Shown here in pieces: positions 1 through 26,512 of a DNA stretch of 26,512 nucleotides (positions are counted from its first letter, which is position 1; the number at the start of each line of letters is the position of its first letter). Made by a program: the position numbers and the translations under genes. This DNA comes from a virus. Its lineage: Duplodnaviria; Heunggongvirae; Uroviricota; Caudoviricetes. The stretch lies in the IMG/VR virus record IMGVR_UViG_2698536335_000001, positions 1 through 26,512 of that record; one strand, 5' to 3'. The notes beneath the pieces are model-generated. The model had not been told where the DNA came from and searched no databases. It saw only the letters and a list, made by a program, of their open reading frames with translations.

Positions 1-52
1 AGCGGAGCAGGAAGGACATCTGATGGAAATGGAAGCCACGCAAGCACCTTAA
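1..52 (+). CDS. 3-prime end of an unidentified ORF that begins upstream of the window (last 16 codons, ...AEQEGHLMEMEATQAP)
   Basis: Frame open from the window edge to TAA at 50-52; ordinary GC content, unlike the AT-rich block that follows; too short to identify. Confidence 0.2.
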   Translation, partial: AEQEGHLMEMEATQAP

Positions 53-80
53 AATCACCATCATACACTAAATCAGTAAG

Positions 81-110
81 TTGGCAGCATTACCTAGTTT
101 GTGTTATAAT
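81..110 (+). promoter_or_regulatory. sigma70-like promoter: TTGGCA (81-86), 18-bp spacer, TATAAT (105-110) with TGT extended -10
   Basis: Read directly: ttggcagcattacctagtttgtgttataat, 45 bp upstream of the ATG at 155. Confidence 0.5.
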
Positions 111-154
111 ATGCATATCACAATCGAATTAAATTTATAATAAAGAGGCTTGCA

Positions 155-334
155 ATGAATAAAATGGTGAGTAATATTATCATTTCTTTTATTTTATTTG
201 TTACTATAGTGGTGTTATTGTTTTTTATTCTTGAGATAAAAGATTTAATTATCAATTACTATGTCTTTTTATTAATACCTGCATTATGCGTACTGGCTGC
301 ATTCAAGATTATTAAGGAAAGAGTAAATGTTTGA
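155..334 (+). CDS. small hydrophobic membrane peptide, 59 aa (MNKMVSNIIISFILFVTIVVLLFFILEIKDLIINYYVFLLIPALCVLAAFKIIKERVNV); absent from the ORF track
   Basis: ATG at 155 preceded by AAGAGG (143-148); two hydrophobic helices; TGA at 332-334 overlaps the ATG (327) of the next gene. Confidence 0.45.
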   Translation: MNKMVSNIIISFILFVTIVVLLFFILEIKDLIINYYVFLLIPALCVLAAFKIIKERVNV

Positions 335-1409
335 AACATATTTAACGTATAACACAATTCTTTTGTGTGGCGTATTAATATCATCAATCATTTGTTTTAT
401 TAATAGTGGTAAAGGCGTGGTTTACTTGCTATTATTTATGGCCCTTTTTATACCTGCCGCCATTCGGTACGGAGTTGGTTTAGATTTCTTTAATTATGTT
501 GATATTTTTAACAACCCAGAATATTACCAAGGCCAAATAGAAATAGGATTTTATTTAATTGTAAAGATTCTATCAACCACTGGATTTGGGTATCAAGCAT
601 TATTTGTATTATGCTCAGCGTTAACTGTAATCTTCTTTATGCTTTCAATAGAAAGAGATTCAGCATGGGCTTCTGTATTGATTTTCATATGCACTCTTTA
701 CCTGTCATCCTATTGTTTGTTAAGACAAGCTTTAGCGGTTAGTATTCTGATGTATAGTTGTAGACTATGGATTAATGATAAAAAATTAAATTCTATTATC
801 ATTATGCTGATTGCATGCTCAATGCATTACTCTGCCATACTTTTTGCTCCTTTATTGATAGCGTCCAGTGTATTCAGGCTTACTACGCTTCGTACATTAT
901 TTATAATGGGGTTTATTTCTATATTTGTTTTTGCGCTTCATGGTGTTGATTTGATATTTAATAATGAAATGTTTTTAAATTCAAAATATGGCTCATATGT
1001 TTCTTCTGGTTTCAATAAAGAAACTCAAATCGGAACCGGAGTTGGGGTTATAATACAAATATTAATTCCTGTATCCGTTGCTTTAATGGCGAATAGAATT
1101 TTAGAAATCAATAATAGATACAACATTGTGATATTCACAACGACTGCATTTTTTGCATCTTATCTACTTGCGACTCAAGTATATATATTTGGAAGAATGG
1201 CAGATGTTTTCTCTTTTTCTTTGGTTTTTGCTGCGCCTATTCTTCTTAGGTCAGCAAAAAGCAATATATCAAAGATAGTTTTTGTTGGTATGATTTGTCT
1301 TTACGTTCCTGTCATGCAGGCCACAATAGCAAATAATAACTTTAAAGCCAACGAACTTTCTGGTTCTGGGCTTGGGATATCTCCTTATAAAACTGTTTTT
1401 GATAAATAG
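327..1409 (+). CDS. polytopic membrane protein, EpsG/Wzy-like polysaccharide (O-antigen) polymerase candidate
   Basis: 360 aa with about ten hydrophobic segments; RYGVGLDFFNY resembles the EpsG-family R-x-x-G-x-D-x-x-x-Y signature (from memory); AT-rich codon usage; AAGGA RBS at 314-318. Confidence 0.65.
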   Translation: MFETYLTYNTILLCGVLISSIICFINSGKGVVYLLLFMALFIPAAIRYGVGLDFFNYVDIFNNPEYYQGQIEIGFYLIVKILSTTGFGYQALFVLCSALTVIFFMLSIERDSAWASVLIFICTLYLSSYCLLRQALAVSILMYSCRLWINDKKLNSIIIMLIACSMHYSAILFAPLLIASSVFRLTTLRTLFIMGFISIFVFALHGVDLIFNNEMFLNSKYGSYVSSGFNKETQIGTGVGVIIQILIPVSVALMANRILEINNRYNIVIFTTTAFFASYLLATQVYIFGRMADVFSFSLVFAAPILLRSAKSNISKIVFVGMICLYVPVMQATIANNNFKANELSGSGLGISPYKTVFDK

Positions 1410-1410
1410 T

Positions 1411-1455
1411 ATATGATGAAATAAAAATACCCACGGAATTATAGAGTGGGTATTT
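1411..1455. terminator. hairpin terminator shared by the convergent genes 327-1409 (+) and 1461-3725 (-)
   Basis: 10-bp stem aaatacccac (1425-1434) / gtgggtattt (1446-1455), 11-nt loop; T-rich run on the minus-strand side (1411-1424). Confidence 0.55.
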
Positions 1456-1460
1456 CAAAA

Positions 1461-3725
1461 TCAGATCCTCTGAGTACCAGCAAGAATGACATCAAAAGCA
1501 GCGTAGCTTAACGTTGCCGGGTTTATGACTGCCCCTGATGCATCCTTAACTTTTATAATCACTGAAGTACCCCCATCCAAGACGGCCATGTATGAGTGTA
1601 TTGTGTCAACTGTAGGGCTCGCTATTACGTGGGTTTTAGTATACCAGTTCTTCTTTATTGGTATCCTGATGCAAGGGACTGCTGTATCAATAACTGGTGT
1701 TCCAAACACACTACTTCCATATGATGTAGATAACACGCCTGCCGTGAAAGTGAAACTGCACAGATCCATTCCAACAGGATTTACTTGTGAAGAGTTGCTT
1801 CCATAAGCGCTTCCTGCACCGACAGATTTAAAGTTGGTTACAGCTTCAGGGTTTCTAAGTGTTAGAATGTGAGGAACGCTTGTAGTATCCTCTTCTCTTA
1901 GCATTGCTATAGCTGGCACAGCCGAATCATTCATTAATGCCATACCCTGCGCTTCTTCTCCATATACAACGCTCCAAAAATCAACTAATTCCCCAGTGTA
2001 TTTGAACACATATATACCGTTATCGGAAAGGAAGTGGATAAATCCACCGTGCGCAACCATACCTTGAGGATTTCCATCAAATGAAGCGACAGGATACTCA
2101 AAGGAACTAATTAGTTGCTTGGAATTAATATCAATAATTGAGAAAAATTCATTTGGTGAACCAACTTTCCCAGTTGCAAGAACAAGCAAATCATGCTCAT
2201 TATCGATGCTGATGGTTGCTCCCATGCCGTACTGAGTTAAATCCCATGTTTCTGTAATTGATTTTCCATCAGTAGCAAGGATGTAAACTTCAGCATCAAA
2301 TTCTGAACCACCAGAGCTTACATATACTCTACCATCTAATTTACGCCATGCAGCGGAACTTGCATGTTTTAAAGGCAGTGTAACCTGACCATATGAGTTA
2401 TCAACGCTACCGTCTCTTTCATATCTAAACACTTGTCCGTTAACACCACCAATATCATATCCAACTATGAATTTTCCAATGGAGAAATCATACGCTAATC
2501 CTTGTGGTCTTTTTTGAGTACCAGTTGTTGGGACGGAAGTGATAGTAAATTCATAAAATCTTCTAAAAACATCGTTATCACCAAACGCCCCCCCTCTTCC
2601 TGGTGCAAGAATGCTATTTGCTCTTGGGTTGCTGTAATTTCCAGCCATTATAACTTTAGCACCCGAAACAGAAGAAATACCGCTAGTTCCGTCTGGTACA
2701 TATATGACACCCGAGGCAAGCATTGTTGGACCAGAAAGCGTTAATGGAAGTGAATATTTTTTTGATGCTGACAGCGCAGATTCTATAGCGTGAGTATCAT
2801 CATCTATACCATTTCTTTTTGCTCCGAAAAACTCAGGAGCTACATCATTGCACTCTCTCTTCCATCTATTACCACCAGATGTAACTATTGTTACGCCGTC
2901 ATCATCAATAGTTGTTGAATCAGTATTGTCGTAATAAAAGTAACCACCTCCAGTACCAGATCCTAATGTATGCTCTAAAACAAATATTCTTTGCTGTGTA
3001 TTTGTTGGTTCTATATTGCGTAAATTAGAAATGGAAGCACAATTGCCAATAAGTTTTAAGCCATCACTTGCTGCTAGCTGAATCATTACATCGGATGCAG
3101 ATCCAGACTGTGGAAGGACCATAATAGGATTACCATTGTCATCCATCGCTACCACTTTGTTTTTACGATTCTCAGCATCAGGCAAACTTGGTATTGGCTC
3201 AGGCGTTCTAAGAGTACGACCTAGATTTGTATTAGCAAGTTTATCGACATAATTTTTAGTCGCTGCATCCTGAGGGCGCGAAGGATCACGCAGGTTTCTG
3301 ATGTAGTTGTTAATAGCGTCATAATAATTCGCCACAAAAGATGGCTTACGAAGAGCAAGTGAAAACCAACTTCTTACCTGCTGGATCAGCATCGTTAGCT
3401 TATCAAACGCGTCCTCGTGCACCTCAGCAAAAAACTTACCCTGGTTTCTAAGATCTGTTTCCTGAGTAACCGGTAGTTCTCGCAATATGGAAATCTGATA
3501 ACCATTAGCCAGTGCCTTCGACAGAATTACATTGCCACCGTTATACCCTCCCGCACCAGTGACTGTGTAATCAGTATCAAGATCCAGCACAGTGATATTC
3601 TCGTCAAGGTCAATCACCTGCACTACTAAATCAGATTTATTGAAAACCCTAAAGGTATAAGGGAATGATGTCGTAACGCCGTTACCGGTGTATTCGTTGT
3701 GGTTAACTTCGGTTGAGACCGTCAT
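1461..3725 (-). CDS. tailspike / tail fibre protein, 754 aa
   Basis: N-terminal ~150 aa resemble the T7 gp17-type tail-attachment domain (by recall); long Gly/Ser/Thr/Asn-rich C-terminal part typical of beta-helical receptor-binding domains; GGAGA RBS; last gene of the virion operon. Confidence 0.8.
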   Translation of the reverse strand: MTVSTEVNHNEYTGNGVTTSFPYTFRVFNKSDLVVQVIDLDENITVLDLDTDYTVTGAGGYNGGNVILSKALANGYQISILRELPVTQETDLRNQGKFFAEVHEDAFDKLTMLIQQVRSWFSLALRKPSFVANYYDAINNYIRNLRDPSRPQDAATKNYVDKLANTNLGRTLRTPEPIPSLPDAENRKNKVVAMDDNGNPIMVLPQSGSASDVMIQLAASDGLKLIGNCASISNLRNIEPTNTQQRIFVLEHTLGSGTGGGYFYYDNTDSTTIDDDGVTIVTSGGNRWKRECNDVAPEFFGAKRNGIDDDTHAIESALSASKKYSLPLTLSGPTMLASGVIYVPDGTSGISSVSGAKVIMAGNYSNPRANSILAPGRGGAFGDNDVFRRFYEFTITSVPTTGTQKRPQGLAYDFSIGKFIVGYDIGGVNGQVFRYERDGSVDNSYGQVTLPLKHASSAAWRKLDGRVYVSSGGSEFDAEVYILATDGKSITETWDLTQYGMGATISIDNEHDLLVLATGKVGSPNEFFSIIDINSKQLISSFEYPVASFDGNPQGMVAHGGFIHFLSDNGIYVFKYTGELVDFWSVVYGEEAQGMALMNDSAVPAIAMLREEDTTSVPHILTLRNPEAVTNFKSVGAGSAYGSNSSQVNPVGMDLCSFTFTAGVLSTSYGSSVFGTPVIDTAVPCIRIPIKKNWYTKTHVIASPTVDTIHSYMAVLDGGTSVIIKVKDASGAVINPATLSYAAFDVILAGTQRI

Positions 3726-3778
3726 GTTAAATCTCCAGATAGTCGCAGCACCCGTTGCGCCGCATATCCGATTATTCT

Positions 3779-3845
3779 ATTACCTGAAAAACCATATATG
3801 GATAGGTAGACCATGAATACAAACAGATATTACCTTTCAGGTAAT
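3779..3845. promoter_or_regulatory. pair of inverted 11-mers ATTACCTGAAA (3779-3789) and TTTCAGGTAAT (3835-3845); the second is part of the 17-bp palindrome ATTACCTTTCAGGTAAT (3829-3845)
   Basis: Read directly in the intergenic region upstream of the tailspike gene; the same 17-mer recurs at 20444-20460. Confidence 0.35.
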
Positions 3846-3881
3846 TTGCAAAACGTGCTGGATAGCAAACAAATTATTTGA

Positions 3882-3901
3882 TACTGTATAAATATACAGT
3901 T
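3882..3901 (+). promoter_or_regulatory. LexA (SOS) box TACTGTATAAATATACAGTT
   Basis: CTGT (3884-3887), 8-nt AT-rich spacer, ACAG (3896-3899); 18 of 20 positions match the E. coli consensus TACTGTATATATATACAGTA; 20 bp upstream of the ATG at 3921. Confidence 0.7.
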
Positions 3902-3920
3902 ATTGCATGGAGAAGATAAG

Positions 3921-4178
3921 ATGCAGCAGTATCACTATCCACTGGAAGACGGATTTACCGAAAGGATTCACACGCCGGGAGGCGTCAGGTCACTGGTGGA
4001 GGGATCGCACTTGATGAAATTACTCCGGGATCTCGATAAGGATGGATTTAATGTCGATGGCCCACTTGCCGAACTGACTGCACTGATTAACTACGTCACC
4101 AGCTCACAGATGTCTATGCAGGATCTGCAAACACATCTCGACTATTGTGCCAAACAATTACGAAAACAAATCACATAA
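3921..4178 (+). CDS. SOS-regulated hypothetical protein, 85 aa, acidic (MQQYHYPLEDGFTERIHTPGG...)
   Basis: ATG at 3921 with GGAGA RBS (3909-3913); the track start at 3903 is a TTG extension; LexA box immediately upstream; convergent with the virion operon. Confidence 0.6.
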   Translation: MQQYHYPLEDGFTERIHTPGGVRSLVEGSHLMKLLRDLDKDGFNVDGPLAELTALINYVTSSQMSMQDLQTHLDYCAKQLRKQIT

Positions 4179-4200
4179 AGAAAAGGCCGCGAAAGCGGCC
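4171..4200 (-). terminator. rho-independent terminator ending the minus-strand ejection-protein transcript
   Basis: ggccgc-gaaa-gcggcc hairpin (4185-4200) followed on the minus strand by TTTTCTTTAT (4171-4184). Confidence 0.55.
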
Positions 4201-4220
4201 TGTGACATGTCACGCTCACG

Positions 4221-4361
4221 TTATGACAAGCCTATGTACCCTGCTACACCAGATAATATCAAAATAACTGCAACAGCAAATTCGCCATCGTCAATGATAC
4301 ATTTACGGTTCATAACGCCAAGTGCAACAAGCGCAAACACAACAAGAATAAAAGCAATCAT
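4221..4361 (-). CDS. small hydrophobic protein, 46 aa (MIAFILVVFALVALGVMNRKCIIDDGEFAVAVILILSGVAGYIGLS); absent from the ORF track
   Basis: ATG at 4361 preceded by AAGGA, directly after the TAA of the upstream gene; two hydrophobic segments; followed 20 nt later by the terminator at 4171-4200. Confidence 0.35.
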   Translation of the reverse strand: MIAFILVVFALVALGVMNRKCIIDDGEFAVAVILILSGVAGYIGLS

Positions 4362-4370
4362 TTCTCATCC

Positions 4371-6845
4371 TTATTGCGGAGTGACATCCTGTGGTCGCCA
4401 CCAGTATGTCTGGTTAAACTCTTTCTTCGAACGTTGCTCCATTTTATGCAAATAACCTGGTGAAAAATACTCCTGCATCTGGTTAAAGATCATGTGATCG
4501 AGAGCCGCCTTTAAGTACCAGAGATTCGCACCTGGCATCAGACCTTTCCCCAGCTTAACCAGATCACCACCAGTCTGCTCATTCTTCCCTTCCACAGCAT
4601 TTAACGGTATACCCTGAGCAATCTTCACTACGTCATCAACCAGACCAGCTACCGGGCCAAGCATCGACGCCAGCGCGCCGCTTCCGTACCTAGTGTGATC
4701 TGACAATAAAAAGTCACCGTAAAGGCCAAGACCACCACCTTTCAGTAGAGCACCAAGCCAAAATTTAGCAGCATCTTCTCCTGTCATCTCGCGAGGATTA
4801 CGACCAGACGCAAGGTCGTTAAGTTGCTGCGACAAAGCGCCAAGAATGGTCGTACTGGCAATAAACGTCGCAATATATGCCGCACGCCCACCAGCAGACG
4901 GCATACCCATAGCGCGTGACCAGTGACGCATAACAACCGAGATAGGGAACGATTTAAACAGGAAAACACTTCTCGTTAATTCACCTTTCCATGTTCCACG
5001 CTGAATACCAGAACCGGTTATCAGTTGCTCACGTGCTCCCGGTGTAATAACAGCCATATCAATTTCTTCAGTTACGGCACCGAGCAGTTTACGCATTGCC
5101 TCAAATTTCACGCGTTCAGGTTCACCAAGATGTTTAACTGCTGAATCAGGGATACGCATAATGCTTTCCGGTGTCAGCATCGTATTATTACCGTTCCCCC
5201 AGTCCTCCTGTTGCGCCAGCTTCCATACGCTCCAGTCTGTGTCAGTAATCCCTTTGCTTTTCAGGATACGAAAATCAGAGTCATCGAGGCTACGAAGGTC
5301 TGGTGTCCGTGACACTACTTCTCCCAGGCTTCCCATCATGGTTACGCCATAGGCGCGCTTGTGCGCATCTGACCATGCTGTAAGCCCACTGGCACGCATT
5401 ACCGCCGTTGCCGCCCAACGAGACACTGACGGCCCCATATTATCCATCGCCCATCGGTTAACGCTGCCAAGTAGAGATTCCATCGCCAGACCAGCGCGGC
5501 GCGCCCGCGCAAGTTCTGTACGGTTCGTTGGGTCCATAGCTTCAAGCTGGTTGCGGAATAACTGGTTCATTGGAAGGTTGGTAACCTTCGCAGACAGATA
5601 CATGGTTCCAAGATCAGAGAACGATGACAGCAACGCGGATCCGAGTCTGCTGGCAACCAGCCAGTTGCGGATATTGTCAGACCATCGCGCGATGTGCGGA
5701 TTCGCTACAGGCTGTGTCTTTCCGGAAATAAAGTTGTACAGATTCTCTGTGTTGTTCGCCAGCCGCTCGACTTTACCGGTTTTACTCGGGTTAGCTGTTG
5801 CCGTTTCTGCCTTCACCTGATCAAGAAGAGAGCGGAAAACATGATCGGGGTTTGGGCCATATGTTTCCACCAGTGCAATATCTTTACTGATACCTTCCAG
5901 GTGACCGACCATGATTTCCCATAGAGAGCGATCGCCATAAAGTTGCTGATATTGCAGATAGGAATCTGCATCTTTGAAATGTATCTGTCGTGATGCATTA
6001 CCACGGTTAGCACGTGCGCCGGAAATTCGCATTCCGGTATCAGTAAGCTTATTCAGCCCACCAGTAGCGATCGTGTTATAAGCCTCTCCAAGAAATGCAG
6101 ACAACTCAGCATCGTTCATCAGTTGTCCATCGGCTCGGGTATAATATTTGCGATCCAGCTTACCTATAACATCGCTAACCCACTTATCCTTTGATACCGC
6201 CCCAACCTTTTCCATAGAATGATGTTGAGGGATCCCCCAGTTTTCGAGATAGCCAATGTCCCCACCAGCATCATTAAACCGGCGGCGCAGTAGCTCTGTC
6301 ACTTCTCTCCACGCCTTAGCACCTTTTCTTGCTTTAGCATTGCCCGTATTTTGCCCTCGCATTTCATATACCAGGTCACGCACGCCAGCTTCATCTTCAA
6401 ACAGGCCAAAAAAGCGAGGATCAACTGCTTCAAATGCCTCCTGCAATTGACTCAATGCATAATCACGAGTGGCTTTTGTTCTGGACTCAACAGAGAGGAA
6501 ATTCGATTTACCGTCTGCATTAAAAGCAATAGTACGGTTAAGAGCGCCAAGTTTCCCATCAGCCCCTTGATAGCTATTGATAAATTTATCCAATCTCTGA
6601 CGTGCGGCTATAGTGAGGGCCACACGACGTTTCTTTAATGCCGCTTCTCGCTGTAATTCTTCAGATGCCAATTGTGCTGCACGATATAGCCGCTCTGATT
6701 CGGAAAGTTGTCTCCACGACATCGGGTCATCACGAGCAATGGAGCGCATATTTCGATAAATGCGGTCTTCAATGTTCTGTATTTCTCGCGCCGTTAACGT
6801 GCGCTGCGCCGCCTGCTGGACCGCTTGTATACATTCCTGTCTCAT
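4371..6845 (-). CDS. internal virion / ejection protein (T7 gp16-position), 824 aa
   Basis: Large protein in the position between tail tubular genes and tail fibre, as in T7-like gene order; RBS present. Confidence 0.75.
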   Translation of the reverse strand: MRQECIQAVQQAAQRTLTAREIQNIEDRIYRNMRSIARDDPMSWRQLSESERLYRAAQLASEELQREAALKKRRVALTIAARQRLDKFINSYQGADGKLGALNRTIAFNADGKSNFLSVESRTKATRDYALSQLQEAFEAVDPRFFGLFEDEAGVRDLVYEMRGQNTGNAKARKGAKAWREVTELLRRRFNDAGGDIGYLENWGIPQHHSMEKVGAVSKDKWVSDVIGKLDRKYYTRADGQLMNDAELSAFLGEAYNTIATGGLNKLTDTGMRISGARANRGNASRQIHFKDADSYLQYQQLYGDRSLWEIMVGHLEGISKDIALVETYGPNPDHVFRSLLDQVKAETATANPSKTGKVERLANNTENLYNFISGKTQPVANPHIARWSDNIRNWLVASRLGSALLSSFSDLGTMYLSAKVTNLPMNQLFRNQLEAMDPTNRTELARARRAGLAMESLLGSVNRWAMDNMGPSVSRWAATAVMRASGLTAWSDAHKRAYGVTMMGSLGEVVSRTPDLRSLDDSDFRILKSKGITDTDWSVWKLAQQEDWGNGNNTMLTPESIMRIPDSAVKHLGEPERVKFEAMRKLLGAVTEEIDMAVITPGAREQLITGSGIQRGTWKGELTRSVFLFKSFPISVVMRHWSRAMGMPSAGGRAAYIATFIASTTILGALSQQLNDLASGRNPREMTGEDAAKFWLGALLKGGGLGLYGDFLLSDHTRYGSGALASMLGPVAGLVDDVVKIAQGIPLNAVEGKNEQTGGDLVKLGKGLMPGANLWYLKAALDHMIFNQMQEYFSPGYLHKMEQRSKKEFNQTYWWRPQDVTPQ

Positions 6846-6850
6846 TTAAT

Positions 6851-8653
6851 TTAACCTCTCAAGAAACACGCCACAGCGACATCAAACAGGCTGGAATCCT
6901 GTATTGCCTGCTCACTTTCCCTGTTCGCTTCATCCAGTACTTCACGCGCGCTGCGCGATTGTGGATTACCATCATCATCCAGCACGGTGATTATCATGTC
7001 AGGTGATTCAAGTAGCGAGTCTTCAGCTATGCGCAGATCAATATCTCCTGCCTGATCCGCCATCATTTTTTGTTCTGCCTGTTGCAATATTTTATCAGGC
7101 TCAAAAGGAGCTACTTCGTCTGGCGTCCTGACCTCTGCTGTTTTATAGAATGAAACAGCCTGAGCATTAAGTTCACTTTCTGCCTGCTGTCTCCGAGCCA
7201 GTTCTGCTCGAGCTTCAAAAAACTGACCGCCAGGCTCATGCGGTGCCAACGCGTTACGAGAAAATTCCAGGCGTTCTTGTGCCTGCCGGATTCGTTGGTC
7301 AATATCGCGAAGTCTGGCCTGTTTATCTGATCGAGCACGAGACAAAGCTTTACCGCTACCGGTTGGCTCTTCTGCAAGAATTTGTGCACGCTGTTCAGTG
7401 AGATTTTCAATAATTCGTTGGCTATTAGCGATTTCAGACTGGTAAACCTGTCTATCTCCACGCGGCAAAAGCTGCGCGGCCTGTTCTTCAAGCAACCGAT
7501 TTTCTATAGCGCGCGCCGTTACTCCATCATCTACAGATGACAGAGCCTCATTAACTGCCTGAGACAGCAGACTCTTGCGCCTAGGAATTTCACTGAAAGA
7601 TGCAGACTCAACAATGCTGGCAACGTCTACAGGTCTCCCCTGGCTAACATCAGACATAGCTTTTCGCAGAGCCTGAATGTGAGAATTGCGCGAAAGCACG
7701 TTGATCGGCACGCCGGGCGCAATATCAATTTCAGCATGATGAGCGGCATTCGCCGCCAGTGCAGCATCGATATCAACTGGTGAAAAATTTGGTGCGTTTG
7801 TAGACTCGCCGCGAGAGTTAATAAATCTGCCGACACCACCAAACGCCACCCCAAGAACAGCATCAATAGCAATTGCCTGTCGATCCAACACATCATACTG
7901 GTTAGCCATTTCGCTATAGCCACCATCACGAAGCGTTTTTGCAGTAAGCCCACGCTGTGCCATACCGAACGCAATATTTGTACCTGCGGCATAGGCAATA
8001 TCTGGCGTTGCACGTACTGCTGTTGCTGCGGCGCGTCGCACTGAACTCTCACCAGTCCGCGCAAGCTGAGCCGCCACACCTTCCGCCAGCGCACCACCAG
8101 CACGTAACCCGAGGCTCATAGGGATCAGTGTTCCGGCACCAGCAGTAATGCCCTGCACTAATCCCGCTTCCTGCGCCGTCCTGAAATCAACACCCTGTGC
8201 TGTCAGCCGTTCAAACTCAGAAAAACCCTGTAGCGAAGTTACCGCCGCTGCACCTCCGACAGGACCACCGAGCGTTGTACCGACAACAGCCTGCCCGCCC
8301 ATATCGAACAACCCATAAAGAACCTGCCCGGCGGTTCCGGTTGTCGCGGCATCAGGCGTCAGCCGCTTAACCTGCTGCTCTGCTAGTTTTCTCTGCTCGG
8401 CAATGTATGAAACTGAAGTATCATTGAGCGAGGTGTTTTCGTTAATAAACTGAGCAATCGGGGATACGATTTTATCCATCCCTGCCCATAGCAACTGATC
8501 TGGCTTTGCCACCAGCCCGGAGTACAAACCAGACAATGCCGCTCCTACAGCATTGTCGAAAAAACCAACATCGCTGTTAAAGCCCGCTGGATTTGATGCT
8601 GCTTCGTCAAGTTGCTGATTCTGGTTTACTGGATTAAGGCCAAAGTAACTCAT
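6851..8653 (-). CDS. internal virion protein, Gly/Ala-rich N-terminal half, coiled-coil-like C-terminal half, 600 aa
   Basis: Composition and position in the ejection-protein block; start overlaps the stop of the upstream gene. Confidence 0.75.
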   Translation of the reverse strand: MSYFGLNPVNQNQQLDEAASNPAGFNSDVGFFDNAVGAALSGLYSGLVAKPDQLLWAGMDKIVSPIAQFINENTSLNDTSVSYIAEQRKLAEQQVKRLTPDAATTGTAGQVLYGLFDMGGQAVVGTTLGGPVGGAAAVTSLQGFSEFERLTAQGVDFRTAQEAGLVQGITAGAGTLIPMSLGLRAGGALAEGVAAQLARTGESSVRRAAATAVRATPDIAYAAGTNIAFGMAQRGLTAKTLRDGGYSEMANQYDVLDRQAIAIDAVLGVAFGGVGRFINSRGESTNAPNFSPVDIDAALAANAAHHAEIDIAPGVPINVLSRNSHIQALRKAMSDVSQGRPVDVASIVESASFSEIPRRKSLLSQAVNEALSSVDDGVTARAIENRLLEEQAAQLLPRGDRQVYQSEIANSQRIIENLTEQRAQILAEEPTGSGKALSRARSDKQARLRDIDQRIRQAQERLEFSRNALAPHEPGGQFFEARAELARRQQAESELNAQAVSFYKTAEVRTPDEVAPFEPDKILQQAEQKMMADQAGDIDLRIAEDSLLESPDMIITVLDDDGNPQSRSAREVLDEANRESEQAIQDSSLFDVAVACFLRG

Positions 8654-11163
8654 TGCGGAATATCTCCGGAGAATCTCTGACGCTTCTGTGTCAGATCAAG
8701 AACAACAGGAGAACCATCATCTTTCAGCAGATAACCAGTACCAAGTTTCACCAGGTACTGACTATCGCCGTAACTTTGCAAACCATACTGACCAGGCGGT
8801 GTTTTTATCCCGGTGCCGACAACTTGTTCATTCCAAGCCTGATTAACCTGCTTATCGAATTGCTCTGCAGACATTCCCCACGGCAAAAGGACATTCCCCA
8901 TTCCGTTATAGTCATGCACGCCACCTGTAGCTACGTTAACAGCCTGTTTCCAGATATCAGTGTCAATTTCGCCTGATACCACGCCTTTTTTCGCCATCAC
9001 ACCAGCGTAATAGTCCTTTGCGATCTCGTATGCCATTGATGCCCCCTGAGCATCACCAGCAAATGCATCCTTCACCATGTCAGAAAACTCAAGGCGAAGA
9101 TCAGCATCTTTAGGCATCGGAATACCTTTCGCATCATCAGTACCTTTACGAGCCGCCGCGCCAGCAAGAATTGTCTGCGCAGCGGTTTCAGGAGACACGG
9201 AAACATCCGGATTAAACCAGTTTTTTTCTGCCAAAATACCACCAGGCTTGTCCATCAGTATCCCGGCAACGGCAGCAGATGGAGCGTTGGCACTGATCTG
9301 CTGTAGTGCTGACATATACACCTGCCCACCACCAGTGCTCTGCCTGATGGTATCGAGATATGCTGCCTGTTGGGAAACTGGAGCATCACGAAAGAAAACA
9401 CCGATCTGATTGGCCTCGTCTTTGGAAAAGAACGTCAGTGGAGTGCCATATGACTTAGCAAGGTCACTGACCTGAGCGGCACGCAAGGCAACGCTCTGTC
9501 CAAAGTTATCCTTATTGCTCATGTCGATAGGCTTTGCCTGTCCGGAGGAAAGAGAGAACTGCACAGGATCCGACTGCCGCTGCTTTATCACCTGATTTGC
9601 AGCCGAAACAACGTTGTCATAAAGAGCTGCGCGTGCCGCATACCCCTCCCCTGTATCACCAGTATCCGGGCGTAATTGCTCAACATATTCTGTAATGCTG
9701 CTTGTCGGCATGTTGCGGAAAGAGCCTATATACTGTCCGGCGATCTGCGTATTTCTGAACTCGGTATATCGCAGGTTTCCTTCTCTGACGCCATAAGCTG
9801 CAATAAAATCATCCTCACCAGGTGGGTTAGGAAATTCAACGCCACGCATATACGCAGCCGTCGCATCGCGAACCTTGCTGTCAATTATCGTTTTATATTC
9901 AGCCTGCTGCTGCCGACGCAGTTGATCCGCCTGTCGCATAAAACTTGCCTGAGCCTCAGGAGATGCCGCATCGAATGCTGCATTACCGGTATAGCGTTTG
10001 GTGTTGGTTGGAATTGTTGATAAACCAAGTGCTGCACTAACACCAGCAGTTAACTGCTGATCACTGTATGGCTGACTACCGTTCTCATGATGGATAATGG
10101 CTGCACAAAGCGCCTTCAGGGTATCAGGATTTGATGCATCGAGAGGCTCATCAGCAGAAACGCCAAGTTGTTCGCACACTGCTTTGATATACGACATAGT
10201 GTCATTTTTATCAGTAGGCGGTGCCCAGCGATTAATTATCTCGCTGACGGTATCGATACCCTGCCGCTGATACGACATCAGGTTACGCCCTAATGCACGA
10301 ATCCCGTGCTCAGGTGTTTCGAATTTAGCAAATCGACCATCATCACCGGTCTGGCCTACCCACGGATTAGTTTTGCTGTATTCGAGATTTCCTGGGTTAT
10401 TGTTGCGTATGCCACGGGCACGCTCGGAAGAGTCACTATCTGCTACAGCACGGCGAGCTCCAGCAGCAGTATCACTTAACTCGCCATTACTTTGGATGAA
10501 TGCGGTCGCATTGTTTGCCGACCACTGGGACAATGCGGCATCAGCAACCTTCTCTTTAAACTCGATTTTCTTGGCCTGGATTTGCTCGTCGCTCCAGCCA
10601 TGCGCAATGCCATAATCCTCAATTTGCTGGAAAGTTTGCTTATTAGCCAATACGTATGCGGCGTTGTCGCCATACAATGCTGCGGCATTTTTACCATTGT
10701 TCAGCAGCGTCGCCTGAAACTGGCCTTCTTCGTAGGCATTTATTTGCCCTATCTCGTGCCGCCCGGCCTGCGTAGTGAACTGAATGCGCTGCTGCTGCGC
10801 CTGCTGCATGAAAGCATTACGAGCCTGTTCATCCGGCAGCGACATAGCCAGTTGCTCGACCTGAGCATCAAACTGCTGCGTATACTCCTGACCTTTTCCA
10901 ATAGCATTTTTCCCTTTCAGGTTAAGCAAACCTGTTTCAGGGTTATTCAGCAGATCGCTGCTTATCTGGCTTAAGCTAAGAGAAGCATCCTGAGCCATAG
11001 CAACATTCGCACGCTGTTTTGCCTGCGCAATAATACCTGCATATTGCTCTGCAACATCGCCAAGTACATCACCGACATTTGGTGTCTGAAACGATGAGAA
11101 TCCCTGCGTCGAAATCCCTCTGCTCTGAACCTGACGGCCCGATGTTGTTGGTACAACTGGCAT
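8650..11163 (-). CDS. internal virion / ejection protein, 837 aa
   Basis: Position and size; contains the segment GIRNNNPGNLEYSKTNPWVGQTGDDGRFAKFETPEHGIRALGRNL, which I cannot assign. Confidence 0.75.
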   Translation of the reverse strand: MPVVPTTSGRQVQSRGISTQGFSSFQTPNVGDVLGDVAEQYAGIIAQAKQRANVAMAQDASLSLSQISSDLLNNPETGLLNLKGKNAIGKGQEYTQQFDAQVEQLAMSLPDEQARNAFMQQAQQQRIQFTTQAGRHEIGQINAYEEGQFQATLLNNGKNAAALYGDNAAYVLANKQTFQQIEDYGIAHGWSDEQIQAKKIEFKEKVADAALSQWSANNATAFIQSNGELSDTAAGARRAVADSDSSERARGIRNNNPGNLEYSKTNPWVGQTGDDGRFAKFETPEHGIRALGRNLMSYQRQGIDTVSEIINRWAPPTDKNDTMSYIKAVCEQLGVSADEPLDASNPDTLKALCAAIIHHENGSQPYSDQQLTAGVSAALGLSTIPTNTKRYTGNAAFDAASPEAQASFMRQADQLRRQQQAEYKTIIDSKVRDATAAYMRGVEFPNPPGEDDFIAAYGVREGNLRYTEFRNTQIAGQYIGSFRNMPTSSITEYVEQLRPDTGDTGEGYAARAALYDNVVSAANQVIKQRQSDPVQFSLSSGQAKPIDMSNKDNFGQSVALRAAQVSDLAKSYGTPLTFFSKDEANQIGVFFRDAPVSQQAAYLDTIRQSTGGGQVYMSALQQISANAPSAAVAGILMDKPGGILAEKNWFNPDVSVSPETAAQTILAGAAARKGTDDAKGIPMPKDADLRLEFSDMVKDAFAGDAQGASMAYEIAKDYYAGVMAKKGVVSGEIDTDIWKQAVNVATGGVHDYNGMGNVLLPWGMSAEQFDKQVNQAWNEQVVGTGIKTPPGQYGLQSYGDSQYLVKLGTGYLLKDDGSPVVLDLTQKRQRFSGDIPQ

Positions 11164-11175
11164 CTTATTATCCCC

Positions 11176-11715
11176 TTATCGACCGGTTGGAGTGCCAACA
11201 GCAGCAGAAATCGGCGCAGCCTTCTGAGAGAACGGGCTCCACGTTCCGCCGCCCATCTGGTATGCACCGTATGCTTTTAGTGGTGCCGTTAACAAAGTGC
11301 TGGTCATCGATGATTTAGCAGCCGACTGAGCAGCAGCCCCCTGTGCCTGAGCATTCATTCCCTGAACCTGATACCCATATGCCTCACGCTGAGCATTATT
11401 CACTGTCGTTAACGCATCAAGAGTGCCGAACTGAGCATTATCCGCAAAAACGTCAAGAGCTGTTCCGCTACTTAATTCCGCACCGGTAGCCCCCATAGTG
11501 GCCGCCGCAGTGCCTGAGCGTTGACGCATTTCACGACGACGCTGATCCGCTTCAATATTCCCACGATTGATTGAATCCTGTGCCTGAGCTTCAGCAATTT
11601 CAGCATTCCGATCAGCTATGGCTGACTGGTATTTTGCCTGCTTGCTCTGGCTGTACATTGACGCGGCTGTGGATGCCACTGTGACGGCAACCAAAGCGAT
11701 GGCTGGGTTACACAT
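11176..11715 (-). CDS. internal virion protein with N-terminal transmembrane helix (T7 gp14-position), 179 aa
   Basis: N-terminal hydrophobic segment AIALVAVTVASTAASMY; Ala/Gln-rich; GGAGAG RBS. Confidence 0.7.
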   Translation of the reverse strand: MCNPAIALVAVTVASTAASMYSQSKQAKYQSAIADRNAEIAEAQAQDSINRGNIEADQRRREMRQRSGTAAATMGATGAELSSGTALDVFADNAQFGTLDALTTVNNAQREAYGYQVQGMNAQAQGAAAQSAAKSSMTSTLLTAPLKAYGAYQMGGGTWSPFSQKAAPISAAVGTPTGR

Positions 11716-12179
11716 TATTTTCTCTCCATGTGAAATCTGTGGAAATTAAGACCAAGAGCACCATAAGGCGCGGCTTCTTCAAGCCTGAATCCAAGCCAGT
11801 GCAGCCATGCTTTGGCAACATGGTTTCGCTCGTCGACGTAGTTTTCCAGGCGCGGATAAACTGCCAGCATCTGCTGCAATACAGGGCGGCAGTGGCGAAG
11901 AAATGTCTTCTGATATTTTTCAATACGGCTGGTTCCTACCAGCCAGGGTGTACCATTGCCACCGATCATTGACGCCGGAGATACACCAAACATGGTTACC
12001 AGTTCTCCGTTCGCGAACCCTGACCAAGCCATAGTAGCAGTGCGAAGACCAACACGCAGCGCATCTTCGGTAGTCATCAGCGATACCGCATACAGTTCGT
12101 CAATATCAGCCTGACGAACATCCGGCAAAATCATCTGAAGATGCTCTTCGGTAGCGGGAATAATTTGAACGTCGATCAT
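11715..12179 (-). CDS. hypothetical virion-associated protein (T7 gp13-position), 154 aa
   Basis: ATG overlaps the upstream TGA (TGATG), indicating coupled translation within the operon. Confidence 0.7.
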   Translation of the reverse strand: MIDVQIIPATEEHLQMILPDVRQADIDELYAVSLMTTEDALRVGLRTATMAWSGFANGELVTMFGVSPASMIGGNGTPWLVGTSRIEKYQKTFLRHCRPVLQQMLAVYPRLENYVDERNHVAKAWLHWLGFRLEEAAPYGALGLNFHRFHMERK

Positions 12180-13495
12180 CAGAATCCCCCAACAGTAAGG
12201 CGAGGAATAACGGCAAGAACAGACAGCGGCAACGGGTCAAGCTGACGGATTTTTACACGTCCGTTTTTGCCCCAGTTACTGTCCAGTTTCACTTCTACTT
12301 TTCCGGTAGCATCATCAACAGGATCATCGTAGAACTCGAATTCACGCTGTGGATATTCGTACCATTTACCGCCAGGCGTAGTCGCCCAGATGCCGCGGCT
12401 GGCATTAACAACCAGAGTAACGGAGGGGATCACCTGTTTTTTGTCCAGCAGCGTTTCCTGTCCGTTAATGTTGATATCCAGTGTTTCGAATTCAGCAGTT
12501 ATTGGCAGGCCGATGTGCACTACAGCCCCCGGAGATTCCAGTGTGACGGCACCTCCGGAAACAACTTTCTGTGGCTCAACATTCGCATCAGAAAGAATGT
12601 TTACGGTCTGTCCTTCAAGATGAGACAGGCCTCCAAATGTCCGGCGCGCCATCTGCCAGTTCGTGGTGGCCGTATTCCTGAGGGATGGCGGGACGTTCCT
12701 GTTGGCACGAACCACTACAGCGGTATTGCTGGTTACAGAAATAATGTCGCAACGTAATTCTTTTGACACTTCATCGCCAGTATCAGGATCAGTTCCGGCA
12801 TAAGGGAACTGTAGTTGCGCGCCGACATCACTACTGGTGAAGTACGCACCACCAGAAACACTGATTGTATATTCCGCGCGATAATCCCATTCACCAGAAC
12901 CACCAGTGATGATCATCGTTCTGTCAGACGTATTTCTTCCATCATAGCTAAGGCCAGAATCAACAAAGAAAGCATCTTCATCGCTGGTAAATAAACGGCT
13001 GGACAGCCGCTCGATGTATCTCACTGTTTGCCCGTTAACGGTTCGGTTAACGACGAAATACACCGCATCTTCATTGCCTTCGCTGATACTGCATGTGCTT
13101 TCATATTTTCCGGTACTGGATTGTGGTGCCCATGCAAAAACCTGCTGATCACGCAAATAGGTCATCACCAGTAATTTACCGTCATCACGAATGCAGAAGG
13201 CGCTGGAGTAAGGGACAATAGAGAAGCACCAGTCAACAATGCTGTGCTTCTGAAAAAGATGATTGGCAAGGATGGTCAGGTCGTTCCCCTGATAGCCGTC
13301 AACATCGAATGAGTAGGCCAGATCACGGACAACACTGCCTTTCTCCTGGACGAACAGAGCAATATTCGCCACGGCAATTGGTGGGACATTGCTCGAGCCA
13401 TTTGATCCCTGAGAGCTGAATGCAAATGATGATGGGGTTAATACTTTGTTCTGGTCGCCGGTGATGACGTACTCACCTCCAGAAGTCAGCGCCAC
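12179..13495 (-). CDS. tail tubular protein B-like (nozzle), C-terminal portion; GTG start or frameshifted continuation of 13486-14649
   Basis: No ATG for the first ~110 codons, no clear RBS, begins 10 nt before the stop of the upstream ORF in another frame; position as T7 gp12. Confidence 0.65.
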   Translation of the reverse strand: MALTSGGEYVITGDQNKVLTPSSFAFSSQGSNGSSNVPPIAVANIALFVQEKGSVVRDLAYSFDVDGYQGNDLTILANHLFQKHSIVDWCFSIVPYSSAFCIRDDGKLLVMTYLRDQQVFAWAPQSSTGKYESTCSISEGNEDAVYFVVNRTVNGQTVRYIERLSSRLFTSDEDAFFVDSGLSYDGRNTSDRTMIITGGSGEWDYRAEYTISVSGGAYFTSSDVGAQLQFPYAGTDPDTGDEVSKELRCDIISVTSNTAVVVRANRNVPPSLRNTATTNWQMARRTFGGLSHLEGQTVNILSDANVEPQKVVSGGAVTLESPGAVVHIGLPITAEFETLDININGQETLLDKKQVIPSVTLVVNASRGIWATTPGGKWYEYPQREFEFYDDPVDDATGKVEVKLDSNWGKNGRVKIRQLDPLPLSVLAVIPRLTVGGF

Positions 13496-14649
13496 CAGCG
13501 AACCAACATCATCAGGTGGCGGATCTCATTAACCTGACGCCCGGCATAGGTGTAGATAATTCTGTCGTCATCCTGCGTAGGATTGCTTTTGCCAAAATCC
13601 TTATAATCCCCAGTACGGCTGGCCCAGATAGTCTGAGGGAACGCAGTCGATGCGGCGAAGTAAAGACGTTGTTGATAATAAACAACAGTGCCAGGATAAC
13701 CGTTAATACTGTTCCAGGCATATTTAGCCCATTTATAGCTGGCATTATCCTCGCCAACTACCTGCGAAGGGATATAGGAAATCACCTCGGCAGTTGCAGT
13801 AGTTCCATTTGCAGCAGAGATACGGGCAATGCCAAAACCACTGTGCAGATATTCCCACTCAATGCCAGTATCATCATCACCGGATCCGCCCCAGCCATCC
13901 CATGATGTGCCTTCTGTATGCGAAGGGCGCAAAGTACCTGTTTTGCCTGCTGTAACGGCGCGATAGTAGTTACTGTCTGCACGGCGAATATCGCCAATCG
14001 ACGTACTCTTACTGGTTTCCCATACCGGCACTGAATCCACTGCAGGCTGTTCCAGATAGAACAATTTGCCTACCTGCTCCGCGCCAAAAATAGAGGCGCT
14101 TGCCGTTAACGTAATTGTCCCGGTGCTGGCGCTGGCATAAACCGTCACTGACTCGTCAATATTGATATCTTCAAATGGCCCGTTCTTCGTTACCACATCA
14201 ACCAGTTGCCAGTTGTCATGCGCATAGCGGCGCAACTCTTTCGGCGGGTATGCCGGGTGAACCAGCGTAAGCACGTCGGCGCTTTGCGTGAATTTAATTC
14301 GGAACAGATCGGCTTCAGTATATGGCGTGGCAATTTCATAAATAACATTGCTGCTGTTCAGCACCAACGCACCATCTTTGATAACGCGCATGTACTGGTG
14401 TCCGAACTCCAGAGCATAAGTCTGAACCGTCGAGAACTGGAACGGGATCAGACGGCATTTCCGATTTGGGTATTTGGCGGCACCGACAAAACGCGTACCA
14501 GGTCGATTCTCAACGCCGCCATACTGCCGCACGATAAAGTTATCGCACTTGCGCAAAGCCACCTGGTACTTCGCCATGTCGATACGACCGTACAACGACG
14601 GTCCAATCTCACCACCGGCAAAGCTGGGCTGGATCCAACTGATAGCCAT
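13486..14649 (-). CDS. tail tubular protein B-like (nozzle), N-terminal portion
   Basis: ATG overlaps the stop of the gp11-like gene (ATGA); combined length with 12179-13495 is about 825 aa, close to T7 gp12. Confidence 0.65.
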   Translation of the reverse strand: MAISWIQPSFAGGEIGPSLYGRIDMAKYQVALRKCDNFIVRQYGGVENRPGTRFVGAAKYPNRKCRLIPFQFSTVQTYALEFGHQYMRVIKDGALVLNSSNVIYEIATPYTEADLFRIKFTQSADVLTLVHPAYPPKELRRYAHDNWQLVDVVTKNGPFEDINIDESVTVYASASTGTITLTASASIFGAEQVGKLFYLEQPAVDSVPVWETSKSTSIGDIRRADSNYYRAVTAGKTGTLRPSHTEGTSWDGWGGSGDDDTGIEWEYLHSGFGIARISAANGTTATAEVISYIPSQVVGEDNASYKWAKYAWNSINGYPGTVVYYQQRLYFAASTAFPQTIWASRTGDYKDFGKSNPTQDDDRIIYTYAGRQVNEIRHLMMLVRWWR

Positions 14650-15254
14650 CAGGACAACCTCGCAATGGTAAACTCGTCAACCGGTGGCTGTGGTTCCTGT
14701 GATTCATTCTGGCTATGCGAGCCAGCACTAAGAATCACGCGATTGTACATATTGAGGGCAAACGTACCGAGGTCTGCATTCCCAGTCAGCGCCATGTTAA
14801 TAGCTGCCGCAAGACGCCAGGCCAACGCCTCCATAAAAATGGCATCAAACATGTTCACATCTGTAACGCGAGAGACATACTTGAGCCATGCCTGAGGCTG
14901 GTCTGTGTAGATCAACTTTCCTGTTCCGTTGGTGTCTACACCTACTTCGTACTGAACGCGCATTGCTGCTGTTGGATTGCGTACACCAGGAAGCATAATT
15001 TCAGTAATGCGCAGACAATCGGACGGGTACTGATACGCATATTCCCAGTCAGGCGGTGGATTGCTAGTATCTGCAAGCGCCACGCGTTTGGTAGCAAAGT
15101 TCCAGTCAAAATCAGAAAGCACAGCATCACGGCAGGCCTCAAAGTGCAGCGAACATTCCCCCGCTTCCTTGCTGGCTTCCGTCAGGCTGTTAATGCTGCG
15201 GCTGTTGCCAATATTGGACAGCGCACAATTGCAGATCTCTACTACAGAGGCCAT
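14649..15254 (-). CDS. tail tubular protein A-like (adaptor/gatekeeper, T7 gp11-position), 201 aa
   Basis: Size and position after the head genes; N- and C-terminal regions resemble T7 gp11 as far as I recall it. Confidence 0.6.
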   Translation of the reverse strand: MASVVEICNCALSNIGNSRSINSLTEASKEAGECSLHFEACRDAVLSDFDWNFATKRVALADTSNPPPDWEYAYQYPSDCLRITEIMLPGVRNPTAAMRVQYEVGVDTNGTGKLIYTDQPQAWLKYVSRVTDVNMFDAIFMEALAWRLAAAINMALTGNADLGTFALNMYNRVILSAGSHSQNESQEPQPPVDEFTIARLS

Positions 15255-15577
15255 TACTCACCCCCATTGCCGTACAGGGTTTCAGCCGCTGACTTTTCTA
15301 CATCCCCGGAAACAGGAGCGATCGCCATATCAGTGATCTGCAGATCGGCGCTGCGATTAACACCATCGTCAGTTTCTCTGGCAGACAGGCCTCGAATAAC
15401 AGCCTTTGCAGTTATCATCACTTCTGTTCCGACGCCCTGAGGTTGCGCCTTCAGCTTATTCAATGTGTCGTTATTAAGAGTGATGCACAGCCCCCACGGG
15501 TATTCATCGCGAGTTCTGGTTTCTCCGCTCTCATCCTGGTAGCTGTCAGTGCCGGTTTTGAGGTTTACGAGTTCCAT
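15254..15577 (-). CDS. hypothetical head/tail-associated protein, ~107 aa
   Basis: ATG at 15577 with AGGAG RBS; the track start at 15583 is a GTG extension. Confidence 0.6.
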   Translation of the reverse strand: MELVNLKTGTDSYQDESGETRTRDEYPWGLCITLNNDTLNKLKAQPQGVGTEVMITAKAVIRGLSARETDDGVNRSADLQITDMAIAPVSGDVEKSAAETLYGNGGE

Positions 15578-15584
15578 ATACACT

Positions 15585-15611
15585 CCTGCAATAAAGGGGC
15601 CGAAGCCCCTT
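15585..15611 (-). terminator. intra-operon hairpin (possible attenuator)
   Basis: aaggggc-cgaa-gcccctt hairpin (15594-15611) followed on the minus strand by TTTATT, between the stop at 15628 and the next start at 15577. Confidence 0.4.
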
Positions 15612-15627
15612 GTCTGATCCGCGAGGC

Positions 15628-15963
15628 TTACACGCCCAGTTCTTTACGCTTATCTGCGATCTTCTCGCGGAGCGTTTCGGCTTTGGCGTTATGGTGTGGC
15701 TTCTCGTTAAAGAGCAATTCGTACTCTTCACGGAGCTTATCCAGTTCACCATCATCTGACACATCGTTGATGATTTTGGTGCTGGTTGCTGCCATTGACA
15801 CCTTTCCTGCAACTTTTGCTTTTGCCTGTCTGGCTGCATCGTTAACAGGTTCCAGTGCGCTACCAGGCTCACCTTCGTATTCGATTTCTACCCCCTCCGG
15901 CCACAGTGTGTTATGGATATGAGAGAGGCGCAGAACGCGGTATCTTGGTTTCTCACCTGACAT
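15628..15963 (-). CDS. hypothetical structural protein, ~111 aa
   Basis: ATG at 15963 with AAGGTGA RBS; the track start at 15972 is a GTG extension. Confidence 0.6.
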   Translation of the reverse strand: MSGEKPRYRVLRLSHIHNTLWPEGVEIEYEGEPGSALEPVNDAARQAKAKVAGKVSMAATSTKIINDVSDDGELDKLREEYELLFNEKPHHNAKAETLREKIADKRKELGV

Positions 15964-15973
15964 CGATATCACC

Positions 15974-16411
15974 TTAACCAGTTACTTTTGAGCGGATCGG
16001 GTACGGCGTATTGGCATCAACATCAAGACTGATACCCGCAGTGAATTCGCCAGCCGTTAGTGGGCCAGTTGCGACGGAGTAGTTAACACGCAGATATCGC
16101 TGAACACCGGCAGGCACCTTTGCAGAAACAACTCGTTTACCTGCTGTCAGGGCGGTCTTTGCCAGTGCACCACTATCATAAATAGTGGTCCATGAGCTGT
16201 TATCCTCACTCGTCTGCAACTGGATGTTTACAGTTGCATCACCGCTTGCTGCGGCGGCTGTGTTAACCAGCGCCCAAAACTCAAGCGGGTAACCCACGCC
16301 GATATCACGACGTTTTCCGTCAATTGGACCGAGATCGATTACGTCAGTAGAAGCGGCGGTATTCGTAACCGCCTGAGCTTCGGAGAACATCAACAGTTTG
16401 TCGGTGATCAT
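15974..16411 (-). CDS. hypothetical structural protein (possible capsid decoration or minor capsid protein), 145 aa
   Basis: Immediately downstream of the major capsid gene; GGAGA RBS; Ala/Thr/Gly-rich. Confidence 0.6.
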   Translation of the reverse strand: MITDKLLMFSEAQAVTNTAASTDVIDLGPIDGKRRDIGVGYPLEFWALVNTAAAASGDATVNIQLQTSEDNSSWTTIYDSGALAKTALTAGKRVVSAKVPAGVQRYLRVNYSVATGPLTAGEFTAGISLDVDANTPYPIRSKVTG

Positions 16412-16462
16412 CTTCTTTCTCCATTAGTGGGCCTGTTGCGACCCACAGGTTAATAACAGGCG

Positions 16463-17455
16463 TTACACCACGCGGGCTTCTGTTTCCAGAAGCGCATCAG
16501 TTTCACGGATTGGTACACCACGGAATGACGTCCACCACTCGCCTTCAGTCTCTTTTACGCTAATCGCCAGAGATGTTTTCTCCAGAGACTGCAAATCAAG
16601 AGCCTGGCCTACAGTGCGGTTCATGTAGAACACCGGGCGACCCATGCCACGGTTTGGAATGCGATGCAGTGCTTTAACCATCAACTTCGCAATATTTGCG
16701 GCAGAGGAAGGTTCTGAAAGATTGCTGACATCGATGTTTGCAATGCGAACAACATAACGCCAGTCACGCAGAGCAAGTCCGTTATCCCATTTGTAATGGG
16801 TGCGATAGCCTTCGTACTTGCCGCCATTAGCATCTTCCAGTGTCACCTGGCCTTTATCTTCCATCTGGATGCCAGCCTTCTGCCCTTTCGGGAAGATGCC
16901 ATGCACGGTGTTTTCGCCCCACACCACTAACCAGATTGAGGTGTTATCTGTACCCGTGCCACCAGCATCAATGATGTTCTGAGCATTACCCGCAGACAGG
17001 CTGGAATAGCGGGAGGACAGTCCCATAAACTGCTGAGGGTTAACGCTGGAATCACCATAAAACAGCGTCTGCGCCATCTGCTGATTCATCGCTTCAATAA
17101 ATGCGCGGTCTTCAGACAGGCGGAATTCGGCGGTATTGCCGTTCAGATCAGCCAGTGACTTATCGACTTCAGCATAGGTTTCCAACATGCCAACGGAATC
17201 GGTGACCTGCACTGTGGTTGATTTGCTTGGTTGTACGCCATAGTTCAACAAACGCCAGGTAGCTGAAGGTAAACCAGAACGAATGGTGGTTCGGTGTCCG
17301 GTAGGAAGGTTCCCTTCGACAAAAGGCATATCCTGAAGGATCGGGTTAGTTTGACCGAGAAGCTCGATAATCTTATCGACTTTCCCGTTTGGATCGACGC
17401 GCTTACCCCAGTCAGCCAGCGTTAGCGCAGTTAAGCCTTTAACAGTCATTGTCAT
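16463..17455 (-). CDS. major capsid protein, 330 aa
   Basis: Follows the scaffold gene in the canonical portal-scaffold-capsid order; size typical of HK97-fold capsid proteins; real start may be the second ATG at 17449. Confidence 0.8.
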   Translation of the reverse strand: MTMTVKGLTALTLADWGKRVDPNGKVDKIIELLGQTNPILQDMPFVEGNLPTGHRTTIRSGLPSATWRLLNYGVQPSKSTTVQVTDSVGMLETYAEVDKSLADLNGNTAEFRLSEDRAFIEAMNQQMAQTLFYGDSSVNPQQFMGLSSRYSSLSAGNAQNIIDAGGTGTDNTSIWLVVWGENTVHGIFPKGQKAGIQMEDKGQVTLEDANGGKYEGYRTHYKWDNGLALRDWRYVVRIANIDVSNLSEPSSAANIAKLMVKALHRIPNRGMGRPVFYMNRTVGQALDLQSLEKTSLAISVKETEGEWWTSFRGVPIRETDALLETEARVV

Positions 17456-17463
17456 TTCCTCTC

Positions 17464-18159
17464 TTATTTGCCATAGAGCACTTCGGCCGCACTACGCTGG
17501 CCTTCATTACCACCGGTGACCATGCCATCTTCAGACATCGCCTTTCCGATTTTCACGAACGTTTTGACCAGATCAGGGTGATTACCCAGCCCGGTGGTGT
17601 TCAGATATTCTTTGAGTTCAGGTGTCCCGAACTGGTCAAGCGCACGCTGTGCGGCGCTAAGGTTAGAAATCAACTTGTCGCCACCGATTTCTTTGTCAGC
17701 TTTTACATCCGCAGCCCACTGCTCGGTTGTTTTCTGCCAGGCTTCTGCCTGGCGCTGCTGAACACCTGCCAGAATCTTCGGATAAGCATCAACCAGCTTT
17801 TGCGCTTGCTCGTTGGTCAGGTTAAGTTCTCGCGCCACCGGCTCGAATTCCTTCAACGCTTCTGTATCCAGCTCTACGCCTTCGGCAGCCTGAAACTCGT
17901 ACTTCTCAGGCGCACCCTCTGGTTTATCGCCGCCCTTTTTTTCATCCTGCTTATCGTTTTCAGGCTTTTTGTCATCAGCAGGTTTATCGACATCAGCAAC
18001 AGGTTGTGGCTTATCGCCTTCCTGTTGTGATGGATCACCAACTGGAGCAGGGTTATCACCTGCAGGCGCTGACGGTTCTGACGCAGCCGGAGCTGCTCCA
18101 CCATCGACTGGTTGCTCATTGCAAAGACGGCTATACAGCAAACGCTCAAATAAATTCAT
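17464..18159 (-). CDS. scaffolding protein, ~231 aa
   Basis: Highly acidic, Pro/Ala/Glu/Lys-rich and alpha-helical; between portal and capsid genes; ATG at 18159 with AGGAG RBS (track start 18165 is GTG). Confidence 0.7.
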   Translation of the reverse strand: MNLFERLLYSRLCNEQPVDGGAAPAASEPSAPAGDNPAPVGDPSQQEGDKPQPVADVDKPADDKKPENDKQDEKKGGDKPEGAPEKYEFQAAEGVELDTEALKEFEPVARELNLTNEQAQKLVDAYPKILAGVQQRQAEAWQKTTEQWAADVKADKEIGGDKLISNLSAAQRALDQFGTPELKEYLNTTGLGNHPDLVKTFVKIGKAMSEDGMVTGGNEGQRSAAEVLYGK

Positions 18160-18161
18160 GA

Positions 18162-18458
18162 TCACTCCTGTTCACTGGCCTCTTTGGCCATCTTCAAATA
18201 CTGTTCAGGGCAATGCGCCATAACGCGCTGAAACAGTTCCAGCGCCAGATTGCGTTGCCCCTCATTAAATGCCATTGCCATAGCGTCCATCGGTGAGATA
18301 GCGGAAAACACACGGCCTTTCTCCAGCACCGACCAGACAACGCGACGCCCCTGTTCACTGCTCATGACAAAGCGAATGTCATCAATTTCACGCTGTGCCA
18401 TGTCACGTTGCTTACGGGCGTTTTCTTCTTTCAGTTGATCGTCTTCGTAATCTGTCAT
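18162..18458 (-). CDS. hypothetical head-morphogenesis protein, 98 aa
   Basis: Start overlaps the portal stop by 4 nt; charged helical protein. Confidence 0.55.
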   Translation of the reverse strand: MTDYEDDQLKEENARKQRDMAQREIDDIRFVMSSEQGRRVVWSVLEKGRVFSAISPMDAMAMAFNEGQRNLALELFQRVMAHCPEQYLKMAKEASEQE

Positions 18459-20134
18459 TGTGATTGCCCACCCTGACCACTAACTGCATTCGCCATAGCT
18501 GACAACACACTCGGATCCGAAGTTTTAGCTTCGCTTAGCGTCTTGGCCCCCTGTGCCGCCGCCATCCCCATCGCCATCATTTGTTGCTGCTGTTGTTGCT
18601 GTGCCCGTTGCTGGCGAGCCTGCTCAACCTGTTCCTGCGGAACAATGACGGTTGGAGACACTCCGGACATATCAGCGAATGCATCGATCGCCTGATCAAC
18701 GTTGAGTTTGTCGAGAGCTTCTGGTTTCGCTTGCGCAAGTTGACCAATGAAGTTAACCGTGGACGCCAGACTGGACAGGCCGATAGACTTCTGCGCCTGA
18801 GCCATGACGGAAATGTATTCGACCTTCAGGGGCATGCCTTCCATCGCGTCAGGCGGTGGCGGCAGCATGTTTTTACGCACCATCATCGAGAAAGCGCGGT
18901 CAATGAGAGGATTAAGACATTCGTCGTTCAGACGCTCCAGAACCGGCCCCAACATCAGAAGTTTTTCTTCTTTCATTTCGATCACCGCTTCAACAGGCAT
19001 CGAGCGGGTATTGATGTTCTGCAACATCATGAACAGATCGACAAAGTAGGCGCTGTTAATGATTTGACGAGTGTCCTGAATGTCTGCCACCAAATCTGCT
19101 GTACTGGGGTTAACCAGATAAGCAGGCCTGAAGCCATCCTGACCAGTAATCTGATCGATATACGTGATGTCGCCAGGAAGAAGGGAGGCGCGCTGATTCT
19201 TGAGGGAAGTCGGAGCAACCATCGGCGGATTGGTGGCTTTATCAATCAACTGCGACTTGCGCTTCTGGAGAAGCTGCAATGCCTTAACAGGTCCAAGCGC
19301 CAGCATACCCGGGCATGATGATCCATAAACATCTTCGCCGTTAACTTCCCAGCGCGGAGCCATAATTGGAAACTCATCGAATCCGGACTCACGCAACAAC
19401 TTGTCGTTATCGCCACCAACCTCGTAATAAACCGATTTGAATGGCTTGTTCTTGCTATCCAGCTTCGATGTGTCGCGGTCAATATTCGGGTAAACCGAAT
19501 GCATCACTTCAATCCACTTCTCGTAGGTGCCGCTTTCCCACATGCTTTTTACGGATTCGCTGACGTTATTTAGCCCGAACTCCTGAACAAGCTGACGAAC
19601 AGTCATAGAGAACTTGCGAAAACAGGTGTCCACACTGCCACGAGGTGAGTTAGCCAGGTAGTAACTACCAATCGGGAATGGCATTGTGCGAATGATGTCC
19701 TCGTCATCCTCCAGTACCGCCATTGCACCGGTGCTGTATGTGCCGAGGCTTCCGTATAACTGCGGAAGAGACTGGTAGAGATTCGACTTATTGAACATAT
19801 CGTTCATGCGGTTCTGCACCGCCTCAAGCCACAACTTAACAGGGCCATAATCCATCATTTCAGGATCTGGCGTAGCCAGGCGAAACCACGGACGGGCGGG
19901 GCTTGTGATGCCTGACATCATGCCGCTGGCGAGAGTGCGCGCCGCCATAGTCCCGGTCGAATCAATAATGCGTGTATTGCGTCGATCGTTACGGTTGACC
20001 TCAGAAGTCAGAAAGCGGGAACCACGCGGGTTGATGTAATCACTCAACTCGCGCCAGTGCGGCTCGAACGACTGACGCTCGCTTTCAAGTTGTGCGAACT
20101 GTTTGTTCAATCGCTCTTTAGTTGTTTCCGCCAT
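18455..20134 (-). CDS. portal (head-to-tail connector) protein, 559 aa
   Basis: Size and position between terminase and scaffold; GGAG RBS. Confidence 0.8.
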   Translation of the reverse strand: MAETTKERLNKQFAQLESERQSFEPHWRELSDYINPRGSRFLTSEVNRNDRRNTRIIDSTGTMAARTLASGMMSGITSPARPWFRLATPDPEMMDYGPVKLWLEAVQNRMNDMFNKSNLYQSLPQLYGSLGTYSTGAMAVLEDDEDIIRTMPFPIGSYYLANSPRGSVDTCFRKFSMTVRQLVQEFGLNNVSESVKSMWESGTYEKWIEVMHSVYPNIDRDTSKLDSKNKPFKSVYYEVGGDNDKLLRESGFDEFPIMAPRWEVNGEDVYGSSCPGMLALGPVKALQLLQKRKSQLIDKATNPPMVAPTSLKNQRASLLPGDITYIDQITGQDGFRPAYLVNPSTADLVADIQDTRQIINSAYFVDLFMMLQNINTRSMPVEAVIEMKEEKLLMLGPVLERLNDECLNPLIDRAFSMMVRKNMLPPPPDAMEGMPLKVEYISVMAQAQKSIGLSSLASTVNFIGQLAQAKPEALDKLNVDQAIDAFADMSGVSPTVIVPQEQVEQARQQRAQQQQQQQMMAMGMAAAQGAKTLSEAKTSDPSVLSAMANAVSGQGGQSQ

Positions 20135-20148
20135 TTCAATGACTCCGG

Positions 20149-20355
20149 TTACTGACCAAGCAGCGTTTTACCGCTGGTATTAGCGGTTGATGTGTCGCCC
20201 TGAGAACCGGTAAGCAGCGTAGAACTACGACCAGCAGCAGCGCGACGGCGACGTGTTTCTTCGTCGCGGGCATCAACAACGGCGGCATCCTGCTCCTGTG
20301 GTGCTGCCTGAACTTCTGGTGTTGCAGGCACTGATGGTGAGCTACCCATGCACAT
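20149..20355 (-). CDS. small Ser/Thr/Ala-rich hypothetical protein, 68 aa
   Basis: Shares an almost identical 16-nt translation-initiation sequence with the portal gene; chosen over the overlapping alternative frame 20136-20375. Confidence 0.4.
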   Translation of the reverse strand: MCMGSSPSVPATPEVQAAPQEQDAAVVDARDEETRRRRAAAGRSSTLLTGSQGDTSTANTSGKTLLGQ

Positions 20356-20423
20356 ATCAATGACTCCGTACGCAATTAAATTATTACCAATTTAACCACA
20401 TATGATTTATTTATCGTAGATAG

Positions 20424-20461
20424 TTGACATTTAACGCACAAATTATTACCTTTCAGGTAAC
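20424..20461 (+). promoter_or_regulatory. candidate promoter (TTGACA at 20424-20429, 17-bp spacer, TACCTT) overlapped by the 17-bp motif at 20444-20460
   Basis: Perfect -35 hexamer read directly; the -10 is weak; the 17-mer TATTACCTTTCAGGTAA is identical to the copy at 3828-3844. Confidence 0.3.
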
Positions 20462-20782
20462 CAAAGAGTTCATTCCGGTTACTAACCTGACTGGCTTGTC
20501 GTTAAATTGAACAGGTGGAGTGAGCTTTTATTTTGAGCAGTACGGCGTATGGCACATGCGCCGATAGCGGTCTGGATACGTTTAAGGGGCACCCTCCCTT
20601 GCTCGGGCAAACGAACCAGGTAGCCGGAATGTGCAAGTCGAGCGGTTTTATTCCGCGCACGGGGATTCACCATCCCGGCGATTCGGTGTGACGCCTCGGA
20701 AGAGACGAGGGTACAACGATGAGAGCATTTATGGAGCCGCGACAAAGTGTGGCGCCTTAACAGGCTAAGTGCTCTCAGCGTT

Positions 20783-20859
20783 GTGGCATTAGCTCAGTTG
20801 GACAGAGCAACCGCCTTCTAAGCGGTTGGTCGCAGGTTCGAATCCTGCATGCCACGCCA
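20783..20859 (+). tRNA. tRNA-Arg, anticodon TCT (reads AGA), 77 nt with encoded CCA
   Basis: Hand-folded cloverleaf: acceptor GTGGCAT/ATGCCAC, D arm GCTC/GAGC, anticodon stem ACCGC/GCGGT with loop CTTCTAA, T arm GCAGG-TTCGAAT-CCTGC; similar to but distinct from E. coli argU as I recall it. Confidence 0.9.
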
Positions 20860-20902
20860 GAATCACGCCTAAGGACCGTGATGCCAGAAGTTCCAGGGGC
20901 TT

Positions 20903-20945
20903 GGCGGTGATGGTTTCCCTTGAAGGACTATCACCGCCCTTTTTA
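20903..20945 (+). terminator. hairpin plus T-run downstream of the tRNA
   Basis: 9-bp stem ggcggtgat (20903-20911) / atcaccgcc (20930-20938) followed by CTTTTT. Confidence 0.5.
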
Positions 20946-21022
20946 CAGCAGGACGCCATTGCGATGACTTCATGCTGTAAACCAGTACAGCCACGGAAGG
21001 CATAACTCATTGCTTCCAGTTC

Positions 21023-21046
21023 GCCCGGTTCGCCGGGCATTTTTTT
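21023..21046 (+). terminator. GC-rich hairpin with seven T residues, abutting the RBS of the gene at 21063
   Basis: gcccgg-ttcg-ccgggc (21023-21038), A, then TTTTTTT (21040-21046); AAGGTGA RBS follows at 21047-21053. Confidence 0.6.
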
Positions 21047-21062
21047 AAGGTGAGATTAGACT

Positions 21063-21434
21063 ATGAGTGACAAAGACATTGAATCTGAAATTCAGGCTAA
21101 AGGTTTAGCCGCGCCGCGCGTTACGCCAGACCATATCGAGAGCATTATTGCTCAGGAGGCATATTTCACAGCAGAAGATGGTTCCTTTGGCGTAGCCATA
21201 AAAGCGAAACATACTGGCGGAGAGGTAAACTACCAGCCGCACGAATCACTTTCTCTGCTGACGTTCTGCGTCCTGGTGCTGCGCAACGGCTTCACCGTCA
21301 CCGGAGAGAGCGCCTGTGCAAGCCCGGAAAACTTTGATGCAGAAATTGGTCGGAAGATTGCCCGACAGAATGCTGTAAACAAAATCTGGATGCTTGAAGG
21401 TTACTTGCTGAAGCAGAAGTTAAGCGAGCAATAA
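21063..21434 (+). CDS. moron-encoded hypothetical protein, 123 aa; possibly N4 gp49 / Sf6 gene 66 family
   Basis: Strong RBS; segment LRNGFTVTGESACASPENFDAEIGRKIARQNA resembles the conserved core of that family as I recall it; opposite strand to the virion operon. Confidence 0.6.
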   Translation: MSDKDIESEIQAKGLAAPRVTPDHIESIIAQEAYFTAEDGSFGVAIKAKHTGGEVNYQPHESLSLLTFCVLVLRNGFTVTGESACASPENFDAEIGRKIARQNAVNKIWMLEGYLLKQKLSEQ

Positions 21435-21454
21435 CACCGTGACATATCACAAAC

Positions 21455-21481
21455 AGCCAGCCTATGAGCTGGCTTTGTTTT
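21455..21481 (+). terminator. hairpin plus T-rich tail after the moron gene
   Basis: agccagc-ctatga-gctggct (21455-21474) followed by TTGTTTT. Confidence 0.5.
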
Positions 21482-21524
21482 ATCCTCATCAGAGGATATC
21501 AACAACATTATCCCCTCAAGCGGA

Positions 21525-23000
21525 TTAAGCATAGGGATCGTAATCTGTGATGGCCTTGCCTTGCTGGTTCTGCTGCCCGGGAATTCGCAGACGCTTAGAC
21601 ACAGGGAACGCAAACGTCAGCAGTAGCGCATCGCCTTTACCCGGAGAACGCCCAAGCCGCTCTTTGATATCTTCCTTCGGTTCGATAACGATTTTACCGT
21701 CCACTCGAACTTTGTACTCTGCCGCCGACAGGTCGTCCGCTGTTTCCTGGTCATCCAGCATGCCGCCCAGCCTCAGCCATGTCTTACATGAGTTGAACAT
21801 CTCCCCACGCTTGTTAAGCATCTGCGGGTCAGTGGACGCACCGCCGAACGGAACAAGTTGCCATGTACGTCCCCAGCCATCACCGATTGACTTCAAACCG
21901 GTTCCGTAACCGAAGTCGATGAACACCGCGTCAGCCTGGTACTGGTCTTCAAAGTCAGCGATACGCTTCGCCATAATCAGATCGTCGGTGGTCTTGTTGC
22001 CGGTCCACAGCACCTTACTGTGCAGCCCCTGCCGCAGGTATATCACCGCGTCATCAACACCGGAGTATGCAGGGTCAACGCCGATTATCACCGGAGCATG
22101 TGCCACCTGCGCAGCAGTTACCACCCGTTTCATTGCCTCGTCAGTAAGACCGGTAGGGATAAACTGCAATTCAGATGCATCAGGGAATATGCCGCGCACA
22201 CGGATTTTAACGAAGTCGCTGTCTTCCCCGTAGTCATCAACCCATTTCTGCAACTGCTGTTTGTTAGTGCCTTCCACCGTCCGGCTGTCAATCTGCGCAG
22301 TTTTCCAGCGGTGTTTATACTTGCGGAAACATTCACGGAATCGCCCGGTATTACGCGTAGGGTTTCCGAACGCCACCCAAATAATCTCAGTGTCTTCGTC
22401 CGTAAGCGCACCCTCGGCAACTTCCCACACCAGATCCGCAATGTTCGACGCTTCATCAAACACCACGATGATGCGTTTGCGCTCGTTGTGTAGTCCGGCG
22501 AATGCCTCAGTGTTGTGCTCAGACCAGGGGATTGCGTCAGCCCGCCACCGCTTGTCGTGCCCAGGATCATTGCTGTACATCGCGGTAGCGGTACAGGTAA
22601 ACCAGTCTTTCGTGATAGCAAGGTTCGACCACTTGATAATTTCCGGCCAAGTCTTCGTTCGTAGCTGGTTGTCGGTGTTGGCGGTCACCACGACCTTACA
22701 ATCCTCGCAAGTGGACATGCCCCAGTTGATCAGCATTGAGATGAATGCGGATTTACCAATACCGTGACCAGAAGCACGTGCCAGCATAAGCGGCTGATAT
22801 CGCGTCTCTGGATTCTGCAGGTGATCACGTATCTCTCGGAACGCATCGGCCTGCCACTGACGTGGACCGGTGGCATGTGCCAGTTCAGTACCCTCTTCCC
22901 CCCACGGGAACGCATAGAGGGCATAGCCAAGCGGATCGTGAGTGAACCCTGCAATATCCTCGATTAACTGCTCTTCAGGAGATAACACTGTATCTGTCAC
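21525..23000 (-). CDS. terminase large subunit, 491 aa
   Basis: Walker A-like ASGHGIGKS and Walker B-like IIVVFDEAS in the N-terminal ATPase region, acidic nuclease-like C-terminal half; start overlaps the small-subunit stop. Confidence 0.85.
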   Translation of the reverse strand: MTDTVLSPEEQLIEDIAGFTHDPLGYALYAFPWGEEGTELAHATGPRQWQADAFREIRDHLQNPETRYQPLMLARASGHGIGKSAFISMLINWGMSTCEDCKVVVTANTDNQLRTKTWPEIIKWSNLAITKDWFTCTATAMYSNDPGHDKRWRADAIPWSEHNTEAFAGLHNERKRIIVVFDEASNIADLVWEVAEGALTDEDTEIIWVAFGNPTRNTGRFRECFRKYKHRWKTAQIDSRTVEGTNKQQLQKWVDDYGEDSDFVKIRVRGIFPDASELQFIPTGLTDEAMKRVVTAAQVAHAPVIIGVDPAYSGVDDAVIYLRQGLHSKVLWTGNKTTDDLIMAKRIADFEDQYQADAVFIDFGYGTGLKSIGDGWGRTWQLVPFGGASTDPQMLNKRGEMFNSCKTWLRLGGMLDDQETADDLSAAEYKVRVDGKIVIEPKEDIKERLGRSPGKGDALLLTFAFPVSKRLRIPGQQNQQGKAITDYDPYA

Positions 23001-23593
23001 TGATTACCATCCTGACGTTCTTTGAGTCGCTTCCTGGCTGCTGCTATGCGATCAGCAATTGTCACATTCACATTAACATCCAGGCGTTCTTTGAATGCGT
23101 TGACGTCGACGTGCTTACCAATCAGTTCGAGGTTCTTCACCTTGTCAGGCCATTTAATTTTTTTGAGGATTGTCTCTATCGAATCCTCGTTCATGTTCAT
23201 GATGGTCGATGACAGATCAAAGCCGCTAAGCGTAGTGCGCCAGATTTTCGGCCACTCGCGGATTGGCTTAAGGCTCCCATCGTCGTTGAGGATGTCGATC
23301 ACGTCCATCTGGTCGATCTCCACCAGGCGCATGAGAACGTAATCAGCACTGACGCGCATTCGTTTGTTGCGCTCCTCCATCAACTCGGCAATCCGTTTTT
23401 GAATGCGTTCATCGCGCATCATGACACTGGCTTTAACTGCCGCTGTATTTGGGGAGAATCCTGCATTAATCGCTGCCTGAGTCTGGTTTTCAGGCGTTTT
23501 GATGTATGACTGGCAATAAGCCTCCTGCATTGCTGTTAGTGGCTTAAATTGCGTTGATTTGCGTTTATAGGTTTTAGGTTCAGCAGGCATCAT
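22997..23593 (-). CDS. terminase small subunit, ~198 aa
   Basis: Immediately upstream of and overlapping the large subunit; helix-rich basic protein; ATG at 23593 (track start 23671 is a TTG extension running through a terminator and tandem repeat). Confidence 0.65.
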   Translation of the reverse strand: MMPAEPKTYKRKSTQFKPLTAMQEAYCQSYIKTPENQTQAAINAGFSPNTAAVKASVMMRDERIQKRIAELMEERNKRMRVSADYVLMRLVEIDQMDVIDILNDDGSLKPIREWPKIWRTTLSGFDLSSTIMNMNEDSIETILKKIKWPDKVKNLELIGKHVDVNAFKERLDVNVNVTIADRIAAARKRLKERQDGNQ

Positions 23594-23596
23594 AAC

Positions 23597-23632
23597 CACC
23601 GTGGTAATAGTTACCGTTGTGGTAATAGTACC
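23597..23632. repeat. tandem direct repeat, two copies of ~18 bp, core GTGGTAATAGT at 23601-23611 and 23619-23629
   Basis: Read directly: accgtggtaatagttaccgttgtggtaatagtacc, between the terminator and the terminase small-subunit start. Confidence 0.5.
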
Positions 23633-23662
23633 ATGCAAAATAAAGCCGCCATAGTTGGCGGC
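23631..23662 (-). terminator. rho-independent terminator upstream of the terminase genes
   Basis: gccgcca-tagt-tggcggc (23645-23662) followed on the minus strand by TTTATTTTG; 6 nt after the stop of gene 23668-23901. Confidence 0.6.
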
Positions 23663-23667
23663 AGTAT

Positions 23668-23901
23668 TCAAAGTCCATCAAATTCATCGTAAAAACTCTC
23701 GTCAAGATACCCTTCCCATTTACCGCGAATGAAAATTACATCCTCGCCGCAAGGGTGCTGACTGTCGATAACTATATCCCTCCTGGCGCAACCATACTTA
23801 TGCATGAGAAATTTAACCTCTTTCGGAAAATTTGCTGAATTATCTCTCATATCTTCAAGGTCGTAGCGTATTTTTGGCATAACACCTTCGTGACATGTCA
23901 C
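23668..23901 (-). CDS. hypothetical protein, 70-77 aa
   Basis: GTG at 23901 overlaps the upstream TGA (GTGA) or ATG at 23880; no recognisable motif. Confidence 0.5.
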   Translation of the reverse strand: MTCHEGVMPKIRYDLEDMRDNSANFPKEVKFLMHKYGCARRDIVIDSQHPCGEDVIFIRGKWEGYLDESFYDEFDGL

Positions 23902-24245
23902 ACTATTAATTTCGTTTCATGCCAGCCTTTAGTCACCCAGCATTGCGAGTCACCATTACACGGGCATGAATTAACGGGAACTCTCTCGCCGCACTTACCG
24001 CAAAGTTTTCTGCTGATCGATTTTATACGCCCGCGCACACGTGCATCATCCTGGCGGATCAGCAGCGCGATGTACTCGGCCATTTCATAGGGATCGCGAC
24101 CAGGGCGCCGGGCGGCGCAGTTCCGCGCCAGCATTTCCTGCTCCTGCTTATCCAGCATCAGTTCAATTTTGCGCTCACCGGCGGCGGACTGCCGAGCGCG
24201 CTGCGCGGCTTTGCGTTCTGCGGGGGATTTAGCCACGAATCGCAC
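23898..24245 (-). CDS. hypothetical protein with C-terminal Cys-rich zinc-ribbon-like motif (CGKCGERVPVNSCPCNGDSQC); start uncertain
   Basis: Basic N-terminal half, five Cys in 21 residues near the C-terminus; track start is GTG. Confidence 0.5.
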   Translation of the reverse strand: MRFVAKSPAERKAAQRARQSAAGERKIELMLDKQEQEMLARNCAARRPGRDPYEMAEYIALLIRQDDARVRGRIKSISRKLCGKCGERVPVNSCPCNGDSQCWVTKGWHETKLIV

Positions 24246-24351
24246 TCCACGCCAGATTGATTAATGACTCCCAGGCAATATAAACCCGGATACCAGCAGC
24301 CAGGCCGAAACCAATCACCATGGCATAAAGCAGAGCGTTGCACTTGTTCAT
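24229..24351 (-). CDS. small hydrophobic protein, 40 aa (MNKCNALLYAMVIGFGLAAGIRVYIAWESLINLAWSAIRG); absent from the ORF track
   Basis: ATG shares a base with the upstream TGA (TGATG) and is preceded by AGGAGG; one hydrophobic helix; overlaps the uncertain start of 23898-24245. Confidence 0.3.
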   Translation of the reverse strand: MNKCNALLYAMVIGFGLAAGIRVYIAWESLINLAWSAIRG

Positions 24352-25085
24352 CACTTCACCTCCTGCGGCGGTTCCGGTAGCGGCATCCAGTGAGTTGCTT
24401 GCTCAATACCATTACCCGGCTTAATCGTTGCATCTCCGCGCCGAAAGGTGCTTCCGGTATAGCGTGCGGAGCATATTAGCGGTTCAACCAGAGAGCTATC
24501 GAAATTCACCGAAATAAGCACGTTCTGGCCCTTTTCAGGCATTCGATCACTACAGCTTATCCAACTATCCGGAGTTCCCGGAGAGTTGCCATTTACATCG
24601 AAGTTTGGCTCTGCGTCCTGAACCAAGAGGATGTAACCATTCTTGGCTGTATCAAGTTCTAACGCTTCGGTGACGGTGCCGAAATAGCGATTACCTAAAT
24701 CAGCATCACAAGTGCTTATATCAATGGAAACTTCCATGCCTTCGATTAATTCTGGCAAGTTGTAAGTTTGGCTTACAGGTTGGCTACCCTGAAGCATGGC
24801 GGCGCGGTGACACCAGATAATCCAGCCAAGCGCCATATCCCATGCCATGTATTCTCTATCGCCATTTTTTGCCCTACGGCGATCTACAGATTCCCCGAAA
24901 CGCTTCTCCATAAATAATTCATAGGCTGCTCGTTCATCCGATACTGCTGCCAGTGATGCCAGTGCAATTTTTAATGCGGTAAGCATGTTGTTTTGATCTT
25001 CATCGAGTCCGAACGGTATTTCATCCCGTGCTGACTCAATGCTGGTAATCGTGTTCTGTAACCATTCTTTGGTAAGAGTATTCAT
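24351..25085 (-). CDS. nin-region-type protein with DUF551-like C-terminus (…HWMPLPEPPQEVK), 244 aa
   Basis: C-terminal W-x-P-L-P-E-P-P motif recalled from DUF551 proteins of lambdoid phages; N-terminal ~15 aa shared with gene 25281-25748. Confidence 0.65.
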   Translation of the reverse strand: MNTLTKEWLQNTITSIESARDEIPFGLDEDQNNMLTALKIALASLAAVSDERAAYELFMEKRFGESVDRRRAKNGDREYMAWDMALGWIIWCHRAAMLQGSQPVSQTYNLPELIEGMEVSIDISTCDADLGNRYFGTVTEALELDTAKNGYILLVQDAEPNFDVNGNSPGTPDSWISCSDRMPEKGQNVLISVNFDSSLVEPLICSARYTGSTFRRGDATIKPGNGIEQATHWMPLPEPPQEVK

Positions 25086-25087
25086 AA

Positions 25088-25279
25088 CTATTTCACCTTA
25101 ATCTCAACATTTCGCAGCTTTAGCTCTACTGGCAAGTCTGACTTTCCTGTTAATGCTAATGCGAGATTTTCAGGAGTAATGAGAGCTGTTATTGTTTTCC
25201 CCATCGCCAGACGAATAATCATTCGTATCTCGCGATCGTCACATGCTCCCGGTCGAACAATTGATATTTGTCCGTTCAT
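25088..25279 (-). CDS. hypothetical protein, 63 aa
   Basis: ATG at 25279 with AAAGGAGAG RBS, one nt after the upstream stop; track start 25300 is a TTG extension. Confidence 0.5.
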   Translation of the reverse strand: MNGQISIVRPGACDDREIRMIIRLAMGKTITALITPENLALALTGKSDLPVELKLRNVEIKVK

Positions 25280-25280
25280 C

Positions 25281-25748
25281 TCACTCTCCTTTGATGCCAA
25301 TGTTTACAGCCTGACAAGCCTCTTTGAGCACCCAGTCAACAGCGTCTTTCCATGCTCCGGTTTCGACTGGCGGATTTTCACTCTTAACCTGTTCATAGAA
25401 GCGCACCGCTTTAATCAATCCTTCGGGTGTCAGTGGCACAGGCTGGGCCGTGAATAACGCCTGAATTTCATAGTTCGGCCTGTCGTTGCAATTCTCTTTT
25501 GTCGGTACATATTTCCAGTCACCAACCCACGGCTTCTCCTGAAAGTTCGTAACGCCTTTTCTCACGTAGCGATATCGCCATGTCACCGGTTCGGCTTCCA
25601 GCGATACCAGCGCGACTTTAAATGCGGTAAGTACGTTTTTAACCACATCGATTTTAAATACTATTTCATCACATACAAACGATTTATCGTCTACTACCGT
25701 TTCAATTCCGGTAATCGTGTTTTGTAGCCATTTGGTTAATTCAGCCAT
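25281..25748 (-). CDS. hypothetical protein, paralogous N-terminus to 24351-25085, 155 aa
   Basis: MAELTKWLQNTITGIE versus MNTLTKEWLQNTITSIE at the N-termini; C-terminal parts differ. Confidence 0.65.
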   Translation of the reverse strand: MAELTKWLQNTITGIETVVDDKSFVCDEIVFKIDVVKNVLTAFKVALVSLEAEPVTWRYRYVRKGVTNFQEKPWVGDWKYVPTKENCNDRPNYEIQALFTAQPVPLTPEGLIKAVRFYEQVKSENPPVETGAWKDAVDWVLKEACQAVNIGIKGE

Positions 25749-25894
25749 TTTTCATTACCGCCCTTTCGGGCGGTCTCCTGATGTTCTGAGGGTGCAGGAA
25801 TCCCTCCGGTTAAGGATTAAATTTTATTTACAGAACTGAATTTAATTATTCAGATATACGTATCTGTAACCTTACGAACCTACTCACTGGATGC
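25749..25894. promoter_or_regulatory. AT-rich intergenic region with inverted repeats: CTGAAT-N6-ATTCAG (25836-25853) and hairpin ccgccc-tttc-gggcgg (25758-25773)
   Basis: Read directly; lies between the methyltransferase stop and the start of the next minus-strand gene. Confidence 0.3.
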
Positions 25895-26368
25895 CTATTT
25901 CATAAAAATAATCCAGTGGGTTTTATCGTTTTTTCCTGTTCGTTGACCGATAACAGGTTTTCTGTCGGTCAGTACCAATATCTGGCGAACAGGTATTTGC
26001 GTTTCATTCCATTTAAAAATCAGAACTCCGGATGGACGCAACACACGAAAGGCTTCTTTAAATCCCTGCCGCAAATCATCACGCCAGGTATCTTTATTCA
26101 GCCGTCCATATTTCTTTCCCATCCAGGCGTTATCACCAACACGCTCAAGATGCGGAGGGTCGAATATAACCATCGAAAAAGATGCGTCTGCAAATGGTAG
26201 TGCACGAAAATCAGCTATCAGATCAGGACTGATAATCAGGCGTCGTCCATCACACAATGTGTGCTCTTCCTTTCTGATATCGCTAAATATCGCCCGGTCG
26301 TCATTCTTATCGAACCAGAACATGCGACTGCCACAGCACATGTCGAGGATTGCTGCATGTCCAGTCAC
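25895..26368 (-). CDS. small phage-type DNA methyltransferase (Dam-like N6-adenine class), ~157 aa
   Basis: Motif I-like ILDMCCGS followed by the catalytic-type VIFDPPH (DPPY-like) motif; GTG start at 26368 with AAAGGAGG RBS; the track ATG at 26401 has no RBS. Confidence 0.65.
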   Translation of the reverse strand: MTGHAAILDMCCGSRMFWFDKNDDRAIFSDIRKEEHTLCDGRRLIISPDLIADFRALPFADASFSMVIFDPPHLERVGDNAWMGKKYGRLNKDTWRDDLRQGFKEAFRVLRPSGVLIFKWNETQIPVRQILVLTDRKPVIGQRTGKNDKTHWIIFMK

Positions 26369-26512
26369 TGGCTGCCTCCTTTGCGAAGCCGTTCCGCCCA
26401 TTCTTCAAGGGATTTCTCTGCATATTCACCGGACAGGCCATCAATCGGATGCGATTCATTAGCTAACTCTTCTTTTGCTGACAGAATCATGCGTGTAACG
26501 TCGAAAACTTCA
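26365..26512 (-). CDS. 3-prime end of a hypothetical ORF continuing beyond the window (…ELANESHPIDGLSGEYAEKSLEEWAERLRKGGSQ)
   Basis: Open frame from the window edge to TGA at 26365-26367, overlapping the methyltransferase GTG start. Confidence 0.4.
   Translation of the reverse strand, partial: EVFDVTRMILSAKEELANESHPIDGLSGEYAEKSLEEWAERLRKGGSQ

What the first reader, a model, noticed from the sequence alone, without database searches (positions are those of the whole stretch)
23898..24245. Cys-rich small protein just upstream of the late operon
A basic N-terminal half followed by CGKCGERVPVNSCPCNGDSQC is the kind of zinc-ribbon found in small phage late-transcription activators (P2 Ogr and Mu C are the known examples, though their spacing differs). 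Its location, two genes before the terminator and repeats that precede the terminase genes, makes it a candidate regulator of the repeats at 23597-23632. This is inference from position and composition only.
Basis: inference. Interest (0 to 1): 0.35.

Follow-up and report, generated by a model that had tools for sequence, protein, structure and literature searches.

The report
Phage zinc regulator with own palindrome
The Cys-rich ORF is a real, widespread but unstudied small phage DNA-binding protein (ribbon-helix-helix-like fold plus a four-cysteine cluster) whose likely target is a 12-bp palindrome overlapping its own stop codon, not the repeats in front of the terminase genes.

Summary
The ORF is real. 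Its true start is probably the GTG at 24236, giving 112 aa, as in almost all homologues. It is the epsilon15 gp49 / phiV10 p55 / N15 gp46 family (PHROG 536). It has no Pfam, NCBIfam or PDB sequence match, and I found no functional study.

A confident AlphaFold2 model (pLDDT 90.8) shows a conserved basic helix, a ribbon-helix-helix-like core and a Cys4 cluster (C-x2-C-x7-10-C-x7-9-C). It is unrelated to P2 Ogr (hhalign 0.2%). In other phages it coexists with Ogr, Q or Mor.

New here: a palindrome, GTGAC-NN-GTCAC, travels with the family. In 7 lineages at only 35-57% protein identity it starts exactly one base before the TGA stop. It is the most frequent of all 1024 such palindromes in 153 kb (13 copies against a mean of 0.19). 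In this window, exact or near copies sit beside intrinsic terminators at operon ends.

In phiV10 it precedes every transcription unit and flanks the repressor gene, so it is most likely the repressor operator.

Best reading: a sequence-specific DNA-binding regulator acting at operon boundaries. The mechanism is not established.

The parts
23898..24236 (-). Coding sequence of the 112-aa Cys-rich regulator, stop codon included.
   Evidence: ORF list. 108 of the 120 best homologues are 112 aa. PHROG 536, E 2e-53. AF2 model pLDDT 90.8: helix 5-18, extended segment about 23-28, helices 30-42 and 52-74, Cys cluster 79-99, helix 100-107.
23890..23901 (.). S1: perfect 12-bp palindrome GTGACATGTCAC. 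The gene's TGA stop codon forms bases 2-4 of it. Proposed cognate binding site.
   Evidence: Exact match. Same register in 7 lineages at 35-57% protein identity. 97% conserved against 66% and 58% for the following non-coding DNA in 24 distinct epsilon15-like segments.
21439..21450 (.). S2: GTGATATGTCAC (1 mismatch). It lies 4 nt after the hairpin terminator that follows the large terminase gene, between convergent genes.
   Evidence: The copy is exact at the equivalent place in phiV10 and in about 50 of 80 IMG/VR loci.
4202..4213 (.). S3: exact GTGACATGTCAC. It lies 1 nt before the terminator hairpin GGCCGCtttcGCGGCC that ends the structural operon, between convergent genes.
   Evidence: Exact at the equivalent place in phiV10 (19493).
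18395..18406 (.). S4: one-mismatch copy (GTGACATGGCAC on the minus strand) inside the ORF after the portal gene. Function uncertain; may be chance.
   Evidence: The same variant is present in phiV10 at 5306.
23645..23662 (-). Intrinsic terminator GCCGCCAactaTGGCGGC + TTTATTTT that closes the early-right operon.
   Evidence: Conserved in TL-2011b and EC.W1-9, where it lies only 43 nt after S1.
23593..23626 (.). Probably not this protein's target.
   Evidence: In phiV10, 14 of 14 B sites with at most 1 mismatch are intergenic, at the start of every transcription unit and on both sides of repressor gene p40.
23668..23901 (-). Variable small ORF (77 aa as listed, about 70 aa from the ATG at 23880; PHROG 1541) inserted between S1 and the terminator.
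   Evidence: Reduced to a remnant in TL-2011b, EC.W1-9 and phiV10. Replaced by a LexA-box plus umuD-like gene in Klebsiella phages.
24229..24354 (-). 41-aa hydrophobic ORF (PHROG 5525). Its stop overlaps the regulator's start, suggesting translational coupling.

Best explanation
The gene encodes a small sequence-specific DNA-binding regulator of a widespread, uncharacterised phage family (epsilon15 gp49 / N15 gp46).

Architecture:
- A highly conserved basic N-terminal helix (R8, R13 and R15 nearly invariant).
- A ribbon-helix-helix-like core, which would pair into a dimer.
- A C-terminal four-cysteine, presumably zinc-binding, module (C79, C82, C91 or C93, C99).

Its cognate site is most likely the palindrome GTGAC-NN-GTCAC. 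The first copy is built into the gene's own stop codon. In this epsilon15-like prophage, further copies sit next to the intrinsic terminators that end the terS-terL unit and the structural operon.

I infer that, once made at the end of the early-right operon, the protein binds these operon-end sites and changes what RNA polymerase does at the adjacent terminators. It could act as a roadblock that enforces termination and insulates convergent units. Alternatively, polymerase could be modified there to read through into the late genes.

Shown: the gene, the family, the fold class, the conserved cysteines, and the statistical and positional association of the palindrome with the gene.

Inferred: that this protein binds the palindrome, metal binding, the oligomeric state, and the effect on transcription.
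For: Fold:
- AF2 pLDDT 90.8.
- A few members weakly hit the RHH_5, RHH_1 and RepB-RCR_reg Pfam models.

Conserved features: R8 64/66, R13 65/66, C79 and C82 66/66, C99 65/66.

Site association:
- GTGACNNGTCAC occurs 13 times in 152.6 kb from 10 independent loci.
- It ranks first of all 1024 5-N2-5 palindromes (mean 0.19 each) and is found almost only with spacing 2 (one copy each at spacings 6 and 7).
- It starts exactly 1 nt before the TGA stop in seven lineages. These are the window, N15/phiKO2, a Yersinia P2-like phage, and the phages encoding P0218, P0200 and P0124. It lies 2 nt after the stop in L091.
- In Vibrio phages, copies lie about 140-228 nt after the gene and 23-31 nt before terS.
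- It is a conservation island within epsilon15-like phages.

Location in the window: S2 and S3 abut terminators. S1 is 43 nt from the terminator in relatives that lack the inserted ORF.

Position of the gene: last conserved early gene before the late or packaging genes in several phage types.
Against: - No experiment links the protein to the palindrome. The association is genomic only.
- The residues that would face DNA on the RHH strand (23, 25, 27) vary while the site does not. Recognition must therefore come from elsewhere, perhaps the basic helix, or from another protein.
- Four lineages have the protein but no exact site: P0137, P0162, P0235 and a Mu-like phage.
- Distances from S1 to the downstream genes vary, and no conserved promoter follows the site. 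Activation from S1 is therefore unlikely, and the proposed effect at terminators rests on adjacency alone.
- In N15 and phiKO2, S1 is followed directly by the next gene's ribosome-binding site, with no terminator.
Confidence: 0.5

Rival explanations
1. The protein is the phage's late-gene activator and works by binding the repeats at 23597-23632 in front of terS, in the manner of P2 Ogr.
For: It sits at the early/late junction. No Q, Ogr or Mor homologue is annotated in phiV10. The repeats are real, conserved and palindromic (ATTACC-N5-GGTAA). PHROGs and RefSeq call the protein a transcriptional regulator.
Against: - The same element occurs in phiV10 before early, lysis, integrase and tail-fibre units and on both sides of the repressor gene. 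This is the pattern expected of a repressor operator.
- The two copies here overlap the terS leader and ribosome-binding site, downstream of a possible extended -10 (TGgTACTAT). That is a repressing rather than an activating position (read; inference).
- There is no relationship to Ogr.
- Family members coexist with Ogr, Q or Mor elsewhere.
- The repeats do not travel with the family outside epsilon15-like phages, whereas GTGACNNGTCAC does.
Confidence: 0.12
2. The C-terminal helix plus cysteine cluster is a diverged DksA/TraR-type zinc finger. The protein would then act mainly by binding RNA polymerase, as F-plasmid TraR and lambda Orf73 do, with or without DNA tethering.
For: A family profile searched against PDB sequences gives YbiI and TraR as its three best hits (E 0.033-0.041) over residues 49-112. 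hhalign against TraR gives 62% probability, P 7e-5. It aligns CxxCG..(L/I)P and the following Cys. TraR-like genes are common in the same early regions of temperate phages (own knowledge).
Against: - The cysteine spacing differs: C-x2-C-x7-10-C-x7-9-C here against C-x2-C-x17-C-x2-C in DksA/TraR (own knowledge of the family).
- No member hits Pfam zf-dskA_traR at E<0.1.
- The aligned helix is the second helix of the RHH core and lacks TraR's acidic tip.
Confidence: 0.12
3. The palindrome is read by some other factor, or serves packaging or recombination (for example a module-boundary or cos/pac accessory site), and is only genetically linked to this gene. The protein would have an unrelated role.
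For: In Vibrio HNH-terS phages one copy lies 23-31 nt before terS, where cos sites usually are. In epsilon15-like phages the copies flank terS-terL, and variable inserted genes lie right next to S1, S2 and S3. The strand residues that would read DNA are not conserved.
Against: This gene is the only one consistently next to the site across P2-like, N15-like, epsilon15-like and other phages from Escherichia, Klebsiella, Yersinia and Vibrio. The site's fixed register with the stop codon argues for co-inheritance under selection. N15's cos is about 7 kb from its site.
Confidence: 0.15

Closest known systems
Epsilon15 gp49 / phiV10 p55 / TL-2011b gp20 / N15 gp46 / phiKO2 gp45 (PHROG 536)
   Same: True homologues: 81-87% identity for the epsilon15-like phages and 37-38% for N15 and phiKO2. 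Same length, same cysteines, and the same palindrome at the stop codon.
   Different: Nothing of substance. None of them has a tested function that I could find. The label 'transcriptional regulator' is an annotation only.
Ribbon-helix-helix repressors (CopG, Arc, Mnt, omega, ParD/TacA antitoxins)
   Same: Strand-helix-helix core by structure comparison. Small size and a basic N-terminal arm. The site has 5-bp half-sites 7 bp apart, which recalls the heptad operators of the omega repressor (own knowledge; a lead, not a test).
   Different: It has a long, conserved N-terminal basic helix, a 9-residue loop between the two helices, and a C-terminal Cys4 module that the classical members lack. The residues on the recognition strand are not conserved, although the site is. 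Sequence models of RHH families barely detect it.
Lambda Q antiterminator
   Same: It is the last gene of the early-right operon, and a DNA site for the protein lies immediately after its own gene, followed by a terminator and then the late genes. This is positional analogy only.
   Different: There is no sequence or fold similarity (no PF06323 hit). Members coexist with Q in N15, phiKO2 and two metagenomic phages. No conserved promoter surrounds the site. Several sites lie after, not before, terminators.
P2 Ogr / P4 Delta / 186 B late activators
   Same: A small, basic, cysteine-containing phage protein. In a Yersinia P2-like phage the family member sits right after gene A, where 186 carries B (186 gene order is from my own knowledge).
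   Different: The cysteine pattern and fold differ, with hhalign probability 0.2%. That Yersinia phage also has a genuine Ogr (PF04606, E 4e-21).
F-plasmid TraR / DksA family
   Same: Weak profile similarity over a helix plus CxxCG..LP..C.

Membership tests
PHROG 536 (epsilon15 gp49-like 'transcriptional regulator') | Full-length match to the family profile | tested here: met
   E 2.1e-53, residues 5-114 against profile positions 3-114 of 115.
Ogr/Delta zinc finger (PF04606) | Match to the Ogr_Delta profile; C-x2-C-x22-C-x4-C finger | tested here: not met
   No Pfam hit for the protein or for 66 relatives. hhalign of the family against a verified Ogr gives 0.2% probability. The Cys spacing here is C-x2-C-x8-C-x-C-x5-C.
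Mor/C family (PF08765) | Match to the Mor profile; C-terminal helix-turn-helix | tested here: not met
   No hit. The model shows no helix-turn-helix. A Mu-like phage carries both Mor and a family member.
Ribbon-helix-helix superfamily | N-terminal strand with alternating hydrophobic residues followed by two helices, matching solved RHH proteins | tested here: met
Ribbon-helix-helix superfamily | Homodimer whose paired strands insert into the DNA major groove | not testable with these tools
   Only single-chain prediction is available. The strand region is modelled as unpaired coil.
Ribbon-helix-helix superfamily | Match to curated RHH sequence models | tested here: inconclusive
   Only 2 of 66 members hit RHH_5, 2 hit RepB-RCR_reg and 1 hits RHH_1, all at E 0.01-0.07. 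The window protein hits none.
DksA/TraR C4 zinc finger (PF01258) | C-x2-C-x17-C-x2-C finger and a match to the profile | tested here: not met
   The spacing differs and there is no Pfam hit. Only weak profile similarity to TraR and YbiI: E 0.03-0.04 and hhalign 62%.
Lambda Q-type antiterminators (PF06323 and relatives) | Match to the Q profiles | tested here: not met
   No hit. Q-like genes are present alongside family members.
Zinc-binding protein (any class) | Four conserved metal ligands and bound zinc | tested here: inconclusive
   Four conserved Cys positions are present. Metal content cannot be tested computationally.

The most novel reading that the evidence does not exclude
A previously unrecognised class of phage regulators combines a ribbon-helix-helix-like DNA-binding half with a zinc module. 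It is loaded at a 12-bp palindrome embedded in its own stop codon and at copies beside intrinsic terminators. There it would decide whether RNA polymerase stops or reads on. In epsilon15-like phages, where phiV10's annotation lists no Q, Ogr or Mor, this would make it the early-to-late switch. In P2-, N15- and Vibrio-type phages it would be an operon-boundary insulator.
Probability: 0.2. Interest if true: 0.75.

Novelty: new variant of a known kind. Interest (0 to 1): 0.5.

Why it matters
How epsilon15-like phages (genus Uetakevirus, which includes E. coli O157 and Salmonella phages used for typing and detection) time their late genes is unknown, as far as I could find. This protein family is present in at least 150 sequenced phages of very different types. 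It has no Pfam model and no study that I could find.

Pairing it with a precise candidate DNA site makes the question directly testable with a gel shift and a few point mutations. The site is GTGAC-NN-GTCAC, at the gene's own stop codon and next to terminators.

The analysis also separates two regulatory 'alphabets' in these genomes. One element marks the starts of transcription units and the other marks their ends. This should improve the annotation of such prophages.

Tried and rejected
1. Ogr/Delta, Mor/C and Q membership: no profile hits, and hhalign against Ogr gives 0.2%.

2. Known RNA element or defence gene in 23300-24500: none in Rfam or PADLOC.

3. Structure searches beyond RHH. Foldseek on PDB gave only TTHA0139. 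BFVD gave only a fragment of the same family. The afdb50 library was unavailable.

4. Idea that lysine or glutamine at position 9 of the basic helix predicts presence of the palindrome: rejected. N15 and phiKO2 have Q9 and still have the site.

5. Idea that S1 lies in the spacer of a promoter, Q-like. TTAATA-17-TAGATT can be read in TL-2011b-type phages. However, the -10 is not kept in this window, in Klebsiella phages or in distant lineages, and it looks like a decayed ribosome-binding site of the inserted ORF (read).

6. RNA hairpin role for the palindrome: a 5-bp stem with a 2-nt loop cannot form.

7. CRP site: the half-site spacing is 4, not 6.

8. The search for related loci with diverse alignments failed because no stretch was conserved enough.

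9. P0239, a 1670-aa 'hit', is a HEAT-repeat false positive.

10. Literature searches for the palindrome, epsilon15 gp49, N15 gene 46 and RHH-zinc late regulators found nothing on function.

Full report
**Observation.** The minus-strand ORF 23898..24245 exists and reads MRFVAKSPAERKAAQRARQ...CGKCGERVPVNSCPCNGDSQCWVTKGWHETKLIV.
- The probable start is the second GTG, at 24236, giving 112 aa. 108 of the 120 closest homologues are 112 aa.
- A GGAG lies 8 nt upstream, and this GTG overlaps the stop of the preceding 41-aa hydrophobic ORF.
- All genes in this part of the window are on the minus strand. The order is methyltransferase, DUF551-type proteins, the 41-aa ORF, this gene, a 77-aa ORF, an intrinsic terminator (23645-23662), two short repeats, then terS and terL.

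**What the window is.** The region is nearly identical to epsilon15-like (Uetakevirus-type) phages and prophages of E. coli, Salmonella and Klebsiella.
- In phiV10 the homologue is p55, the last gene of the early-right operon. It lies directly upstream of terS once the genome is circular or integrated.
- In TL-2011b it is gp20.
- The 77-aa ORF is a variable insert. It is reduced to a remnant in TL-2011b, EC.W1-9 and phiV10. In Klebsiella relatives it is replaced by a LexA-box plus umuD-like gene.

**The protein family.** It matches PHROG 536 ('transcriptional regulator') at E 2e-53. It has no Pfam, NCBIfam, PADLOC or PDB sequence hit.
- There are 725 clusters at 90% identity and 147 representatives at 50%.
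- tblastn finds it in 150 phage records. These include N15 (gene 46), phiKO2, Yersinia P2-like phages and many Vibrio phages.
- Across 66 diverse members the conserved features are R8, R13 and R15 in an N-terminal basic helix, then E54 and L59, P87, and the cysteines. C79 and C82 are invariant, C99 is present in 65 of 66, and a further Cys lies 7-10 residues after the CxxC.
- The family pattern is C-x2-C-x7-10-C-x7-9-C. This is a four-cysteine cluster rather than a classical two-knuckle zinc ribbon.

**Structure.** An AlphaFold2 model built on that alignment is confident, with pLDDT 90.8.
- It shows helix 5-18, an extended segment around 23-28, helices 30-42 and 52-74, the Cys cluster, and a short helix 100-107.
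- Foldseek gives only TTHA0139.
- The fold assignment is therefore reasonable but not strong.
- A family profile against PDB sequences gives YbiI and TraR as best hits (E 0.03-0.04). hhalign against TraR gives 62%.

**Not Ogr, not Mu C.** hhalign of the family against a verified Ogr (PF04606, E 4e-21) gives 0.2%.
- Family members also coexist with established late regulators:
  - Ogr in Yersinia phage vB_YenM_201.16, where the member sits right after gene A;
  - Q in N15, phiKO2 and two metagenomic phages;
  - Mor in a Mu-like phage.
- So in those phages it is not the late activator. phiV10's annotation lists no Q, Ogr or Mor.

The sequence at 23593-23626 is better described as two copies of an inverted repeat, ATTACC-N5-GGTAA.
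- The same element lies about 100 nt upstream of the tailspike gene (3829-3845) and upstream of the portal cluster (20445-20461).
- In the complete phiV10 genome, all 14 sites with at most one mismatch are intergenic, although intergenic DNA is only 6.5% of the genome.
- They precede terS, the portal cluster, the tail fibre, the lysis genes, the integrase and two delayed-early units. Two lie on each side of the helix-turn-helix repressor gene p40.
- That is the layout of a repressor operator set, not of late-specific activator sites.
- Here the two copies cover the terS leader and ribosome-binding site, just downstream of a possible extended -10 (TGgTACTAT, 23633-23625). This is my reading and is an inference.

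**A second element that does go with the protein.** The 12-bp perfect palindrome GTGACATGTCAC overlaps the gene's stop codon (23890-23901; G-TGA-C...).
- An exact second copy lies at 4202-4213, 1 nt before the terminator that ends the structural operon.
- A one-mismatch copy lies at 21439-21450, 4 nt after the terminator that follows terL.
- Another one-mismatch copy lies inside an ORF at 18395-18406.
- phiV10 has exact copies at the two equivalent terminator positions.
- About 50 of 80 related IMG/VR loci have an exact second copy after terL.
- Among 24 distinct epsilon15-like sequences, the site is 97% conserved. The non-coding DNA that follows is 66% and 58% conserved.

**The palindrome follows the family across distant phages.**
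- GTGAC-NN-GTCAC starts exactly one base before the TGA stop in N15 and phiKO2 (37-38% identity), the Yersinia P2-like phage, and the phages encoding P0218, P0200 and P0124.
- It lies 2 nt after the stop, and again 100 nt later, in L091.
- In Vibrio phages it lies 140-228 nt after the gene and again 23-31 nt before terS.
- In 152.6 kb from ten independent loci it occurs 13 times, in 7 loci. It is the most frequent of all 1024 palindromes of this form (mean 0.19 each) and is found almost only with a 2-bp spacer.
- Four lineages have the protein without an exact site.

**Interpretation.** No other gene is consistently adjacent to the site, so the simplest reading is that this protein recognises it.
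- The 5-bp half-sites are 7 bp apart. That suits RHH-type binding, and omega repressor heptads come to mind, although this is recalled from memory and not tested.
- The strand residues that would contact DNA vary while the site is constant. The invariant basic helix may therefore do the reading.
- In epsilon15-like genomes the two elements divide the labour. TTACC-N5-GGTAA marks the starts of transcription units, and GTGAC-NN-GTCAC marks their ends, beside terminators.
- I therefore favour a regulator acting at operon boundaries, as roadblock, termination helper or read-through switch. The direction of the effect is unknown.
- Activation of a promoter from S1 is unlikely. The distance from S1 to downstream genes varies with insertions, and no promoter is conserved after the site.

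**Novelty and limits.** I found no publication on the function of this family or on the palindrome.
- The fold class is familiar. What appears to be undescribed is the combination with a Cys4 module and a cognate site built into the stop codon.
- Everything about binding, metal content and effect on transcription is inference and needs the experiments listed.

Noticed in passing
window 3829-3845, 20445-20461, 23593-23626; phiV10 locus L086 (14 sites): A 15-17-bp inverted repeat, (A)TTACC-N5-GGTAA(T), sits in front of every transcription unit of epsilon15-like phages and on both sides of the repressor gene. This suggests that one repressor controls all promoters directly, as in phage P1.
   Followed up: partly
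window 3884-3899: A LexA-box-like sequence (CTGT-N8-ACAG: CTGTATATTTATACAG on the minus strand) lies immediately upstream of the plus-strand ORF 3903-4178. This is the position of the Bro-N/antirepressor region in phiV10, and it suggests an SOS-controlled antirepressor.
   Followed up: no
window 22997-23671: The mechanically listed terS ORF (TTG start at 23671, 224 aa) runs through the terminator and the operator repeats. The real start is almost certainly one of the two ATGs at 23593/23590, as annotated in TL-2011b. phiV10's terS annotation has the same over-extension.
   Followed up: partly
window 23668-23901: The 77-aa ORF (PHROG 1541, no known function) is an indel hotspot. It is a short remnant in TL-2011b, EC.W1-9 and phiV10. 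In Klebsiella phages a LexA-box plus umuD-like gene occupies the same slot.
   Followed up: partly
L098 2214-2225 (N15) and L101 2447-2458 (phiKO2): A second exact GTGACTGGTCAC lies inside the repA replication gene of both N15 and phiKO2. It is conserved between the two phages. Its meaning is unknown.
   Followed up: no
L102 about 7460-7480 (Yersinia phage vB_YenM_201.16): A LexA box (CTGTATATAAACACAG) precedes the small gene after the family member. This resembles the SOS-controlled tum gene of phage 186.
   Followed up: no
window 24229-24354: A 41-aa hydrophobic ORF (PHROG 5525) is translationally coupled to the regulator. In one metagenomic cluster the two are called as a single 146-aa fusion protein (P0001).
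   Followed up: no
window 18395-18406: A one-mismatch copy of the palindrome (GTGACATGGCAC on the minus strand) lies about 55 nt into the gene after the portal gene. The identical variant is present in phiV10 (5306). It could be a weak internal site or coincidence.
   Followed up: no

Follow-up and report, generated by a model that had tools for sequence, protein, structure and literature searches.

The gene pair and its N-terminal head

The window, by which we mean the whole stretch of 26,512 nucleotides of tailed-phage DNA that we analysed, contains three tightly packed genes on the minus strand. These are p155 (25281-25748, an ORF of 155 aa), a gene of 63 aa (25088-25279; phrog_1222, E 1e-40) and p244 (24351-25085, an ORF of 244 aa). 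As read from the sequence, the 63-aa gene starts 1 nt past the stop codon of p155, and its own stop codon lies 2 nt before the start of p244. A GC-rich hairpin with a GAAA loop (25757..25774, minus strand) precedes the p155 start codon by 8 nt and has a GGAG immediately on its 5' side. Both the MFE fold and the centroid fold retain this hairpin. Both p155 and p244 are located upstream of the terminase genes terS (22997-23671) and terL (21525-23000).

According to the original prediction, the two neighbouring genes begin with the same N-terminal module of about 15 residues and then diverge. The strings on which this was based are indeed present (TKEWLQNTITSIE at residues 5-17 of p244 and TKWLQNTITGIE at residues 5-16 of p155), and the pairwise alignment that had been proposed as a check confirmed the shared module with a significant similarity. 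BLASTP aligns residues 1-47 of p244 with residues 1-52 of p155 at 51% identity (E 9e-10), and the common segment is therefore about 50 residues long, not the predicted 15 and not just a few. Within this head, the conserved islands TKEWLQNTIT.IE and N.LTA.K.AL.SL flank a variable loop with a 6-residue indel, and across the aligned stretch the DNA is about 75% identical. The head of p244 (residues 1-47, 24945..25085, minus strand) is the canonical EaA-type N-terminal module; that of p155 (residues 1-52, 25593..25748, minus strand) is the variant with the 6-residue insertion and ends in the linker ALVSLEAEP. A search of the six-frame translation of the window with the head HMM gave exactly these two copies (E 8e-32 for p244 and E 3e-27 for p155), and both thereby belong to the head type that is defined by the motif MxTITKEWLQ...IPFGLD...ALASLEAEP at residues 1-50. 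The EaA-type head is covered by no Pfam or NCBIfam model.

The head is predicted to form a two-helix hairpin of about 50 residues. In the AF2 model of p244 the helices span residues 6-22 and 29-63; the pLDDT block means lie at 86-96 for residues 1-40 and at 87 for residues 41-50. The AF2 model of p155, which is of low confidence (pLDDT 54), places the head helices at residues 2-19 and 27-51. Helix 2 carries apolar or small residues round most of its circumference. Fold searches gave weak matches only. Among 141 representatives, the positions W8, L9, I13, F25, L35, A37, A41, L42, A43, S44 and L45 are conserved at 94-100%, and the polar positions K6, E17, R20 and D21 reach the same level. T5 (92%), Q10 and E46 (90% each) and N33 (84%) are less strict, and position 40 is I or L in 98%.

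As had been suggested, we also looked for the head on other tails. We searched a head profile of 50 positions (alignment A4) against 1.84 billion representative proteins and found matches in at least 826 protein clusters at E≤1e-3, 574 of them at E≤1e-10, with dozens of different tails. This exhaustive search replaced a head-only search of a word-indexed protein database, which had returned only proteins of ≤104 aa and so gave no view of the diversity of the tails. Among the 150 matches listed, the head lies almost always at residues 1-50 of proteins that are 52-364 aa long. The 40 residues that follow it fall into at least 38 different clusters among 130 representatives. Because single-linkage clustering of whole tails chained most of them via shared linkers into one cluster of 95, clustering was done per module instead. 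When 135 proteins were scanned (133 head-bearing representatives plus the two window proteins), DUF551 was found in 28 and DUF550 in 4, the remainder being without a Pfam domain. Additionally, tblastn with the consensus head found it at the N-terminal end of EaA- or Eaa1-annotated genes of the P22-like phages BTP1, L, ST64T and Emek, and in genes of phi80, N15, HK140, ST64B and some Erwinia and Klebsiella phages.

Bodies, linkers and breakpoints

Behind its head, p155 continues with a middle module for which beta strands are predicted (residues 53-100, PVTWRYRYV...LFTAQPVP; 25449..25592, minus strand; AF2 strands 57-63, 74-76 and 93-99, low confidence), followed by a C-terminal helical tail (residues 101-155, PEGLIKAVRFYEQVK...NIGIKGE; 25284..25448, minus strand). 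This tail shares 80% identity with the C-terminal end of a 198-aa protein of PAS61 (E 3e-33), whose N-terminus reads by eye like Ea22 (VSKIDYQALRE...). The p155 body (residues ~48-155) is present in 1453 proteins, and the best 111 of these carry 13 different head clusters. They comprise YfdT-type heads, several types starting with MTTITKE... or MTTITRE..., and Ead/Ea22 N-termini (PF13935) with their coiled coil, the latter fused to the p155 body in P0227, P0280, P0298 and P0324; the EaA-type head is found on just 8 of the 111. All heads meet the body at one linker, ...ALASLEAEPVAW, with the junction pattern ALASLEAEP[VM]AWRY. PF13935 itself matched neither p155 nor p244 at E≤0.1, and p155 shows no significant similarity to lambda Ea22 (E 7.7). 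No Pfam match of any kind was obtained for p155.

The head of p244 is followed by a YfdT-like helical module (residues 48-100, DERAAYELFMEKRFG...WCHRAAMLQG; 24786..24944, minus strand; AF2 helices 69-74 and 77-99). Residues 37-97 of p244 are 74% identical to residues 30-90 of K-12 YfdT (E 5e-31). Next comes a middle module (residues 101-170, 24576..24785, minus strand) that ends in the linker GNSPGTPDSW. It is also found on its own in P0143 and P0172, and the AF2 pLDDT is below 50 over residues 99-170. The protein closes with a DUF551 domain (residues 171-244, 24354..24575, minus strand), a small beta domain ending in HWMPLPEPPQEVK. That one of the two proteins ends in DUF551 had been predicted correctly: PF04448 matches residues 174-241 of p244 at E 1.3e-21, and the score of 77.7 bits exceeds the gathering cut-off of 22. 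p155 gave no PF04448 match, so that DUF551 membership applies to p244 only. Judged by these matches, the single chain of p244 unites a YfdT-like module with a DUF551 domain. A comparison of the p155 tail with this YfdT-like module gave E 0.022 by BLASTP and a probability of 4.5% by hhalign, from which we claim no homology.

Scans with NCBIfam and PADLOC gave nothing for p155, p244 or the neighbouring small ORFs scanned; with the PADLOC models, all six of the six proteins of the region were without a match at E≤0.01. A PDB sequence search with p155 and p244 gave no matches, and literature searches on EaA and DUF550 found nothing relevant.

The architecture of these proteins is that of strings of small modules joined via short conserved linkers. 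The linkers are ALASLEAEPVAW, LYTAPPAP, CRAAMLQG, GNSPV.PDGW and the terminal PQQEVK. Of 141 representatives, 56 contain LYTAPPAP-like linkers, 47 CRAAMLQG-like, 27 NSPV.PDGW-like and 45 terminal PQQE-like ones. The linker DNA is well conserved, with a mean identity of 75% over 33 nt, and a 17-nt core is common to several genes. Each of the modules turns up independently in further combinations. P0197 consists of the head, a YfdT-like module and DUF551, and P0182 of the head, another module and the same DUF551. P0172 joins the head and other modules to the middle module of p244, P0079 puts another beta module and the p155 tail behind the head, and P0069 combines the p244 head with DUF550 and DUF551. 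The module shuffling that had been proposed for this one gene pair is thus strongly supported, and on a far larger scale, with the head spread over the clusters counted above and each body standing behind several heads.

In DNA alignments the breakpoints are sharp and lie at the ALASLEAEP linker and at the conserved start MxTITKE. Between p155 and P0209 of locus L006, in which the p155 body follows a YfdT-type head, the DNA is virtually identical over the stretch between linker and stop codon and unalignable upstream of the linker. p244, a 233-aa gene of PAS61 and mEp460 gp27 have in common the end of the upstream gene, the first 21 nt (MNTITKE) and then the DNA from ATTGCACTGGCATC onward; the head cores between these stretches differ. 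mEp460 gp27 is a p155-type head with insertion on a p244 body. Furthermore, a 299-aa homologue of p244 in L006 has the identical p244 head and a 55-residue insert between two copies of the SPV.PDG linker. The data show a replaceable N-terminal cassette between the conserved MxTITKE start and the ALASLEAEP linker, and the EaA-type head is one of its alleles.

Genomic setting and origin of the matching heads

Positions 3046-24235 of the window are about 97% identical to phiV10-like podoviruses of the genus Uetakevirus, namely the O157 typing phages 9 and 10, phiV10 and PAS61. For positions 24344-26512 the match is instead a CPS-53/mEp460-like prophage of E. coli O121 RM8352, with 99.8% identity over 2169 nt, and the left breakpoint of this match lies 7 nt past the p244 stop codon. 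The gene order in the O121 prophage is yfdP-yfdQ-yfdR ... methyltransferase - p155 - 63-aa gene - p244 - 3'-5' exonuclease. At a coverage of at least 80%, the block is present in 71 of 5426 complete E. coli genomes. We also noticed that PGAP annotates the intact 244-aa ORF of the O121 genome as two pseudogene fragments and places the start of p155 at V35, by which the head is lost. Such mis-calls of these genes by annotation pipelines, as pseudogenes or with wrong starts, are explained by the present analysis.

The order of an ead/Ea22-like gene, the 63-aa gene and a DUF551/EaA gene is that of the exo-xis/ea region of mEp460, JLK-2012, 1720a-02 and Stx1a phages. Related orders with other middle genes are found in prophages with P22-like early genes (L007, L009) and in the P22-like phage BTP1. 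The 63-aa gene is kept in mEp460, O121 and L006, and a 121-aa HNH-like gene takes its place in L007-L009. The gene pair had been assigned to the nin region, and this assignment stands by position, since in this phiV10-like phage the pair is placed between replication genes and terminase, as is the equivalent stretch of relatives such as PAS61 and L008. It does not stand by homology, which points to the exo-xis/ea cassette and to the yfdS-yfdT position of CPS-53. The cassette occupies the ea22/eaA or the yfdS/yfdT place of lambdoid prophages, and the term nin region is therefore correct by position only. The window, which ends at 26512, covers part of the early region, and no homologues of yfdQ and yfdR are seen there.

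Temperate phages of enterobacteria have a hyper-mosaic family of early accessory proteins, which includes lambda Ea22, EaA and CPS-53 YfdS/YfdT, and p155 and p244 are members of it. That the pair originated as a mosaic cassette is very probable in our opinion. In-frame recombination at the start and linker boundaries would reassort heads and bodies among phages, and in the window this would have put the same head type on both genes. While the breakpoints themselves are seen in the DNA, the exchange probably proceeds by short homology, as do exchanges under phage Rad52-like recombinases, which drive mosaicism via relaxed homologous recombination (PMC3945230). ERF or RecT genes are found within the same operon in L007 and L009.

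Matching heads on two neighbouring genes of the same strand bring to mind a recent tandem duplication in the window phage, after which the tails would have diverged. We consider this highly improbable, because the heads have just 51% of their residues and about 75% of their nucleotides in common and much closer copies exist elsewhere, in the 299-aa protein of L006 for p244 and in mEp460 gp27 for the p155 type. In addition, L006 has the p155 body under a YfdT-type head with a clean DNA breakpoint, and the tails of p155 and p244 are without convincing homology to each other. On the mEp460 gp27 and L006 evidence, we rejected a local tandem duplication as the source of the matching heads. The two proteins could also hetero-oligomerise via their matching heads and form one complex with the 63-aa protein. 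The tight packing of the three genes and the conservation of the block at 99.8% across the 71 complete E. coli genomes would fit to this idea, as would the finding that yfdS and yfdT of CPS-53 are interchangeable in a replication-inhibition assay with yfdQ and yfdR (PMC4776307). Yet in the other loci that we looked at (L001, L002, L006, L007, L008 and L009) the two genes in place of p155 and p244 differ in head type, and in some loci the middle gene is exchanged for the HNH-like gene. Matching heads are therefore no conserved feature, and such a complex seems improbable to us. Since neighbours elsewhere usually have different heads, the matching heads in the window are one outcome of independent assortment and no conserved functional arrangement. 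We infer that p155 and p244 need not work together.

A further question is what the head does. It would, in our preferred reading, self-associate and act as a scaffold, like the N-terminus plus coiled coil of tetrameric Ea22, and this scaffold would present variable C-terminal binding modules (the Tudor/SH3-like DUF551, YfdT-like helices) to host targets. We favour this reading because the head is interchangeable with the Ea22 N-terminus and coiled coil at the same junction and because helix 2 is apolar nearly all round. The role as a self-association or oligomerisation scaffold, drawn by analogy, is nevertheless tentative, since the many invariant polar residues (T5, K6, Q10, E17, R20, D21, N33, S44) would fit equally well with a specific partner-binding surface. 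The latter would correspond to the common partner-binding head of the original prediction, which docks onto one host or phage partner and so brings different effector tails to the same place. This idea draws on the very strong conservation of the head, many polar positions included, across unrelated tails and on its fusion to an enzyme domain, the DUF550 (MazG-like dATP/dGTP pyrophosphohydrolase) of P22-like EaA. However, p155-type bodies sit behind at least 13 unrelated heads, the Ea22 coiled coil among them, so that the body cannot depend on one common partner for its function. No partner is known, and neither PADLOC nor PDB sequence searches gave matches. Docking onto one common partner thus appears rather unlikely to us. 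As a whole, a mosaic family whose heads are reassorted by recombination, with the head serving as a scaffold, is the best explanation of the data and, we think, a reasonably probable one.

One may further speculate that the shuffling is guided by the linkers. The linker-coding stretches (~17-30 nt, for example CTGGCATCGCTGGAAGC) might be portable recombination sites for phage Rad52-like recombinases, and lambdoid, P22-like and phiV10-like phages would thereby exchange heads, middle modules and binding domains in new combinations. The conservation of the linker DNA could follow simply from amino-acid conservation plus codon bias, so that the role as recombination site is putative, and we regard it as a rather doubtful idea. 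If it is true, linker-guided shuffling would create a fast-diversifying repertoire of host-targeting proteins, a phage counterpart of polymorphic-toxin-style modularity.

In summary, the gene pair is a genuine but ordinary case of phage gene mosaicism. Neither the head as a distinct and very widespread module nor the exact breakpoints at the linkers seem to have been described before, although they will not surprise a phage genomicist. The linker positions at which modules are exchanged give domain boundaries for constructs. The accessory genes of the exo-xis/ea region affect the lysis-lysogeny decision and the induction of Shiga-toxin prophages, and most of them are without a known mechanism.

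Relation to EaA, Ea22 and YfdS/YfdT

The EaA protein of the P22-like phage BTP1, with phage L eaA-1 and ST64T eaa1 as its kin, has a head that is 57% identical to residues 1-47 of p244 (E 2e-14). Its residues 1-98 align with the head and middle module of p155 at 35% identity (E 1e-9). The linker and the beta module after the BTP1 head are as in p155, and the GNSPV.PDW linker is also common. The gene lies in the early-left ea region of BTP1 with an ead/Ea22-like gene two genes upstream. EaA differs, however, in that it contains DUF550 (MazG-like) and other modules instead of the YfdT-like module and DUF551.

Ea22, which favours lysogeny (PMC10834534; PMC7093339), consists of an N-terminal segment, a coiled coil that makes a tetramer and a variable, flexibly attached C-terminal domain (PMC10834534). 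Its mosaic structure and the portability of DUF551 have already been published (PMC10834534). The likeness to the window proteins lies in this plan, in which an N-terminal segment and a helix that oligomerises are joined flexibly to an exchangeable C-terminal domain. Additionally, one Ea22 variant of an Stx phage carries DUF551, as p244 does, and p155 stands at the ea22 position of the cassette. For the head in the window AF2 predicts a short hairpin, in contrast to the long coiled coil of Ea22.

The third comparison concerns CPS-53. The cassette of p155, the 63-aa gene and p244 lies downstream of yfdP-yfdQ-yfdR in the O121 prophage, the same place that yfdS/yfdT take in CPS-53. YfdS is a DUF551 protein according to the literature annotation (PMC4776307), and p244 is one by Pfam; the direct comparison of p244 with YfdS was not significant (E 0.08). 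YfdT differs from p244 in its head, which is another and a shorter one, and it is without the middle and DUF551 modules. When yfdQ, yfdR and one of yfdS and yfdT are present in multicopy, the initiation of replication is inhibited; YfdR is a binder of DnaA (PMC4776307). Suppression of hda-185 from multicopy genes, in combination with yfdQ and yfdR, is known only for YfdS and YfdT of K-12 (PMC4776307). The resemblance ties p244 to the sole functional lead of the family, the part of YfdS/YfdT in the DnaA-dependent inhibition of replication initiation.

Origin of the accessory block

The stretch at 24344-26512, which comprises a methyltransferase gene, the genes of the two head-bearing proteins p155 and p244, and a 63-aa gene, shows 99.8% identity to a CPS-53/mEp460-like lambdoid prophage of E. 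coli O121/O157, and its left breakpoint lies 7 nt beyond the p244 stop codon. Because this accessory block is lambdoid-prophage-like at that level, while the structural region (3046-24235) is ~97% phiV10-like podovirus, the sequence comparison points to a recent exchange of the cassette between unrelated phage types.

At the other end of the block, the gene for the 168-aa SAM-dependent DNA methyltransferase (phrog_954; 25895-26401, minus strand) is overlapped at its start by a short ORF (26365-26490, minus strand) that matches the C-terminal end of Eae from the related phage PAS61. The stop codon upstream of this ORF falls inside the window, and the ORF may be the remnant of another recombination junction. 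Among the structural genes we found a tRNA-Arg gene (anticodon tct; 20783-20859, plus strand), which may be the source of the unexpected matches to Synechococcus phage records that a megablast of the window returned.

Surroundings of p155 and p244

The 63-aa gene (phrog_1222; 25088-25279, minus strand) is tightly packed between p155 and p244. It is kept in phage mEp460, the O121 prophage and locus L006; a 121-aa HNH-like gene takes its place in loci L007-L009. On the other side of p244, its stop codon overlaps (TGATG) the start codon of a 40-aa hydrophobic ORF (24229-24351, minus strand; phrog_5525, E 8e-30), probably a small membrane protein.

Upstream of p155 lies an AT-rich spacer of 146 nt (25749-25894), which as a whole folds with z = -2.3. 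It contains a stable hairpin, ACCGCCC-GAAA-GGGCGGT (25757-25774, minus strand), with GGAG directly on its 5' side and the p155 ATG beginning 8 nt downstream; a U-run is absent from the sequence of this site. A hairpin-bridged ribosome-binding site is one possible reading of this structure, and an RNA-stability element is another.

Module composition of relatives

The "head-only" protein P0001 (65 aa) is present on at least 1000 contigs. Its N-terminus equals p155 residues 1-51 exactly and is followed by VLMILCRSAMLSQN, which resembles the CRAAMLQ linker. P0001 has the appearance of a derivative that arose by deletion or fusion and became widespread. The mode of module insertion is shown by a 299-aa p244 homologue (L006, 4628-5527), whose additional module of 55 residues is flanked by two copies of the SPV.PDG linker.

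In comparison locus L004, positions 6008-7405 correspond to 24351-25748 of the window. There the 244-aa ORF is intact, yet RefSeq/PGAP splits it into two "incomplete" DUF551 pseudogene pieces; the 155-aa ORF is started at an internal GTG, giving 121 aa without the head. Homology-based annotation was thus misled by these mosaic proteins.

Follow-up and report, generated by a model that had tools for sequence, protein, structure and literature searches.

A compact phage-borne class I SAM-dependent methyltransferase, by sequence unrelated to Dam, that may act on DNA

We describe a phage gene whose product, a protein of 157 aa (18.3 kDa, pI 9.3), is according to its AlphaFold model a minimal single-domain Rossmann-fold SAM-dependent methyltransferase. 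Sequence and predicted fold together point to a class I amino-methyltransferase of a family of its own and not to DNA, while the catalytic motif and the genomic neighbourhood suggest that DNA is the likely substrate. With moderate confidence, we read the protein as an orphan DNA N6-adenine (or N4-cytosine) methylase of relaxed specificity that would act on DNA after infection or induction. Throughout this article, "the window" denotes the whole stretch of DNA that was analysed, 26,512 nucleotides in length.

Results

Start codon and ribosome-binding site

The gene lies on the minus strand and its open reading frame can be read in two ways, namely from ATG 26401 as a protein of 168 aa or from GTG 26368 as a protein of 157 aa. 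The features involved are as follows.

25895..26368, minus strand: methyltransferase CDS, 157 codons (474 nt), defined by the open reading frame and by identity to the CDS of RefSeq WP_000145671.1
25895-25897, minus strand: TAG stop of the methyltransferase CDS, inside the CDS coordinates
26366..26368, minus strand: GTG start of the methyltransferase, which is the RefSeq start and whose position homologues share
26375..26380, minus strand: AGGAGG, visible in the sequence itself as a Shine-Dalgarno element and separated from the downstream GTG by 6 nt (CAGCCA)
26399..26401, minus strand: rejected ATG start, which would add MGGTASQRRQP and a 37-nt overlap with the upstream gene
26365..26512, minus strand: 3' part of the upstream gene (PHROG 614, 116 aa), cut by the window end

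From ATG 26401 the codons run ATG GGC GGA ACG GCT TCG CAA AGG AGG CAG CCA GTG, and the AGG-AGG codon pair of this reading, at 26380-26375, is the AGGAGG Shine-Dalgarno sequence of the GTG, just as the sequence-only reading of this DNA had proposed. The upstream PHROG 614 gene ends in a TGA stop at 26367-26365, and the resulting 4-nt GTGA overlap with the methyltransferase start suggests translational coupling between the two genes; phage PhiR42_1 has the same overlap though its upstream gene differs. RefSeq lists exactly the same 474-nt CDS (WP_000145671.1, "class I SAM-dependent methyltransferase") in NC_013364, E. coli O111 11128, with a translation identical to the window protein, and gene callers give the 157-aa form in 10 of the 10 genomes listed. 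Close homologues start at the same position (MTGHAAILDM in P0001, MSAPATILDM in P0002). The ATG at 26401, used neither by RefSeq nor by the gene callers, was rejected. The earlier claim that GTG 26368 is the true start is thus borne out by the spacing of the AGGAGG, the GTGA overlap, RefSeq, the gene callers and the homologue starts, all of which agree. The re-assignment is correct but not new, because WP_000145671.1 already uses the same GTG, and it merely restores the RefSeq annotation. There is nothing unusual about the gene, a prophage gene that RefSeq already lists with this start and a generic function.

Family searches

Sequence comparison indicates that the gene is real and not a chance reading frame: the protein matches PHROG 954 ('DNA methyltransferase') over residues 3-157, i.e., at full length, with an E-value of 2e-86, a word-indexed search returned 7470 homologues, and both motifs described below fall in top-conserved blocks. 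Residues 6-157 also match the PADLOC models MTase_II PDLC03288 (3e-73) and oMTase PDLC03730 (4e-50), although the 'DNA methyltransferase' labels of PHROG 954 and PADLOC are annotation-level and imply no activity. In Pfam, Methyltransf_11 scored 24.2 bits against a cut-off of 21.2 and Methyltransf_25 stayed below threshold. A single stretch of the protein reaches a Pfam threshold:

26015..26080, minus strand: residues 97-118 (DLRQGFKEAFRVLRPSGVLIF), comprising the end of the long helix and strand beta5

The NCBIfam search with the window protein gave no match near threshold. All homologues with a source name, among the matches listed, are called SAM-dependent methyltransferase or similar, and an exhaustive search of 50%-identity representatives yielded 2080 clusters at E up to 1e-3. 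In the assembly collection, 4547 blocks are indexed for the exact window protein, and each contains at least one contig that carries it. Sequence and profile searches of the PDB found only PH0226 (7e-6). The prediction that a profile search would detect methyltransferase similarity was therefore correct (Pfam Methyltransf_11, PHROG 954, PADLOC MTase_II), and these matches together with the Rossmann-fold model described below confirm a compact phage-borne SAM-dependent methyltransferase.

Two further candidates were considered and dismissed. A truncated pseudogene was rejected, as a length of 154-168 aa is the family norm and all conserved residues are kept. A relationship to YmfD of the K-12 e14 element, a putative SAM methyltransferase, was likewise rejected, as motif I alone aligns and the probability is 1.6%.

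Distribution among temperate phages

A tblastn search placed the family in 256 phage records, with hosts including Streptococcus (68), Vibrio (38), Acinetobacter (19), Porphyromonas (15), Listeria (12), Gordonia, Lactobacillus and Enterococcus (11 each), Staphylococcus (10) and others; the phages are temperate and their hosts belong to Proteobacteria, Firmicutes, Actinobacteria and Bacteroidota. Eleven phage examples from the four phyla measure 154-191 aa (154-168 aa in 10 of the 11), all have the DPPH motif, and their identity to the window protein over 157 residues is 46-73%, the value for the Gordonia phage protein being 63%. A conserved C-terminal extension of ~90 aa (containing QLRYATKRIVELESLLL and RRLKHHINRMWLEK) sets apart a subgroup of 248-aa homologues (P0009, P0121 and similar) from Leclercia, Citrobacter, Klebsiella and Enterobacter.

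Fourteen gene contexts, hand-picked from a spread list and not a random sample, were inspected. The gene lies in a replication, recombination or early module in 12 of them, and the other two (Vibrio, Lenus) have no annotated replication, recombination or early marker. A DNA methyltransferase gene adjoins it in 6 of these 14 hand-picked contexts, five of them confirmed by Pfam:

Gordonia phage Pickett, Pectobacterium phage ZF40 and Lactobacillus phage Lenus: adjoining C5 methylase, PF00145 (Pfam)
Streptococcus phage Javan486: adjoining methylase, PF01555 (Pfam)
Bacteroides phage LoVEphage: adjoining PF05869 (Pfam), with a PF01555 fragment two genes further upstream
Listeria phage LP-101 (L005, 2474-3004): adjoining gp39, 176 aa, NPPF, by record annotation only

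The last of these, gp39, has no Pfam DNA-methylase match (only MTS, E = 0.04); it is another very small methyltransferase-like protein, and its gene lies immediately upstream of the one for gp40, which belongs to the family. The upstream gene varies among the contexts inspected, and no conserved partner gene emerged from them.

Context in the window and in E. coli prophages

The window is a mosaic in which positions 1 to about 24300 form a podovirus module for structure and packaging (with portal, major capsid protein, T7 gp14-like core protein, terminase and tRNA-Arg) and positions 24344-26512 an early segment. The tRNA-Arg gene (20783-20859, plus strand), whose anticodon TCT reads AGA, a rare codon, has the portal gene on one side and the terminase gene on the other. 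The 2.2-kb segment 24344-26512 is 99.8% identical to an early-operon segment of O111, O121 and O157 prophages, and in O111 11128 and the inspected loci zur, dinF and lexA are found next to that prophage; coverage of window positions 23000-26512 stays below 80% in every complete E. coli genome of the collection.

Downstream of the S24 (cI-type) repressor, the order in the E. coli prophages is YfdP, DUF2303 (YfdQ), the YfdR deoxynucleotidase, the 116-aa protein and the methyltransferase, followed by a 138/155-aa protein, a 63-aa protein, DUF551, a 3'-5' exonuclease and a PrtN-like protein. The neighbours in the window and 10 E. coli loci comprise proteins of PHROG 614, 660 and 1222, DUF551, YfdR, DUF2303, YfdP and the 3'-5' exonuclease. 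No restriction enzyme or nuclease partner was recognised among them, several neighbours being of unknown function, which agrees with the suggestion that the gene is an orphan methylase. A scan for sigma-70-like promoter or terminator motifs flanking the gene found none, so that the gene probably belongs to an early phage operon as one of its cistrons; given its place in the early module downstream of the S24 repressor in E. coli, it is presumably repressed in the lysogen.

Some neighbouring features deserve separate mention. The spacer 25749-25894 (minus strand; 146 nt), which follows the methyltransferase gene, is AT-rich and folds somewhat better than shuffled sequence (z = -2.4). At its end, with 8 nt left to the start codon of the next gene, stands a hairpin at 25774-25757 with a 7-bp GC stem and a GAAA loop (ACCGCCC-GAAA-GGGCGGT), which is not followed by a U-tract and was not called by the terminator scan. 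The open reading frames 25281-25748 and 24351-25085 (both minus strand) share an N-terminal module (MAELTKWLQNTITGIE and MNTLTKEWLQNTITSIE) and both match PHROG 660; their C-termini differ, the latter ending in DUF551, and RefSeq calls the former as 138 or 155 aa, depending on the genome. In P0158 (120 aa; PHROG 11564 'DNA methyltransferase'), residues 1-87 of the methyltransferase (to MGK) are fused to the C-terminus of a 70-aa open reading frame. Deletion fusions of this kind join at …MGKTITALIT… and the partner open reading frame corresponds to window positions 25088-25300 (minus strand). They look like truncated copies that are presumably dead, yet carry a methyltransferase label.

Conserved motifs

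Conservation was assessed in an alignment of 100 diverse family members, referred to as A1. The motifs are located as follows.

26327..26350, minus strand: motif I, ILDMCCGS, residues 7-14, the SAM-binding loop after strand beta1; L8, D9, C12 and G13 are each present in at least 90% of the 100 relatives
26279..26281, minus strand: Asp30, the motif II acidic residue at the end of strand beta2 (26-30), invariant in A1
26207..26212, minus strand: Asp53-Phe54, motif III-like DF, in at least 90% of relatives
26150..26164, minus strand: motif IV, F-D-P-P-H, residues 69-73, directly after strand beta4 (64-69 in the model)

The motifs occur in the order I, II, III, IV. The assertion that ILDMCCGS (residues 7-14) precedes VIFDPPH (residues 67-73, with DPPH at 26161-26150) holds, and both elements are highly conserved in the family. 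Residues D30, P48, P71, P72 and R108 are invariant in A1, and L8, D9, C12, G13, R32, D53, F54, F69, D70, H73, Y87, G88, W95, K119, W120 and others reach at least 90%. By analogy, Asp30 would bind the ribose of SAM.

A motif IV of the form D/N/S-P-P-aromatic is the hallmark of methylation of exocyclic amino nitrogens. Here D-P-P follows strand 64-69 and the fourth residue is His, as opposed to the Tyr, Phe or Trp of the classical motif. Since DPPH is kept in 98 of the 100 diverse relatives, the His is a family signature and not a lesion or defect. Motif IV appears to be of the amino-methylating type, and methylation of an amino nitrogen is predicted.

Predicted fold and the nature of the substrate

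A single-sequence AlphaFold run reached a pLDDT of 37.6 and was redone with a 100-sequence alignment, which gave a pLDDT of 94.8 and a pTM of 0.89. The model has strands at residues 7-9, 26-30, 34-37, 43-46, 64-69, 110-121, 138-144 and 150-156, and helices only at 82-87, 95-109 and 127-131. It corresponds to the Rossmann methyltransferase core without the usual helices after strands 1-3 and without an extra domain; the Rossmann-like fold, motif I after strand 1 and the acidic residue of strand 2 place the protein among the class I (Rossmann-fold) SAM-dependent methyltransferases.

No specific family emerged from Foldseek comparisons with the PDB and BFVD. The top ranks were nucleomethylin, Bud23, PH0226 and Trm11, and other near folds included phospholipid N-methyltransferase, TrmN, RsmC, Trm14, TrmM and the archaeal m4(2)C rRNA synthase; the DNA methylase M.TaqI appeared only at rank 21, with a TM of 0.52. 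Among the viral models of BFVD there was one close relative only. PH0226 of Pyrococcus horikoshii (PDB 1ve3) differs in its length of 227 aa and its full set of Rossmann helices, and in the alignment no DPPH motif is matched.

An enzyme acting on amino groups of RNA or nucleotides, i.e., on tRNA or rRNA (N2-guanine or N6-adenine), a free nucleotide or a signalling molecule and not on DNA, is in our judgement unlikely. It would account for the closest folds, which include Trm11, TrmN, RsmC, Trm14, Bud23, TrmM and the archaeal m4(2)C rRNA synthase. It is established that these RNA amino-methyltransferases have the same order from motif I to motif IV, with D/N-P-P-aromatic. A DNA target-recognition domain is absent from the 157-aa protein, in its sequence as in the AlphaFold model, and the proteins of the E. 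coli and Gordonia phages are 63% identical, an unusually strong conservation across phyla that would fit a universal target. However, the RNA enzymes known to be of this type have additional domains for RNA binding (THUMP, PUA, N-terminal domains), all of them missing here, and the family clusters with DNA methylase genes in DNA replication and recombination modules. Comparison with Trm11, TrmN/Trm14, RsmC/RsmD and TrmN6/TrmM adds that these have a (D/N)PP(Y/F) motif, with Tyr or Phe in motif IV where the family has His, that besides their added RNA-binding domains they are only 12-19% identical to the window protein, and that they are cellular housekeeping genes whereas the present one is an early phage gene.

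A methylase of small molecules or proteins, or a SAM-binding protein that depends on a partner or is non-enzymatic, seems to us distinctly unlikely. In Pfam, nothing but the generic Methyltransf_11 and Methyltransf_25, in which small-molecule enzymes predominate, comes close to or exceeds its threshold, and the lack of the usual helices after strands 1-3 in the model may leave a face free for a partner. Yet the near-invariant D-P-P-H after strand 4 argues for amino-group catalysis, the variable upstream gene and the lack of a conserved partner gene in the contexts inspected speak against an obligate partner, and the location in a phage early module with DNA-methylase neighbours fits DNA better.

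Relationship to known DNA methylases

The earlier description of the enzyme as Dam-like did not survive comparison with the Dam families, and at the family level the protein is, as far as sequence comparison can tell, unrelated to Dam. PF05869 (phage Dam) was matched neither by the protein (E up to 1) nor by the 100 relatives (0.01) nor by the family consensus (E up to 10), and PF02086 (E. coli and T4 Dam) by none of the three; hhalign of A1 against the PF05869 Dam carried by the same prophages gave a probability of 0.07%. The gap of ~55 residues between motifs I and IV holds strands 2-3 and a hairpin, and the recognition-domain insertion of the alpha-class Dam enzymes is absent. Five of the 10 E. 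coli loci listed carry, besides the methyltransferase, a separate 217-aa PF05869 Dam, located on the far side of the repressor gene, where Cro, replication and RusA genes also lie. A compact GATC N6-adenine methylase akin to T1, T4 or E. coli Dam is thus very improbable, even though the protein is small and phage-borne and has a D-P-P-x motif IV, in view of the unmatched families, the negligible hhalign probability, the missing recognition domain and the separate Dam in half of the loci.

In the E. coli prophages L010, L012, L016 and L017 the 217-aa Dam adjoins PerC or a LexA-like protein, near RusA; where both genes are present, one phage encodes two unrelated small methyltransferases. The T1-type Dam enzymes (PF05869) resemble the window family in being compact (about 160-220 aa), phage-encoded orphans of early or nin regions, and the two sometimes adjoin, as in LoVEphage, but they have no detectable sequence relationship and co-exist in the same E. 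coli prophages.

The sole DNA-methylase family appearing at all in the Pfam searches was PF01555 (N6_N4_Mtase), for which the consensus scored 14.8 bits against a cut-off of 26.7, over residues 65-125 only (motif IV to strand 5), and which gave weak sub-threshold matches in 14 of the 100 relatives. Like the beta-class PF01555 enzymes, the family has an Asp-Pro-Pro motif IV and after it a helix that ends in RVL+P.G. It does not belong to that class: motif I precedes motif IV, in contrast to the beta-class order of motif IV, target-recognition domain and motif I, and the protein is about half the size of the PF01555 orphans and lacks a recognition or ParB-like domain. A circularly permuted beta-class enzyme is likewise unsupported, as the Pfam matches are sub-threshold and hhalign against Javan486_0035, a single-sequence template of low power, gave 0.14%. 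MT-A70 (PF05063) had no Pfam match with the protein, the 100 relatives or the consensus, and a relationship to it was rejected, hhalign against the MT-A70 protein of a related prophage giving 0.16%.

Discussion

The orphan DNA methylase that we favour would work as follows. The protein would be translated from the GTG that overlaps the upstream stop, possibly by coupling, as part of an early operon; after infection or induction it would methylate replicating phage DNA. Adenine N6 is the likelier target, since motif IV begins with Asp, and cytosine N4 would be possible. The specificity is probably relaxed or very short, because there is no recognition domain, and such methylation would blunt host restriction. 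Prophage orphan methylases such as M.EcoGI and M.EcoGII have been described as silent in lysogens and frequently promiscuous (PMC4659465); like them, the present gene is prophage-encoded and no restriction partner was found in its neighbourhood.

Several findings count against a DNA target. No curated DNA-methylase Pfam family scores above threshold, PF01555 included, the best structural neighbours are RNA or small-molecule methyltransferases, and 157 aa without a recognition domain offer little with which to bind DNA or read its sequence. In addition, His replaces the Tyr, Phe or Trp of the classical amino-methylase motif. Literature searches (DPPH motif, accession, phage methylases without recognition domain, prophage methylomes) yielded no characterised family member and no discussion of the DPPH motif.

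The invariant DPPH, the missing helices after strands 1-3 and the 46-63% identity across phyla leave room for a less classical reading, in which the family is a universal temperate-phage enzyme of ~150 aa, lacking a recognition domain, whose job is not classical site-specific DNA modification but either sequence-independent adenine methylation of DNA by a pared-down Rossmann core or amino-group methylation, as counter-defence, of a conserved target other than DNA, such as RNA or a nucleotide-based immune signal. We regard this as a tentative proposal and rather doubtful.

For the window itself the result means little, given that RefSeq already has the gene with this start and a generic function. 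The residual interest is modest and lies in the family, which is widespread (some 2000 clusters at the 50% identity level, found in temperate phages from four phyla or more) and unusually small in its architecture. It carries a 'DNA methyltransferase' label in phage and defence databases, yet has no DNA-reading domain. Once known, the substrate of the family would validate very many annotations or reveal a different early phage function, and the family could define one of the smallest amino-methyltransferase cores.
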